UHGV virus genome: UHGV-0061407
DNA length: 30,325 nt
Strand: one strand, 5' to 3'
Source of the DNA: a virus
In this document: positions 1 to 30,325 of the stretch, piece after piece
Layout of the letters: every line of letters starts with the position of its first letter
How positions within the stretch are numbered: position 1 is the first letter of the stretch
The notes under the pieces: generated by a model
Databases searched by the model: none
Told to the model about the DNA's origin: nothing
What the model saw: only the letters and a program-made list of their open reading frames with translations
Program-made: the position numbers and the translations under genes

Positions 1-1148
1 TCCGCACGAATGGTGACCATGTTTTTAATAAAGTCATCTTCGTTCTCAGTGGAGAGCAGCACTTCGATATCCATGCGATCGAAGATTTGCGCAGCCATGT
101 TGAAGGCTCCAGTTAGGAAGTTGTTCTGCGCCATAGCCTGAGTTTCCACAACAGGAAGACCCCAGATACGTGGAACACCACCATTGACCGGCTGCGCAAT
201 GATGTAGCGGCCTTCGTTATCTTTGGTTAACTCGATGCCTGCCCAGTCAATAGGGTTCAGTACAAAACCAGACGCCGGATATTCTGCAAGAACGGCCTGC
301 AGAACAGCCAGGCGAAGACGGTCGATCGGCGTGGCGTTGGACAGGGTAAGCGCTGGAGCAAATTCTGTTGCCTGCGGCAGAATACCGAGGATATTCGCGC
401 CGGTGCCATCGCCGCTCAGCAACTGCTGCTCCTCTTTAAAGCGAAGACCATACTGAGCACGGCCATCGATATAACTGGCCAGACCGGGCGCATCGTCCAG
501 GATCTGACGGGACGCTTTAAAATAATGCGCAATGGTACGAACCGGCGCACTTTTCAACTCAAACTTAATGTCTGATTTTGGCTTCAGAGCACCTTCCGCC
601 ACAGCTGCAGCATTATTGGTAAACCCCGTTTCCTGAACGAATTCAATACCGTTAGATGCGGTATTACCGGGGATAAGCAGATTACGGATGGTCAGAGTGC
701 GTTCCGGCGGGGCGATAATGCCCTGAACACGATCGGAGACCACCAGACTGTTGGTTGTGCTCACGCCAGTGCCCGTAGTCGCCGGCTCGTTCATAATATC
801 TTTCTGTTCCAGCTTAACGCGGATGCTCTTACGGGCCGAACTGTCCATGCCTTTGAACTCTTCACTTTCGACCACCAGCTCACCGAGCGATTTTCGCTGT
901 GCAGGTGCATCGTTCGGGCGGCGTGCACTTTTTTGCTCCAGCTCAGTGAGACGTTCTTTCAGCTCGTTCATCTGATTAATGCTTTCGTCCGTTCTTTGTT
1001 TCAGTTCCAGCGAAACGGTTTCTCCTGCCTCCATTTTTCTCTTCACGTCTTCGCCGAAGTTTTTGACCTGATCAATCACCATGGTGAGCTGGGAGGAGAT
1101 TTCGCCAATACTTTGTGGCTGATCGTCAGCCGATTTTTTCTGGTACAT
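1..1148 (-). CDS. Major capsid protein, HK97-fold family (partial; C-terminus runs off left edge of window)
   Basis: Minus-strand frame open from ATG at 1148 to position 1 without stop (382 codons + 2 nt). Translation begins MYQKKSADDQPQSIGEISSQLTMVIDQVKNFGEDVKRKMEAGETVSLELKQ (coiled-coil delta/scaffold-like N-terminus) then capsid-like body; follows prohead protease and portal in canonical HK97 order. Absent from the ORF track only because the stop lies outside the window. Confidence 0.85.
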   Translation of the reverse strand, partial: MYQKKSADDQPQSIGEISSQLTMVIDQVKNFGEDVKRKMEAGETVSLELKQRTDESINQMNELKERLTELEQKSARRPNDAPAQRKSLGELVVESEEFKGMDSSARKSIRVKLEQKDIMNEPATTGTGVSTTNSLVVSDRVQGIIAPPERTLTIRNLLIPGNTASNGIEFVQETGFTNNAAAVAEGALKPKSDIKFELKSAPVRTIAHYFKASRQILDDAPGLASYIDGRAQYGLRFKEEQQLLSGDGTGANILGILPQATEFAPALTLSNATPIDRLRLAVLQAVLAEYPASGFVLNPIDWAGIELTKDNEGRYIIAQPVNGGVPRIWGLPVVETQAMAQNNFLTGAFNMAAQIFDRMDIEVLLSTENEDDFIKNMVTIRA

Positions 1149-1157
1149 ATAAATCCC

Positions 1158-1865
1158 TTAGAGAATTTTTGGGAGAGAAAACTGGCTCAGTTGCTGGCGC
1201 ATCGCCGCAATAGCCGCTTTGGTTTCGCCGTCTTCGCCCCCGGACTCACTCCGGTCAAGCAGATAGGACAGTCCGCGGGAGGCGACCGCGGCGGACTGAC
1301 TTTTCGAGAAACCTGCCTCTCGCAGGAACTTCTCAAATTCAGGTAAGGAAGGAAGATCACCGTGTGACAGCTTCGACTTAATGACGTCAATACGCGCATC
1401 ATCATTGGCCGGCACGGTAACAATGGAGATTTCAACCAGGTCGAGCTTCGTTAAGGTGCGGATCCGGGTTTTCTCATCGTAATTTGACTCACGGACGTAA
1501 TAGCCAATGGAAAGGCCTGTAATGGCACGGGTTTTCATGCCCCGCCAGGCGGTTTTCGCGTAGGCCGCGTCTTCAAGCCACAGGGCCCCTTCACCAAAAA
1601 GCCCATGTTTATCTTCTTTCAGGGTCGAGATGTCCCAGTTCCCGATGGGTTCGCCGGTGCGATGCTGCCAGAGAACCGGGAACGTTCTCCCCTTCGCCCG
1701 TGTTTCCTCGATGCTTTCGAGGAACGCACCCGGCGCCACGACTTCGTTGTAACTATCGACAACATCGAAGACAGAACCGTATCCAGAAAAAAGGCCGTCA
1801 TCGTTGACGGCCTTAATATCGAAGTTGAATGCCTTTACTTTCATGGCTGCGTTTTTCCGGTACAT
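1158..1865 (-). CDS. Prohead maturation protease, HK97 family
   Basis: 235 aa ORF between portal and capsid; sequence pattern typical of HK97-family prohead proteases; start overlaps portal stop (1841-1865). Confidence 0.85.
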   Translation of the reverse strand: MYRKNAAMKVKAFNFDIKAVNDDGLFSGYGSVFDVVDSYNEVVAPGAFLESIEETRAKGRTFPVLWQHRTGEPIGNWDISTLKEDKHGLFGEGALWLEDAAYAKTAWRGMKTRAITGLSIGYYVRESNYDEKTRIRTLTKLDLVEISIVTVPANDDARIDVIKSKLSHGDLPSLPEFEKFLREAGFSKSQSAAVASRGLSYLLDRSESGGEDGETKAAIAAMRQQLSQFSLPKIL

Positions 1866-3160
1866 TCCGGCGTCTCCTCTGATTTAATGCCAAGCCATTC
1901 CCGCAGTGCGTTTTTGGCCGATTCACTGTCGCCGGACTTGCCAAGCTGATCTATCGGCAGCAGGTTAGATTGAACGGTTAGTTGGTCAGCGCCAGGTTTT
2001 GGCTGAAGGTTTTCTTTTTGCCGTGCTTCATTGCGAGTCATCAGACCGTTCTGGGTCATCGTTGAGTAAAAAGCGGCACGGGCGGCGCTGTCGGCACGTA
2101 AGAGACCTTCGATGGAAAACTCTGCGAAGTACTTATTTCTTTCTCCCGGAGCCAGGAGGCTTTTACGAATCGCCTGCTCAATACGGGTAAGCCATGGACG
2201 AAGTGAAAACGTTAAAAAGCCAATCAGCATCTGTTCGACGCCACTTCCCCACATTGTCTGCCCCTGGGCACTGTGTCCAATCAACCCCGGCCATACTCTG
2301 AACCACCGACAAATCTCTTCGATATTGAATGCCCTGGACTGCAGCATCTGGGCGTCTTCCGGGTTGAGGTCAACTGGCTGAAACTTCATTCCCGCTTCAA
2401 GAACCATCATTTTCCCGGTATTCATAGATCCAGAAAATTGTTCAACCATGCTTTCACGTACTTCATTGCGCTGCTCTTTTTTCAGGATTTGATCCATTGA
2501 GAGAACGCCACTGGGCCGCATACCATTTTTAAAAACTTTTGCGCTGGCTTCATCTGTTGCCATTGCCAGACCAAGTGTCTGTCGGGCATAACTGACAGGT
2601 GACAGGCCCATGACACCATTGGTGCTGAACGCACGGATGTGCATGATGTCCCGTTCATTAATGTTTCGGGATGTACCTGAAGGCCAGTCACGGTAGGTAT
2701 AAATAGGATCTCCGCTGCTACTTAAATCAACCTTCATCCTTTCTGGCCTGAGCGGTACAAGCGAGGTAATACGCTTTCCGGTACGGTCGATTTCCGCGTA
2801 AGCATTCCCCCATAAAAGAAGGCTGGCCATGATCATTTCCCAGAACTCCACAGCGGTCATGTCAGCATTCGGCTGATTATGGAGGAGCTCATAAAGCGGG
2901 TGATCATTTGCACTCTGGCGACCATCAGCCGTTTTTTCGTAAAAACCTACAGGCAAAGTCGCGATGGTTTCGGATAACAGCCTTACACATGACCACACTG
3001 CCGATAACTGCAGGGCTTTATCAACCGTAACGGATTTGCCTGCTGCGGACTGCCCACCAGCATAAGCAGCCCAGAATTCACCGTCTGTAAGTGCGATGGG
3101 TACGCCGAGCCACCGGCGAACGGCGCTTTTTATCCGGCCTGGCTTCTTATCTTTATTCAT
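1841..3160 (-). CDS. Portal protein, HK97 family
   Basis: 439 aa ORF immediately downstream of terminase large subunit; size and sequence character of HK97-type portal proteins. Confidence 0.85.
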   Translation of the reverse strand: MNKDKKPGRIKSAVRRWLGVPIALTDGEFWAAYAGGQSAAGKSVTVDKALQLSAVWSCVRLLSETIATLPVGFYEKTADGRQSANDHPLYELLHNQPNADMTAVEFWEMIMASLLLWGNAYAEIDRTGKRITSLVPLRPERMKVDLSSSGDPIYTYRDWPSGTSRNINERDIMHIRAFSTNGVMGLSPVSYARQTLGLAMATDEASAKVFKNGMRPSGVLSMDQILKKEQRNEVRESMVEQFSGSMNTGKMMVLEAGMKFQPVDLNPEDAQMLQSRAFNIEEICRWFRVWPGLIGHSAQGQTMWGSGVEQMLIGFLTFSLRPWLTRIEQAIRKSLLAPGERNKYFAEFSIEGLLRADSAARAAFYSTMTQNGLMTRNEARQKENLQPKPGADQLTVQSNLLPIDQLGKSGDSESAKNALREWLGIKSEETPECTGKTQP

Positions 3161-3166
3161 GGTGAC

Positions 3167-4903
3167 TCACACAATGATGGGATTACTGAAAAAGTCGTCG
3201 ATATCGCCAGAATCATCCTCATAGCCTTCGGAGGCACCGATTGCCATAGCGCCCGCTACAATGCCGTCGATACGCCCGGTACTTTTTTTCTTGGCAAAAA
3301 TTCGGTTTTCTTTCTGATCAGCCTCCGTCACTGCTGAAGCCGCATTCCAGCGAAGACAAGGGTTCGTCCTGATGATAATGACGCTGTCATCAAGCAACTC
3401 TTCAAACAATTCGATGGAGTGAGGCATCCACAGCCCGGAATCTTTCGCTTTGTAATACCCTTGCCCATGAGGGATTAAGGGAACAGAAACAGATGCTTCC
3501 TCAAGCTCCGGCTCAAGATATTTAATGCGATACTGGTCGAAGGCGATGGCCTTGATATCAAACTTCTGAGTCAGATCTGCAATGCGCTGGGCAACAAAGC
3601 CGTATTTCACTGCTTTGCCAGGAGTGGTGTGGATGTGACCATCTCGCTCCCAGGCGTCATAAGGTACCCGGTCCGTTTTGGCCCGTTCCAGTAACGTATC
3701 TTTCGGGGTCCAGAACTCCACCAGCAACTTACGTTGTTTTGGAAAAAACAACGCCAGTGCCGTCAAATCACGCGATCCGGACAGGTCTAAACCGCCATAG
3801 CATTCCTCACCTTCCAGTTCATCTGGATCAAAGCTCTCCTCACAACCCATCCAGACATCACTGCTCATCCACGGATTAGCCGCGTCAACCCACTGACAGA
3901 AGTTAAGACGTCTGACGATGCTCTCTTTCGAAGGCATCCCGCGGGCCTGAGTCACCTGCTCACGAAGATAGCTTTCTTCAAAGGTGTGACCCAGCGAAGG
4001 GTTAGCTTTTTTCCAGCAGGACTCATCCTTGAAAGGATCGTCTCCTTCATCCAGAGAACAAATGAAGGCAAAAAAGCTGTCATCTTCTATCGAACCGGCA
4101 GAAACCTTTCGGCCGTATTCGTGATAGTCATAGCAGACGCTCGTTTTATCGTGCCCACTGTTGGTGATCATGAAAATCAGCGCCTGCCGACGACCTTTGG
4201 TACCGGCACGCATCATTTCAACAACCTGATTGCTTTTATGCTCGTGAACTTCATCAATAAGAGCACAATGCGGTCGCGGGCCGGACTGTCCGTCATCTGA
4301 ACTGATTGGACGAAAGAAGGAACCAGACTGAAGAAAAGCCAGGTTCCATTCCTTCCCGGCACCACCTGATTTCTGAATACGTGCGGAAAGAGCTGGAGAC
4401 TGATCGACCATCGCCACCGCATCACGGAAAAGGACCATTGCCTGGTCTTTCTTCGTGGCAGCGGCATAAACTTCAGCGCGTGCTTCTTTATCCGCAGTGA
4501 GACAGTAAAGCCCTATACCCGCAGACAGAGGGGATTTACCGGATCCCTTCCCGGACTCCACATAGACCATTCGGAACCGGCGAAAACCTCTGGCGTTTTT
4601 CCAGCCAAAAATCGAACCGACGATGAAGCACTGCCATGGCAGCAACACGAAAGGCTCGCCTTCGAAATCACCACCATTGAGCTTCAGAACTTTCGCAAAA
4701 TAGTCAATCGAGCGTTGCGCCGCCTCAACATCCCAGTGCAGACCACGGGCATGACATGACTGCAGATCGTTAAGGTGGCGCTGGCATGAGTTACGTATGT
4801 CAGGACCAGCCAGTTCTTTGCCCGAGGTTACATCCATCGCATATTGGGTTGCAGGATCAACCGAAGAACTTGTCGAGCGTGTCCTCTTCGGGGTCTTCGC
4901 CAT
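3167..4903 (-). CDS. terL: Terminase large subunit
   Basis: 578 aa; Walker A-like ATPase motif (VESGKGSGKS) and C-terminal nuclease-like region; alternative start at internal Met (MDVTSG, about 4837) would remove the 47-nt overlap with terS. Confidence 0.9.
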   Translation of the reverse strand: MAKTPKRTRSTSSSVDPATQYAMDVTSGKELAGPDIRNSCQRHLNDLQSCHARGLHWDVEAAQRSIDYFAKVLKLNGGDFEGEPFVLLPWQCFIVGSIFGWKNARGFRRFRMVYVESGKGSGKSPLSAGIGLYCLTADKEARAEVYAAATKKDQAMVLFRDAVAMVDQSPALSARIQKSGGAGKEWNLAFLQSGSFFRPISSDDGQSGPRPHCALIDEVHEHKSNQVVEMMRAGTKGRRQALIFMITNSGHDKTSVCYDYHEYGRKVSAGSIEDDSFFAFICSLDEGDDPFKDESCWKKANPSLGHTFEESYLREQVTQARGMPSKESIVRRLNFCQWVDAANPWMSSDVWMGCEESFDPDELEGEECYGGLDLSGSRDLTALALFFPKQRKLLVEFWTPKDTLLERAKTDRVPYDAWERDGHIHTTPGKAVKYGFVAQRIADLTQKFDIKAIAFDQYRIKYLEPELEEASVSVPLIPHGQGYYKAKDSGLWMPHSIELFEELLDDSVIIIRTNPCLRWNAASAVTEADQKENRIFAKKKSTGRIDGIVAGAMAIGASEGYEDDSGDIDDFFSNPIIV

Positions 4904-5321
4904 TCACTTTCACCTTCGTCCTTGCCGCTGGCGTCAGACCGAATTCAACCAGGTAACTTTTAAAACGGCGGTCGGCATCGGCCAACATCGAAACGGCCGG
5001 GTTAGCTTTGATAAGAAAACCACCCTCGGTCTGGACGGTATAGGTTCTTCCCTCTACTGCGATGGTGTCGCGCAACTGAAGAATATCAGCGTAAATATCG
5101 CATAGCCGTTCAAGGGCTAAGGTGTCGGCAACCGTTAAAACCCCCATCCCGTCAAGGAGAACAGTCAACCTTCCCCAGGCAACCTTTCCCCAGTCGGTCA
5201 GGTGCGCCGGCGGGCTTGGAATTTCTCGCGCCGGAGTCGGTTCTTTATCGTTGAGTTTACGTTTGCCCGGGTTGCCTGAGACCACTTTGAGGTGGGTCGG
5301 TTTCGGGCGTCGTCCTGCCAT
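4857..5321 (-). CDS. terS: Terminase small subunit (P27-like family)
   Basis: 154 aa ORF directly upstream of terL on the same strand; composition and size typical of P27-family small terminase. Confidence 0.75.
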   Translation of the reverse strand: MAGRRPKPTHLKVVSGNPGKRKLNDKEPTPAREIPSPPAHLTDWGKVAWGRLTVLLDGMGVLTVADTLALERLCDIYADILQLRDTIAVEGRTYTVQTEGGFLIKANPAVSMLADADRRFKSYLVEFGLTPAARTKVKVNGEDPEEDTLDKFFG

Positions 5322-5438
5322 CGGAACCTCCCGGAAAAAAACTTTTCATTTCGCGGTTGTGCACAAAAAGGATGGGCGGCGGTCATTTCGGGTCAGACTT
5401 CTGAACTTTTGACCCGCCCCTCCCCTATGGAATTGACG

Positions 5439-5780
5439 TCATCTGAACCAGTGAGAATTTGGATCAAGCGGAATACCGTTTTCATCGCAGCCGATAACGG
5501 TGCCGCGCTTCTCCATTCGCTGCTTCGTTGAGTCATGGTGCTGCTTACACAGCCCTTGCCAGTTCTTCCGGCTCCAGAAAAGCTTTTGCGCTTTCGCTAT
5601 TGCCTTGCTGTCACCAGAACGCAGAGCCTCTTTCAGTTTATGCGGGATGATGTGGTCAACCACCGTGGCGGCTGTCACCCTGCCTTGCTCGTGGCACATG
5701 ACGCATAAGGGGTGCGCACGAAGGAATAGAAGACGCTCACGGTCCCATTTGCTGCCATATATGCGCGGTTCTTTGTTCAT
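5439..5780 (-). CDS. HNH endonuclease (packaging-associated)
   Basis: 113 aa with Cys/His-rich HNH-like motifs (CVMCHEQGR...VDHIIPH...LCKQHHDSTKQ); position upstream of terS as in HK97-like cos phages. Confidence 0.8.
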   Translation of the reverse strand: MNKEPRIYGSKWDRERLLFLRAHPLCVMCHEQGRVTAATVVDHIIPHKLKEALRSGDSKAIAKAQKLFWSRKNWQGLCKQHHDSTKQRMEKRGTVIGCDENGIPLDPNSHWFR

Positions 5781-5834
5781 GTTTTCGTTCCTTGAGCATT
5801 ATCACAGGCACTCAGTGAATGCCTGCTGTAATGC

Positions 5835-6080
5835 CTAGCTGGACTGCTCAGCAGCGGTATCAAAGAGCGGCAGCGCTTCAGTTGCTTCCTGCACTGCTTT
5901 CATCGTCTTTGCCACCACTTCAGTCTCTGATGTGACACGGCTGTATTGCTGGATGAATAGCTGATATTTAAGCGGACTATCCTGAACAAACTCTACAGCG
6001 ACTTTAGCTGCTGCTGTGTCGTAGTTCAGGGTGGAAAGCAGGTTCAGGCGAATCTGCTGGGCGTCGGTGATTTCTGCCAT
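5835..6080 (-). CDS. Hypothetical phage protein
   Basis: 81 aa ORF, same strand as packaging genes; no recognisable motif. Confidence 0.45.
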   Translation of the reverse strand: MAEITDAQQIRLNLLSTLNYDTAAAKVAVEFVQDSPLKYQLFIQQYSRVTSETEVVAKTMKAVQEATEALPLFDTAAEQSS

Positions 6081-6183
6081 GTCTTACCTCTGTGCGATGT
6101 GGGAGGCTTTATCAAACCACTTCGGAAAGCGGCTCCGTGATGCCATTAAAAAAGCCACCCGGAGGTGGCCTTTCTGATGGCTA

Positions 6184-6215
6184 AGAAAAAGGCCGCAAAA
6201 AAATGCGGCCTTTTG
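6184..6215. terminator. Terminator-like hairpin (ggccgca-aaaaaa-tgcggcc) flanked by A/T runs on both sides
   Basis: Perfect 7-bp GC-rich stem at 6192-6198/6205-6211, T-run 6212-6215 on plus strand and T-run on minus strand (complement of 6184-6190). Confidence 0.4.
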
Positions 6216-6657
6216 TCATGCACAGTTATCGATTAAATAAACTCTCAGGAGCCATCCGGGAGAGCCTCACTTAAACGAGTAACTAACCTCCGACAGACTG
6301 GTGTTGGGACGGAGGTGCAATGAGAGTAGTGTGTTTCATTTTTTTTCATACCAGCAACCACACAATAATGGCAGTTCTTCTTGTTAATCGATAACTGCTA
6401 TTCAATTAGTCTGGCCAGACGGATGATTATCCTGCCAGGGGTCATCACACTCACACGATGAAAATCTTTAAAATAAAACATTAGCCGGTTCACTCGCCTT
6501 CGAACAGGTGCAATGGCCTTGCACTGACGAAATTAGATTTAATCGTTCGTTGCCATCTTCCGTACAAGCCAAATAGTCACAAAAAAATAAAGGTTAAAAA
6601 GTGAGCTATTTACTGTCCTGTGGTGTATGGTTAGCAATCACTCACGAGGATAAAACC

Positions 6658-6828
6658 ATGTCTATGCTCAAAGACAAGATACGTACACTCAGGCCTGTAA
6701 AAAGCACCTGTCCTCACTGCTCTCGCCAGTCAACACATAGCCTGTCGAGAATTAAAAACGATATAACATTGATCTGCCCATACTGCGGAAATATTTTCCT
6801 CCCCTCAGAAAGTAAACCTGTTAAGTAA
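6658..6828 (+). CDS. Small zinc-ribbon protein (CxxC...CxxC), moron-like
   Basis: 56 aa from ATG 6658 with GAGGA RBS 9 nt upstream (track ORF 6601..6828 starts at an upstream GTG); CPHC and CPYC pairs; only plus-strand gene in a minus-strand block; hairpin actgaagc/gcttcagt downstream (6844-6877). Confidence 0.45.
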   Translation: MSMLKDKIRTLRPVKSTCPHCSRQSTHSLSRIKNDITLICPYCGNIFLPSESKPVK

Positions 6829-7042
6829 CTGATCGAATACTTTACTGAAGCTGATGTTCACTCTTAGGCTTCAGTAATCGAAACGTTGACATGCTTCTTC
6901 TCCTGCTTCTGGCAATAAAAAAGGCCGCCATTGGCGACCTGGGTTCAAATTATGTGTGTCAGGGCATATGACACGAGTAACCGCAGTAATAGCCACCGTT
7001 GGATTGCGGGTTGACTTTCTGCATATTCTCTGCAACCTACAT

Positions 7043-7237
7043 TTAAGTATAGATCGAACCAGCAGTCCCGATTATCGCAGCAAGCAGAAAGAAGGTGACG
7101 GCAGTTCTACGCATTTGCACGCCATAAAATGACAGAGCCAACCCGACGAAAGCAACAATTAAAACTGTCCACATATCCAGTAAGAGGAAGAGATATCCCT
7201 CGAAAGCACTGTCAATCAGTACGTCCACATCGCGCAT
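7043..7237 (-). CDS. Hypothetical small membrane protein
   Basis: 64 aa, two hydrophobic segments; poor RBS spacing, so weak. Confidence 0.3.
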   Translation of the reverse strand: MRDVDVLIDSAFEGYLFLLLDMWTVLIVAFVGLALSFYGVQMRRTAVTFFLLAAIIGTAGSIYT

Positions 7238-7406
7238 TCCTTTTAATAGATAAACTCCGCTGAAATACTATCACGATAGCGTTAGCAGACTATCTGCTAA
7301 TCATCAAGCATCGACTGACTTATTTTCGGTGGATTTCTTTTCGCAAGTTGTGTTAGCAATCAGCATCAGGGCGAGCCACCGCGCGGCATGCCCACATACA
7401 GGCTTC

Positions 7407-7646
7407 CTACATTTTGGTGCGAGCGATTGCCAGACAGCGCAAAGCTTCATCAATCTCCCGAGCCTGCTCAGCACTTAACATTGCCGGGCCATTACGGACA
7501 GCCAACAATTCACCTCGCTCGGTATCAAGCAAACTACATAAGTGGCGGCTGACGCCTTTGAGGCGGTTCATGCGCTCAATCTCGCCCGCGGTTAATGTGC
7601 GGTAGCCTTTTACAGTGCTGCCGTCCTGCGGTTTTGCTTCACTCAT
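7407..7646 (-). CDS. Hypothetical protein downstream of lysis cassette
   Basis: 79 aa ORF; stop/start overlap with o-spanin (7643-7646). Confidence 0.45.
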   Translation of the reverse strand: MSEAKPQDGSTVKGYRTLTAGEIERMNRLKGVSRHLCSLLDTERGELLAVRNGPAMLSAEQAREIDEALRCLAIARTKM

Positions 7647-7873
7647 TTCGTAGCCTTTTCGGTTGGTTGCGGGCAGTTAGCCTGCACTGATTTGTTGTGC
7701 GCCAGAATGTCGCGCTTGGTCTGCTTATCTAGCACGTCAATATCGTGGTCAGTCAGGTAGATAATCCGCACCCAGTTGCAGGCGGTATCAACCACCACCG
7801 GGGTGGGTAAATCTTTCGCGCAGCTCGCGATCAACATCGTCATCGCCCATACGCTTAACGTCTTCCTGTACAT
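7643..7873 (-). CDS. Outer-membrane spanin (Rz1-like lipoprotein), overlapping frame
   Basis: From internal Met (MYRKTLSVWAMTMLIASC...) signal peptide with lipobox I-A-S-C; Cys near C-terminus; begins inside the i-spanin gene in a different frame, the classic overlapped spanin architecture. Confidence 0.55.
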   Translation of the reverse strand: MYRKTLSVWAMTMLIASCAKDLPTPVVVDTACNWVRIIYLTDHDIDVLDKQTKRDILAHNKSVQANCPQPTEKATK

Positions 7874-8063
7874 CGCTGGCCCCTTTCGTTGCATCAGCCC
7901 GGCGTTCTGCCGCGGCGACGGTAGCAGCGGCGTTTTCTTCAGTGCGCTGCTGCTCGGCTTTGGCTTCCGCCTTGCTGGTCCCGCGCGCATGGCCTAACCC
8001 AAACGCGCCAGCGATTAAGCCAAGCAGAACGACTACCAGCCCGCTGATAAATTCAAGGCTCAT
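7788..8063 (-). CDS. Inner-membrane spanin (Rz-like)
   Basis: 91 aa; N-terminal TM segment (FISGLVVVLLGLIAGAFGL) followed by charged Ala/Glu/Arg-rich periplasmic region; overlaps o-spanin start. Confidence 0.5.
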   Translation of the reverse strand: MSLEFISGLVVVLLGLIAGAFGLGHARGTSKAEAKAEQQRTEENAAATVAAAERRADATKGASDVQEDVKRMGDDDVDRELRERFTHPGGG

Positions 8064-8404
8064 TGCGCCTCCTGCTGCTCATCGGCTATTTCTTTCAGCT
8101 TTGGCTGTCTGACGTATTGAGAGAGGATGGCGAGCACCACCAGGGCCGGGCTAATCATTGCCACAATGTTTGCAGGCAGAATATCTTTGATATCCGGCGG
8201 CAGCATCGCCCAGGCATGAAGAGCTGCGTCCGGAAATGATTGGGCCCATACACCGACCAAAGCGCCGGCAGCACCCAGGCGGACAGACCATGTTTTAAGC
8301 AGCAACCGGGCATGACCAACAAACTCCAGCCGGGTATATTTGCGCACTAGCAACAGAACCAGCACGGCCACCAGCGCCAGCAGAGCGAAAATAATCATCT
8401 TCAT
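8060..8404 (-). CDS. Lysis-cassette membrane protein (two TM segments; holin/antiholin-like or accessory)
   Basis: 114 aa between endolysin and spanins; two hydrophobic helices; start overlaps endolysin stop. Confidence 0.5.
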   Translation of the reverse strand: MKMIIFALLALVAVLVLLLVRKYTRLEFVGHARLLLKTWSVRLGAAGALVGVWAQSFPDAALHAWAMLPPDIKDILPANIVAMISPALVVLAILSQYVRQPKLKEIADEQQEAQ

Positions 8405-8943
8405 AGGCTCACCCGCTCTTTAACCCAGCCGTATAGAAACGCTTCGTTAGCCGGCCTCGCTTCGGCCAACTCAAGATAGCGAGCCCCCTGGCTGCAATTC
8501 AGCGCCTTTAGCAGCGTGGCTTCGCCATCTTTGCCACGAACGGCGAGATAACTTTTCAGGGCGGCGATGGTGAGATTGCCGATCGCGCCGTCCGTCTTCA
8601 GATCCGGATATAGCTTGCCCTGCATATTCAACGCCGTTAACCAGCGCTGCAGGAATGTACTGGCGACACGTGGCCCCATGTTCACGCCAGTATCACACAA
8701 TTCCTGTGCAATGGCTGGCGACAACTCGGCGATGCAGTCAAACTTCGGTTCTGTCCAGTATTGCGACAGATAAATTGCTTTGGCTGTATCCCGTGGTAAC
8801 GCCTTCATATCGCCGCTATAGCCATATGCGCGGGCGGTAGTCTGCGTGATACCCCAGCGCGTTGGGCCGCCTTTATCATTCGGGTTATTTACGTAACCCC
8901 CTTCTTTACCGAGGATGCCCTCGATAATCTGATCTGCTGTCAT
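8401..8943 (-). CDS. Endolysin, glycoside hydrolase family 108-like with C-terminal peptidoglycan-binding region
   Basis: 180 aa; N-terminal motif EGGYVNNPNDKGGPTRWGIT characteristic of GH108 phage lysozymes; flanked by holin and spanins. Confidence 0.85.
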   Translation of the reverse strand: MTADQIIEGILGKEGGYVNNPNDKGGPTRWGITQTTARAYGYSGDMKALPRDTAKAIYLSQYWTEPKFDCIAELSPAIAQELCDTGVNMGPRVASTFLQRWLTALNMQGKLYPDLKTDGAIGNLTIAALKSYLAVRGKDGEATLLKALNCSQGARYLELAEARPANEAFLYGWVKERVSL

Positions 8944-9251
8944 GGCTCCTTAACTCCGGTAATGCGCTCCCAGAAATAGGTCAAAGCAACAGAACCCATT
9001 GCCCCGCTAATTCCGGAAGTGGCCAGTATCATGTAAATGCTCAATCCGCTTTCAATGCTCACCAGGCCAGCAATAACGCCGGTAAACCCTGAAACCACCA
9101 TTTGGGCAAGAGCATTGATCAAGCTCCATGTTGCCTTGCTCTGCTTCACATCTATCAGGTAGCGGACAAGTCCACCCCAGCAAGCAATGATCAGCAGAAC
9201 CAGCCAGGACATCCCGGCAATGCTCTCTTTGTCTTGCATACGTTTAGCCAT
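8940..9251 (-). CDS. Holin (putative, 3 TM segments)
   Basis: 103 aa hydrophobic protein immediately upstream of endolysin with 4-nt overlap; GGAGG RBS upstream of ATG. Confidence 0.6.
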   Translation of the reverse strand: MAKRMQDKESIAGMSWLVLLIIACWGGLVRYLIDVKQSKATWSLINALAQMVVSGFTGVIAGLVSIESGLSIYMILATSGISGAMGSVALTYFWERITGVKEP

Positions 9252-9365
9252 AGTTACCGCCTCCGATGAAAGATCGGGAAGCTGTGTGTTTGAAAGGGGT
9301 CAGGCCCGTCAGGCTGGATTTAACAACGAAGCGTGTCGATGATGATTCCTGCGGGACCTGATAAT

Positions 9366-9389
9366 AAAAAAGCCATGCAAATGCATGGC
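9366..9389 (-). terminator. Intrinsic terminator (minus strand): gccatgca-aa-tgcatggc followed by U-run
   Basis: Perfect 8-bp stem 9372-9379/9382-9389; plus-strand A-run 9366-9371 gives a T-run on the minus strand. Confidence 0.45.
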
Positions 9390-9493
9390 CTTGTGATTTG
9401 AATCCGTTATTTACAAAATGTATTCGAGACAGTATCTTTCGACTTCCGGACAAAAAAACATATACCGGGACAAAATCTAAATGTAACTGCCTT

Positions 9494-9554
9494 GCCTGCA
9501 TGAAACCATGCGGGCTTTTTTTTTGCCCAAAGAAAAAGCCCACCGAAGTGGGCC
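9494..9554. terminator. Back-to-back terminator hairpins (plus-strand hairpin + T9; minus-strand hairpin ggcccac-uucg-gugggc + U5)
   Basis: Plus: stem 9494-9502/9507-9515 (one G-U), loop aaac, T-run 9516-9524. Minus: stem 9538-9543/9548-9553 with UUCG-type loop, followed by T-run (complement of 9531-9537). Confidence 0.5.
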
Positions 9555-9927
9555 TTACAGCTATCATCATTTTTTATTAGGTGTGGTGCCGGGTGCCTCC
9601 CGGTAAGTCGCCGCCAGTCCACAGACGACTCGCAATGCGCAAAAAAACATATCAGACTGGCAATGCCCCTCCGCATAGGGGGATTCACCACACGGATAAT
9701 TTAGGATGTAGTCATAGGCGGCGTCAATAACTGACACTCTGTCAAAGGCACCATTACGATGCCTTTTGCACAGTGCTAATCACTGGCTCTAATAAGGGGC
9801 CAGAGCAAAGCGATTACCCCGGCTACCAGCACTCCATCAGCCAGGATTGACATCATTTTGCTGGTGAAGTCGATAGCAACCACCAGAAACAAAAGCACCC
9901 CAGCTGCGGCCCAGCGAAGTTTACCGA

Positions 9928-10353
9928 TCACAGGTACTGGTCTAGTGGAAGTTGCAGAGCCTGGGCAATTTTCTTCAGCTGTTTCTCTTCTTCTTCCCCG
10001 ATGCCGTCGTTATCAGCTACATCAAGACACAGGCAAAGAACATCGACAGCGTCATCCGTCCCGGCAACATCAGCCAGTTCGCGCAGCGCCTGAGCGTTGG
10101 CTGAACGCGGTGATGCTTCATAGCGAGCGCGAATATTCGAACTCATCTGGGCAATTTCACCAGCAAATGGCGCGAATGCCGGGAGGGCCGAAATAGTCTT
10201 CTCCAGCACTGCAATCTCTTTTGCATCGCAGGTACCATCGGCGTATGCAATCGAGTACGCTCCCCAGACCGTGGCTTCTACGGCATCGCGGTTTTCCATT
10301 TTTTTCACTTCAACAACGGCTTTACGGGCTTTCTTTTTAAAAATACCAAACAT
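9928..10353 (-). CDS. TerB-like (tellurite-resistance TerB family) protein
   Basis: 141 aa; two repeats of the TerB-like pattern (AYADGTCDAKEIAVL and LDVADNDGIGEEEEKQLKKIAQAL) matching what I recall of TerB (a.aDG...eE...l..ia..l). Confidence 0.6.
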   Translation of the reverse strand: MFGIFKKKARKAVVEVKKMENRDAVEATVWGAYSIAYADGTCDAKEIAVLEKTISALPAFAPFAGEIAQMSSNIRARYEASPRSANAQALRELADVAGTDDAVDVLCLCLDVADNDGIGEEEEKQLKKIAQALQLPLDQYL

Positions 10354-10485
10354 AGTGACTTTCCTTTTAGCGGGTGAGCCAGCGCTCAGGAATGATCAGC
10401 CCACAGAGACAGTCACACTGACTATTCCCTATGGCTCACCCCTGAAAGGCTCTGTGGTTAAATAACGCCGAGCGTGGCGCAGATA

Positions 10486-10510
10486 CGAAAAAGGCCCGCG
10501 TATGCGAGCC
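10486..10510 (-). terminator. Terminator-like hairpin downstream of the methyltransferase gene
   Basis: 7-bp stem with one mismatch (10493-10499/10504-10510) followed on the minus strand by a T-run (complement of 10486-10491). Confidence 0.3.
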
Positions 10511-10796
10511 TGGTGGATCCGCTTACTGATACGGAGCGACCAACCTAAGTTGTCGTAGATTCAAATTGTGGCCCTGCTTTTAAGTCACTTTGCGGTCAGC
10601 TGGGACATGTAAGTTACGCATTGTGATCGGGATTCGCTTCAGACGCTGGCCCCGCAGCCATATAAGTGCCGGTTACGGTTCCGGCCAGGTCTCTTCCTCA
10701 ACAGGTTATTCTCCATACGGATTACCGTTTGTTGGTCGTTCCAGCGATCTCAATTTTCCGGTTACGTTTATCCGGCGGCTTACGCCCGGTTAAGCC

Positions 10797-11876
10797 CTAA
10801 GGTAAGGGATTTGGTTGTGGTGGCCGGTGCTCCAGCAAATTACGCATTTCACTGACCGTCTGTTCAAATCTCTCGGTTTCCAGTTCGACACCTAGCCCCC
10901 TTCGCCCGAGAAGAGCAGCCTGCTTGAGCGTTGAGCCTGATCCAAAAAAGAAATCAGCTACAACATCACCCGGGCGGCTACTCGCTGTGATTATCTGCTC
11001 CAGCATATCCGCAGGCTTTTCACATGGGTGTTTACCTGGATAAAACTGAACAGGCTTATGAGTCCAGACGTCGGTATATGGCACCGTGACTGATACGCTG
11101 AATGGTCGCCGTAAACGGTAATATTCCTGCTGGAGTTCAGAATATTTTCGGCTTAACGATTGCCAGGTGGCGACAAGCTGGTGGTGAGGTTTTCCCAGTT
11201 CGTTGCGCGAGTGCTTATCCATGGCGATTTTTTGAAACAAAGCCTGCAACTTTAAATAATCGGCTTCGTTCGGTAGCTGCCACTGACTAAGGCCAAACCA
11301 GTGGGAAACCATATTTTTCTTACCTGTGGCTTCTGCAATCTGAGCCGACGTCACGCCAAGAGATTCCCGTGCATCACGGAAGTAAGAAATTAAAGGCGTC
11401 ATGACGTGTTGCTTTAACTCATTACACTTTGCGGCATATCCATCGTCTTTGGGCCTGTATGGCCCCTGATAATGGTCGGCAAAAATGATACGCTCAGTGG
11501 CAGGGAAATAAGCGCGTAAGCTCTCCTTATTGCAGCCGTTCCATCGCCCTGATGGCTTAGCCCAGATGATATGGTTGAGCAGGTTAAACCGCTCTCTCAC
11601 CAACAGCTCAATATCCGCTGCCAGGCGGTGCCCACAGAACAGATACATGCTGCCGGCAGGTTTTAACACTCGCCAGAACTGTGCCAGACAGCTATCCAGC
11701 CAACGTAAATAGTCTTCGTCCCCCTTCCATTGGTTATCCCAGCCGTTTGGCTTCACCTTAAAATAAGGCGGATCGGTAACAATAAGATCAATGGAGTTAT
11801 CGGGTAGCGATGGGAGGTATTGCAGGCAATCAGCATTGATTAAATCAATACTGGATATTTTTACAGTATTTTTCAT
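10797..11876 (-). CDS. Orphan DNA methyltransferase, beta-class amino-MTase (N6-adenine or N4-cytosine)
   Basis: 359 aa; motif IV DPPY (LIVTDPPYF) near N-terminus and AdoMet motif I (DFFFGSGST) near C-terminus, the order typical of beta-class MTases; no adjacent restriction endonuclease ORF. Confidence 0.85.
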   Translation of the reverse strand: MKNTVKISSIDLINADCLQYLPSLPDNSIDLIVTDPPYFKVKPNGWDNQWKGDEDYLRWLDSCLAQFWRVLKPAGSMYLFCGHRLAADIELLVRERFNLLNHIIWAKPSGRWNGCNKESLRAYFPATERIIFADHYQGPYRPKDDGYAAKCNELKQHVMTPLISYFRDARESLGVTSAQIAEATGKKNMVSHWFGLSQWQLPNEADYLKLQALFQKIAMDKHSRNELGKPHHQLVATWQSLSRKYSELQQEYYRLRRPFSVSVTVPYTDVWTHKPVQFYPGKHPCEKPADMLEQIITASSRPGDVVADFFFGSGSTLKQAALLGRRGLGVELETERFEQTVSEMRNLLEHRPPQPNPLP

Positions 11877-12025
11877 AGATCAGTAAGCGTAACTCTGATA
11901 GGCTCACTTTGCTTTTGCGCTAAAGCAGTGGGCCGTGGTTAGCTTGTGACCTGAAAGCATGAGCTGATGGCTGGCCGGGTGCTACAACACCCACCAGCCG
12001 CCCATTTTCACAGCAAAAGCCCCCA

Positions 12026-12217
12026 TTACTGGAGGCGCTTATAACATCCGAACTGATAATCAGATAACCCCGCCATTACCAGCTGCGTAAGTATGAACTG
12101 GCAGCGTTCGCGGCTCAGGTGAGTATTCTGAGCAATCTCCCAAGCCGTAGCCGGTTTGTTACTTAACTCATCAAAAACAGCCTTGGCTGTTTCCGTCATA
12201 TCTTGCTGATTTAGCAT
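12026..12217 (-). CDS. Hypothetical small protein (possible winged-helix)
   Basis: 63 aa from internal ATG with GAGG RBS (track ORF 12026..12277 begins upstream of this); first gene after the tR'-like terminator. Confidence 0.4.
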   Translation of the reverse strand: MLNQQDMTETAKAVFDELSNKPATAWEIAQNTHLSRERCQFILTQLVMAGLSDYQFGCYKRLQ

Positions 12218-12320
12218 GTCTTTTACCTCAAATAAGTTGCGTGACATACAGATAACTCTGGTGACGGTATCCAGCAAGAAGTAATTGAAAGAGAAGAAGA
12301 TTTTATCGATTTTAGCCCAT

Positions 12321-12345
12321 AAAAAAACCCGCTCGCTGGCGGGTT
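12321..12345 (-). terminator. tR'-like intrinsic terminator immediately downstream of the Q-dependent promoter
   Basis: Minus-strand hairpin cccgc-cagcga-gcggg (extended by A-U pairs) followed by U7 (plus-strand A7 at 12321-12327). Confidence 0.55.
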
Positions 12346-12370
12346 AATCAACGTTGAACATACAAAGCCC

Positions 12371-12411
12371 ATCGTTATAAATAAAATTACACAAAAGCGG
12401 CAACTTTGCAA
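12371..12411 (-). promoter_or_regulatory. pR'-like late promoter with sigma-dependent pause element (qut-like region)
   Basis: Minus strand: -35 TTGCAA (12406-12411), 16-nt spacer, -10 TAATTT (12384-12389), then AACGATGGG (12368-12376), which matches the pause-inducing AACGATGGG motif I recall from lambda pR'; located within 60 nt of the Q stop codon. Confidence 0.5.
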
Positions 12412-12427
12412 GTAACGTGTCGCTAAA

Positions 12428-13276
12428 TTATGCGATATTTATCAAATCAGACACCTTTGTCACACGTTTAAGCTGTGAGTCGGTATAACTCTCTTCCTCA
12501 AAGCATTTTGTAACCAGACTTTCATAGAAAGGTTTCCAGCTATATCGCCAGGTACGTTCTGGCAGACCAGGCAGCTCAGAGAGCATGCCCCTGTATGCAT
12601 TCGAAGACTTAGGACGACTGTAACCGCGGCCTTCACAACGTTTACATATTTTGTAGACAGGCACTCCCTGCAGCTCTGACTCTTTACGGTCCAGGGTTTT
12701 TCCCGTACCGCCACACTGACATCGCTTGCTGATTTTCCCGGTGCCGCCGCATTTGAAGCAGAGAACATGGTCAACCTCTTCCACCTGACGTTTTACTTCA
12801 AAATCCGAAGGTGACTGCCTGAGGTCTTTTGCCCATTGCGGTAATCTCATTGTGTAGTGGCTTTTTTCCACCATTGAGGTTTTTTTTATGAAGCCTGAAC
12901 CAGAACACTTCCGGCAATCTACGCTGTCAGCTGCAGACGAGGCATAGTCGTTATAAGCGAACCGAGCTATTATCAGCATACACAGCGGGAACTTCTTCCC
13001 TGCTGCTTTTCTTATCGAACGAGGCGCTTTTGATTTTGCATATTCAGCCAACCAACTGACGGATGCCTTTCTGTCATGTTCGCTGATTCCAGCTTTACCC
13101 AAAAACATTGACAGGCCTATTCCTGCCTCTGCCTGTGTCATCCCCAGAGCCGCCATTACATCTGTCACAGTAAGTTGCTCGCTGGCGGTTGCACGACCGC
13201 TATCGGAAATATGCATTCCTTTGGGCGCGAAAAATTTGGGAATTGATTCAATATTCATGCTCAGTACTCCATACAC
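12428..13276 (-). CDS. Q: Late-gene antiterminator Q (lambda-Q family)
   Basis: 282 aa; segments read as clearly related to lambda Q as I recall it: GRATASEQLTVTDVMAALGM; ARFAYNDYASSAA; zinc-finger-like CRKCSGSG and CKRCEGRGYSRP; C-terminal PERTWRYSWKPFYESLVTKCFEEES. Confidence 0.85.
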   Translation of the reverse strand: MYGVLSMNIESIPKFFAPKGMHISDSGRATASEQLTVTDVMAALGMTQAEAGIGLSMFLGKAGISEHDRKASVSWLAEYAKSKAPRSIRKAAGKKFPLCMLIIARFAYNDYASSAADSVDCRKCSGSGFIKKTSMVEKSHYTMRLPQWAKDLRQSPSDFEVKRQVEEVDHVLCFKCGGTGKISKRCQCGGTGKTLDRKESELQGVPVYKICKRCEGRGYSRPKSSNAYRGMLSELPGLPERTWRYSWKPFYESLVTKCFEEESYTDSQLKRVTKVSDLINIA

Positions 13277-14332
13277 TCAAGCTTTTACAATGACACCGAT
13301 ACCCATTACCCGGTCCAGAAAACGAGCCCACAGCTCTAACTGAGTGCCATATTTCTTTTCGAACTCTGATGTATTGGCGTGTAATTCATCGTGATGCACT
13401 CTGCACAGTGGTATCACGAAGAGATCATGGGCCTTGGTGCCAGTTCCCCCCAGACCATTCCCTATTATATGGTGTGGATCGTCTGATGGTTGCCTACAGC
13501 ATTCACATGGCTGAGTTTTAACCCAACGTGTGTAAACTTCGCAGGTCCAGCGCCGGCGCTTTGGGCGGCGCATAAATGATTCGGGGCTGTTCGAATCGAC
13601 ACCAAGCCTCAGAATGGGTTTACTTTCAATCTGAGGTTGCTCAATGAGTAAACTGGCGTCCGTCAGGTCTATGCCCTCGACAAGATCCTGAAGGATTTCA
13701 CCTGCAGCAAATGACGGGACAATATCGCTATCCTTATAAACGGACAGGAAAGGTTCCTCAGGCAGTCTTAAGGCCTGTTGCGCCATCGTCTCGGTTATTG
13801 CGTCAGCAATGCCGGATTTCACAGCCCACCAGCAGAGCTCCGCCATCGATAATTCGCGCTCCTTATTGTATCCAAGGCTGATCAACACCCTTTCAATCAC
13901 CCACTGAACCAGATTCTGATAAGCCAGCTCTGACAACATTTCGGTGGTCTGCTCACGTAATTCATTATCACAATGCCAGCAGACAACCATGGCGCCAGGC
14001 GGATGCCGCATAGTCACTAATTCATGGTGGTGATAGTGGGAATGCGGGTACTGGCACTCTCTGACATGTCGTAGAAGCCAGGCCTCAAGAGCGTTAATTC
14101 CACCAGCTGCGTTAATAACCCTCTTATCCCTCATGAAAAAACGCAGAATGTCCATTTCTGCAAGGGGCTGACGTGCATCGGCGATCCGCCCAGTGGGCAG
14201 TGTTTTCATCTTCTCTGGCTGACGCTCTATCAGGACACGGCCGCCGGTAAAGAGAGACATCAATTCGCGGCCTGGTTTGAAAAGAACAACGCCCAGGCGC
14301 GGCACAATTTCCGGAGTAAGCAATGCTCGCAC
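13277..14332 (-). CDS. DUF968-like prophage protein with C-terminal His/Cys-rich motif
   Basis: 351 aa; C-terminal HHIIGNGLGGTGTKAHDLFVIPLCRVHHDELH; size and position (adjacent to Q) resemble the YdfU-type DUF968 proteins of lambdoid prophages; family assignment from memory. Confidence 0.5.
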   Translation of the reverse strand: MRALLTPEIVPRLGVVLFKPGRELMSLFTGGRVLIERQPEKMKTLPTGRIADARQPLAEMDILRFFMRDKRVINAAGGINALEAWLLRHVRECQYPHSHYHHHELVTMRHPPGAMVVCWHCDNELREQTTEMLSELAYQNLVQWVIERVLISLGYNKERELSMAELCWWAVKSGIADAITETMAQQALRLPEEPFLSVYKDSDIVPSFAAGEILQDLVEGIDLTDASLLIEQPQIESKPILRLGVDSNSPESFMRRPKRRRWTCEVYTRWVKTQPCECCRQPSDDPHHIIGNGLGGTGTKAHDLFVIPLCRVHHDELHANTSEFEKKYGTQLELWARFLDRVMGIGVIVKA

Positions 14333-14340
14333 AATCCCCC

Positions 14341-14871
14341 CTAAACAGTCAGATCTTTAAGCTTCTGCACGGCTTTACCAACTTCAGCCATAGCATCTAC
14401 GAACTCGTCAAACTTCCTGCTGGCCATTCCATATGCCTGGAGAATCTCCAACTTCAAGGGATCGAGCTGTTTCTTAATTTCTGCACGATCCCCGGCTTTT
14501 TTCTCCGCTTCCTCTGCCGCTTTGATCAAGGCGTCAGCCTGTTTACGTAATGCTTCCGGAGTTACTTCGAGTTGTTTATTCATTTTGCATTCCATCGTCG
14601 GCTGAGGAGGTGTCATTACAGGCGCCACAGATTTGTGACCATATTTCGGGTGGTGCAAGGTAGTAGACCTTCCATCATCTATCACGCAGAGCATCCCGCT
14701 TTCCCGGATTATTTCGATCAGGGTCTCTTTTTCTTTGCGATTGAGCCCACTGTATGCCGCCACTTTGTGCGTCAGGTGGGTTAGCGTTGCGCCTTCTGGT
14801 TGCCTCTCTACAAAACGCTTTACCCTGGAAAGCACTGGTTGCAGGTGTGGCGGAGTCATTCTCATGTTCAC
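14341..14871 (-). CDS. Hypothetical protein (N-terminal winged-helix-like, C-terminal coiled-coil-like)
   Basis: 176 aa ORF tightly packed between KilA-N and DUF968-like genes. Confidence 0.5.
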   Translation of the reverse strand: MNMRMTPPHLQPVLSRVKRFVERQPEGATLTHLTHKVAAYSGLNRKEKETLIEIIRESGMLCVIDDGRSTTLHHPKYGHKSVAPVMTPPQPTMECKMNKQLEVTPEALRKQADALIKAAEEAEKKAGDRAEIKKQLDPLKLEILQAYGMASRKFDEFVDAMAEVGKAVQKLKDLTV

Positions 14872-14874
14872 CCC

Positions 14875-15717
14875 TTACTGCGTGACAACGCCAATGAGCT
14901 TTAAAAGCTCAGGAAATTTCGATTCGAAGAAGTGCGGTTGCGTCTCACGTGGATTTGCCGGGCTGGTGATGTTTTTACCGTACAGACAACCTTTTGCCGT
15001 AACAGACCAGAATCTTTTCACGCCATTGATACCCGTTCGGCTGCGGCGCTCCTTCTGCTCGACTATGCCGTGACCAGCCATAAGGTGATAAGCCTGGTTC
15101 GCGGTCATTCTGATGTTGTTAGCTTTAAGCAAAGCGCTAAGAGACAGCGTTGGTCTGCTGGAACCATCCTGCGCGCCAGCTGGTGCATCAATGGCATATG
15201 AAGGCATTAAATCAGGCAGCCCTGCTACCTGCTGAAGCTTCTGATATGCTCCGAGCTTTGACGAATTAGAGAGATTGAGCATTTTGGCTGCAGATTCCAG
15301 GAGGATTATGCCAGCCTGAATGCGATCGGTATTGACGGTTGCAGCCCCAGCAGTGTGGAGCGCGTCAAACGTTCTGATGACCTTCAGATTAAAAACAGCG
15401 CTGATCCACATCGCGTAGGCATACACCAACTCACGGCAAACATAGGTACCTTGCTCATTTCCGCCGCGGATGACACTTACAGGTTCTGAAATATCCGAGT
15501 TGCTATTTTGCAACTCGCCTATCAATTGCGCAGTTTGTTCGTTACGTAGCCAGAATGCAGGCTTATGGCGGTCAAGGGAGCCGGAAGCACGATGGAGATC
15601 GTTTAGGCAATAACGACCAAGGACATCACGACGAACAGAAATACCATCAATAACAAAAAAAGTGTGATTATTGGATGCAGCAGCACCCATGACGTGGTTA
15701 GTCATAGCTTTCTCCAT
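14875..15717 (-). CDS. KilA-N domain protein (antirepressor-like)
   Basis: 280 aa; N-terminal region FFVIDGISVRRDVLGRYCLNDLHRASG...KPAFWLRNEQT...GTYVCRELVYAYAMWISAVFNLKVIRTFDAL fits the KilA-N pattern. Confidence 0.65.
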   Translation of the reverse strand: MEKAMTNHVMGAAASNNHTFFVIDGISVRRDVLGRYCLNDLHRASGSLDRHKPAFWLRNEQTAQLIGELQNSNSDISEPVSVIRGGNEQGTYVCRELVYAYAMWISAVFNLKVIRTFDALHTAGAATVNTDRIQAGIILLESAAKMLNLSNSSKLGAYQKLQQVAGLPDLMPSYAIDAPAGAQDGSSRPTLSLSALLKANNIRMTANQAYHLMAGHGIVEQKERRSRTGINGVKRFWSVTAKGCLYGKNITSPANPRETQPHFFESKFPELLKLIGVVTQ

Positions 15718-15793
15718 ACATTTTTATGTGACGAAGGGCCTGCACGCCCGTTTCGTTTGCACTCTTTGAGATTACTGGCAAGTTGCATAGACT

Positions 15794-16192
15794 TCAACCT
15801 ACCACTGAACAAACATCCAGCGTTTTTTTATACGCCGATATGGTGATTTCTACCCGCCCGCCTTTAACATTCTCACCCCACTCTATAGCCATGCGCTTTA
15901 CCTGGTTGTCGTCCTCCCAGATACCGGCATAAGTCAAAGCATCAAGAAGTGCCTTGTTGTAATTGTCCAGGTCACGCCGGCGATAGTCTGGCGGATAGAG
16001 AATAATTTCTACTGCTGCTGGCGCGGTAGATGGTTTTGGTATTGCACGCAGTTGCTCAATGATCGCTGACCGTACTGCATGTTTGAATTTACGGCCGGCT
16101 GCGCTGACAAGGTGTTTACCTTTTGCGGGCCCCTTATTTGGGGACCGCCAGTAGGTGTTCACGCTGGGCGGGAATGGAAGTAAAAATTTCAT
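15794..16192 (-). CDS. rusA: Holliday-junction resolvase RusA
   Basis: 132 aa; RusA-like motifs (PPSVNTYW, RRRDLDNYNKALLDALTYAGIWEDDNQV, KGGRVEITI). Confidence 0.85.
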   Translation of the reverse strand: MKFLLPFPPSVNTYWRSPNKGPAKGKHLVSAAGRKFKHAVRSAIIEQLRAIPKPSTAPAAVEIILYPPDYRRRDLDNYNKALLDALTYAGIWEDDNQVKRMAIEWGENVKGGRVEITISAYKKTLDVCSVVG

Positions 16193-16665
16193 TCTGCCTC
16201 CAGCACTATTTTCAACTCAAACGGAACATCTCCTCCGCAATAGCAGAGCGGGCCAAGGTCAGACATGAGGCTCCACAGGGTCATTGACGTATAGCCATTT
16301 TCGTCTGTTACCGGGGGCGAAAAGTCTCCGAAGATCGCCGGGTGCTGGATTCGATTCTGCTCGTGTTGTTTTTCCAAATGTCTGAGGGAAACTTCATTAA
16401 GTTTCACTTTTACGATGCTGTTGAGATTGACCGATATTTCTCTGGCCAACAGCGAAGGGGTGATACTGATACCGCGAGAAACCCCGCGGGTGATTGTGAT
16501 AACACCCTTTTTCTCCAACGCCTTAAGGTGTGTTGCTGCTGCATTGGGGGACCGGCACCCCAGCATGCCGGTCAGTTCGTAAGTTGTAGGCGGAAAACCA
16601 TGTTTACGCTGATATTCGATCAGGAGGTCAAGGACCTCCTGCTGCCTTAAGGTCAAGGAAGTCAT
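16189..16665 (-). CDS. LexA-type winged-helix DNA-binding domain protein lacking the S24 peptidase domain
   Basis: 158 aa from ATG 16665, which overlaps the C5-MTase stop (ATGA); N-terminus LTLRQQEVLDLLIEYQRKHGFPPTTYELTGMLGCRSPNAAATHLKALEKKGVITITRG resembles the LexA N-terminal DNA-binding domain; no Ser-Lys protease motifs. Confidence 0.55.
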   Translation of the reverse strand: MTSLTLRQQEVLDLLIEYQRKHGFPPTTYELTGMLGCRSPNAAATHLKALEKKGVITITRGVSRGISITPSLLAREISVNLNSIVKVKLNEVSLRHLEKQHEQNRIQHPAIFGDFSPPVTDENGYTSMTLWSLMSDLGPLCYCGGDVPFELKIVLEAE

Positions 16666-18749
16666 GCTGCCTGCTCCTCTCTGTTCACGCACATTTCGGG
16701 TAAGTTGGCGCGTACCAGCGCTTCGGCGAACGGTGGCGGAACGGCATTGCCACAGCGCGCGACCTGCTTATCTTTCGCGTACTTCACGCCGCGGTAATCC
16801 TGGTCAATGATGTACCACTCGGGGAAGCCCTGCGCCCGGTAAAGTTCGTGTGGCTGCAGCATGCGCATGCCGATATCAACGATGCGGTAAGTCACTCCGC
16901 CGATTTCCACCAGCCCGGTGCATTCCTCTCCGCAGTATTCCTGCAGGAACGCCAGCACCTGCTGCGCGCGCTCTTCGTCGTAGTCCTCGACCGCCAGAGT
17001 CGTTTTAACCTCCCCTACGTGCTGGCCGCCGGCAGTGATAGTCGGCATCGGCTCGTCAGTAGGCTGGCCGTCACGGCAAGTACCGCGGAGCTTGACCAGA
17101 TGAGACGTAACCATTGCGGCATCAGCCTTTGTCGTCATGGTTTGCAGTGGCTCGCTAACGTCACGTGGCCTGCTCTGCCCAGCGCAACCGCCGACACCAA
17201 CAACCTGAGCAGTAACCAGCGCATGATGATCGACAGTAGTAACTGAGTGAGTAGGTTCGTCCAGGTCAATACCGGTGCCCTGGTAGTTCCCGCCATAGTG
17301 TTTTGCCAGAAATGCCCCAACAACCGCATGTTTCCCGCCACCAGCCACAACGGTACCCAGTGGCTTATCCAGTCCTGGCACACGAGGTGCCTGGCCTGGC
17401 CGTTCCCCGTATCCCGTTTGAATGAGCGTCGGCACTACCAGCTGCGATTTACCGCCACCGCCCGCGGTGATTGTTGCGCTAGGCTCATCCGCACGGTGTC
17501 CGATGCTGGCGCCGAACTGCCGGGCGATAACCGGAGCGACGACACAGGCGCGTGATTCTTTCAGGATGGTGTGAGCGGGTTTATCTAGCGGGCGTGGTTT
17601 AGCCTGGTACTCGCTGCCGCCATTGCCAGCCAGGAACGGCGCCAGCTCTGCTTCAACAATACCCAGAGCGTGACCATTCCCGCCCGGGCGTTTTGCGGTA
17701 CCGGCCGTCACCGTCGGCAACGGATCGGTGACTTCCTGCCCGGTAGCGCCGGTTCGGAATTTTGTCAGATGAGGTACCGCAATTGCGTAGCCGTGGGTTT
17801 TCGTAATCGTCTGTAGCGGATCGTCCAGCGCCTGTCCCCGGAAACAGTCATATTTGCCACGTGTCGTTGTGTGATTGCACTTCACGATGAATGGCGAAGC
17901 ACTTTCGATAACAAAGCGCTGAATGCCGCGGGCAATCCGTTTTAGCGTATTCTCTGCCAGTGACTTTTTGCGACCGAAGATGCTCGGCGCGGGGATTGAC
18001 CAGTCTATGCATTCCGCAGCTGTACGCCACGGCTCCAGCTGGCCCGCCAGCACGGCGGCAGACTTCGGATCCCCGTGCGTGGCTTCCGGCCAGACTATCG
18101 ATTTCCCGTCCCGGCGCATCACCATGAAGAACCGCTTACGGATGGTCGGCGCGCCATAATCGCAGGCGCGCAGCTCGCGAAAATCGACGACATAACCCAG
18201 CCCGGCAATTAAGCGCTTGGCCTGCTCGCTATCCGGTGAAAACTCCAGAAACTCGCAACACTCCACCAGTGCAGGATGATCTGCTGGAATACCGGTGGTA
18301 AGCATCCCGACAAATGCATTGAAAGTTTCACCGATGCGTGCCGGATCCGGTCGCATTTCTGCCGCGAGTAACGGACCCCACGTTTTAAACTCTTCGACGT
18401 TTTCCAGCATCATGACTCGCGGGCCAACATCCAGCGCCCAACGAATGACGATCCATGCCAGCCCTCGAATAGCTTTCTCTACTGGTTTAGCACCTTTCGC
18501 TTTAGAAAAGTGACGACAGTCAGGCGAGAACCATGCCAGGCCGACAGGCTTGCCACTGGTAGCGGCTAATGGGGATACATCAAACACACTTTCGCAATAG
18601 TGAAGCGTGTCGGGATGGTTAGTGCGGTGCATAGCAACGGCGTTAACATCGTGGTTAATCGCGATATCAACGCTACGCCCTATCGCCAGCTCAATACCTG
18701 TACTGGCGCCACCGCCACCAGCAAAATTATCGACAATAATCTCACGCAT
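16662..18749 (-). CDS. DNA (cytosine-5)-methyltransferase, large, with eight internal repeat modules
   Basis: 695 aa; motif I FAGGGG, PC motif (FSPDCRHFSKAKG), ENV motif (MLENVEEF), C-terminal RCGNAVPPP; central 270 aa made of eight repeats with core D-x-P-x-x-T-[IVM]-T. Confidence 0.9.
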   Translation of the reverse strand: MREIIVDNFAGGGGASTGIELAIGRSVDIAINHDVNAVAMHRTNHPDTLHYCESVFDVSPLAATSGKPVGLAWFSPDCRHFSKAKGAKPVEKAIRGLAWIVIRWALDVGPRVMMLENVEEFKTWGPLLAAEMRPDPARIGETFNAFVGMLTTGIPADHPALVECCEFLEFSPDSEQAKRLIAGLGYVVDFRELRACDYGAPTIRKRFFMVMRRDGKSIVWPEATHGDPKSAAVLAGQLEPWRTAAECIDWSIPAPSIFGRKKSLAENTLKRIARGIQRFVIESASPFIVKCNHTTTRGKYDCFRGQALDDPLQTITKTHGYAIAVPHLTKFRTGATGQEVTDPLPTVTAGTAKRPGGNGHALGIVEAELAPFLAGNGGSEYQAKPRPLDKPAHTILKESRACVVAPVIARQFGASIGHRADEPSATITAGGGGKSQLVVPTLIQTGYGERPGQAPRVPGLDKPLGTVVAGGGKHAVVGAFLAKHYGGNYQGTGIDLDEPTHSVTTVDHHALVTAQVVGVGGCAGQSRPRDVSEPLQTMTTKADAAMVTSHLVKLRGTCRDGQPTDEPMPTITAGGQHVGEVKTTLAVEDYDEERAQQVLAFLQEYCGEECTGLVEIGGVTYRIVDIGMRMLQPHELYRAQGFPEWYIIDQDYRGVKYAKDKQVARCGNAVPPPFAEALVRANLPEMCVNREEQAA

Positions 18750-19695
18750 GAGCGGTCCCCCTCATGCTGCCGACCAGCCCACCAGCAACGGTGATGATTT
18801 CGCTGGTGGGCACGCGCTCCAGCCACAACTGGTTAATGTGGGCCTTCAGCTTGTTCTGCTGGGAGAACTCCAGATCCTCTGCGCCTTGTACCTGTCCAAA
18901 GACGAGTCCAACTTCCAGTGGCCAGATCCGGGATTCAGGCTCAGCCAATGATGCAACAGCATCGGGGATGATCACTTCAGGAGACTGAACTGGCGAAACT
19001 GGTGACAGGAATTTTCCTGCAGCAAACTCAGCCAGCACCATACTTGCGCGCCCTTTTGCTTCCAGCTCAACGCGATCGATATAGCTAAAATGTTCACCGC
19101 GCCAGGTCTTATCAAATACCGCAATGGCCCCGGCAAAGAATGCGCTGGTGGGCTTCTGCTTTTCGTCGGCCGGCACAAACCACGTTGGGAGATCGAATCC
19201 AATACGACCACGAATAAACATGATGTGATCGGCATATTCCGGCCACCATGTTTCACTTGTTGCTGACTTCACGAGGTAAATGTAACGACCACCCTTTTCA
19301 CGCTGCTCGGCGGTATAGTTCATAATATGAGTCATGCCAGTGATGGCTTGTTTTTCATGGTACTGCGAACGGCTGTACGGCGGATTAGCAAAGGCAGCTC
19401 CTCCGAGTTCTACCAAACGACCAGACCAGTCCTGCGTCAGCGCATTATCTTCAGCGGTATACCATGCCGGACATTTTGTATTGCTGTCGTCTGCAAACAG
19501 GTCCAGTACCAGCGGGCCAAACATAGCGTTAACGCCCCAGAACAGCAGATCTGGTGTCCGCCATTGATCGCCAACCTCTTTCAAATAATGCGCACTGCGC
19601 TGGCGCTGTTCCTCAAGTGCCAGGCAATAAGGGTTGATGGTTTTTGTCAAAGTTTGCTCTTCTGCGGTCATAGCTTCTTGTACTTCCTGACTCAT
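18742..19695 (-). CDS. Phage Dam-like N6-adenine DNA methyltransferase
   Basis: 317 aa; motif WRTPDLLFWGVNAMFGPLVLDLFADDSN followed by FANPPYS (NPPY catalytic motif) typical of phage Dam-family N6A MTases; 8-nt overlap with C5-MTase start. Confidence 0.75.
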   Translation of the reverse strand: MSQEVQEAMTAEEQTLTKTINPYCLALEEQRQRSAHYLKEVGDQWRTPDLLFWGVNAMFGPLVLDLFADDSNTKCPAWYTAEDNALTQDWSGRLVELGGAAFANPPYSRSQYHEKQAITGMTHIMNYTAEQREKGGRYIYLVKSATSETWWPEYADHIMFIRGRIGFDLPTWFVPADEKQKPTSAFFAGAIAVFDKTWRGEHFSYIDRVELEAKGRASMVLAEFAAGKFLSPVSPVQSPEVIIPDAVASLAEPESRIWPLEVGLVFGQVQGAEDLEFSQQNKLKAHINQLWLERVPTSEIITVAGGLVGSMRGTAHA

Positions 19696-19886
19696 AGTTT
19701 TCCCCTGCGCTGATCAGCATCAACAAGTGCTCTCAGTAACCAGTAACGGCGATCAAAGCTGAAAAGGTCATCTCTGAGGAGTGCGTATTTTCTGCGAAAA
19801 ATAACGTCGTGCTGCCACCAGTAACGCCAGTGATGCAAACGCACAAGGCGCCGGAGACTTATCAAAATCTTCTTCAATCGGAGCAC
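19692..19886 (-). CDS. Hypothetical small Arg/Trp-rich protein
   Basis: 64 aa ORF filling the gap between the PerC-like and Dam-like genes with overlaps at both ends; no motif. Confidence 0.25.
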   Translation of the reverse strand: MLRLKKILISLRRLVRLHHWRYWWQHDVIFRRKYALLRDDLFSFDRRYWLLRALVDADQRRGKL

Positions 19887-20332
19887 AAGTCACCTCCGCA
19901 GTAATTTCCTGCCAGATAGCATGACCCGGCGGAATCATTCATGTTTCTGGCGTTTCGAACAGAAGCATTCTTAAGACGCAGGTACCGCTCTCTTGCTTTA
20001 GCCGTACAGTTGCTGTCACAAAGTTGCTGCCATACCGTCGCCGCACGGCGGTAATAGCGTTTCTCTTCCAGCTTTTTGGCTGTCGCTTCAAGGGCAAGAA
20101 TCTCCCCCGAAAGCCCACCAGGCAGGTACTCTTCAATATCGATGGATCCCGCTACGAAGTAGATAAACCCACCAGTAACTTCAACGCTGGCAAGTTCCCC
20201 GTCGTAGTACAGGCGATGAACAGCGCTCTTCACTGTTACCGGTTTGGTTTCAGGAAATGCCGCAGTGATATCGCGCAGCATTTTGCCTGGATTCTTCTCA
20301 ATAAATTCAAAGATCGACTTGGCTATGTTCAT
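19874..20332 (-). CDS. Hypothetical protein, possibly PerC-family regulator-like
   Basis: 152 aa; segment RYYRRAATVWQQL resembles the RRAA..W signature I associate with PerC-like prophage regulators; weak. Confidence 0.35.
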   Translation of the reverse strand: MNIAKSIFEFIEKNPGKMLRDITAAFPETKPVTVKSAVHRLYYDGELASVEVTGGFIYFVAGSIDIEEYLPGGLSGEILALEATAKKLEEKRYYRRAATVWQQLCDSNCTAKARERYLRLKNASVRNARNMNDSAGSCYLAGNYCGGDLCSD

Positions 20333-21240
20333 CCCCGGAACCCCCGTGGAATAGTGGTTTGTACTGGACTAATTGAATTAACATCCCGCGGTCTGGTTTT
20401 GTCCCACAACTCCCTTGGCGGGCGGCCTTTGGCATCCCAACGGATAGCGCTTTGCAGATATCCCTCGAATTTTTTAGGGCCGAAAAGTGTCTCGGGTCGC
20501 ATGTACTGGTATTGCTCGTCGTTGCCATGCCAGTGCTCATGTTTGACGTCGATTACCAGTTTCAAGTCGCTAACGGTATGACCTTCGCGGAGGCGCGCGC
20601 GAATGTTCTCCAGTGAGGTCTTAGATTTCTGGTAACGGGAACCGCTGACCAGATTCAGGTGTGCCAGAACTTCGATCGCGTTATCGGTAATAACAACTTC
20701 AGGATCCGGCTTATCGTCGGGTTCCGCAGGAGCCCGACAAGAAGGTTTTTTAGATGACGGATCTAATGACGGATCTAATGACGGATCGCCTTCAACCATT
20801 GAGGGGTCCTCCCGCAATATTTGAGGGGGTACAGACCCATTATTTGAGGCATCAGAATTTGACCCCTCAAATTTTGAACCCTCAAATTCTGAGGCATCAA
20901 ATTTTGATTGTTCACGTGGCGTTGCGTAGAAGATTTTTGCTTCAGCTGCTGCACGTTCCAGCATGTCAACATTGAGTTTATAAACGTTCGAATTATTCTT
21001 TCCGCCCACGCGCCGTTCCTGCTTCTTCAGCCAGCCTTTAGCCTGAAGCTTTTTGATAGCGCTGCGGACAGTATTCTCGCTCTTGGCGCCGATCTGTCGC
21101 TGAATAGTGGTTACCGCTGGCCATGACACACCTTCGTCATTACTGAAATCTGCCAGGGGAGCCATGACCGCTATTTCTGAGATTATCAGCCCTTTGAAAG
21201 CGCATGCTTCCCATACGAGGCCGTGTAATTTACTGCTCAT
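20329..21240 (-). CDS. Replication initiator / replisome-organizer-like protein (N-terminal HTH, repetitive linker, conserved phage C-terminal domain)
   Basis: 303 aa; N-terminal HTH-like segment, repetitive linker (KFDASEFEGSKFEGS, PSLDPSLDPS) coinciding with DNA iterons, C-terminal domain of the kind found in phage replication proteins. Confidence 0.65.
   Translation of the reverse strand: MSSKLHGLVWEACAFKGLIISEIAVMAPLADFSNDEGVSWPAVTTIQRQIGAKSENTVRSAIKKLQAKGWLKKQERRVGGKNNSNVYKLNVDMLERAAAEAKIFYATPREQSKFDASEFEGSKFEGSNSDASNNGSVPPQILREDPSMVEGDPSLDPSLDPSSKKPSCRAPAEPDDKPDPEVVITDNAIEVLAHLNLVSGSRYQKSKTSLENIRARLREGHTVSDLKLVIDVKHEHWHGNDEQYQYMRPETLFGPKKFEGYLQSAIRWDAKGRPPRELWDKTRPRDVNSISPVQTTIPRGFRG
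20754..20905. repeat. Iteron cluster inside the replication gene (candidate origin)
   Basis: Tandem 12-bp repeat atgacggatcta x2.8 (20754-20788); repeated atttgagg / cctcaaatt motifs in both orientations and direct 10-bp repeat tgaggcatca (20845-20854, 20890-20899). Confidence 0.5.
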
Positions 21241-21409
21241 GGCTGCCCTCTACTTCCCTGAACTTGCGTTGAAACTGATCGAGTGGGCTAAAGCACTCGT
21301 GGGAATAGCCTTCCCGCAGGTAGATGACGCGACGTGTCTCAGGCTCCCAGCGGATAACTCTGACTGGATTGCCATAGTGGTCTTTGAACTTCCGGTTAAC
21401 TTCTCGCAT
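21230..21409 (-). CDS. Hypothetical small protein (59 aa), not in ORF track
   Basis: ATG at 21409 with GGAGGG RBS about 10 nt upstream; MREVNRKFKDHYGNPVRVIRWEPETRRVIYLREGYSHECFSPLDQFQRKFREVEGSHEQ; stop overlaps the start of the replication gene. Confidence 0.4.
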   Translation of the reverse strand: MREVNRKFKDHYGNPVRVIRWEPETRRVIYLREGYSHECFSPLDQFQRKFREVEGSHEQ

Positions 21410-21581
21410 AGCGCTTTAGCCCTCCGGTTAAAGACCCCCACAACCCCGCGTGCCCGACTGTGGTTACACTCGACCCATTTACCGCATACCATGCGCTCAT
21501 ACCGAAACGACGAAACGCCCGGGATCGGGTACATCCGTAGTTGCGGTAATTGAAGATTTACGATTAAATTGCTCATGCGGA

Positions 21582-22130
21582 TTATTTCTCCATACACAAA
21601 GATTTATTCGCCACGACGCCCGGAGCTGCACACTCGCGGGCGTCACTCTTTTCTGGCAGACAATAAACACGAGAAATCAGGTTGAGAAACGTCATCAACG
21701 TGACCCGGAACTGGTAGGCGATATCATTCAGGCTTTGCCACTCGCCATGTGTAACCACCCCATCATCGATATATTCCCGATAGGCGCTGACCAACTCGCC
21801 AAGCTGACCCACCAGCTCCGCCAGCTTCAAACCAATCTCTTCGTTCTCGTCTTCATGAGCAGCGCCAGATACATGGATTCCGTTGTCGGTTTCACGCGAA
21901 AAAACATCGGCGATGTAGCTAACACCTGCGGCCTTCTGCAAGACCATTGCCCAGCCCATAGGGAATATCTGATCTCCACCAGCACGCAGTCGGTTAAAGA
22001 TCGCGTCCTGGGTGGTATCCAGAATCTCAGCGGCTTCGATATAGCCACCAGGTAACGCGGCTATTGTTTTACGGATCGCCGCCCCCAGCCATGCTGGCTG
22101 CTTTTCGACTTTCCAGTGTTGTTCAATCAT
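21582..22130 (-). CDS. CII-like phage regulatory protein (tentative)
   Basis: 182 aa ORF in the position of cII/early regulators between cro and the replication gene; family assignment from general resemblance only. Confidence 0.4.
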   Translation of the reverse strand: MIEQHWKVEKQPAWLGAAIRKTIAALPGGYIEAAEILDTTQDAIFNRLRAGGDQIFPMGWAMVLQKAAGVSYIADVFSRETDNGIHVSGAAHEDENEEIGLKLAELVGQLGELVSAYREYIDDGVVTHGEWQSLNDIAYQFRVTLMTFLNLISRVYCLPEKSDARECAAPGVVANKSLCMEK

Positions 22131-22196
22131 TGCTCTATACCTCTGTTGGTGTATGATTTCTAAATCAATGACCTATCGAAAAAAACGGGATAAAAA

Positions 22197-22520
22197 ATGC
22201 AGAACCCGCTCGCCAAACTTTCCCTGGATTACTGGTACAAAGTTATGATCCTGATAGGCGCTTTTATTTTTCTTCTCAACGGTGCCGGACTCCTTCCCGC
22301 GTACCCCACAGCAGTCACAGGCTTCATATCCTCTGGACTTTTCTTTTGGGGTCTTGGCGAATGGATGAATCACCCTTATCAGGAGGTGTTGACCTTGGAT
22401 CCCTTTAACCGTCCGACTGGCAAGATATCTGGGCATCCACGGAACGCCTGTCTTATTGGGAATATCTTTGATTTGATTGGATTCGTACTGATCATCACAG
22501 GGCTGATTAAACTCTTCTAA
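22197..22520 (+). CDS. Small membrane protein (3 predicted TM segments), opposite orientation to early-right operon
   Basis: 107 aa with three clean hydrophobic helices; an overlapping minus-strand ORF (22173..22625) has K/E/Q/N-rich composition expected for the antisense shadow of a membrane-protein gene. Confidence 0.4.
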   Translation: MQNPLAKLSLDYWYKVMILIGAFIFLLNGAGLLPAYPTAVTGFISSGLFFWGLGEWMNHPYQEVLTLDPFNRPTGKISGHPRNACLIGNIFDLIGFVLIITGLIKLF

Positions 22521-22669
22521 ATGCCAGCCAATCAGGGTAACCGTTCGGCCATCATGACTATGCTTTACCGAACCGGGTGCAAGATTTTCCAGCACTTGAA
22601 ACATATTCTTAAGCTTGTCCCCCACTGCTTACCCCCTACGTCTGTGGTTAACGCTGCTAAAACCAAATG

Positions 22670-22870
22670 TTATTGTTTGGAATAGATATCTGGTCGGAGA
22701 TCAAACTTCGTGATCGCACCGGATGTGCTTTTTTCCAGTTTTTTTGCCAGATCAAATCCGGCTTTTTTGTAGCCGTTAAAAACTAAACGCAGATAACCGG
22801 GTGTAGAGCCAACGTTTGCAGCTAAATTGCTTTGTTGCTCTTTAGTTAATGAATCCCAGAACTCTTTCAT
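22670..22870 (-). CDS. cro: Cro-like repressor (HTH)
   Basis: 66 aa from ATG 22870 with AGGAGG RBS lying inside operator O1; divergent from cI; HTH-like segment QSNLAANVGSTPGYLRLVFNG. Confidence 0.65.
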   Translation of the reverse strand: MKEFWDSLTKEQQSNLAANVGSTPGYLRLVFNGYKKAGFDLAKKLEKSTSGAITKFDLRPDIYSKQ

Positions 22871-22873
22871 ATA

Positions 22874-22940
22874 TGTACCTCCTGTGTACATATTACACGA
22901 AAGAAATGAACCTTCAAGGCACTTGTACCTAGGAGGTACA
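22874..22940. promoter_or_regulatory. Right operator region: two 17-bp operators tgtacc-N5-(g/t)gtaca between cro and cI
   Basis: O1 22874-22890 tgtacctcctgtgtaca; O2 22924-22940 tgtacctaggaggtaca (perfect palindromic half-sites). Confidence 0.5.
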
Positions 22941-22957
22941 CACGGTTTAATTTCAAT

Positions 22958-23632
22958 ATGAAAACAATCCAGGAAATCAGGCGGTTAAACGCCAGAAAAT
23001 TGCGTGATGGTGTTGGCGGTAATATTTACTTCGCCAATATGATTGATCGCGAGCCGACTCAAACCAGCCGGTTCATGGGAGATGGCGCCACTAAAAACAT
23101 CGGCGATGCAATGGCAAGGCACATTGAAAAGTGTTTTGACTTACCTACTGGGTGGTTAGATCAGGAACATCAAACCACTAATGTTGCTAAAACGCCCGAT
23201 GTCTCTGATACATATAGAAATATCACCATGGTTCCGGTTATATCCTGGGTACAAGCAGGAGCATGGACCGAAGTTGGCTATGCTGAGGTTGATTTGAATA
23301 GCACTGAAAACTATCCATGCCCTGTTCCTTGTGGGCCGATGACTTATATTCTTCGTGTTATTGGCGACTCAATGATCGACGAATATCGGCCCGGTGATAT
23401 GATTTTTGTTGATCCCGAAGTTCCAGCAGTGCATGGAGATGATGTGATCGCCTTAATGCACGATTCTGGTGAGACTACATTTAAACGGTTGATTGAAGAT
23501 GCAGGACAACGCTATCTAAAAGCACTTAACTCAAACTGGCCAGAACCTTACATCAAAATCAATGGTAATTGCTCTATCATTGGTACCGTAATTTTTTCCG
23601 GTAAACCAAGACGATACCGAACGAAAACATAA
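22958..23632 (+). CDS. cI: CI-type prophage repressor with C-terminal S24 (LexA-like) autopeptidase domain
   Basis: 224 aa; N-terminal HTH region, C-terminal S24 motifs (VIGDSM serine, FKRL lysine); divergent from cro. Confidence 0.85.
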   Translation: MKTIQEIRRLNARKLRDGVGGNIYFANMIDREPTQTSRFMGDGATKNIGDAMARHIEKCFDLPTGWLDQEHQTTNVAKTPDVSDTYRNITMVPVISWVQAGAWTEVGYAEVDLNSTENYPCPVPCGPMTYILRVIGDSMIDEYRPGDMIFVDPEVPAVHGDDVIALMHDSGETTFKRLIEDAGQRYLKALNSNWPEPYIKINGNCSIIGTVIFSGKPRRYRTKT

Positions 23633-23646
23633 CAAAGACTATTAAA

Positions 23647-23667
23647 CCTGCTTCGGCGGGTTTTTTT
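23647..23667 (+). terminator. Intrinsic terminator after cI
   Basis: Hairpin cctgc-ttcg-gcggg (UUCG loop, one G-U) followed by T7 (23661-23667). Confidence 0.5.
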
Positions 23668-23671
23668 ACAC

Positions 23672-23704
23672 TTGACAATGTACCTCAACGGTACATAATG
23701 TACC
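23672..23704 (+). promoter_or_regulatory. pL-like early-left promoter with embedded operator O3
   Basis: -35 TTGACA (23672-23677), 16-nt spacer, -10 CATAAT (23694-23699); operator tgtacctcaacggtaca (23679-23695) between -35 and -10; extra half-site tgtacc 23699-23704. Confidence 0.5.
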
Positions 23705-23805
23705 TAAAAGAAACAGTGAACAGGCAGGACGCCCACGAAGTAGCCGCCCGGGGCATATGAAGACCGGGATGATTCGCTAACAGATAAACCAAATAGGAAC
23801 AGAAC

Positions 23806-24039
23806 ATGGCGAGCAAAGGCATTGAAAACCTTATAAAGGACGCATTAGCAAACGGCTGTCATGTAGTCCGTAAAGCGCATCGCTTCGAGGTAAGCAAGAA
23901 AGGCCAAAAATCAATCACTCTTATTATTTGTGAAGATGGCACAGCTTACCGCGGAGATATTGACCTAACGATCGCCATAGCCATTCGCACTCAAAAAGAA
24001 ATGCGTAGCGTCCTCGGCCTGCCGGCTAAGGCAATTTAA
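23806..24039 (+). CDS. Hypothetical protein, first gene of early-left operon
   Basis: 77 aa, AGGA RBS; no Arg-rich N-like motif; function unknown. Confidence 0.5.
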   Translation: MASKGIENLIKDALANGCHVVRKAHRFEVSKKGQKSITLIICEDGTAYRGDIDLTIAIAIRTQKEMRSVLGLPAKAI

Positions 24040-24049
24040 TTACCTCAGG

Positions 24050-25130
24050 TGTCTTCGGGAGGGGTTACGGAGCTGGATTGACCACCAGCAACAGAAACTC
24101 ACCCGACATACAGCAGCCGTTTAGCCCACGGCGTCGGGGGTCCAGTAGACCTGGATTAATACTGTAGGGGTTGTGCCGGTTGGTCGCCGGCGCCCCGCCC
24201 GAAGATTCCTGATCGAACATGGCGAAAGCCGACAGCGTTGAAGGCGATTTTCTCGGTTTGCGCGCTAAACAATAGCGGGGGTGAAATCGGGGCGGAGAAG
24301 CAGAATCCGCGATGTCGGGACTTGATACTTCCGGCCATACCAACAAGCCGAATGATCGCGTAACGATCCTTTGCATCTGCCCCGGCGAGGTGGCGCCGCC
24401 GGACCGGGGTAGATGAATCGTACACAACATGAAAGCGCATTCCATCTTCATCCGTCGTGGGGACTGGTTTGTAACTGAAGGAGTGCGCTTCCAGTTGTGA
24501 ACGGCAATATTCACGACCGTTGTATGGCACATGCAGCGTTAGCAGCCCGGATGGTTCCCTTGAAGTTCCATGCGCTATCCGGACAACTGGAATGTGCAAG
24601 CTAAGTGTTTCAGGCACGACGTGCGCCCCACCAGCGCGGCGAAAAGGTGTGACCCCGGGAAGAGTCCGGGAAACAACAGGTAAGAGCACTCCCGCCACAC
24701 GAGGCTGAAACCCAAGCGCCATGTGGATGCGCCGAAAAGCTACAACGGGGCGTTGGTAGAAGATCGGAGTGCTCTTTCCGTTGTGGTAATTGCGGCTATG
24801 CGCACGTGACGAGCCAAACCCGTTCAATGAATGCGTTTCCGGGAAGTGTACGTCGCCGGTTATGGCTTAACCCGGCAGGTGGAGGCACCACCGCCACAAC
24901 CTAGTTAACTGTGCTGTGTGTAGTCTTGGCGGTTATCCAGTTTTCCACTATCCAAAGGAGGAAGAGGATAACGTTCTGATGGATAACCGCCCTTTTTACA
25001 CAATACACAAGAGCATCACCGGGCGACGGGCTCATTACCCAATCCACCCGGGCGGCGTCCTAACCGCAGGTGCTCTTCTGTGTTGTGTACGGAGAAATTC
25101 CCGGCGGTGGCAGCCGCCTTTCGAGAGGGT
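24050..25130. other. GC-rich, ORF-poor island with long-range perfect inverted repeats (candidate structured RNA or decayed gene)
   Basis: About 62-65% GC on sampled 60-nt lines versus about 45-52% in flanks; no convincing ORF on the operon strand; 10-bp and 12-bp perfect inverted repeats (see findings). Confidence 0.4.
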
Positions 25131-25136
25131 AAAACC

Positions 25137-25508
25137 ATGAGTAATGATCGCATGACAGTAGTGCCCGATTTCCTGGGTGAACTGGACGCCGGCGTATTCA
25201 TGAACAAGATTGCGGCGGCTCTTAATACCACCGCGCTCGGCGTTCTGAACAACGGCAACAAAGGCAAGGTTGTCCTCACCTTTGATTTTGAGCGTATGGG
25301 CAACTCTGTTGAAGAGAAGCGCGTCAAGATTAAGCACAAGCTGAACTACAGCACCCCAACTCCCCGCGGCAAAGCGTCGGAAGAGGACACCACCGAAACA
25401 CCAATGTGGGTTAACAAAGGCGGCAAGCTCACAATCCTGCAAGAGGATCAGGGGCAACTCTTCGGTATCACCGGCGCGGTGGACGGAAAGCTTAAAGCGG
25501 CTCAGTGA
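25137..25508 (+). CDS. Hypothetical protein, YfdP-like by size and position (unverified)
   Basis: 123 aa from ATG 25137 (RBS GAGAGGG); precedes the YfdQ-like and YfdR-like ORFs as in CPS-53-type prophages (from memory). Confidence 0.5.
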   Translation: MSNDRMTVVPDFLGELDAGVFMNKIAAALNTTALGVLNNGNKGKVVLTFDFERMGNSVEEKRVKIKHKLNYSTPTPRGKASEEDTTETPMWVNKGGKLTILQEDQGQLFGITGAVDGKLKAAQ

Positions 25509-25564
25509 ACCGCACGTACAAATTCACTGATACCACTTCGCTAATCAGTTAATAAGGAATTTTT

Positions 25565-26392
25565 ATGTCTCAGTTAGACAGCGGTACTTTTCAGCAGGTT
25601 AAAGATCTGGTTCTTTCCGGTTATCACCTGAACGATATCCACGGCCTGGCCTGTCCGACCGCCCTGCTACCGCAGAATACCAGCGTTGAAAGCCTGGAGC
25701 GTTTTGCTCTTGAGCGTTTCCGTTTCCGCGGTGCCATGGACACGACCAGCATTGATGATTTCGTTCGCTATTCTGTCGCTTATGCCCGGGAAGAAGAAAA
25801 AGCACGTTGCTTTATTGATGCCGATAACATGCTGGCTCGTTCTATCTTCAATATCGGTACGTTGGACAACCTAGGCCACGCTGATAACGTCGCCTCGATC
25901 AAGCTTAAGAAGACAGCGCCCTTCCGCGCGTTACTGGCGATCAACGGCGATCACCTTAATCAGAAGCAAATAGCCGAATGGCTCGAAGACTGGAGTGACT
26001 ATCTCACTGCGTTCGATTCCGACGGTCAGACAATGAAAAATGCACAGGCAGCGCAGGCGGTTCGCCGTGTCACTATCCAGCAAACTAATGCCGCCGATCA
26101 TGAAGACGGTGATTTCAGCGGCAAAAAATCGCTGATGCAAAGTATCGAAGCCAGCAGTAAAGATGTTATGCCGGTCGCGTTTGAGTTTAAGTGTGTACCC
26201 TATGAAGGCCTGGGCGAACGTCGTTTCAGTCTTCGCAATAGCCTGCTCAAAAGTAGCGATCCGGTATTCGTTCTGCGTATTGTCCAGCTGGAAGCCCAGG
26301 AAGAAGCGATCGCCAATGAGTTCCGAGATCTGCTGATTGGCAAGTTCGACGGCAAGCCGGTAGAAACCTTTATCGGCAACTTCAAAGCCTGA
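25565..26392 (+). CDS. Hypothetical protein, YfdQ-like (DUF2303-type) by size and synteny (unverified)
   Basis: 275 aa ORF; assignment by length and neighbourhood, not by recognised motif. Confidence 0.5.
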   Translation: MSQLDSGTFQQVKDLVLSGYHLNDIHGLACPTALLPQNTSVESLERFALERFRFRGAMDTTSIDDFVRYSVAYAREEEKARCFIDADNMLARSIFNIGTLDNLGHADNVASIKLKKTAPFRALLAINGDHLNQKQIAEWLEDWSDYLTAFDSDGQTMKNAQAAQAVRRVTIQQTNAADHEDGDFSGKKSLMQSIEASSKDVMPVAFEFKCVPYEGLGERRFSLRNSLLKSSDPVFVLRIVQLEAQEEAIANEFRDLLIGKFDGKPVETFIGNFKA

Positions 26393-26521
26393 TTGCTCTC
26401 CATTAAATCCCCGGCGCCGCGGGGATTTATTAAAGCGTAATCCTGCAATTAATCGCCACATGGCGAGGGATTCCTACACCCAAAAAACAGCGCTGTGCAG
26501 GCGTAAAGTATGGAGAAAAAA

Positions 26522-27049
26522 ATGAGCTTTATTCAAACCTTTTCAGGCAAACATTTTAACTATCTCGACATCCAGCAAGACGCCATCGAGATCGAAGATA
26601 TTGCTAATGCACTCTCGAACATCTGCCGCTTTGCCGGTCACCTGCCTGAGTTCTATAGCGTCGGCCAGCACAGCGTTTTAACAAGCCAACTGGTACCTCA
26701 AGAATTTGCGCTTGAAGCGCTGCTGCATGACGCCGCCGAGGCATATTTGCAGGATATCCCTGCCCCATTAAAACGCCTTCTTCCTGACTACCGCGCAATT
26801 GAAGATCAGGTTGATGCAGCTATTCGCCAAAAATTCGGCCTGCCGGCTGAGCAGCACCCGACCGTTAAATATGCCGACCTGGTGATGCTGGCCAGCGAAC
26901 GTCGCGACTTTGAGATCGACGACGGCACCCACTGGCCGATGCTCGACGGCGTCATTCCTACCGACCAGTTTTTGATTAACCCCGTCCGCCCGGGCCAGTC
27001 TTACGGCATGTTCATGAACCGCTTTAACCAACTGATGGAGCGGCGCTAA
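26522..27049 (+). CDS. HD-domain phosphohydrolase (YfdR-like)
   Basis: 175 aa from ATG 26522 (GGAG RBS); His...His-Asp pattern (GQHSV...LLHDAAEAYLQD) consistent with the HD superfamily. Confidence 0.6.
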   Translation: MSFIQTFSGKHFNYLDIQQDAIEIEDIANALSNICRFAGHLPEFYSVGQHSVLTSQLVPQEFALEALLHDAAEAYLQDIPAPLKRLLPDYRAIEDQVDAAIRQKFGLPAEQHPTVKYADLVMLASERRDFEIDDGTHWPMLDGVIPTDQFLINPVRPGQSYGMFMNRFNQLMERR

Positions 27050-27249
27050 TGGCACATGTGAAAGTGAAAGAATTGGTTGCTGCAGCATACGCTGCAGCAC
27101 CTGACCTACCACCAGCAGCAGCACAATTAATGCAAGACATAGCGTCAAGGCTGGATGTGACCTTTGTCGCCCTTACAGAGGCAATGGACCAGAACACCGC
27201 TATGGCCGCGATGATAGCGAACCTGAGCGAGGAAAACAGAAATGGCTAA
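27049..27249 (+). CDS. Hypothetical small protein
   Basis: 66 aa; start overlaps previous stop (TAATG) and stop overlaps next start, indicating translational coupling. Confidence 0.45.
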   Translation: MAHVKVKELVAAAYAAAPDLPPAAAQLMQDIASRLDVTFVALTEAMDQNTAMAAMIANLSEENRNG

Positions 27250-28027
27250 AAACTCGATCGATGCTTATGGCGCCAGCGGCAAGACAAACGTTCTGATGTT
27301 CGAGCCGGAAAATCTGCATATTGTCACTGACAAGGCCCACCCGCTTTACGATGAGCGAGTCAATCTGCCGATCGATGAAGGGATGGTGCTGAATATCAAA
27401 GAGCTGGGTGTTCTTGAGCCGATTATTGTCTGGAAAGACCCTGAAAAGGGGCTCACCTGTGTGGTTGTCGGTCGTCAGCGCGTTAAACATACGCTGGAAG
27501 CCAATAAGCTCCTGCTGAAAGAAGGCAAAACACCGCTGCTTGTTCCTGGAGTCGTTAAGCGTGGGTCGGCAAACCAAATGGCCAAATATATGGTCAGCGA
27601 AAACGAAATCCGCCGACCTGATACGCCACTAGGTCGAGCTAAGAAAATGTCAGACGCGCTGGATCGTGGTCATGACGAGGACGACCTTGCGGTGTTGTTT
27701 GGCTGTAGCGTTCAGACTGTCCGTGCAACGCTGTCACTACTCGATGCTACCCAGGCTGTTCGGGAAGCGGTGGAGTCTGGCACAGTTACCGTTACCCAGG
27801 CGCGTCAGCTTGGCGCGCTCCCACCTGAAGAGCAGCGGGCAAAAGTGGCAGAAATCGAGCTGGCGACAGCTGGTACCAAAGGCCATGAAAAATCCCGTCG
27901 GCAGCGTCAGGTTCTCGGTGAGGCAAAGCCGCGCATCAAATCGCGTAAGGAAATAACTAAAGCCCTTGAAGATGCCAGCGGCGAATATGCCGAGGCTCTG
28001 CGCTGGGTAATTGGGGAGGCGCAATGA
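27242..28027 (+). CDS. ParB-like nuclease/partition-domain protein
   Basis: 261 aa; ParB-box-like segment LGVLEPIIVWKDPEKGLTCVVVGRQRVKH and HTH-like LAVLFGCSVQTVRATL. Confidence 0.65.
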   Translation: MAKNSIDAYGASGKTNVLMFEPENLHIVTDKAHPLYDERVNLPIDEGMVLNIKELGVLEPIIVWKDPEKGLTCVVVGRQRVKHTLEANKLLLKEGKTPLLVPGVVKRGSANQMAKYMVSENEIRRPDTPLGRAKKMSDALDRGHDEDDLAVLFGCSVQTVRATLSLLDATQAVREAVESGTVTVTQARQLGALPPEEQRAKVAEIELATAGTKGHEKSRRQRQVLGEAKPRIKSRKEITKALEDASGEYAEALRWVIGEAQ

Positions 28028-28254
28028 ACTTTGAACCTGAAAATTACAGCCGGCGCGCCCTTCTCTGGTTTGCTGCACTGGTTAATGTTGCCGGGTGGGT
28101 TGCAGTAGTCGCTGTGACCTGGGCTAATGGTGATTCAGAAAAACGAATGACTGGTGCTGACTGGCCTACCGCCATCGAGATGTATAAGCCCACCGTTCGC
28201 ATTGTTGAGGAAAATATACCTCGCGCCGCCGGCATCAAGGTGGAGGCTGAGTAG
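28024..28254 (+). CDS. Hypothetical small membrane protein
   Basis: 76 aa; hydrophobic segment LLWFAALVNVAGWVAVVAVTWA; ATGA overlap with upstream gene. Confidence 0.5.
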   Translation: MNFEPENYSRRALLWFAALVNVAGWVAVVAVTWANGDSEKRMTGADWPTAIEMYKPTVRIVEENIPRAAGIKVEAE

Positions 28255-28773
28255 ATGGCACTGACACACGATGAACTTTGCCAGATAGCCTATCAATTCC
28301 TTAAGCGGAACGGCTTCAAAGTCTGCTTTCATGATCGCTTTGTCGCTGTCACCAGTACCGGTGAGCAGCCAGACGCGATGGGGTTCAGGAACTTCGCATC
28401 CTGCCTGATAGAGGCGAAGTGCTCCCGTGCCGACCTACTGGCAGACAGGAAAAAACGCTTCCGGATACGCCCGGAGCTTGGCATGGGTGACTGGCGATTC
28501 TTTATCAGCGAGCCGGGGATTATCTCTGTTGAAGACCTTCCGCCAGGCTGGGGTCTGCTGCACGTAATCAACGGGAAAGTGCGCAAGATTCACGGGTGGC
28601 CGCAGGGTAATTGCTGCTGGGGTAATCCAGAGGATAAGCCATTCGCAGGCAATAAACAGGTCGAATGCGATTACATGCTGTCAGCACTGCGTCGGATGGA
28701 GCTGAGAGGGCATCTAAACGAAATTTACGACGGCGTGATAGTCAATCGCGCCGCAGAAGGAGCCAATCAATGA
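28255..28773 (+). CDS. PD-(D/E)XK-like nuclease fold protein (MmcB-like, tentative)
   Basis: 172 aa; candidate D...E-x-K motif (GEQPDAMGF...CLIEAKCS). Confidence 0.45.
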   Translation: MALTHDELCQIAYQFLKRNGFKVCFHDRFVAVTSTGEQPDAMGFRNFASCLIEAKCSRADLLADRKKRFRIRPELGMGDWRFFISEPGIISVEDLPPGWGLLHVINGKVRKIHGWPQGNCCWGNPEDKPFAGNKQVECDYMLSALRRMELRGHLNEIYDGVIVNRAAEGANQ

Positions 28774-28982
28774 CAAATAACGACGAAACGAAAGGTCGCT
28801 ATATCTACCACTTCTGTGGCGCACTGAAAGGTCAGAACGCCACGTTTTCAGGTGTCGCTCAACTGTCGTTCAGAATCACGAGCCAGCAGGATTTGGAGAG
28901 ATTCAAAGCGGTCGCCAGTTGTGAGGGAAAAGAAATCGCTGCAGTTTTATCTCTGAGCTATCTGGGCCGGGAGCACGAATAA
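28771..28982 (+). CDS. Hypothetical small protein
   Basis: 70 aa from ATG 28771 overlapping previous stop (ATGA); track ORF 28665..28982 has this as its likely true start. Confidence 0.4.
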
Positions 28983-30023
28983 ATGACCAAATCAACCATA
29001 ACCAGAGAGCGCCTGCAGGAAATCGCCGAAGATGGTTTCCTGAAGCATGGCGAAAGCAAAGAGCTAGCGCGTATGGCGCTGGCCGCAATGGACAGCGAGC
29101 CGGTGGCGTACACCGACGAACGCAACCTGGGCTATATCGACCGAGGGAGGGAGACGGCATATCTGTGGGGCAAGCAGAACTCAGAGGCGGGAGATGTACC
29201 GCTCTATCGCCACACGCTGCCAGCGCCAGAACGCGACCGAGTACGCTGCGAGCATGCCGAGTGGTCACAATCAACATTCGGTAATGTTGGCCCGATTGGC
29301 CCGCTGAAGCATCTCAGCAAAGAAGCACTGGAAGCCGCTGCCGATCCTAGCGACCTGTCGGAATGGGCCGATATGCAATTCCTACTGTGGGACGCCCAGC
29401 GACGGGCTGGTATTACAGACGAGCAGATTACCCAGGCGATGATCGAAAAACTGGCGGTGAACAAGCAACGCGAATGGCCTGAGCCGAAAGACGGTGAGCC
29501 GCGGTTGCACATTAAAGATCAGCCATCGGCGGTAGGGCCAGTAACAGATGCTATGGCTTACGCATTCCATCATGCGCTAACCGATGGCCCCTTGGGTGAT
29601 GACGATGTGGAGGATATTAAGACCGGATTGCGAGCAGCTTTCGCTACTGTAACCCTCAATCAGCCAGCGCCGGTAGTGCTTACATTTGAGGAATGGTGTA
29701 AGAGAACCGGCCAGAAACCTCAAGGTTGGGTGTGTGACGCCATGAAAGAAGCCTATGAAGGCGCCAACTCTCCGGTAATCCCGGATGGTTACGTGATGGT
29801 ACCAATGAGGCTTACCGCTGAGAACGGTGCAAAGGGCGCGCTATCTGGTGAATTTTCAGAAACACAGTTTGTAAACTGCCCGGAGTGTTTTGGTGATGAT
29901 GAATGCGAAACCTGCGACGGCAGCGGCAGAGTTGAAATAAAAGTGCCTGTCAGTTGGACGACTATCAAAGCAATTTGGGTTAAAGGTGTCGAGCATTTTG
30001 CAACCACCATTACCGAAGAATAA
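28983..30023 (+). CDS. DUF550-like (MazG-like dATP/dGTP pyrophosphohydrolase domain) protein with C-terminal Cys-rich region
   Basis: 346 aa; central region (WSQSTFGNVGPIGPLKHLSKEALE...LLWDAQRRAGITDEQI...REWPEP) resembles phage DUF550; C-terminal CPECFGDDECETCDGSG zinc-ribbon-like. Confidence 0.5.
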   Translation: MTKSTITRERLQEIAEDGFLKHGESKELARMALAAMDSEPVAYTDERNLGYIDRGRETAYLWGKQNSEAGDVPLYRHTLPAPERDRVRCEHAEWSQSTFGNVGPIGPLKHLSKEALEAAADPSDLSEWADMQFLLWDAQRRAGITDEQITQAMIEKLAVNKQREWPEPKDGEPRLHIKDQPSAVGPVTDAMAYAFHHALTDGPLGDDDVEDIKTGLRAAFATVTLNQPAPVVLTFEEWCKRTGQKPQGWVCDAMKEAYEGANSPVIPDGYVMVPMRLTAENGAKGALSGEFSETQFVNCPECFGDDECETCDGSGRVEIKVPVSWTTIKAIWVKGVEHFATTITEE

Positions 30024-30065
30024 ACCTCACGCCCGGGTGCAGCCGGGCTGTATGGAGATCCTGTC

Positions 30066-30275
30066 ATGGCAAAACTTATGAAAGCGAGTCAATGGGGAAA
30101 ACGCGAATTTACCAAAGACTCTATTCCGGATAATCGAACCATTAAACGTTGGGTCGAAAATGGCCTCCTCACAGGCAAAATCGTCGACGGCTCTGTTTTC
30201 GTCTTCGAGTCTGAAAAATGGGGGGTCGACTCAATGGTTAATCATGCGGTTCGCCAGCTTATCAGTGAGGATTAA
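30066..30275 (+). CDS. xis: Excisionase (lambda Xis-like)
   Basis: 69 aa immediately upstream of the integrase start; TIKRWVENGLLTGKIVDGSVFVFESE resembles the lambda Xis winged-helix pattern. Confidence 0.6.
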   Translation: MAKLMKASQWGKREFTKDSIPDNRTIKRWVENGLLTGKIVDGSVFVFESEKWGVDSMVNHAVRQLISED

Positions 30276-30277
30276 CC

Positions 30278-30325
30278 ATGGCAGCCAGACCAAGAAAAAG
30301 AGAATACCGCCATCTACCTGATTAT
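30278..30325 (+). CDS. int: Integrase, N-terminus only (partial; continues beyond right edge)
   Basis: MAARPRKREYRHLPDY: basic N-terminus typical of lambda-family tyrosine integrase arm-binding domains; follows xis. Confidence 0.5.
   Translation, partial: MAARPRKREYRHLPDY

Follow-up and report, generated by a model that had tools for sequence, protein, structure and literature searches.

A candidate replication origin of 15-bp iterons and GATC-bearing 12-mers within the initiator gene of a lambdoid Klebsiella-type prophage

The window analyzed here, a 30,325-nucleotide stretch of the viral genome UHGV-0061407, contains a compact cluster of short tandem repeats within a replication initiator gene, rep. 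The segment at 20744–20907 is probably the replication origin of this lambdoid Klebsiella-type prophage, situated in the linker-coding part of the gene for its own initiator. The repeats are held constant as DNA and not as protein, and they are therefore very probably a replication origin. An earlier note on the window had proposed a candidate phage origin at this site, and that reading is supported by comparative evidence, namely the conservation of the repeats at the nucleotide level and their universal presence among relatives. Our literature search found no paper mapping the origin or footprinting the initiator of enterobacterial phages of the SfII, SfIV, SfV, or Phg_2220_C type. The segment represents a precise and testable candidate origin for an initiator family found very frequently in Klebsiella, Enterobacter, Escherichia, Shigella, Yersinia, and related genera.

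The rep product (Rep) comprises two predicted folded domains connected by a flexible region. Its N-terminus matches the HTH_36 winged helix (Pfam, aa 22–71), for which the AF2 model predicts helices at residues 2–16, 20–33, 43–50, 55–67, and 91–105 and a β-hairpin wing at residues 71–74/86–89. The linker at aa 109–173 is predicted to be disordered, with pLDDT values below 50, and a helical domain follows at aa 180–270. In this domain, aa 191–263 correspond to Phg_2220_C (Pfam PF09524; 82.1 bits against a cut-off of 27, 3.1e-23), and a match to TIGR02220 is also observed (69.5 bits, cut-off 66.65). The best PHROG profile is 428, "replication initiation protein" (6e-63). Furthermore, PHROG 391, "replication initiation O-like", matches aa 1–170 (2e-29), PHROG 1701, "DnaD-like helicase loader", matches the C-terminal half (8e-9), and PHROG 11896 is also among the profile matches. 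These assignments indicate that Rep is a replication initiator. A Foldseek search of the N-domain against the PDB yielded weak matches only (E at least 0.028), all to winged-helix proteins, including DnaD (the integrative model 9a5c_B and the N-domain crystal structure 2v79). Such model-based matches are useful for assigning the fold class of Rep, and they point to no iteron-binding homologue. A search of solved structures by the Rep sequence returned MarR matches only, which were insignificant, and a megablast search of the gene against complete E. coli genomes gave no match. Among public records, Klebsiella phage Kp4866-6 is nearest, with 99% identity in rep. The phage records compared annotate neither an origin nor a repeat feature on this gene.

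The repeats listed in the earlier note, comprising 2.8 tandem copies of one unit, atttgagg/cctcaaatt motifs, and a 10-bp direct repeat, are all present where it placed them, as are the repetitive peptides PSLDPSLDPS and EFEGSKFEGS in the minus-strand reading frame. Its placement of the cluster in the linker-coding part of a replication gene also proved correct, according to the AF2 model with its two folded domains and to the Pfam and PHROG initiator assignments. Specifically, the array codes for aa 112–163 of Rep, inside the disordered linker. The individual motifs are ATTTGAGG at 20842–20849, TATTTGAGG at 20818–20826, CCTCAAATT at 20865–20873 and 20880–20888, and TGAGGCATCA at 20845–20854 and 20890–20899. 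A better description treats the 8-bp and 10-bp motifs as parts of one array with a 15-bp period, which TRF locates at 20842–20907 with 4.3 copies. Each unit of this array consists of an 11-bp palindromic core, TCAAAWTTTGA, and four variable bases. The core positions of the four contiguous iterons (Table 1) exhibit near-zero diversity among 20 close relatives. The 30-bp spacer that follows the fifth unit belongs to an imperfect 23-bp repeat. The sixth unit, which contains TCAATGGTTGA at 20792–20802, lies 45 bp (3 × 15) past the fifth and resembles the TCAATGGTTGAC units of another locus in the survey (L108). For iterons, a spacing of 15 bp is short, and it lacks helical phasing.

Table 1. Positions of the repeat element, of rep and its domains, and of neighboring genes in the window
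Feature	Coordinates	Strand	Basis
Dam-type N6-adenine methyltransferase gene of the phage, same operon as rep	18742–19695	minus	Pfam PF05869, 1.1e-42
PerC-like small gene; start overlaps rep stop (ATGA)	19874–20332	minus	ORF, Pfam, PHROG
rep, replication initiator, 303 aa	20329–21240	minus	ORF, Pfam, PHROG
Phg_2220_C (DnaD-like) C-domain; presumed host-replisome recruitment module	20452–20670	minus	Pfam, TIGR02220, PHROG 1701, AF2
Short A-tract TCTAAAAAACC, end of element	20744–20754	minus	
Three 12-mers GATCCGTCATTA / GATCCGTCATTA / GATCCGTCATCT, one Dam site each	20752–20787	minus	
Sixth, distal in-phase unit TCAATGGTTGAAGGC	20788–20802	minus	Invariant in clade
Conserved 30-bp spacer with opposite-orientation iteron-like motif CCCCCTCAAATATTG (coding strand)	20803–20832	minus	
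Fifth unit, degenerate, in phase, TCAAATAATGGGTCT	20833–20847	minus	π 0.0–0.1 at all 15 positions
Four contiguous 15-bp iterons TCAAAATTTGATGCC / TCAGAATTTGAGGGT / TCAAAATTTGAGGGG / TCAAATTCTGATGCC (coding strand, from 20907 down)	20848–20907	minus	
N-terminal winged-helix domain, aa 1–105; presumed iteron binder	20926–21240	minus	AF2
DUF4222 gene	21230–21409	minus	
cII-like gene	21582–22130	minus	
cro-like gene	22670–22891	minus	
cI-like repressor gene	22958–23632	plus	
ParB-like protein gene	27242–28027		

The second component of the element is a tandem repeat of ATGACGGATCTA with 2.8 copies at 20754–20787, which are 100% identical (TRF score 68). The corresponding 12-mers may serve as an unwinding element or as a second class of binding sites. 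Their diversity is 0.016 among the 20 close relatives, with a third-position value of 0.017, and GATCCGTCA is found in 107 of 123 relatives. Across the family, the GC content falls to 0.39–0.42 at 45–75 nt past the array, where the three 12-mers sit, and the 40-mer at 20740–20779 shows modest local instability (z = +2.06). The element contains no strongly AT-rich unwinding tract; the 12-mer region has approximately 43% GC (about 58% AT, z of about +2). Stability is lowest in intergenic DNA elsewhere in the window and, within rep, at 20963–21002, on the opposite side of the array. No DnaA box (TTWTNCACA) occurs near the array; the two sites in the window, at 9764 and 24994, are at chance level. 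The GATC density reaches 19 per kb in the 165 nt after the array, compared with 3.3 per kb in the remaining gene. Selection of GATC through codon choice is not supported, as GAT accounts for 64% of Asp codons in the post-array segment and 61% in the C-domain. GATC may be enriched as a by-product of the GAYCCGTCA motif, which is conserved and encodes Asp-Pro-Ser. Since codon choice lends GATC selection no independent support, a role of Dam methylation, or a link between the Dam gene and the GATC cluster, is speculative.

The element exceeds chance expectation and is confined to one site. When periods of 6–40 were scored across the whole window, the 15-bp and 12-bp arrays were the two top scorers, at 23.5 and 22.0, whereas the highest scores in 100 first-order Markov simulations were 12.5 and 11.5. 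Allowing one mismatch at most, the core TCAAAWTTTGA has four matches in the window against 0.93 expected, all of them in 20852–20907. Likewise, the three occurrences of GATCCGTCA (0.25 expected) all fall at the element. In the complete 45.5-kb genome of Kp4866-6, the repeat cluster is again confined to the rep gene, and a single isolated one-mismatch match to the core is found elsewhere. Neither the window nor this complete genome contains another iteron-like cluster.

To define the family, 160 loci with the same N-domain, of which 80 came from species-representative genomes and 80 from viral contigs, were combined with phage records and the window, which gave 123 non-redundant genes. These span Klebsiella, Enterobacter, Escherichia/Shigella (SfIV), Yersinia, Providencia, Proteus, Pantoea, and others, extending to Gilliamella. 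The earlier note had held that repeats absent or non-conserved in relatives would speak against an origin; an array with a 15-bp period is present in all 123 genes, starting at gene nt 285–345. The comparison of repeat number that it had suggested reveals 2–9 copies, with differences of whole units; between two near-identical Klebsiella phages, the difference is exactly one 15-bp unit. The median period-15 score at the array is 20.5, in contrast to 3.5–4 in control segments from the N- and C-domains, and periods of 9, 12, 18, and 21 give median scores of 3.5–5. The consensus units of the clades differ slightly (TCAAAATCTGACgCg, TCAAaaaTTGACCCg, and TCAAAATTTGAgGgc). Covariation between the recognition-helix residues and the iteron consensus across three clades is too slight to argue from.

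The pattern of variation within the units distinguishes constraint on DNA from constraint on protein. A total of 510 units, registered by the amino-acid pattern alone, gave the consensus TCA RAW WYT GAY SSN. The most conserved position is a wobble position, unit position 3, which is A in 99% of the units (1.90 bits); position 9 carries T in 93%. Codons other than Ser at codon 1 are GCA, AGA, CCA, or TTA, so that the residue changes and the A stays. Similarly, codon 3 of the unit is NNT across S, F, I, V, N, P, T, and Y. Synonymous choice within the units is nearly absolute, with TCA in 418 of 425 Ser codons, AAA in 272/272 for Lys, AAT in 88/88 for Asn, GAA in 63/63 for Glu, and TTT in 93 of 98 for Phe, while in the N-domains of the same genes Lys is AAA in 53%, Phe is TTT in 14%, and Ser is AGC in 36%. 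We compared polymorphism among the 20 close relatives, with the element defined as gene nt 334–489. Third positions are polymorphic at 8 of 52 sites in the element and at 178 of 251 outside (Fisher p = 8.5e-14), whereas no difference is seen at the first and second positions (14/104 versus 71/502, p = 1). Third-position diversity drops to 0.083 in the array, compared with 0.29 for the N-domain and 0.32 for the C-domain; across the spacer, gene nt 403–453, it is 0.000, and second positions vary there. The same third-position dip is observed in two other clades and reaches approximately 100–150 nt past the array. Constraint at third positions without a drop at first and second positions argues that selection acts on nucleotides. 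These comparisons indicate that the segment is under purifying selection as a nucleotide sequence, with the protein comparatively free, and the repeats are almost certainly a selected DNA element. The peptide repeats (SKFEG... and DPSL...) are largely a by-product of this element, tolerated because of their location in the disordered linker. Given the predicted disorder, such a linker can be a place where a DNA element dictates codons cheaply for the protein.

The element also travels with one part of the initiator. When the C-terminal regions were classified against two reference domains, the N-domain and array were found fused to Phg_2220_C in 78 genes and to a λ O-type C-domain in 43, and they also occur with two further C-terminal regions that match neither type. 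In agreement with the second class, SfIV Rep matches λ O with E = 1e-25 over the C-terminal half. Conversely, Phg_2220_C initiators with unrelated N-domains carry different iterons of about 23 bp, in 4–6 copies, at the same spot in the linker. These are seen in mEp390, Salmonella phage F1055, and Providencia phage PSTCR8lys, where a 12-bp repeat in two or three copies comes after them. The distribution across genes indicates that N-domain, array, and GATC block form a single inherited module, combined with at least four kinds of C-terminal region. Given this modular co-inheritance and the copy changes by whole units, the array therefore behaves as an initiator-specific binding-site array.

The gene lies in a lambdoid early-right operon, after the cro-like, cII-like, and DUF4222 genes (Table 1). 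Beyond the Dam gene, C5-methyltransferase, RusA, and Q-like genes are encoded, followed by lysis genes, terminase, and portal. Helicase, helicase loader, and primase genes are not encoded in the 30-kb window, and no P-type loader gene lies beside rep. Of 121 relatives, at least 63 carry a Dam-type gene downstream of rep, at a distance of no more than about 1 kb. A promoter and terminator scan of the rep region gave nothing above chance.

Three other explanations of the repeats were weighed against the origin. One holds that they are a coding feature alone, a low-complexity flexible linker rich in Ser, Asp, and Lys that has grown by replication slippage. The predicted disorder, the copy-number shifts by whole units, and a loose S-x-x-[DE]-x peptide pattern common to the family would all fit such a linker. 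It would not account for wobble positions that are the most conserved of all and stay fixed while the amino acid changes, or for near-absolute synonymous choice unlike that in the rest of the same genes. Moreover, the ratio of polymorphic codons is inverted: 2 synonymous-only and 19 amino-acid-changing codons in the element, against 133 and 56 outside. Recent common descent is also an unlikely source of this pattern, as the family covers many genera and includes N-domains only 43–60% identical to that of the window. Nucleotide-level purifying selection therefore excludes a mere repetitive linker, and we regard a purely coding explanation as exceedingly improbable. Constraint could also act through the mRNA, by translational pausing or structure, or the diversity could have been lowered by a recently spread recombination hotspot. 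As a single strand, the repeat region shows strong self-complementarity (DNA fold z = −4.8), and it is located at the junction of exchangeable modules, as this explanation would have it. However, the self-complementarity arises because the units are 11-bp palindromes, a recent sweep should have removed diversity at all codon positions whereas first and second positions vary as elsewhere, and the motif is kept across deeply diverged clades. An Rfam scan of the repeat region found no RNA family. An mRNA or recombination constraint is thus very unlikely.

The remaining alternative accepts a selected cis-acting DNA element and assigns it another function, such as an autoregulatory or roadblock site for Rep, or a site for the PerC-like protein, the ParB-like protein, or SeqA. 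Nucleotide constraint proves a function of the DNA and not which one, a strong AT-rich tract is lacking, the GATC cluster might be used by SeqA or in Dam-dependent regulation, and a ParB-like protein is encoded in the window. Against these points, the element always accompanies the Rep N-domain and switches when the N-domain switches, and a PerC-like homologue directly follows rep in only 34 of 121 relatives. Iterons together with short repeats in an initiator linker are the layout of mapped origins (λ and SPP1), and the whole related genome offers no alternative origin-like cluster. We consider a non-origin cis-acting site unlikely, and the replication origin is the reading carried forward here.

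Comparison with known systems places this candidate origin nearest to the lambdoid type. In ori-λ, the iterons lie midway along the initiator gene, immediately past the N-terminal DNA-binding domain, as in the rep gene of the window; the four annotated ori-λ iterons correspond to aa 117–145 of O. Similar to ori-λ and the origins of the Stx phages (P27 and 933W), with four to six tandem iterons, the element has tandem units with internal dyad symmetry. Phage λ has four iterons and the Stx phages six, with 13 extra O residues (PMC7466680). Variation of this kind, in which iteron number differs among relatives and adds or removes initiator residues, is shared with the present family, as are the recombination of the N-domain and iterons with different C-terminal domains and the operon order of cro, cII, and initiator. 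The parallel with ori-λ drawn in the earlier note thus holds for the position in the initiator linker and for whole-unit copy variation. It does not extend to a strong AT-rich tract or to a P-type loader gene: λ has a 40-bp AT-rich tract where the window has three GATC-bearing 12-mers, and a loader gene beside its initiator where the window has PerC-like and Dam genes. The iterons of λ are 18 bp at a spacing of 20–24 bp, whereas the units here are 15 bp and contiguous. BLASTP of λ O against the Rep of the window detected no significant similarity (best E = 0.48), and the Pfam domains differ, HTH_36 and Phg_2220_C being the only ones reported for Rep. This places Rep outside the strict λ O family, with an N-domain that is related at the PHROG-profile level only.

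Features of other replicons are also recognizable. In oriL of the Bacillus phage SPP1, the initiator binds direct repeats within its own gene 38, beside an unwinding element (PMC6316719). The intragenic repeats of rep resemble this arrangement, in which gene 38 encodes the replisome organiser gp38. SPP1 is a lytic phage of Gram-positive hosts that has a second origin copy, oriR, and encodes its own loader gp39 and helicase gp40; in contrast, neither a second origin copy nor a phage helicase was found here. The unwinding element of E. coli oriC consists of three 13-mers, each starting with GATC, and the plasmid P1 origin is Dam-dependent. Likewise, three short tandem repeats starting with GATC adjoin the candidate initiator sites, and a Dam gene is part of the operon; unlike oriC, the 12-mers are only about 58% AT and no DnaA box is nearby. 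The iterons of theta plasmids (RepA, π, and RepE types) are usually 17–22 bp, intergenic, and accompanied by DnaA boxes. The element shares with them tandem iterons and a winged-helix initiator, which presumably binds the repeats, and differs in its 15-bp length, its intragenic location, and the lack of a nearby DnaA box.

By analogy with λ O/ori-λ and SPP1 gp38/oriL, the winged-helix N-domain of Rep would bind five or six of the 15-bp iterons, with their alternating TCA/TGA half-sites and the core TCAAAWTTTGA, to form an oligomeric nucleoprotein complex. This complex may destabilize the adjoining three GATC 12-mers and the short A-tract, and the DnaD-like Phg_2220_C domain would then recruit the host helicase machinery. 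We infer Rep binding, 12-mer melting, recruitment of the host helicase, and any role of Dam from these analogous systems. A broader reading, which is tentative and in our view rather doubtful, would join all of these features into a very widespread class of Enterobacterales prophage replicons, in which a single initiator without a loader acts on unusually short 15-bp palindromic iterons, the 12-mer unwinding element is gated through methylation by the phage Dam, and a shared C-terminal tail, IPxGFRG, docks the host helicase system.

The concept of the λ-type origin is textbook knowledge and is unchanged by these results; the family-specific origin, its nucleotide signature, and the layout of iterons plus 12-mers are useful and unsurprising. 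A known origin would aid the construction of mini-replicons, the reading of read depth upon induction, and the study of incompatibility or exclusion between co-resident prophages. The element is also a clean case in which DNA sets the amino-acid sequence of a disordered linker. The family has no origin listed in public records, where its initiator is often mislabelled: proteins of the Rep type appear as "conserved phage C-terminal domain-containing protein" or "GntR family transcriptional regulator", and rarely as "replication protein O". A protein search at E ≤ 1e-10 recovered 1430 protein clusters, often labelled "GntR family regulator", and one cluster at 90% identity comprises 1003 sequences.

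Linker repeat arrays are found in initiators of other phages that share the Phg_2220_C domain with the window's Rep. The initiators of mEp390, Salmonella phage F1055 and Providencia phage PSTCR8lys have N-domains unrelated to that of the window's Rep, and each carries an array of its own in the linker, comprising four to six copies of a repeat of approximately 23 bp. Since a 12-bp repeat in two or three copies follows the array in all three phages, the combination of iterons and 12-mers appears to be an origin architecture common to the Phg_2220_C initiator class.

Nowhere in the window are GATC sites packed more closely than in the probable origin region within rep, the initiator gene, where five of them fall in 114 bp. 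The window encodes three DNA methyltransferases, of which one is a C5-methyltransferase of 695 aa and another is of the Dam type. Among 121 relatives, at least 63 carry a Dam-type gene at a distance from rep of about 1 kb or less.

The rep stop codon is overlapped by the start of a PerC-like gene (ATGA), and this overlap suggests that the two genes are translationally coupled. In lambda the corresponding place is occupied by P. SfIV, whose initiator has a lambda-O-type C-domain, carries a PerC-domain gene there. The IPxGFRG tail is located at the extreme C-terminus in 90 of 123 non-redundant Reps. These include Reps with a Phg_2220_C domain as well as Reps with a lambda-O-type C-domain, two types that are unrelated to each other. 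The tail may serve as a short docking site for a host or phage partner. In public protein clusters, many members of the initiator family are labeled "GntR family transcriptional regulator", probably a mis-annotation caused by their winged-helix domain.

Coordinates of the features in the window and in related loci
Feature	Sequence	Position	Strand	Remark
Dam-type methyltransferase	window	18742-19695		phage-encoded; two genes downstream of rep
Other DNA methyltransferases	window	10797-11876; 16662-18749
GATC cluster	window	20674-20787
PerC-like small gene	window	19874-20332	-	PHROG 1324 "transcriptional activator"
Rep C-terminal tail, IPxGFRG	window	20329-20352
Linker repeat arrays, Phg_2220_C initiators	L168; L170; L171	1308-1447; 971-1152; 980-1171
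25-bp tandem repeat	window	16625-16672		1.9 copies; TRF score 75
25-bp tandem repeat	L169 (Kp4866-6)	27322-27369
AT-rich patch	window	22100-22250		GC 0.35
Overlapping ORF pair	window	22173-22625; 22197-22520	-; +
STnc100 match	window	9525-9722	-	full-length; 99.8 bits (gathering score 47)

A 25-bp tandem repeat lies where the C5-methyltransferase gene meets the ORF that follows, and it is found in Klebsiella phage Kp4866-6 too. Between the cro-like and cII-like genes, an AT-rich patch accompanies two overlapping ORFs, the plus-strand one of which looks like a small membrane protein. Since neither ORF has a PHROG match, the region 22100-22625 may represent a moron insertion. In the prophage late/lysis region, one segment matches STnc100, an sRNA family of Rfam.

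Follow-up and report, generated by a model that had tools for sequence, protein, structure and literature searches.

The window analysed here, the whole 30,325-nucleotide stretch of the virus genome UHGV-0061407, contains a segment for whose counterparts in other genomes two annotations exist that exclude each other. The K-12 record NC_000913.3 and several phage records of Pharokka style show only a long frame, ymfM, while PGAP annotates only a gene of the DUF4222 family and omits the ymfM frame. The ORF track of the window lists the long frame (21250..21597, minus strand, 115 aa, GTG start at 21597). A sequence-only reading favoured an unlisted ORF of 59 codons in a different frame, and by implication took the long ORF, with its low-complexity translation, for an artefact.

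The 59-codon ORF (21230..21409, minus strand) was found as that reading had placed it. It starts with ATG at 21409-21407, stops with TAA at 21232-21230, and encodes the product MREVNRKFKDHYGNPVRVIRWEPETRRVIYLREGYSHECFSPLDQFQRKFREVEGSHEQ. A GGAGGG Shine-Dalgarno sequence at 21420..21425, falling within the ymfM-frame codons ..N-R-R-A.., is separated from the ATG by a 10-nt spacer. Among 102 unique relatives the start codon is ATG in 97, GTG in 3 and TTG in 2, and a Shine-Dalgarno-like purine motif lies 3-13 nt 5' of the start in 95. The ORF is absent from the track solely because it has fewer than 60 codons. The protein had been described as basic, with Trp and Arg; it does contain one Trp and 12 Lys/Arg residues, but these stand against 10 Asp/Glu residues, so that it is mildly basic and no more. 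ORFs of this size are within chance expectation (dozens in 3.5 kb), and the ORF is counted as a real gene because of homology and selection rather than length.

In a profile search the 59-aa protein matched Pfam PF13973 (DUF4222) at E=2.9e-17 and 62.4 bits, the gathering cut-off being 27 bits, with residues 3-54 aligned to profile positions 4-53 of 53, and it matched phrog_1343 over its full length (E=3e-31). It has 103 homologous protein clusters, nearly all of which carry the name DUF4222, and database proteins that are 98-100% identical to it already exist. In K-12 and in E. coli relatives PGAP calls this frame and routinely names the gene, which is thus not new in itself. The conserved motif of the family (G13, V16, R20-W21, R27-V-I-Y30, R32, G-Y..E-C..P-L..F..F) is present, the invariant and near-invariant columns are common to 44-56 homologues, and the peptide FKDHYGNPVR is specific to this frame. 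Nearly all of 78 representative DUF4222 clusters are 55-100 aa long, and the window protein resembles DUF4222/PHROG 1343 in size, core motif and location 5' of a replication gene, with no essential difference. By these matches, it is an ordinary and clear member of the family. NCBIfam holds no model for either small protein of the locus (DUF4222 or ymfM-like), and no informative DUF4222 domain fusion was found among 1.84 billion representatives, which gave just frameshifted or chimeric assemblies.

The substitution pattern in relatives also identifies this frame as a protein-coding one. Fitch changes on the tree were distributed over codon positions 1, 2 and 3 as 95/66/415, and the pN/pS was 0.13 with synonymous sites saturated; judged from these counts, the frame is under strong purifying selection as a protein. 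If the 115-aa ORF were the sole gene and the 59-aa ORF its shadow, the annotation of the long frame alone in NC_000913.3 and the phage records would be explained, as would the match of the long ORF to phrog_1170 (E=2e-13). The periodicity and the low pN/pS belong to the 59-aa frame and not to the long one, however, and DUF4222 genes occur without an overlapping ORF, while for one family member, RgdR, a protein has been purified and phenotypes described (PMC3378721); this explanation is extremely improbable.

The view of the long ORF as a low-complexity artefact is nevertheless not supported. This ORF overlaps the 59-aa ORF over 160 nt in another frame, is syntenic with K-12 ymfL-ymfM-ymfN, and is 38% identical to K-12 YmfM; on sequence and position it is the homologue of ymfM of the K-12 e14 element. 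A start at the ATG at 21576, which lies 5 nt past the ymfL stop and has GGAG 5' of it, gives a protein of 108 aa (21250..21576, minus strand), compared with 112 aa for K-12 YmfM. The K-12 gene, too, lies between ymfL and the replication gene and combines a homologous N-domain with a nested DUF4222 ORF, the N-domains being of class A in the window and class B in e14. When the N-domains alone were compared, identity was 31% (E=2e-6) and hhalign gave a probability of 94.7% (E=6e-8); among the N-domain classes hhalign probabilities were 89-96%.

The N-terminal module of the ymfM homologue (codons 1-52, 21421..21576, minus strand) is the stretch left by PGAP as an 'intergenic gap' of 175 nt. Stand-alone homologues of 59-67 aa come after ymfL in three loci (L005, L006 and L007), and the ymfM tail is dispensable in the phages that have them. 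Fitch changes in the module were 79/68/170 by codon position, pN/pS over its approximately 55 codons was 0.45, and AlphaFold2 (AF2) gave a pLDDT of about 90 for residues 7-62 of a ymfM-like protein. Sequence comparison and structure prediction together indicate that these approximately 55 codons are a separately conserved, foldable coding module. When the ymfM-like model was compared with the PDB by Foldseek, no significant match was obtained (best E=1.2). Rfam at the gathering threshold had no match in 21200-21600, so that the gap between ymfL and DUF4222 holds no known RNA.

The 3' half of ymfM in the window contains the DUF4222 ORF out of frame (-1), and the common segment of 160 nt (21250..21409, minus strand) is read in frame 0 as DUF4222 codons 1-53 and in frame +1 as the ymfM tail. 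All 102 unique relatives have the +1 frame open over 52 codons, at dS>1, whereas synonymous randomisation given the DUF4222 protein leaves it open in only 0.05-0.10 of cases (an E. coli codon-usage table was used, and a table derived from the window gave 0.10). The +1 stop is always formed by NTA followed by R at DUF4222 codon 53 (102/102). This codon remains NTA, which entails rare codons, even though its residue switches among I, L and V, and its inferred changes number six at the first position and none at the third. At the at-risk codons 4, 18, 28 and 43 only NTY occurs, with 20 inferred changes that are all C<->T, while all four bases occur at six control four-fold sites. At V16, I19 and L31, NTG or NTA is used only if the following Arg is CGN (21:0, 30:0 and 57:0), and R2 is never AGR. 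In control DUF4222 genes that do not adjoin ymfM, stops occur in the +1 frame in 55 of 56, and the RgdR-type genes, which have no +1 overlapping gene, have them in 48/48, unlike the window, where this frame is open. The comparison with the controls indicates that stop avoidance is specific to the ymfM-adjacent arrangement.

Because the +1 frame is kept free of stops over the 52 shared codons and has a fixed TAR end, the 160-nt segment is regarded as dual-coding, and open-frame conservation, stop avoidance, covariation and the control stops together argue that both frames are maintained. The relatives are related and recombining, so that the counts are not independent events, a problem which tree-based counting lessens and does not remove. 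The sequence-only reading had set conservation of the 115-aa frame against that of the 59-aa frame; the long frame is indeed conserved as an open frame, but not to the exclusion of the short one, which is conserved as a protein.

The two products differ in the overlap. Amino-acid constraint as judged by pN/pS was found there for DUF4222 only; pN/pS of the ymfM frame was 2.4, and the tail, whose peptide specific to the long frame is TTMAIQSELSAGSLR, was predicted by AF2 to be disordered (pLDDT <50). DUF4222 shows no lowering of its synonymous rate in the overlap (pS 0.79). DUF4222 is thus constrained as a protein and the ymfM tail just as an open, apparently disordered extension. The disorder, the pN/pS of 2.4 and the existence of stand-alone ymfM-N proteins of 59-67 aa would also fit a history in which the long ORF matters only for its first approximately 57 codons and reads through DUF4222 without selection, by an accident of the DUF4222 coding sequence. 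This is very unlikely in view of the open frame in 102/102 relatives at dS>1 against a chance of 0.05-0.10, the stop-avoiding covariation, the stop fixed at a rare-codon NTA, and the +1 stops in 55/56 DUF4222 genes elsewhere.

Two further possibilities were considered. A programmed -1 frameshift that would carry ribosomes from ymfM into DUF4222 was rejected; it is opposed by a TAA in the DUF4222 frame 6 nt 5' of the ATG, by the lack of a slippery heptamer, by a poorly conserved spacer, and by the retention of DUF4222's own start. An antisense ORF (21107-21553, plus strand) is open in 99/102 relatives; this needs only that TTA, CTA and TCA codons be absent (chance about 0.5) and fails to account for the codon covariation, and the ORF is held to be a by-product.

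Out-of-frame nested or overlapping phage genes are exemplified by Rz/Rz1 of lambda and by the overlapping genes of phiX174 and MS2. As in those systems, two proteins are encoded here in different frames of one strand and are conserved in relatives. The present pair differs in that, for the ymfM tail, only the open frame and the stop position are maintained and the amino acids show no constraint, and in that its two modules are separable and found apart in other phages.

Downstream of both frames lies a gene for a 303-aa O-like replication initiator or 'primosomal protein' with HTH_36 and Phg_2220_C domains (20329..21240, minus strand; Pfam PF09524, 82 bits, and PF13730; phrog_428, E=6e-63). 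The DUF4222 stop had been reported to overlap the start of this gene, and the TAA does end 8 nt beyond the replication ATG (21240-21238), an overlap of 11 nt. The ymfM-frame stop TAG (21252-21250) abuts the Shine-Dalgarno sequence (GAGGG) of the replication gene, stop, Shine-Dalgarno sequence and spacer together occupying 21241..21252 (minus strand), and is in frame with the replication ATG 12 nt downstream, a distance found in most of the 102 unique relatives. Directly upstream of ymfM is ymfL (21582..22130, minus strand), a CII-like regulator gene (NCBIfam NF041471 phage_reg_YmfL, 118 bits; phrog_101 CII-like activator, E=2e-40). On the minus strand, the stretch from ymfL to the replication gene contains neither a sigma-70-like promoter nor an intrinsic terminator.

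The overlap between the DUF4222 stop and the replication start was found in all three subfamilies examined. In the ymfM-adjacent subfamily it involves Phg_2220_C initiators with several different N-termini, at DUF4222 loci preceded by Rha it occurs in 9/9, and at RgdR-type loci it occurs in 79/80, with an unrelated DUF927 primase/helicase-type gene as partner. It is an empirical hallmark found here and lies outside the Pfam definition of DUF4222. In L005 and L007 a Rha/ANT insertion parts ymfM-N from DUF4222, which remains with the replication gene. The ymfL-ymfM module of L006 is accompanied by a replication-type gene without DUF4222, and DUF4222 is therefore not universally required.

The most probable reading of the locus, to which we assign a probability of roughly 60%, is an early-operon DUF4222 gene of a lambdoid (Klebsiella-type) prophage that is nested in ymfM, with both frames kept, and is linked to replication. 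DUF4222 would act with or on the replication module, and could be a small accessory or regulator that binds protein or nucleic acid. From the arrangement of stops and starts we infer translational coupling between DUF4222 and the replication gene, which would set DUF4222 in fixed proportion to the initiator, and the ending of both upstream frames at the initiator ribosome-binding site would make initiator translation hinge on upstream translation.

AF2 modelled the 59-aa protein (pLDDT 81) as a beta-barrel of five strands and a short helix, and the approximately 55 conserved residues are accordingly predicted to form a small SH3/KOW/Tudor-like beta-barrel. Foldseek returned KOW, Tudor, KorB-C, TnsB C-terminal and DUF1653 barrels at TM 0.63-0.75, with best E values of 0.056 (PDB) and 0.003 (BFVD); these are generic small barrels, and the model matches give a fold class rather than a function.

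The sole characterised DUF4222 member, RgdR (ECs1581), is a small pleiotropic regulator from the cryptic prophage CP-933C of EHEC O157:H7, which activates LEE1, represses motility, binds DNA weakly and non-specifically, and has been described as a transcriptional co-regulator and not a replication factor (Flockhart et al. 2012, PMC3378721). It matches DUF4222 as a bona fide member (82 bits) and shares this Pfam domain with the window protein at 41% identity over 49 aa of the core. Like the window protein it is small and of prophage origin, and the stop of its gene overlaps a replication-type gene at the start of the latter. It is also longer (99 aa vs 59 aa), with an N-terminal extension and a basic 30-aa C-terminal tail; the RGD tripeptide, residues 20-22, is absent from the window protein, with which the alignment begins at residue 24. 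RgdR belongs to a P4-like element, 5' of a DUF927 gene, while the window gene is lambdoid and lies 5' of a Phg_2220_C initiator. DUF4222 could accordingly be an RgdR-like pleiotropic regulator or cofactor of host or prophage transcription, placed beside the replication gene by mere operon economy, and the identity to RgdR, its LEE1, motility and DNA-binding effects, and the fact that KOW, KorB-C and Tudor barrels are interaction modules all suit this explanation. We consider it doubtful though credible: the window protein lacks the RGD-bearing extension and the basic tail, the T3SS and motility phenotypes of RgdR come from EHEC-specific read-outs and plasmid expression (PMC3378721), and the overlap is kept across two unrelated replication-protein classes, which argues for more than chance co-location. 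The suggestion of the sequence-only reading, a small regulator or replication accessory protein, was in the right neighbourhood, with RgdR a regulator and the replication-gene overlap seen by sequence in three subfamilies.

The nested gene also bears on K-12 e14 ymfM (b1148), reported as the 'cell division inhibitor YmfM', SfiC (Ansari et al. bioRxiv 10.1101/2020.11.19.390815). The e14-type version is present in about 2,000 of 5,426 complete E. coli genomes. Division inhibition is ascribed to the K-12 protein, whereas the ymfM homologue of the window is known here from sequence. K-12 ymfM is at 3323-3661 of locus L004 and its nested DUF4222 ORF, which has a weak TTG start and is unannotated in NC_000913.3, at 3502-3681, so that the cloned ymfM ORF holds 53 of the 59 DUF4222 codons; the FtsZ-ring inhibition reported for the expressed ymfM ORF (bioRxiv 10.1101/2020.11.19.390815) was obtained with the nested ORF included. 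A literature search gave no paper joining ymfM with DUF4222 or with overlapping genes.

It is conceivable, if quite unlikely, that DUF4222, instead of or along with YmfM, causes the SOS-inducible division block. Both the pBAD-ymfM construct and the delta-ymfM deletion hit both products, earlier library clones carried both too, the preprint has no frame-specific mutant, tag or western (bioRxiv 10.1101/2020.11.19.390815), and conservation of DUF4222 is far above that of the ymfM N-domain. Against this, the K-12 start is a weak TTG and the last 6 codons would become vector sequence, filamentation is not mentioned for RgdR expression, and the ymfM N-domain is, by its model, a real folded module that has no other known role. 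A broader proposal, which we hold to be unlikely, is that ymfM of e14 and lambdoid prophages is a two-in-one cassette, that SfiC activity is wholly or partly that of DUF4222 or needs both products, and that the ymfM frame is kept open over DUF4222 to let ribosomes of both frames terminate at the replication ribosome-binding site.

The same DNA has been annotated as ymfM only or DUF4222 only, and the comparative evidence backs both frames. Neither annotation pipelines nor the ymfM experiments took account of the second frame, and the constructs and deletions behind the assignment of ymfM as SfiC carry or remove DUF4222 as well. The locus offers a clean case, found in nature, of a frame that is selected to stay open while the amino acids it encodes are not under selection, and DUF4222 gains its first consistent genomic signature, a predicted translational coupling to replication genes.

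The 59-codon ORF starts at an ATG on the minus strand (21409-21230), separated by a 10-nt spacer from a GGAGGG Shine-Dalgarno (SD) sequence (21425-21420). Its TAA stop (21232-21230) lies just beyond the ATG (21240) of a replication initiator gene (20329-21240, minus strand; 303 aa, Pfam HTH_36 and Phg_2220_C, phrog_428 'replication initiation protein', E=6e-63), and the sequence-only reading was right about this overlap and the coupling that it suggests. The upstream neighbour encodes a YmfL/CII-like regulator (21582-22130, minus strand; NCBIfam NF041471, 118 bits; phrog_101), beyond which lie a Cro/YdaS-like gene and a divergent S24-peptidase repressor. Judging by these regulator and replication neighbours, the ORF belongs to a lambdoid prophage and sits in its early-right operon; among phage records, Klebsiella phage Kp4866-6 is the closest (98.7% identity). 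The genes ymfL, ymfM, the nested DUF4222 gene and the initiator form a single, tightly packed operon, and a search of the minus strand across this segment found no promoter- or terminator-like site interrupting it. Between the cro-like gene and ymfL (22173-22625), two long candidate ORFs overlap on opposite strands, one on the minus strand (150 aa; weak phrog_35040 match, E=5e-5) and one on the plus strand (22197-22520; 107 aa, without a family match and resembling a multi-pass membrane protein). Downstream, a PerC-like transcriptional activator gene (19874-20332, minus strand; phrog_1324, E=3e-49) shares 4 nt at its start with the replication-gene stop; next come a PAPS-reductase/DNA-methylase-like gene (18742-19695) and one for a large DNA methyltransferase (16662-18749). 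Elsewhere in the window, an Rfam match to the sRNA family STnc100 (RF02076; 9525-9722, minus strand, 99.8 bits, E=7e-21) shares sequence with mechanical ORFs at 9244-9570 and 9407-9691.

The 59-codon ORF was proposed from sequence alone as a gene, and it is almost certainly a real member of the DUF4222 family. Against Pfam DUF4222 the protein scores 62.4 bits, with a cut-off of 27, and its match to phrog_1343 is full-length. A protein search retrieved 103 clusters, the top one 98% identical and nearly all already named 'DUF4222 domain-containing protein'; they come from Klebsiella, Enterobacter, Citrobacter, Escherichia, Salmonella, Kosakonia and other genera. An identical protein is encoded on IMG/VR contigs, and the frame is annotated by PGAP in E. 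coli relatives with ~77% identical DNA; the gene is of a known kind, annotated already elsewhere. In this frame, 102 unique homologous DNA sequences show 95, 66 and 415 parsimony changes at codon positions 1, 2 and 3 and a pN/pS of 0.13 (Nei-Gojobori; synonymous sites saturated). An AlphaFold2 model built on an alignment of 57 sequences (pLDDT 81) has five strands and a short helix, and its Foldseek matches were generic small beta-barrels only (Spt5/NusG KOW, Tudor, KorB-C, TnsB C-terminal domain and DUF1653), all with non-significant E-values. The family is narrow, with just 78 clusters (50% identity) at E<=1e-3 among 1.84 billion representatives, almost all of them stand-alone proteins of 55-100 aa.

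The overlapping 115-aa ORF (21250-21597, minus strand) had been taken for noise, which proved wrong: it is ymfM, a real gene and not an artefact. It matches phrog_1170, its likeliest product is 108 aa from an ATG at 21576, 5 nt past the ymfL stop with GGAG upstream, and its slot is identical to that of K-12 e14 ymfM (b1148, 112 aa, 'cell division inhibitor YmfM'), which lies between ymfL and ymfN/oweE. The N-terminal ~55 residues (MSNLIVN..LPQLRM.PVPG..FRYER..KWV.CNHSRA..VGVFNRR) show coding periodicity (79/68/170 changes by codon position) and a pN/pS of 0.45, and residues 7-62 are predicted to fold into three strands and a long helix (pLDDT ~90). The N-domain occurs in at least four divergent but mutually homologous classes (hhalign 89-96%), the window and K-12 versions being 31% identical. 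The SD of the DUF4222 gene is encoded within the conserved ..N-R-R.. codons of ymfM. In other prophages the N-terminal module is a stand-alone protein of 59-67 aa immediately after ymfL, and in two of these a Rha/ANT gene separates it from DUF4222, which stays on the replication gene. In these Citrobacter-type prophages (L005 2501-3559 and L007 2501-3550) the antirepressor-like gene is inserted exactly after the ..NRR.. codons (CGGAGG), which then serve as its SD, suggesting a recombination joint of regulatory and replication modules.

Both reading frames are probably maintained (probability about 0.8). Relative to DUF4222 codons, the ymfM (+1) frame has no stop over codons 1-52 in any of the 102 unique sequences, across every N-domain class, and always ends at codon 53. 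Exact enumeration over synonymous codons, given the DUF4222 proteins, predicts an open +1 frame in 5% of cases under E. coli codon usage, or in 10% under a usage table derived from the window's own long ORFs; the +2 frame, expected open in <1%, is always closed. Codon 53 is always NTA (ATA 38, TTA 34, GTA 29, CTA 1), followed by a codon beginning with A or G; its residue varies between I, L and V, with six changes at the first position and none at the third. Codons 4, 18, 28 and 43 are exclusively NTY, and all 20 inferred changes there are C<->T, a third-position purine giving TAA, TGA or TAG in +1, whereas at six four-fold sites taken as controls all four bases occur, with 10-18 changes per site. 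At V16, I19 and L31, G- or A-ending codons stand only before Arg CGN and never before AGR (21:0, 30:0 and 57:0), and AGR is never used for Arg2, right after the ATG. Control DUF4222 genes without a directly preceding ymfM carry +1 stops (48/48 unique sequences of the RgdR type, 7/8 of the Rha-preceded type), which shows that the open frame is specific to the ymfM-adjacent arrangement.

No amino-acid constraint was found on the ymfM tail, which is predicted to be disordered (ymfM-frame pN/pS 2.4), and no depression of the DUF4222 synonymous rate was seen. Together with the frame always being kept open, this argues that selection acts on the open frame and its stop position rather than on the tail residues. 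Leu43 of DUF4222 (21281-21283) is CTC or CTT in 102/102, and in the ymfM frame CTG there would read TGG, a Trp codon and no stop; the tail may be under a weak amino-acid constraint, or the bias may be chance (4 inferred changes only). On the opposite strand, a 148-aa ORF (21107-21553, plus strand) covers the whole DUF4222 gene, and the complementary frame is open in 99/102. It was rejected as the cause of the codon covariation, its openness requiring merely that TTA, CTA and TCA codons be missing, and it is probably a shadow ORF. The ymfM stop abuts the replication-gene SD (TAGAGGGCAGCCATG in the window, TAAAGGACGACCATG in others), and in most of the 102 unique relatives the replication ATG follows 12 nt later in the same frame; the ymfM and DUF4222 stops both lie within 12 nt of that ATG, one on each side.

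The sole studied DUF4222 member found was RgdR (ECs1581) of the EHEC cryptic prophage CP-933C. This 99-aa protein activates LEE1/T3SS and represses motility, and its binding to DNA is weak and non-specific (PMC3378721; PMC10877973). Its gene in EDL933 (L117 18743-19042; PF13973, 82 bits) encodes a protein 41% identical to the window protein across 49 residues, with an N-terminal extension bearing an RGD motif and a basic C-terminal tail that the window protein lacks. The RgdR gene ends over the start of a DUF927 (primase/helicase-type) gene, and the same 4-nt overlap recurs in 79/80 RgdR-type loci and 9/9 loci of a third subfamily; in the subfamily of the window protein, the gene that DUF4222 overlaps is always a Phg_2220_C initiator, whatever its N-terminal variant. 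Translational coupling to a replication gene thus appears to be the only consistent feature of the family, and it is the basis of a tentative proposal. DUF4222 would be a small interaction module produced together with the initiator; its target or partner would be the replication machinery, or its target DNA, as with RgdR. In addition, two upstream frames terminating at the initiator's ribosome-binding site would couple its translation to upstream translation. Although the stand-alone N-terminal proteins show that ymfM can do without its tail, such coupling would explain why early stops in its frame are selected against.

In K-12, the 3' half of ymfM holds a conserved 59-aa DUF4222 ORF with a TTG start (L004, the e14 locus, 3502-3681; NC_000913.3 1204001-1204180). 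The curated NC_000913.3 annotates ymfM alone; in other K-12 assemblies PGAP annotates the nested ORF (WP_001250269.1), and for the same DNA in NZ_CP032667.1 and ~2,000 other E. coli genomes it calls DUF4222 alone, leaving a 175-nt gap after ymfL where the ymfM N-terminal part sits. Several phage GenBank records make the reverse choice. In chimeric proteins from public assemblies (P0004, P0083, P0115, P0119 and P0139; also locus L108) the ymfM frame runs into the DUF4222 frame after a small deletion or an indel of one base. Sequencing errors or prophage decay probably account for them, and they illustrate the difficulty of this locus for gene callers. The case for ymfM as the e14 division inhibitor was built with library clones, with the ymfM ORF cloned in pBAD24 and with a delta-ymfM deletion, and no frame-specific mutant, tag or immunoblot was reported (bioRxiv 10.1101/2020.11.19.390815). 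Each construct contains or removes the nested ORF, the ORF-only clone lacking just the last six DUF4222 codons, and the Z-ring block is therefore attributable to either product. Involvement of DUF4222 is considered unlikely, since in K-12 it would start at a weak TTG and filamentation is not mentioned for RgdR. The conserved dual-coding arrangement of DUF4222 with ymfM is the undocumented part of this locus, and it bears both on annotation and on the SfiC assignment.

Follow-up and report, generated by a model that had tools for sequence, protein, structure and literature searches.

Introduction

Long genes that overlap antisense are a disputed subject in bacteria and phages, and most of those proposed are based on expression data from a single strain. 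In temperate phages, prophage membrane morons such as SieB (lambda and P22), Sim, Cor and others are known to act in superinfection exclusion. It is also well established that Rho-dependent termination acts on untranslated or antisense RNA, which is the basis of classical nonsense polarity.

In the Pseudomonas phage Fc02, olg1 encodes a 7.9-kDa exclusion protein on the repressor strand. Gene 10, located after ner on the lytic strand, overlaps olg1 antisense, and olg1 is carried upstream of the repressor on the distal pC1 transcript (PMC9936078). Antisense overlapping genes have also been proposed in Escherichia coli O157:H7 and Pseudomonas aeruginosa and are reported to rest mainly on Ribo-seq and on selection tests in narrow taxa (PMC9927249, PMC8850804). 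Finally, the dicBF operon of the E. coli Qin prophage has the order ydfA-ydfB-ydfC-dicF-dicB-ydfD, and in K-12 a long untranslated stretch with dicF separates its promoter-proximal small genes from dicB (PMC5069750).

Here we analysed a stretch of 30,325 nucleotides from the virus genome UHGV-0061407 (referred to as the window). Its immunity region resembles Fc02 in layout, since a small gene on the repressor strand lies upstream of the repressor and antisense to the ORF that follows a cro/ner-like gene, and both ORFs are taken as real. Fc02 differs in being a transposable B3-like phage, with olg1 described as soluble and gene 10 as insoluble. Moreover, the Fc02 paper provides expression and exclusion data and contains no evolutionary test, whereas the evidence presented here is evolutionary and points to one frame that is constrained in sequence and another that is only kept open. 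The window also shares with the O157:H7 and P. aeruginosa cases a long ORF that lies antisense in a recognised gene and is argued to be translated; unlike in those cases, the embedded gene is the older of the pair and is widespread, and the enclosing frame avoids stops over 21 lineages without amino-acid constraint. Unlike the Qin arrangement, the window copy is located in the cro-cII interval and has a different N-terminal module.

Results

Layout of the locus

Two long overlapping ORFs are present in the ORF list, one at 22197-22520 on the plus strand (107 aa, ATG start) and one at 22173-22625 on the minus strand (150 aa, GTG start), exactly at the coordinates given in the initial annotation of this DNA. 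The 453-nt minus ORF encloses the entire 324-nt plus ORF. Their codons are aligned, so that position 1 of the plus frame coincides with position 3 of the minus frame and the middle positions coincide with each other. The pair was originally placed between cro and a CII-like gene, and both neighbours were found where expected. The features of the region are as follows.

20329-21240, minus strand: replication-type gene with HTH_36 and Phg_2220_C
21582-22130, minus strand: CII-like/YmfL-family regulator gene (phrog_101, 2e-40; NF041471, 118 bits with a cut-off of 90)
22130-22157, plus strand: weak candidate sigma-70 promoter of the membrane gene (TTGCTC, 16 nt, TATGAT), picked by eye and hypothetical
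22173-22625, minus strand: early-operon ORF "X-long" (150 aa, GTG start), composed of the small gene X and a stop-free read-through antisense to the membrane gene
22173-22520, minus strand: stop-free tail of X, antisense to the membrane gene, with seven further codons and the TAG stop (22173-22175)
22197-22520, plus strand: predicted gene of a 107-aa inner-membrane protein with three transmembrane helices and a beta hairpin (homologues, purifying selection, AlphaFold2 model)
22521-22625, minus strand: N-terminal module of X, 35 codons, outside the plus ORF (minus-frame coding signature, alignments, stand-alone homologues)
22626-22669, minus strand: leader from the cro-like stop to the X start, with the Shine-Dalgarno (SD) sequence GGGGG at 22632-22636 and a motif at 22639-22652 (TAACYACMRRAG)
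22670-22891, minus strand: Cro-like HTH gene of the YdaS family, first gene of the early-right operon
22958-23632, plus strand: S24 (LexA/CI-type) repressor gene, which shares its strand with the membrane gene and follows it after 437 nt

The minus ORF matches the spacing of the operon: the cro stop is followed by 44 nt and then X, and the X stop by 42 nt and then the start of the YmfL-like gene, which is preceded by the SD sequence AGAGG. No credible RNA family was found by Rfam in 21500-23100, and the window contains no tRNA. Other overlapping ORFs were also observed. A 201-aa plus-strand ORF (21450-22055) runs codon-aligned antisense across most of the YmfL-like gene, and just past the repressor region, at 24065-24827, two long minus-strand ORFs of 155 and 223 aa overlap, with translations that look odd and of low complexity.

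The membrane protein gene on the plus strand

Megablast of the 600-bp region against phage genomes gave no match, and the homologues were obtained by protein-level searches. By tblastn against phage genomes, the plus-strand protein matched mEp390 (46% identity, 4e-22), HannyBb (43%) and gp33 of Burkholderia phage Bcep176 (38%), while the minus-strand product matched only mEp390, with 27% identity. The large protein collections contained 11 close clusters for the plus-strand protein, and a profile search with it yielded 419 representatives at 50% identity, nearly all of which are 100-110 aa long. The identity of these homologues goes down to about 32%, and they belong to Proteobacteria, Campylobacterota, Desulfobacterota and Nitrospirota. 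In addition, locus searches provided 111 loci carrying the membrane gene, from Enterobacterales phages, Burkholderiales, Arcobacter, Desulfobacterota, Nitrospirales and others. At least 180 homologues are present in IMG/VR.

Eight residues are invariant in the family (W13, G54, E55, W56, N58, H59, P60 and G88), and two motifs are conserved, DYWYK near the N-terminus and G-x-GEW-x-NHP after the second transmembrane helix. Three hydrophobic helices are seen in the hydropathy profile. The AlphaFold2 model (pLDDT 80) consists of an amphipathic helix (residues 4-11), TM1 (13-29), TM2 (38-58), a beta hairpin (61-79) and TM3 (86-106), and together with the hydropathy it agrees with the three transmembrane helices first noticed in the sequence. 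The model had no significant fold match in BFVD or PDB. Pfam, NCBIfam and PADLOC contain no family for either product and PHROGs gave no match for the plus-strand protein; in none of these four databases did it show homology to a known exclusion or defence family.

In ten diverged loci, divergence within the overlap was 0.35, 0.235 and 0.61 at plus codon positions 1, 2 and 3, respectively. Among the variable codons within clusters, 98 were synonymous in the plus frame and non-synonymous in the minus frame, and 11 were the reverse. Both the divergence pattern and the 98 versus 11 split indicate purifying selection in the plus frame, and the membrane gene appears to be under clear purifying selection on its amino acids. 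With its homologues, this strongly argues that the plus ORF is a genuine gene, whose product is a small membrane protein with three TM helices and belongs to an uncharacterised but widespread family, in keeping with the earlier proposal of a real membrane gene lying against the early-right operon.

The reverse assignment, in which the minus ORF is the sole gene and the plus ORF its shadow, would fit the direction and spacing of the operon, the choice of the minus ORF by the annotators of mEp390 and HannyBb, and the existence of the PHROGs family phrog_35040. However, the substitution pattern in the overlap is that of plus-strand coding, the plus-strand protein has hundreds of homologues, many of them with a closed antisense frame, and in mEp390 the minus-frame protein is the far less similar of the two. 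We regard the probability of this assignment as negligible.

Some distant homologues were inspected in their own surroundings. The chromosome of Arcobacter sp. Pygsuia-1 carries a distant membrane-gene homologue in three identical copies at three sites (L017, L018 and L019), which suggests a multi-copy mobile element as the carrier. In Herbaspirillum autotrophicum (L022), the distant homologue (3001-3309) precedes an S24-peptidase repressor-like gene (3702-4667) by about 390 nt on the same strand; this gene order mirrors that of the window, and the antisense frame there has two stops. In general, the neighbours of the distant homologues are heterogeneous (HerA-like ATPase, AAA_14/DUF4143, DUF5677, S24 repressor) and gave no functional lead.

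Gene X, the 5' part of the minus ORF

The minus ORF in all appearance starts as a genuine small early gene, X, which directly follows cro and has a strong SD sequence and a GTG start. In the 105 nt outside the plus ORF (22521-22625), divergence was 0.51, 0.35 and 0.68 at minus codon positions 1, 2 and 3, and the alignments of this module contain the conserved motif L-x4-PGSV-x8-V-T-L-I-G-W. The SD sequence before X is strong and conserved (AGGGGGTAAGCA-GTG in the window), and an SD-like AGGGGTAGG was found again in most loci together with the leader motif upstream of it. This motif, TAAC(C/T)AC(A/C)RRAG, is located between the cro-like stop and the SD sequence of X (22639-22652, minus strand, in the window). 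It occurs at the equivalent position in L001, L004, L006, L041, L046 and L050, and the cro genes differ among the loci. It may serve as a regulatory site in RNA or DNA, such as a nut-like or operator-like one.

A profile search with the X module recovered stand-alone proteins of 46-86 aa. Their loci have the order repressor, cro, X and CII-like gene (Phage_CP76/YmfL), and the membrane gene is absent from them or present as a remnant, either with an internal deletion (L115) or as C-terminal fragments with stops (L119, L120 and L125). Protein P0015 was grouped with these four loci, in which X is kept and the membrane gene is reduced to remnants. The occurrence of such remnants in phages carrying X indicates repeated loss of the membrane gene. 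The gap from the end of X to the next start is -1 to +59 nt in the short forms and mostly -23 to +42 nt in the long forms, and the X frame ends beside the next gene even where the membrane gene is a remnant.

AlphaFold2 predicted a helix and three short strands for the X module (pLDDT 51-65). In other loci, the same open tail continues in frame from a second type of N-terminus, which has a CPxCG motif, and in some of these loci the plus-strand proteins nest among those of the first type. The minus-strand product is hydrophilic, and its commonest residues are K, G, E, V, R, F, Q and P. In PHROGs, the minus ORF of the window and the long minus ORFs of L050 and L046 matched only phrog_35040, a family of unknown function, and there was no match for the stand-alone X proteins or the mEp390 minus ORF. 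Pfam gave nothing significant for stand-alone X or for the long minus ORFs of related loci (one weak match, E 0.035).

Stop avoidance in the antisense frame

The codon-aligned antisense frame is stop-free in 48 of the 68 distinct plus-strand coding sequences, and the remaining 20 have 1-17 stops. The 48 stop-free sequences make up 21 clusters below 80% identity. From the codon usage of the genes flanking each locus, 3-5 stops are expected per sequence, and log10 P(0) summed over the cluster representatives is about -33. As an empirical control, the flanking ORFs contain on average 4.2 TTA, CTA or TCA codons per 107 codons; these codons are missing from 8 of the 108 control windows, some of the 8 being mis-picked shadows.

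The avoidance is clearest in 15 low-GC representatives, where TTA and CTA account for none of 210 Leu codons and TCA for none of 60 Ser codons. The same sequences freely use ATA (15/167), AGA and AGG (21 of 45 Arg codons), GGA (25%), ACA (35%) and GCA (28%). All 15 are open, and P(0) is about 0.001-0.05 for 14 of them (L040, 0.045; L046, 0.052). For the high-GC members L020, L024 and L034, P(0) is 0.14-0.59 and openness by chance is plausible.

In a neighbour-joining tree, the stop-free state forms one clade that also includes L009. In L009 the gene is co-directional with a HerA-like ATPase gene, without antisense embedding, and its antisense frame has 10 stops. Distant homologues have 1-17 antisense stops, about as many as expected. 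Apart from one recent allele (L121/L122), stops appear only outside the antisense-embedded context, that is, in L009 and the distant homologues. Moreover, the open frame passes both ends of the plus ORF and is joined in frame to a real start. These comparisons argue firmly that selection keeps the X frame open through the membrane gene wherever the latter sits antisense in the early operon.

General codon optimisation was considered as a cause of the codon bias and ruled out, as only TTA, CTA and TCA are avoided and other A-ending or rare codons are used normally. Chance openness was ruled out by the P(0) values and the control windows.

The minus ORF had initially been described as the expected antisense shadow of a membrane gene, a view in which its openness is passive and due to chance or codon bias. 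Hydrophobic genes do often lack stops in their codon-aligned antisense frames, and the three high-GC members would fit this description. It is nevertheless very improbable: all the low-GC representatives are open in spite of their low P(0) while few control windows are, the avoidance is confined to three codons, and L009 and the distant homologues have the stops expected of them. Besides, the 5' 105 nt of the minus ORF code independently behind a conserved SD sequence, and X exists as a stand-alone gene elsewhere. We also considered that the avoidance could stem not from translation of the minus strand but from a constraint on the plus-strand mRNA or on the DNA, such as tRNA supply, a structural signal or a binding signal, since all three avoided codons end in A. 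Nothing specific speaks for such a constraint, and we give it equally little credence, because other A-ending and rare codons are in free use, the avoided set is the exact reverse complement of the three stop codons, and the open frame exceeds the plus ORF at both ends to join a real start in frame.

The recent allele occurs in L121 and L122, which share their membrane protein with L040 at 100% identity. One codon has changed from TCT to TCA; this has no effect on the membrane protein but gives X a TGA at codon 66. The existence of this allele shows that nonsense mutations arise, yet they are seen in no older lineage; its presence in at least three samples shows that the open frame is not strictly essential. 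The phage of L121/L122 (1501-1698) is otherwise near-identical to that of L040, and X follows a Phage_CII-family gene there and not cro directly.

The tail of X

Codon identity at conserved plus-strand residues was compared with a different-column control, and was 0.39 versus 0.33 in the open group and 0.338 versus 0.283 in the closed group. The excess is equal in the two groups, so the minus frame adds no detectable constraint on plus-strand synonymous sites. Residues 37-150 of the minus-strand product have an AlphaFold2 pLDDT below 50, and the tail is predicted to be disordered. The two frames therefore seem to differ in kind within the overlap: the plus frame would be selected on its amino acids, and the minus frame against stops without amino-acid selection. 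Homologues conserving the minus-strand protein, named at the outset as what would speak against a mere shadow, were accordingly found for its N-terminal 35-40 residues only; for the tail, the sequence is not conserved. All this argues that selection acts on the openness of the X frame and not on the amino-acid sequence of the tail. In addition, the open frame occurs with at least two N-terminal modules and in two operon contexts (cro-X-cII-like and ydfA-ydfB-...-dicF-dicB), which points to translation through the region, and not to one particular protein, as the selected property.

The main rival explanation is that the stop-free tail is a functional polypeptide, either a disordered extension needed by X or an "antisense peptide" that binds and neutralises the membrane protein in lytic growth. 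The frame has been held open over 21 lineages, as such a function would require, and stop avoidance by itself cannot separate a need for translation from a need for a long hydrophilic tail of any sequence. As the frames are codon-aligned, the hydropathy of the two products is mirrored, and the comparable locus of Fc02 yields active proteins from both strands (PMC9936078). On the other hand, amino-acid constraint beyond that imposed by the plus-strand gene is lacking, related phages have X as a protein of 46-86 aa without the tail, the same tail is joined to unrelated N-terminal modules, and AlphaFold2 finds no structure in it. We consider a functional tail unlikely, though clearly ahead of the other alternatives.

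The Qin-like variant and its annotation

Relatives of the HannyBb type sit in a Qin-like dicBF operon. In this variant, a 205-aa "long YdfB" has a 106-aa membrane-protein gene antisense inside it (L126:1506-2123 in E. coli CFSAN061769, and L002:2965-3582). The first 34 residues of the 205-aa ORF are identical to K-12 YdfB, after which the frame continues through the antisense of the membrane gene; its N-terminus matches phrog_2061. K-12 has a short ydfB (encoding a 42-aa YdfB) and ydfC, without the membrane gene, and its counterpart interval is L127:2166-2294. No N-terminal similarity to K-12 YdfB was found for X of the window, which is of the PGSV...TLIGW type. At least 80% of a 661-nt segment of the Qin-like variant is present in at least 797 of 5426 complete E. 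coli genomes (about 15%).

The annotation of these loci is inconsistent. In one example inspected, PGAP annotated neither ORF and flagged ydfB as partial (pseudogene); elsewhere it annotates the plus-strand gene and not X, and the phage annotators of mEp390 and HannyBb chose the minus ORF. In near-identical loci, the plus ORF was called in some genomes (P0001, Salmonella enterica) and the minus ORF in others (P0012, Klebsiella oxytoca). As a result, the databases hold both "hypothetical proteins" for the same DNA.

Discussion

A nested gene pair probably kept translatable

The best overall explanation, which we consider probable, is that the immunity region of a lambdoid prophage contains two genes nested antisense, with the X frame held open by a need for translation. 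The membrane gene, gene X, the continuity of the frame and the selection on its openness rest on comparative sequence analysis, from which we infer the reason for translation. The locus has strong comparative support and can be seen as a variant of an arrangement, antisense overlap, of which Fc02 and the proposed bacterial overlapping genes are known examples.

The X frame runs stop-free through the whole membrane gene and ends close to where the following gene starts. In the proposed mechanism, ribosomes would stay on the early-operon mRNA over about 350 nt of otherwise untranslated antisense RNA. Their continued translation would shield this RNA from Rho-dependent termination (nonsense polarity) and from RNase attack, and the CII-like and replication genes would go on receiving ribosomes. 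The cost is limited to three codons, TTA, CTA and TCA, which the membrane gene has to avoid. Nonsense polarity offers a rationale for translating operon mRNA over a stretch that is unable to hold a conventional gene; to our knowledge, a role of polarity in keeping a stop-free frame over an antisense gene has not been described.

Several points speak against this mechanism or limit it. The C>G skew typical of rut sites was not seen in the minus-strand RNA over the overlap, where C/G is 0.72-1.18, a proxy that is uninformative here. If the variant dicBF operon also contains the untranslated dicF stretch of K-12, reaching the next gene cannot be the full explanation there. Likewise, N/nut-type antitermination, if used by these phages, would make Rho avoidance unnecessary.

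Expression and possible role of the membrane gene

A consensus scan detected neither a promoter nor a terminator on the plus strand around the membrane gene; TTGCTC-N16-TATGAT, the candidate picked by eye, scores below the threshold of the promoter scan. No conserved promoter was seen upstream of the gene among relatives, whose upstream regions are too divergent, and no intrinsic terminator was predicted on the plus strand between the membrane gene and the S24 repressor gene. A transcript starting near 22130-22196 would pass through the membrane gene, continue antisense to X and cro, and reach the repressor gene. Such a transcript would resemble the lambda PRE transcript and the distal pC1 transcript of Fc02. 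The membrane gene is most likely expressed from the repressor strand, in the lysogen or during the establishment of lysogeny.

By analogy, superinfection exclusion is a plausible role for the membrane protein. It shares with SieB, Sim and Cor that it is a small membrane protein from the early region of a temperate phage, but differs from them in having no homology to catalogued families and, according to the scan, no promoter or terminator of its own.

The same 324 bp may be translated on both strands at different stages of the life cycle, giving a membrane protein in lysogeny or its establishment and an early lytic protein with a "translated spacer" as its tail, which selection against stops alone would maintain. 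We would give this about an even chance. In a bolder version, the hydropathically complementary tail would bind and inactivate the membrane protein.

Significance

The evolutionary signature of the locus is unusual, in that stops appear to be avoided while the sequence is left unconstrained. The locus is widespread among enterobacterial prophages, and its annotation there is inconsistent. The comparative depth consists of 21 diverged lineages and of natural controls, namely a member of the clade that is not embedded antisense, derivatives with deletions and a nonsense allele of recent origin. If both strands are translated in this way, the pair would be among the best-supported natural antisense overlapping gene pairs in bacteria, and operon polarity would influence which codons are used by a gene on the other strand. 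The suggested rule is that an operon tolerates a gene inserted antisense if a translatable frame is kept across it.

There are also consequences for annotation and for E. coli itself. Pipelines call the plus-strand gene, the minus ORF or neither, which is a systematic annotation problem. The results define a large family of small membrane proteins, frequently carried by mobile elements, that is missing from Pfam, PHROGs, NCBIfam and PADLOC. Moreover, they would add a previously unrecognised membrane-protein gene and a long form of YdfB to the well-studied dicBF operon of many E. coli strains.

Follow-up and report, generated by a model that had tools for sequence, protein, structure and literature searches.

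Predicted operators of an SfV/e14-type immunity region in a lambdoid Klebsiella prophage

Which sequence is recognised by the repressor of this prophage, and does that sequence set its immunity specificity? The locus lies in a stretch of 30,325 bp (one strand) from virus genome UHGV-0061407, referred to here as the window. A first-pass annotation had described a family of sites with shared half-sites around cI and cro genes and had put them forward as a concrete, testable repressor recognition sequence. Comparative analysis upholds that proposal, with the motif written as TGTAYC-N5-GRTACA and binding of the repressor predicted. The region is an ordinary lambdoid immunity region, and the prophage adds a Klebsiella member to the SfV/e14 group. 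The operator map reveals no new kind of mechanism; what the comparison adds is a five-site map, a consensus and co-variation with the repressor for a very common enterobacterial immunity group, which includes the Shigella serotype-converting phages SfV and SfIV and the e14 prophage of E. coli K-12.

Five sites and the promoters that they overlap

When the sequence from 22000 to 24600 was re-read, the coordinates given earlier for O1, O2, O3 and a further TGTACC at 23699-23704 all proved exact. The three 17-bp sites with common half-sites are present as described, but they belong to a total of five, one of which (OM) had been missed and another (O4) seen only as a half-site:

22874-22890, no strand assigned: O1 operator, TGTACC-TCCTG-TGTACA (TGTACCTCCTGTGTACA), one mismatch, one arm imperfect
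22907-22923, no strand assigned: OM, a weak middle operator, TGAACC-TTCAA-GGCACT (TGAACCTTCAAGGCACT), three mismatches
22924-22940, no strand assigned: O2 operator, perfect palindrome TGTACC-TAGGA-GGTACA (TGTACCTAGGAGGTACA)
23679-23695, no strand assigned: O3 operator, perfect palindrome TGTACC-TCAAC-GGTACA (TGTACCTCAACGGTACA)
23699-23715, no strand assigned: O4 operator, TGTACC-TAAAA-GAAACA (TGTACCTAAAAGAAACA), two mismatches

With up to two mismatches allowed, TGTACC-N5-GGTACA is found four times in the window against 0.48 expected; all four matches fall within one 840-bp region, and this number was reached in none of 100 shuffles. The hexamer TGTACC occurs 18 times (7.7 expected), operator arms making up six of the 18, and in an unbiased repeat search of 22600-24100 the operator sites formed the top families of both direct and inverted repeats. 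Since 23699-23715 is among the matches with up to two mismatches, the TGTACC formerly taken for an extra half-site is really the left arm of a degenerate full site, O4, whose centre lies 20 bp from that of O3. OM is not significant from the window alone, across which 11 matches occur at three mismatches.

The genes and transcription signals around these sites are as follows:

22670-22870, minus strand: cro-like gene (ORF), 66 aa, YdaS/Cro-type HTH, product 82% identical to SfV Cro
22891-22896, minus strand: putative PR -10, TAATAT, in a conserved block (CATATTAC/CATTATGC), 16 nt from the TTGAAG -35
22913-22918, minus strand: putative PR -35, TTGAAG, inside the OM spacer
22923-22928, plus strand: putative PRM -35, TTGTAC, weak, overlapped by O2 and adjoined by OM
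22946-22951, plus strand: putative PRM -10, TTTAAT, 17 nt from the -35; relatives share T(T/C/G)TAAT 6 nt ahead of the ATG
22958-23632, plus strand: cI repressor gene, 224 aa, N-terminal HTH domain and C-terminal S24 autocleavage domain
23646-23667, plus strand: intrinsic terminator after cI, ACCTGC-TTCG-GCGGGT followed by T7, conserved in relatives
23672-23699, plus strand: pL-like early-left promoter, TTGACA-16-CATAAT, 11/12 match, both hexamers invariant in relatives

The start codon of cro was picked from conservation among relatives, and the match of its product to the Pfam family YdaS_toxin (E 1.1e-5) is below the cutoff. O1 had been said to overlap both the ribosome-binding site and the start of cro. 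The former is indeed covered, the Shine-Dalgarno GGAGG lying inside O1 (minus strand, 22878-22882), but the start codon is clear of the site, which ends 3 nt before the ATG (22870). Only in a longer, mechanically called cro ORF does O1 meet a start codon, and some relatives (L006) have that upstream ATG in another frame. Beyond cI, whose terminator has an SfV counterpart annotated as a "putative rho-independent terminator", the earlier placement of O3 between TTGACA (23672-23677) and CATAAT (23694-23699) is confirmed. The pL spacer is occupied by O3, and the last base of the -10 falls within O4 together with the probable transcription start.

The hexamers of PR and PRM were read from conservation among relatives. 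PR would start near 22884, and O1 would then span roughly -5 to +12 together with the cro Shine-Dalgarno. PRM would start at about 22958, on the first base of the cI ATG; as no conserved Shine-Dalgarno precedes cI, its mRNA would be leaderless, as in lambda. The centre of OM would lie about 43 bp upstream of that start.

Several features outside the operators were also observed. A conserved candidate structured RNA of about 70 nt (23707-23786, plus strand) begins at the probable pL transcription start. Copies 84-98% identical to it are present in 51 phage records that differ widely in immunity type, among them ST64B, SfII, phiNP, ZF40, SPN3UB, mEp237, mEp460 and YeP phages, and compensatory changes occur at three pairs of its inner stem. 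At neither the gathering threshold nor E up to 1 did this element match an Rfam family; it showed no primary sequence similarity to HK022 putL, and a covariance model found no second copy in the window. Its place just downstream of the early-left promoter in N-less phages recalls HK022 putL, and it is a possible cis-acting antiterminator of the put kind. A stretch of about 1 kb beyond the first pL gene (24040-25080) is richer in GC (0.55-0.60) than the immunity region (0.40-0.47); it yielded no convincing plus-strand ORF and no Rfam match at E up to 1, and parts of it recur without annotation in Klebsiella phages. It is followed by what we take to be an early-left operon of YfdP/YfdQ/YfdR-like genes (25080-27049, plus strand), yfdP being annotated in the E. 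coli C4 relative. Within it, the ORF at 25565-26392 (plus strand) begins MSQLDSGTFQQVKD, and that at 26510-27049 (plus strand) presumably encodes an HD-domain 5'-nucleotidase look-alike. At 9525-9722 (minus strand), inside the prophage, there is a full-length match to the Rfam sRNA STnc100 (99.8 bits, E 7e-21). A yfdP/yfdQ/yfdR gene cluster is described in PMC12315714, where the ST64B/phiNP-type left arm is also discussed; the early-left operon of the window is taken to be a left arm of that type.

Repressor domains, conservation of the sites and change of the half-site with the repressor

The C-terminal domain of CI is a Peptidase_S24 domain (PF00717; E 1.4e-25, 89.7 bits against a cutoff of 23.3), and the C-terminal half is homologous to the lambda CI CTD structures 1f39 and 1kca (E about 6e-10). 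The protein carries VQAG/AW, with Ala-Gly in the linker, GDSM, and TFKRL, which aligns with TFKKL of lambda CI. The Ser/Lys dyad of the S24 type and an Ala-Gly cleavage site are present, and self-cleavage is predicted. The N-terminal 75 residues on their own gave no Pfam match. However, a profile of 22 CI NTDs matches the phage repressor 5d50 over the full domain (E 5.6e-9), which settles the question of an N-terminal HTH; the same profile matches the phage CI NTDs 7nkv and 8c3l at about 2e-5, and distant members of the CI family match Pfam HTH_3 at 7e-5. CI combines the S24 domain, the dyad with its Ala-Gly site and the N-terminal HTH of autocleavable repressors of the lambda CI/LexA type. 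A single-sequence AlphaFold model of CI had a pLDDT of 30 and was discarded. The recognition helix was assigned from homology and the HTH pattern and is hence putative; it reads REPTQTSRFMG and is identical in SfV CI, to which the whole protein is 86% identical.

Conservation of the sites was examined by scanning for CI in one genome per species. This gave 57 loci, from which 23 non-redundant immunity regions were compared, with CI identities of 54% to 99%; they came from Klebsiella, Pseudocitrobacter, Trabulsiella, Atlantibacter, Leclercia, Enterobacter, Kluyvera, Pantoea, Escherichia, Phytobacter, Limnobaculum, Rahnella, Serratia, Proteus, Entomohabitans and Salinicola. Across these regions the sites stand at fixed offsets from the cI ATG: O1 at -84, OM at -51, O2 at -34, O3 at +721 and O4 at +741. 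Salinicola is the exception, with OR sites at about -87, -53 and -37 and OL-type sites farther downstream of cI. The centre-to-centre distances of 33 bp (O1 to OM), 17 bp (OM to O2) and 20 bp (O3 to O4) are constant in the Enterobacterales. In Salinicola (L024 and L025), the OL-type TGTACC sites were observed at about +1596 and +1815 from the cI start, some 0.9-1.1 kb farther downstream of cI than in the Enterobacterales, which points to extra DNA between cI and the early-left promoter.

Within the sites, it is the arms that are conserved. Over the 23 loci, information content averages 1.8 bits per column in the arms of O2 and O3 and 0.36 bits in their spacers, with 19 distinct spacers at O2 and 20 at O3. 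OM reads TGAACC-N5-G(G/A)TACT in nearly all relatives, with two to four mismatches to the motif, and at O4 the left arm is invariant, the right arm being G(A/C/G)AAC(A/G) in most relatives. Two spacers are constrained in part by signals on the other strand: the first three bases of the O1 spacer are fixed as TCC because of the cro Shine-Dalgarno, and CAAG is conserved in the OM spacer because of the TTG of the PR -35. The resulting consensus, TGTA(C/T)C-N5-G(G/A)TACA, can be regarded as a comparatively validated recognition sequence, as predicted from these alignments.

A wider sample was taken from viral contigs chosen only by the exact pL/OL pattern, which was matched by at least 120, 68 of them with enough upstream sequence. 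Among the matches listed, a perfect O2 lies 753-757 bp upstream of the pL/OL pattern in 66 of the 68 contigs, OM and O1 are in register in all 68, and a helix of the REPTQTSR type is encoded by 66. The operator is common to the 23 regions and, among the matches listed, to the 68 contigs.

In more distant relatives of CI the 6-N5-6 layout is retained and the arms differ, as follows:

Window, SfV, Proteus and Salinicola: putative CI helix EPTQ(T/V/A)SR, sites TGTACC-N5-GGTACA
Kushneria (CI 45% identical): putative CI helix EPPAASR, sites TTAACC-N5-GGTTAA, at the OM position and downstream of cI
Acinetobacter: putative CI helix GQSQTSQ, sites ATTACC-N5-GGTAAT
Uncultured gammaproteobacterium (L037): putative CI helix VSYLSH, sites TTTAGC-N5-GCTAAA

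A search of the Kushneria immunity region for sites of the TGTACC type found none. The putative recognition helix of Cro is GYLRLV/AYLRQV wherever TGTACC is retained and is altered in Acinetobacter and the uncultured gammaproteobacterium. A natural swap is provided by Klebsiella phage Kp4866-6 (L062), to which the window is 97% identical over 72% of its first 25 kb. The homology ends at about 21676 and resumes at 23713; in between, Kp4866-6 has a different repressor, and CTAAA-N4-TTTAG palindromes surround its pL. With another repressor come other palindromes, so the motif follows the repressor and not the host or the backbone. As for the form of the exchange, 21676-23712 appears as a clean mosaic cassette replacement between phages otherwise 92-99% identical; one of its junctions falls within the region of the ymfL-like gene, and the second coincides exactly with the beginning of the conserved RNA element.

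The view that these operators define the immunity specificity needs qualification: the half-site does co-vary with the recognition helix, but the motif is common to the SfV/SfIV/e14 group and not unique to this prophage. The five-site map can accordingly be used to assign prophages to the SfV/e14 immunity group from sequence alone. That the sites are the CI/Cro operators of a lambdoid immunity region, as first proposed, is the reading favoured by the flanking S24 repressor and HTH genes, the overlap with promoters, the invariant arms, the co-variation and the natural swap, with binding itself predicted. The analysis establishes the existence and placement of the sites, how far they are conserved, how they co-vary with the repressor, and which domains the repressor has.

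The predicted switch and other readings of the sites

We consider it highly probable that this region serves a lambdoid Klebsiella prophage as an immunity switch of the SfV/e14 type, in which CI dimers, and probably Cro, recognise the 17-bp sites. The HTH domain of CI (probably also that of Cro) would read TGTA(C/T)C-N5-G(G/A)TACA as a dimer. At O1, bound protein would cover the PR start and the cro ribosome-binding site, and lytic rightward transcription would be blocked. At OM it would cover the PR -35 and adjoin the weak PRM -35, in the activating position of lambda OR2; lambda CI at OR2 activates PRM from about 43 bp upstream of the cI start. O2 covers the putative PRM -35 and spacer, like lambda OR3, and cI would be turned off there at high repressor or with Cro bound. 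O3 and O4 would cover the pL spacer and start; their separation of 20 bp would put both on one face of the helix. Self-cleavage of CI at Ala-Gly, stimulated by RecA, would then release all of these promoters. In this scheme we infer the exact promoter starts, the protein that would fill each site first, any cooperativity and the activation of PRM.

A chance origin of the sites is ruled out by the shuffles and by the positional conservation. The repeats could instead be by-products of promoter and ribosome-binding signals, with the likeness of O1 and O2 reflecting a AGGAGGTACA-like Shine-Dalgarno and the conservation reflecting -35 and -10 elements. O1 does hold the cro Shine-Dalgarno, the O2 spacer of the window also reads AGGAGG, and of the two -35 hexamers, that of PR lies in the OM spacer and that of PRM is overlapped by O2. 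However, AGGAGG is not conserved in O2, where 19 spacers are seen in 23 loci, and this unconstrained spacer rules out a Shine-Dalgarno artefact for O1 and O2. Moreover, the arms are conserved outside the hexamers (as with the right arm of O2 and the two arms of O3 in the pL spacer), the same motif is present at two promoter regions 755 bp apart, and the arms change along with the repressor helix, all of which makes a by-product origin extremely improbable. It is also very improbable that the sites are bound by a protein other than CI or Cro, such as host LexA or another phage regulator. Such a binder would accord with the SOS-inducibility of e14-type prophages, whose genes the literature only infers to respond to oxidative or SOS stress, and binding by CI and Cro is itself a prediction. 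Against it, the motif travels with the cI/cro cassette and not with the backbone or host, and it co-varies with the helices of both CI and Cro. LexA in particular is ruled out, as no LexA box (CTGT-N8-ACAG, up to one mismatch) occurs in 22600-24100, and the geometry of the sites, TGT-N11-ACA, is unlike that box.

A different kind of alternative, which we regard as possible but the less likely reading, accepts the sites as true CI/Cro operators and gives them a logic other than that of lambda. O2 would be the primary CI site and cI would be only negatively autoregulated, with OM either inactive or part of a composite site with O2, to whose four arms a higher-order oligomer would bind. Nearly all relatives have a perfect O2, against two to four mismatches in OM, the two sites adjoin in a strictly fixed 17-bp register, and the CI NTD is homologous to the 5d50 repressor rather than to lambda CI. 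On the other hand, the position of OM relative to the weak PRM -35 fits the geometry of lambda OR2, and the CTD is homologous to that of lambda CI, the domain that mediates pairwise cooperativity in lambda. More speculatively, and in our judgement rather unlikely, the OR geometry, constant across genera with no indel, might reflect a non-lambda binding mode of CI (for example, a four-arm composite of OM and O2, either recognised by a higher-order oligomer or with mutually exclusive occupancy) combined with a rule NNNACC-N5-GGTNNN, in which the outer triplet is set by the recognition helix. If true, that mode and rule would amount to a simple code by which sequence alone would predict the immunity group.

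Comparison with SfV, e14 and lambda

The region is about 78% identical in DNA sequence to the cI-cro regions of SfV, SfIV, Escherichia phages PhiR29 and PhiR49 and E. coli ymfK/ymfT (e14-type), and the cassette is of the SfV/SfIV/e14 immunity type (cI/cro; YmfK=CohE, YmfT=CroE). With SfV it shares a homologous CI with an identical helix and the same half-sites at the same positions; in SfV, SfIV and e14 alike, five sites stand at the offsets seen in the window, with the same pL and terminator. The GenBank record of SfV labels 26377-26445 a "putative operator region", which runs from O1 to O2 plus 1 nt on each side; the interval bounds the two sites so exactly that its depositors evidently saw the same repeats, although the OL sites are unannotated in that record. 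Every spacer differs between SfV and the window, and OM is weaker in the window (GGCACT). Unlike SfV, the window has a Klebsiella host, and the rest of the prophage has a Kp4866-6-like backbone.

The paper on SfIV describes the SfV/SfIV/e14 group as being without N, cII and cIII. The literature search found no experimental operator map for any member of that group and no binding or transcription data for CI repressors of the SfV/e14 family. In Reg-seq, a massively parallel reporter study, no consistent footprints were reported for the YmfT iModulon, and PMC9638921 concerns RacR and not e14.

Likeness to the 5d50 repressor is confined to the N-terminal domain of the window CI. We take 5d50 to be the Rep protein of Salmonella phage SPC32H, which is inactivated by an antirepressor; presumably it has no S24 domain and is removed by the antirepressor instead of by self-cleavage.

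The closest model for the arrangement as a whole is lambda. Both have divergent cI and cro genes and a tripartite OR of 17-bp pseudo-palindromes; in the window, O1, OM and O2 lie between the divergent PR and PRM and overlap both, as these promoters are read here. Both have OL at a same-strand promoter downstream of cI, an apparently leaderless cI, and a CI with a homologous CTD, an Ala-Gly cleavage site and a Ser/Lys dyad. The middle site lies about 43 bp upstream of the PRM start in each, taking the probable start in the window. The differences begin with the operator sequence itself and with the position of O1 over the probable transcription start and the cro Shine-Dalgarno. The CI NTD is not detectably lambda-like by sequence, the distance from OL to OR is only about 755 bp, unlike that in lambda, and OL has two sites where lambda has three. 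Within OR, the lambda spacing of 24 and 23 bp is replaced by 33 and 17 bp, with OM and O2 adjoining without a gap; at 17 bp against the 23-24 bp of lambda, pairwise cooperativity of the lambda style may not apply to these two sites. Finally, the best palindrome of the window, O2, occupies the place of lambda's weakest site.

Follow-up and report, generated by a model that had tools for sequence, protein, structure and literature searches.

Organization of the locus

The window, meaning the whole stretch of DNA analyzed here, is 30,325 nt of the virus genome UHGV-0061407. An accessory operon occupies its right-hand part and is preceded by the following control elements:

22958-23632, plus strand: cI-like repressor gene with a LexA-type S24 peptidase domain (Peptidase_S24 at 1.4e-25)
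23672-23699, plus strand: PL-like promoter, TTGACA-16-CATAAT (promoter scan, 11/12 matches)
23680-23694 and 23691-23703, within 23672-23703 (plus strand): two operator-like palindromes overlapping the PL-like promoter

This promoter comes after the repressor gene and its terminator, and no other strong sigma-70 promoter is predicted in the region. The motif GTAC-N5-9-GTAC is found 4 times in the window, against 0.56 expected by chance, with its only sites at the PL-like promoter, 22875 and 22925; these palindromes are confined to the PL-like promoter and the divergent cro-side promoter. The repressor gene occupies the position of ST64B sb38 and of the mEp460 LexA-like repressor, and the gene order agrees with ST64B, phiNP and mEp460, with xis and int coming next in ST64B and phiNP. 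Because the operon lies between the cI-like repressor with its PL-like promoter and the prophage end, the label of early-left operon, proposed in an earlier note on this DNA, is right, and is borne out by repressor, promoter, palindromes and synteny alike. The genes are as follows:

25137-25508, plus strand: yfdP-like gene, 123 aa
25565-26392, plus strand: yfdQ (DUF2303), 275 aa
26510-27049, plus strand: YfdR-type HD phosphohydrolase gene, 179 aa, alternative start 26522
27049-27249, plus strand: orf66, small conserved protein
27242-28027, plus strand: ParB-like gene, orphan
28024-28254, plus strand: orf76, small, one predicted transmembrane segment
28255-28773, plus strand: orf172, PD-(D/E)XK-fold nuclease-like, Hjc-like
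28770-28982, plus strand: orf70, small conserved protein
28983-30023, plus strand: DUF550 gene, EaA-type multidomain protein
30066-30275, plus strand: orf69, the window's last small ORF

All nine ORFs described earlier between 25137 and 30023 exist at their coordinates, but they had been presented as a single chain of nine, and stop/start coupling is found only in the last seven because the first two junctions are uncoupled (yfdQ begins 56 nt after yfdP, and the HD gene 117 nt after yfdQ). The junctions previously listed are real: TAATG at 27047-27051 (HD gene/orf66, overlapping by 1 nt), an 8-nt overlap at 27242-27249 (orf66/ParB-like gene), ATGA at 28024-28027 (ParB-like gene/orf76), ATGA at 28770-28773 (orf172/orf70, beginning at 28770 and not at 28771 as written) and TAAATG at 28980-28985 (orf70/DUF550 gene). 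To these can be added the abutting TAGATG at 28252-28257 (orf76/orf172), which was absent from that list. Tight stop/start coupling is ordinary in phage operons and is not evidence for a shared function.

The last ORF, orf69, occupies the expected excisionase position. Its profile search gave only a weak HTH hint, with no similarity to ST64B Xis, and its homologues are found in three E. coli phage records (two annotated as hypothetical and one record unannotated).

A structured RNA leader upstream of yfdP

The leader between PL and yfdP is 1.41 kb long and contains three structured RNA modules that are conserved and show covariation. It is the least-described part of the locus.

23713-23781, plus strand: Block A, structured RNA element of 69 nt with which the PL transcript would begin (RNAalifold covariation)
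23806-24039, plus strand: orf77, small ORF inserted between Block A and M1
24044-24215, plus strand: M1, structured RNA module of ~165 nt closed by GGUGUCUUCGGGAGGGG / CCCCGCCCGAAGAUUCC
24928-24991, with U5 run 24993-24997, plus strand: terminator-like hairpin, GGCGGUUAUCCA...UGGAUAACCGCC
24993-25118, plus strand: Block B, yfdP leader domain

Block A combines an invariant core with a closing helix and a hairpin that covaries. RNAalifold finds compensatory changes at 7 pairs, and 98.7% of cells are paired versus 21-42% in slid controls. The element is present in more than 100 phage contigs. Each of 100 phage loci has a single copy that scores in full; a weak second match occurs in one locus (L067). 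The orf77 gene has no Pfam or PADLOC match and is carried by 3/80 loci, and in L089, L001 and L104 Block A is followed directly by M1. For M1, 32 distinct homologues fall into two subtypes, each with 7 compensatory pairs and with 96-99% of cells paired.

The terminator-like hairpin (helix 1 of alignment A6) shows compensatory changes in 8/12 pairs and is kept upstream of yfdP across the aligned phage lineages. In Block B, a long basal helix pairs 24993-25017 with 25070-25095 and encloses a three-way junction. A final hairpin (25102-25118) lies immediately ahead of the ribosome-binding site of yfdP. Taken together, terminator and Block B contain 53 pairs that are 96% paired versus 42-52% in slid controls, with compensatory changes in 18 pairs, and 0/500 shuffles reached the observed values. 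Of the loci examined that carry yfdP, nearly all have both of them upstream of that gene. Covariation demonstrates the structure of the leader, from whose sequence we infer a probable regulatory role. None of the leader modules, M1 included, has an Rfam match, and all lie outside the coordinates of the earlier note.

A conserved core with interchangeable cargo

Co-inheritance can be followed in 80 related phage loci that carry the PL 5' element. They were chosen for an exact match to 24 nt of the PL leader, which biases the sample toward one phage lineage. Within this sample, yfdP and yfdQ occur together in 35/35 cases, always adjacent, and the HD gene is usually present too. Of the other genes, the HD gene is found in 45 loci, orf66 in 15 (following the HD gene), the ParB-like gene in 7, DUF550 in 5, orf172 in 2 and orf76 in 1, and three of the five DUF550 loci place that gene upstream on the opposite strand. 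DNA matches end at module borders. In unrelated phage contigs, YfdP and YfdQ are again paired, there at 34-35% identity and beside other neighbours. The operon is thus a patchwork of modules already seen in related phages and not one functional unit. The one unit that holds together in evolution is yfdP-yfdQ-HD(yfdR), frequently accompanied by orf66, and this unit brings its own conserved structured leader RNA with a terminator-like hairpin. The ParB-like gene, orf76, orf172, orf70 and EaA/DUF550 are interchangeable cargo typical of the lambdoid PL-to-xis-int region.

The core proteins are 59, 56 and 66% identical over their full length to YfdP, YfdQ and YfdR of K-12, which upholds the YfdP/Q/R-like labels. 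The yfdP product matches phrog_204 at 1e-41, with no solved structure found. YfdQ belongs to DUF2303 (PF10065 at 2.8e-61), a family of 1330 clusters at 50% identity; its AF2 model has a pLDDT of 88.6, and PDB 9O7M, 'YfdQ Protein' (profile match at 8e-82), is its only whole-protein PDB fold match. The HD phosphohydrolase label is secured by phrog_318 (deoxyribonucleoside 5'-monophosphate phosphatase) at 1.5e-98 and by the HD structure 2gz4 at 3e-11, with the HD dyad at residues 73-74. The orf66 product matches phrog_12248 at 7.7e-32.

Among the cargo, orf172 has a PD-(D/E)XK fold by structure model, with E37/D40/E53/K55 invariant, as its earlier label had it. Its closest solved structure is SPO1766 (PDB 3DNX), and it carries a family-specific C-terminal helical extension (residues 134-169). 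The protein itself has no Pfam Hjc hit and its relatives, sometimes fused to Ead/Ea22-like N-termini, reach only E 0.018. The DUF550 label is equally sound (PF04447 at 1.5e-42): a domain of the MazG-like dATP/dGTP pyrophosphohydrolase type spans residues 88-181, and the protein also has a weak match to the MazZ structure 7ody (E 0.02) and a C-terminal CxxC...CxxC (CPEC at 299, CETC at 308), and its homologues carry the annotation 'EaA protein' in Klebsiella phages. Of the small membrane proteins proposed earlier, only orf76 qualifies (Kyte-Doolittle 19-residue maximum 2.25 at residues 13-31; phrog_2936 at 2.8e-20, N-terminal part only). By hydropathy, orf66 has no membrane-spanning segment and orf70 (phrog_29890 at 1.5e-20) no transmembrane segment.

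The ParB-like label stands on HTH_ParB at 3.3e-10 and Noc/Spo0J structures at 4e-6. This resemblance to Noc and Spo0J, along with the gene-activating ParB-like CTP clamps known on ICEs (PMC12409273), might suggest a plasmid-like partition protein or a gene-regulating DNA-sliding clamp, comparable to KorB/BisD, with the neighbouring genes as its accessory factors. We regard this as very improbable. Profile searches find no ParA partner in the operon, the divergent N-terminal domain stays below the Pfam threshold (ParB_N, E 0.04) and box II carries the altered sequence GRQR. A gene found in only 7/80 related operons is therefore not the organizer of the conserved module, and the prophage integrates, ST64B and phiNP having xis and int at the corresponding end.

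A probable prophage type without a recombination module

There are 19 Chi sites in the window, 16 of them on one strand, and profile searches match none of the operon's ten proteins to a recombinase, exonuclease or anti-RecBCD family. Both observations fit the 'LLS functional type' (PMC12315714). The region can be read, with a probability of roughly 60%, as the PL accessory operon, a mosaic, of a Chi-rich ST64B/LLS/phiNP-type lambdoid prophage without a recombination module. The yfdPQR cluster itself has already been described in lambdoid early-left operons (PMC12315714).

Alternatively, yfdP-yfdQ, possibly joined by the ParB-like protein and the PD-(D/E)XK nuclease, could be an unrecognised recombination or DNA-end-processing module filling the missing Rec slot, in which YfdQ would form large oligomers on DNA like single-strand annealing proteins. 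The position is that of Red, Erf or RecET modules in a phage without a recognisable recombinase, and the 36 chains in the PDB entry of the YfdQ homologue imply a large assembly. Distant contigs have ParB-like genes directly before yfdP-yfdQ, another has a DUF1064 gene after the pair, and relatives of orf172 are weakly like the Holliday-junction resolvase Hjc. However, the cluster is also present in phages whose Rec module is complete, for example ArgO145 (PMC12315714), and beside RecT in one locus (L130), while LLS-type phages have been proposed to use host RecBCD and Chi (PMC12315714). This makes a recombination role improbable.

Possible function of the operon

The YfdR of K-12 has 5'-deoxynucleotidase activity and binds domain I of DnaA in competition with DiaA and DnaB, and extra copies of yfdQ-yfdR with yfdS or yfdT block initiation at oriC (PMC4776307). 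Care must be taken in the transfer, as the DnaA effect required multicopy expression and deletion of yfdQRST gave no phenotype (PMC4776307); homologues of yfdS and yfdT, which in K-12 were needed alongside yfdQR, were not found here.

Judged from the anatomy, inactivation of the cI-like repressor would let PL fire. The transcript would carry the 69-nt structured element, then ~1.3 kb of structured leader with the terminator-like hairpin, and then yfdP, and the last seven genes would be translated as a string whose coupling is visible in the sequence. By analogy with the K-12 homologues, the only ones in which a replication-initiation role has been shown, the conserved module would most likely disturb both the initiation of host replication and the turnover of dNMPs soon after induction. 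The remaining proteins would act independently on DNA or nucleotides.

The earlier note had suggested nucleotide-pool manipulation or anti-defence functions. In a coordinated unit of this kind, the HD and DUF550 proteins would alter the pools of dNTPs or signalling nucleotides, and host immunity would be countered by the ParB-like protein and the nuclease. One early operon does hold two nucleotide hydrolase families, and counter-defence genes are typically expressed early. In Z-genome phages, DUF550/MazZ enzymes are hydrolases of dGTP and dATP (PMC12884076, PMC8342488), and an anti-defence role has been speculated for prophage orphan ParB-fold proteins (bioRxiv 10.1101/2025.10.10.680097). Nevertheless, such a joint function is unlikely. 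The HD and DUF550 genes are seldom together (45/80 versus 5/80 loci) and are not co-inherited, and the YfdR family dephosphorylates dNMPs and would therefore bring no relief from dNTP-depleting defence. Both Z-genome partners of MazZ, purZ and datZ, are missing from the operon. The profile searches run matched no characterised anti-defence protein; the lack of any PADLOC match is weak evidence because PADLOC models cover defence and not anti-defence. The tie of K-12 yfdQR to inhibition of DnaA-dependent initiation (PMC4776307) also counts against this reading.

The earlier reading is therefore supported in part: the early-left position and a DNA-metabolism flavour, a fair description, stand, as do the ORFs, their junctions and most fold labels, but not the anti-defence or nucleotide-pool system, the nine-gene coupling or the plural membrane proteins. 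It had also held that no gene is assignable, which is true of yfdP, yfdQ, the ParB-like gene and the small ORFs but not of the HD gene or the nuclease fold. A replication role free of any link to defence, which by its own account would speak against it, is available in part, through the YfdR homologue.

Comparison with known systems

Several likenesses are partial. As with the put antiterminator RNAs of HK022 and HK639 (PMC9378689), Block A lies just downstream of PL in the place of putL, is ~70 nt long, strongly conserved and structured, and has a terminator-like hairpin downstream in the operon; HK639 likewise has a single left-operon copy. However, put RNAs consist of two adjacent stem-loops whereas Block A has a closing helix around two hairpins. 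Block A was rejected as a put RNA of the HK022 or HK639 kind, since the covariance model built from it (R1) misses HK022 putL and putR and the annotated HK639 putL-like RNA, and BLAST finds no similarity. The ParB-like protein shares with the ParB/Noc/KorB CTP clamps the ParB-type HTH, an N-terminal ParB/Srx-like segment and the box III 'ENEIR', but is an orphan without ParA, has GRQR in place of the GERR of Noc and lacks a recognisable C-terminal dimerisation domain. Compared with Hjc and SPO1766, orf172 has no significant sequence-level family membership among PD-(D/E)XK nucleases.

The DUF550 gene resembles the 'ea' region of P22 and lambda, the home of EaA/DUF550 and Ea22-type modular proteins, where a DUF550-containing multidomain protein lies just before xis and int. 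In these EaA-type proteins the domains around DUF550 vary among phages, with many partial PHROG matches; to our knowledge, EaA has no known experimental role. MazZ (PDB 7ODY), a (d)GTP/(d)ATP pyrophosphohydrolase that works with purZ and datZ, has PF04447 in common and a weak sequence match over the catalytic helices, but the first acidic residue of EExxE is K here and ~250 residues are extra.

In the cryptic prophage CPS-53 of E. coli K-12, yfdP-yfdQ-yfdR-yfdS-yfdT keeps the same order of the first three genes and the same place, upstream of the recombination directionality factor and attachment end. The immunity region and structured leader have been lost there, only the last ~25 nt before yfdP resembling the L055/mEp460-type leader, and yfdS/yfdT are replaced here by orf66, the ParB-like gene, orf76, orf172, orf70 and DUF550. 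The closest relatives in layout are the early-left regions of ST64B (sb37-sb35), LLS (gp39-37) and phiNP, which belong to the 'LLS functional type' and have no Rec module (Genome Res 2025, PMC12315714). All have cI, a long unannotated gap, yfdP-yfdQ-HD, variable genes, xis and int, with many Chi sites on one strand and yfdPQR DNA that is 77-80% identical. Beyond the HD gene the cargo is wholly different, with DUF262, Ea22-like and exonuclease genes in ST64B and methyltransferase and exonuclease genes in phiNP. The leader measures 0.69-0.87 kb in that group versus 1.41 kb here, where orf77 and extra modules have been inserted.

Early-left setting of the operon

The window is a lambdoid prophage. 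In the phage collection, the DNA closest to it is that of Klebsiella phage Kp4866-6, with 88% identity across 47% of the query. One IMG/VR contig, L052, is identical to the window across the 4.8 kb compared, and the yfdPQR DNA is 77-80% identical to that of Salmonella ST64B, Citrobacter phiNP and the E. coli phages LLS, Flotzy and Eeyore. Along the plus strand, the repressor is followed by a terminator, the promoter, orf77, a stretch of about 1.1 kb that holds no credible ORF, the operon's nine genes and, last before the end of the window, orf69. The control region begins with two features:

22958-23632, plus strand: cI-like repressor with a Peptidase_S24 domain, next to which lies a terminator
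23672-23699, plus strand: PL-like promoter, TTGACA-16-CATAAT, the sole strong sigma-70-type promoter in the region

Palindromes of the form GTAC-N5-9-GTAC occur four times in 30 kb against 0.56 expected; two overlap the PL-like promoter, and the other two are found at the divergent promoter on the cro side. This arrangement mirrors that of lambda, in which cI is followed by PL and the left operon, and it is found likewise in ST64B, phiNP and mEp460, with xis and int coming next in ST64B and phiNP. Because the anatomy mirrors lambda and matches these three phages, the description of the genes as an early-left operon in the earlier note, which was made from the sequence alone, is borne out.

Gene order and coupling

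A check of the sequence confirmed all nine ORFs and the five junctions listed between them, although not all nine are chained as had been proposed. A gap of 56 nt separates yfdP from yfdQ and one of 117 nt separates yfdQ from the HD gene, and the string of genes coupled by stop and start codons therefore comprises seven. Within it, HD and orf66 overlap by 1 nt and orf66 and the ParB-like gene by 8 nt; an ATGA is common to the ParB-like gene and orf76, and another to orf172 and orf70; and orf76/orf172 and orf70/DUF550 abut. The three small ORFs are supported as real genes since each matches a PHROG family (E of 1.5e-20 or better). They had been described as small membrane proteins, which holds for orf76, where a transmembrane-like segment is present, and fails for the others, which have none. 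The last ORF before the end of the window occupies the position of an excisionase:

30066-30275, plus strand: orf69

An excisionase role found no support for orf69, which has no similarity to ST64B Xis or K-12 TorI. Its homologues in the phage collection are confined to three E. coli phage records, two annotated as hypothetical and one unannotated.

A conserved module among exchangeable genes

Co-inheritance can reveal which of these genes belong together. An invariant 24-mer of the PL leader was used to collect 120 viral contigs, and the 80 with at least 4 kb of sequence were used for gene counts.

Occurrence of the operon genes in the 80 loci
yfdP and yfdQ: 35 of 80, never apart
HD: 45 of 80, present with yfdPQ in 34 of 35
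orf66: 15 of 80
ParB-like: 7 of 80
DUF550: 5 of 80
orf172: 2 of 80
orf76: 1 of 80

In all 35 loci yfdQ lies directly downstream of a YfdP-family gene, and this order recurs in contigs whose YfdQ is 34-35% identical, where the neighbouring genes differ. For instance, in one distant contig the yfdPQ neighbours encode DnaJ-domain and hexapeptide-repeat proteins. A ParB-like gene lies directly upstream of the pair in L128 and in L129 (150-2240), and a DUF1064 gene follows it in L130 (5596-7301), where a divergent RecT is also found; ParB-like and nuclease-like partners thus recur loosely around yfdP-yfdQ. Matches to DNA in the phage and E. coli collections end at module borders. Given the co-occurrence counts, the differing neighbours and the matches ending at these borders, the region is a mosaic that combines a single conserved module (yfdP-yfdQ-HD, to which orf66 may be added) with exchangeable cargo. 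A 2025 survey of early-left operons in lambdoid phages is in agreement: it describes yfdP, yfdQ and the nucleotidase as 'fairly common' and reports distant ParB relatives in a few of the regions (PMC12315714).

Our overall reading, to which we assign a probability of roughly 60%, is that of a mosaic early-left operon with a DnaA-linked core module. This weight comes mainly from how the operon is organised, the DnaA mechanism contributing far less. At the level of sequence, the analysis establishes the repressor, promoter and operator anatomy, the coupling of seven genes, the fold-level identities and the mosaic inheritance.

The YfdP, YfdQ and HD proteins

Over their full length, YfdP, YfdQ and the HD protein are 59%, 56% and 66% identical to YfdP, YfdQ and YfdR of E. 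coli K-12. The match of the HD protein to YfdR (66% over 175 aa, E of 7e-89) places it by homology with the YfdR-type 5'-deoxynucleotidases. It also belongs to phrog_318 (deoxyribonucleoside 5'-monophosphate phosphatase; 1.5e-98), a label that agrees with the RefSeq annotation of K-12 yfdR as a 5'-deoxynucleotidase. The metal-binding motif (H...HD...D) is kept, with H54 and the dyad at 73-74 inside 'ALLHDAAEAY' when aligned to the HD structure 2gz4. Activity as a dNMP phosphatase and binding to domain I of DnaA are known from K-12 YfdR alone (PMC4776307), which contacts DnaA via Phe46 of that domain in competition with DiaA and DnaB (PMC4776307). Multicopy yfdQRS or yfdQRT inhibits initiation at oriC both in vivo and in vitro, and deletion of the K-12 cluster gives no phenotype (PMC4776307). 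By analogy, the conserved yfdPQ-HD module would, after induction, damp the initiation of host replication and turn over dNMPs.

YfdQ is a member of PF10065 (DUF2303), scoring 207.6 bits against a cut-off of 26.6. A PDB entry named 'YfdQ Protein' (9o7m, 36 chains) is a homologue of the product of 25565-26392; it was found in the PDB sequence file, the fold library used here ending in April 2026 and lacking this entry. A literature search found no publication on the structure of YfdQ or the function of DUF2303. For YfdP, searches of the PDB by single sequence and by profile returned no solved relative, and 9O7M therefore seems to contain no YfdP chain. YfdP and YfdQ could form a new type of oligomeric complex for DNA transactions or host takeover.

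ParB-like, nuclease-fold and DUF550 proteins

Comparisons with Pfam, PHROG, K-12 proteins and known structures upheld most of the gene labels in the earlier note. The ParB-like protein (261 aa) contains the ParB helix-turn-helix domain PF17762 (40.5 bits, cut-off 22.6) and can be aligned with Noc and Spo0J. Against PF02195, the N-terminal, CTPase domain scores 14.4 bits, under the cut-off of 26.3, and in box II its GRQRVKH aligns to GERRWRA of Noc, so that GRQR stands in place of the GERR of the motif GERRxRA. Profile searches of Pfam, PHROG and NCBIfam found no ParA-like protein among the operon products, and the ParB-like gene is among the less common ones in the collected loci. A function of the operon centred on the ParB-like protein is very improbable.

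In orf172, the predicted structure contains the alpha-beta-beta-beta-alpha-beta core of the PD-(D/E)XK superfamily, and the putative catalytic residues E37, D40, E53 and K55 show no variation across 31 sequences with identities as low as 57%. A cryptic recombination module, made up of yfdP-yfdQ and perhaps the ParB-like and nuclease-fold proteins, we consider unlikely. Among the ten proteins from YfdP to orf69, searches of Pfam, PHROG and NCBIfam found no match to Red-beta, Erf, RecT, Sak, Gam or Abc. The window also holds 19 Chi sites (GCTGGTGG) in 30.3 kb, 16 of them on the minus strand, where about one is expected as estimated from octamer frequency. The 2025 survey defines an 'LLS functional type' of lambdoid early-left operons as having no Rec module and many Chi sites (PMC12315714), and the window, with its 19 sites and no recombinase family among the operon proteins, fits this type.

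Residues 88-181 of the DUF550 protein (346 aa) match PF04447 (144.2 bits, cut-off 23), a family once called DUF550 whose present name is dATP/dGTP pyrophosphohydrolase. A weak match to MazZ (7ody) pairs KEALE with EEIGE and EWAD with EVAD of the EExxE...ExxD motif, and the protein has additional N- and C-terminal regions, including a CPEC...CETC motif. Homologues in Klebsiella phages carry the annotation EaA. Together with the HD nucleotidase, this family is what would favour a coordinated nucleotide-pool or anti-defence unit, the role suggested in the earlier note. The combined unit finds no support, since its genes are mosaic in the 80 loci and PADLOC returned no defence family for ten proteins at E up to 0.01; the Z-genome partners purZ and datZ likewise have no family among the operon proteins. 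We give this explanation a small probability. In our preferred reading of a mosaic operon with a DnaA-linked core, the ParB-like, nuclease-fold and MazG-like proteins would act independently.

Structured RNAs between PL and yfdP

The 1.4 kb of untranslated DNA that separates PL from yfdP may not be a spacer and may instead consist of several successive cis-acting RNA families not described before. The following features were found:

23713-23781, plus strand: Block A, a structured RNA of 69 nt that opens the PL transcript, beginning 14 nt downstream of the -10 hexamer
23806-24039, plus strand: orf77, a moron-like insertion between Block A and M1
24044-24215, plus strand: M1, a structured RNA of about 165 nt that forms a closed domain
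24928-24997, plus strand: terminator-like GC-rich hairpin with a U5 run
24928-25118, plus strand: the terminator-like hairpin together with a large structured leader, directly upstream of yfdP

Block A was found in more than 100 enterobacterial phage contigs, with one full-scoring copy in each of 100 loci. In 53 distinct sequences it forms a closing helix and a hairpin, with seven compensatory pairs; 98.7% of cells are paired, compared with 21-42% for the slid controls, and its 26-nt core is invariant, partly as a consequence of how the sequences were collected. Neither the window nor the 100 loci hold a second copy on the PR side, save for one weak extra match in L067. The neighbouring orf77 was seen in 3 of the 80 related loci and matches no family in Pfam or PADLOC. 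M1 exists in 32 distinct versions of two subtypes, which share a 17-bp closing helix, with 96-99% of cells paired and seven compensatory pairs per subtype; a Chi complement (CCACCAGC) at 24082 is conserved within it. Between M1 and the hairpin (24216-24927, plus strand), the DNA can be aligned block by block with that of other phages (24215-24422, 24518-24670 and 24673-24806); over 277 nt (24412-24688), its identity to unannotated DNA in further Klebsiella phages, e.g., KY271401, is 87%. ST64B and phiNP carry 0.8-1.0 kb of unannotated DNA from cI to yfdP that also aligns in blocks with the window. Searched with Rfam, 23600-25300 gave no match at gathering thresholds, nor any when E values up to 1 were allowed. 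Elsewhere in the window, at 9525-9722 on the minus strand, Rfam identifies the gammaproteobacterial sRNA STnc100 over the full-length model (99.8 bits, gathering score 47), and ARAGORN found neither tRNA nor tmRNA in the window.

Sampled loci that carry yfdP also conserve the last 230 nt in front of it, even where protein identity is as low as 59%; L107 is the one partial exception. Of the 12 pairs of the terminator-like hairpin, 8 show compensatory changes. Together, hairpin and leader comprise 53 pairs, of which 18 are compensatory; pairing stands at 96%, where slid controls give 42-52%, and the observed values were not reached in any of 500 shuffles. The domain after the hairpin (Block B) has a 25-bp basal helix that begins within the U-run, and the U-tract is predicted to be taken up into this helix. 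In different lineages the hairpin and leader accompany the yfdPQR module. The possibility that 25102-25118 is an ops/RfaH site was ruled out, as the hairpin there covaries to non-ops sequences in other lineages.

A possibly related transcript has been described in E. coli K1 RS218: sRNA-17, 193 nt long and mapped by RACE at 4535226-4535418 of CP007149, comes from an intergenic region of 1.15 kb in a prophage resembling mEp460 (PMC7719688). Its replacement raised yfdP about 95-fold and raised yfdR too (PMC7719688). In mEp460, Block A and the terminator with the Block B leader are found upstream of yfdPQR. The corresponding long intergenic regions are:

3902-4852 of L236 (mEp460_4F5)
4534659-4535810 of RS218, CP007149

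By this comparison, the RS218 sRNA-17 region is probably the same leader as that of the mEp460 and window type.

Comparison with known systems

As a gene set, the operon is a further instance of a described type of mosaic region, the variable lambdoid accessory region, and adds little beyond fold-level labels for two ORFs. Co-occurrence marks yfdP-yfdQ-HD as the only unit worth study as a system, for which DnaA and replication initiation, together with the just-released YfdQ structure, provide leads. Follow-up is thus best directed at the YfdP-YfdQ(-YfdR) module and at the unannotated structured RNAs that precede it. Conserved structured RNAs that Rfam lacks are carried by the yfdP module, which is widespread, and by PL transcripts in many enterobacterial prophages. 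A joint reading of new leader RNA families, a role of Block A distinct from put and a YfdP-YfdQ complex is put forward tentatively, and we consider it rather doubtful as a whole.

The closest known parallel to Block A is putL of HK022, which is alike in size and in position downstream of an early promoter and differs in topology. Block A was rejected as an HK022 put site: R1, the covariance model built from it, gave no match to putL or putR in the PL-PR region with filters off, its hits lying elsewhere with E of at least 1.2. It was rejected likewise as an HK639 put, the same model missing the annotated putL-like RNA in a search of the whole genome with filters off, and blastn found no similarity between Block A and put. 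Block A could instead belong to a second class of RNA, distinct from put, that shields the transcript or modifies RNA polymerase, and could let transcription from PL pass the leader terminator without an N protein. A boxA-like GCTCTTTAAC lies downstream of Block A in many loci, and therefore Block A is not simply a substitute for N-dependent antitermination. If Block A or the yfdP leader controls read-through of the terminator, it would provide a second RNA-based answer to antitermination of early operons, next to put, and would explain how the left operon is expressed in N-less phages of the ST64B type.
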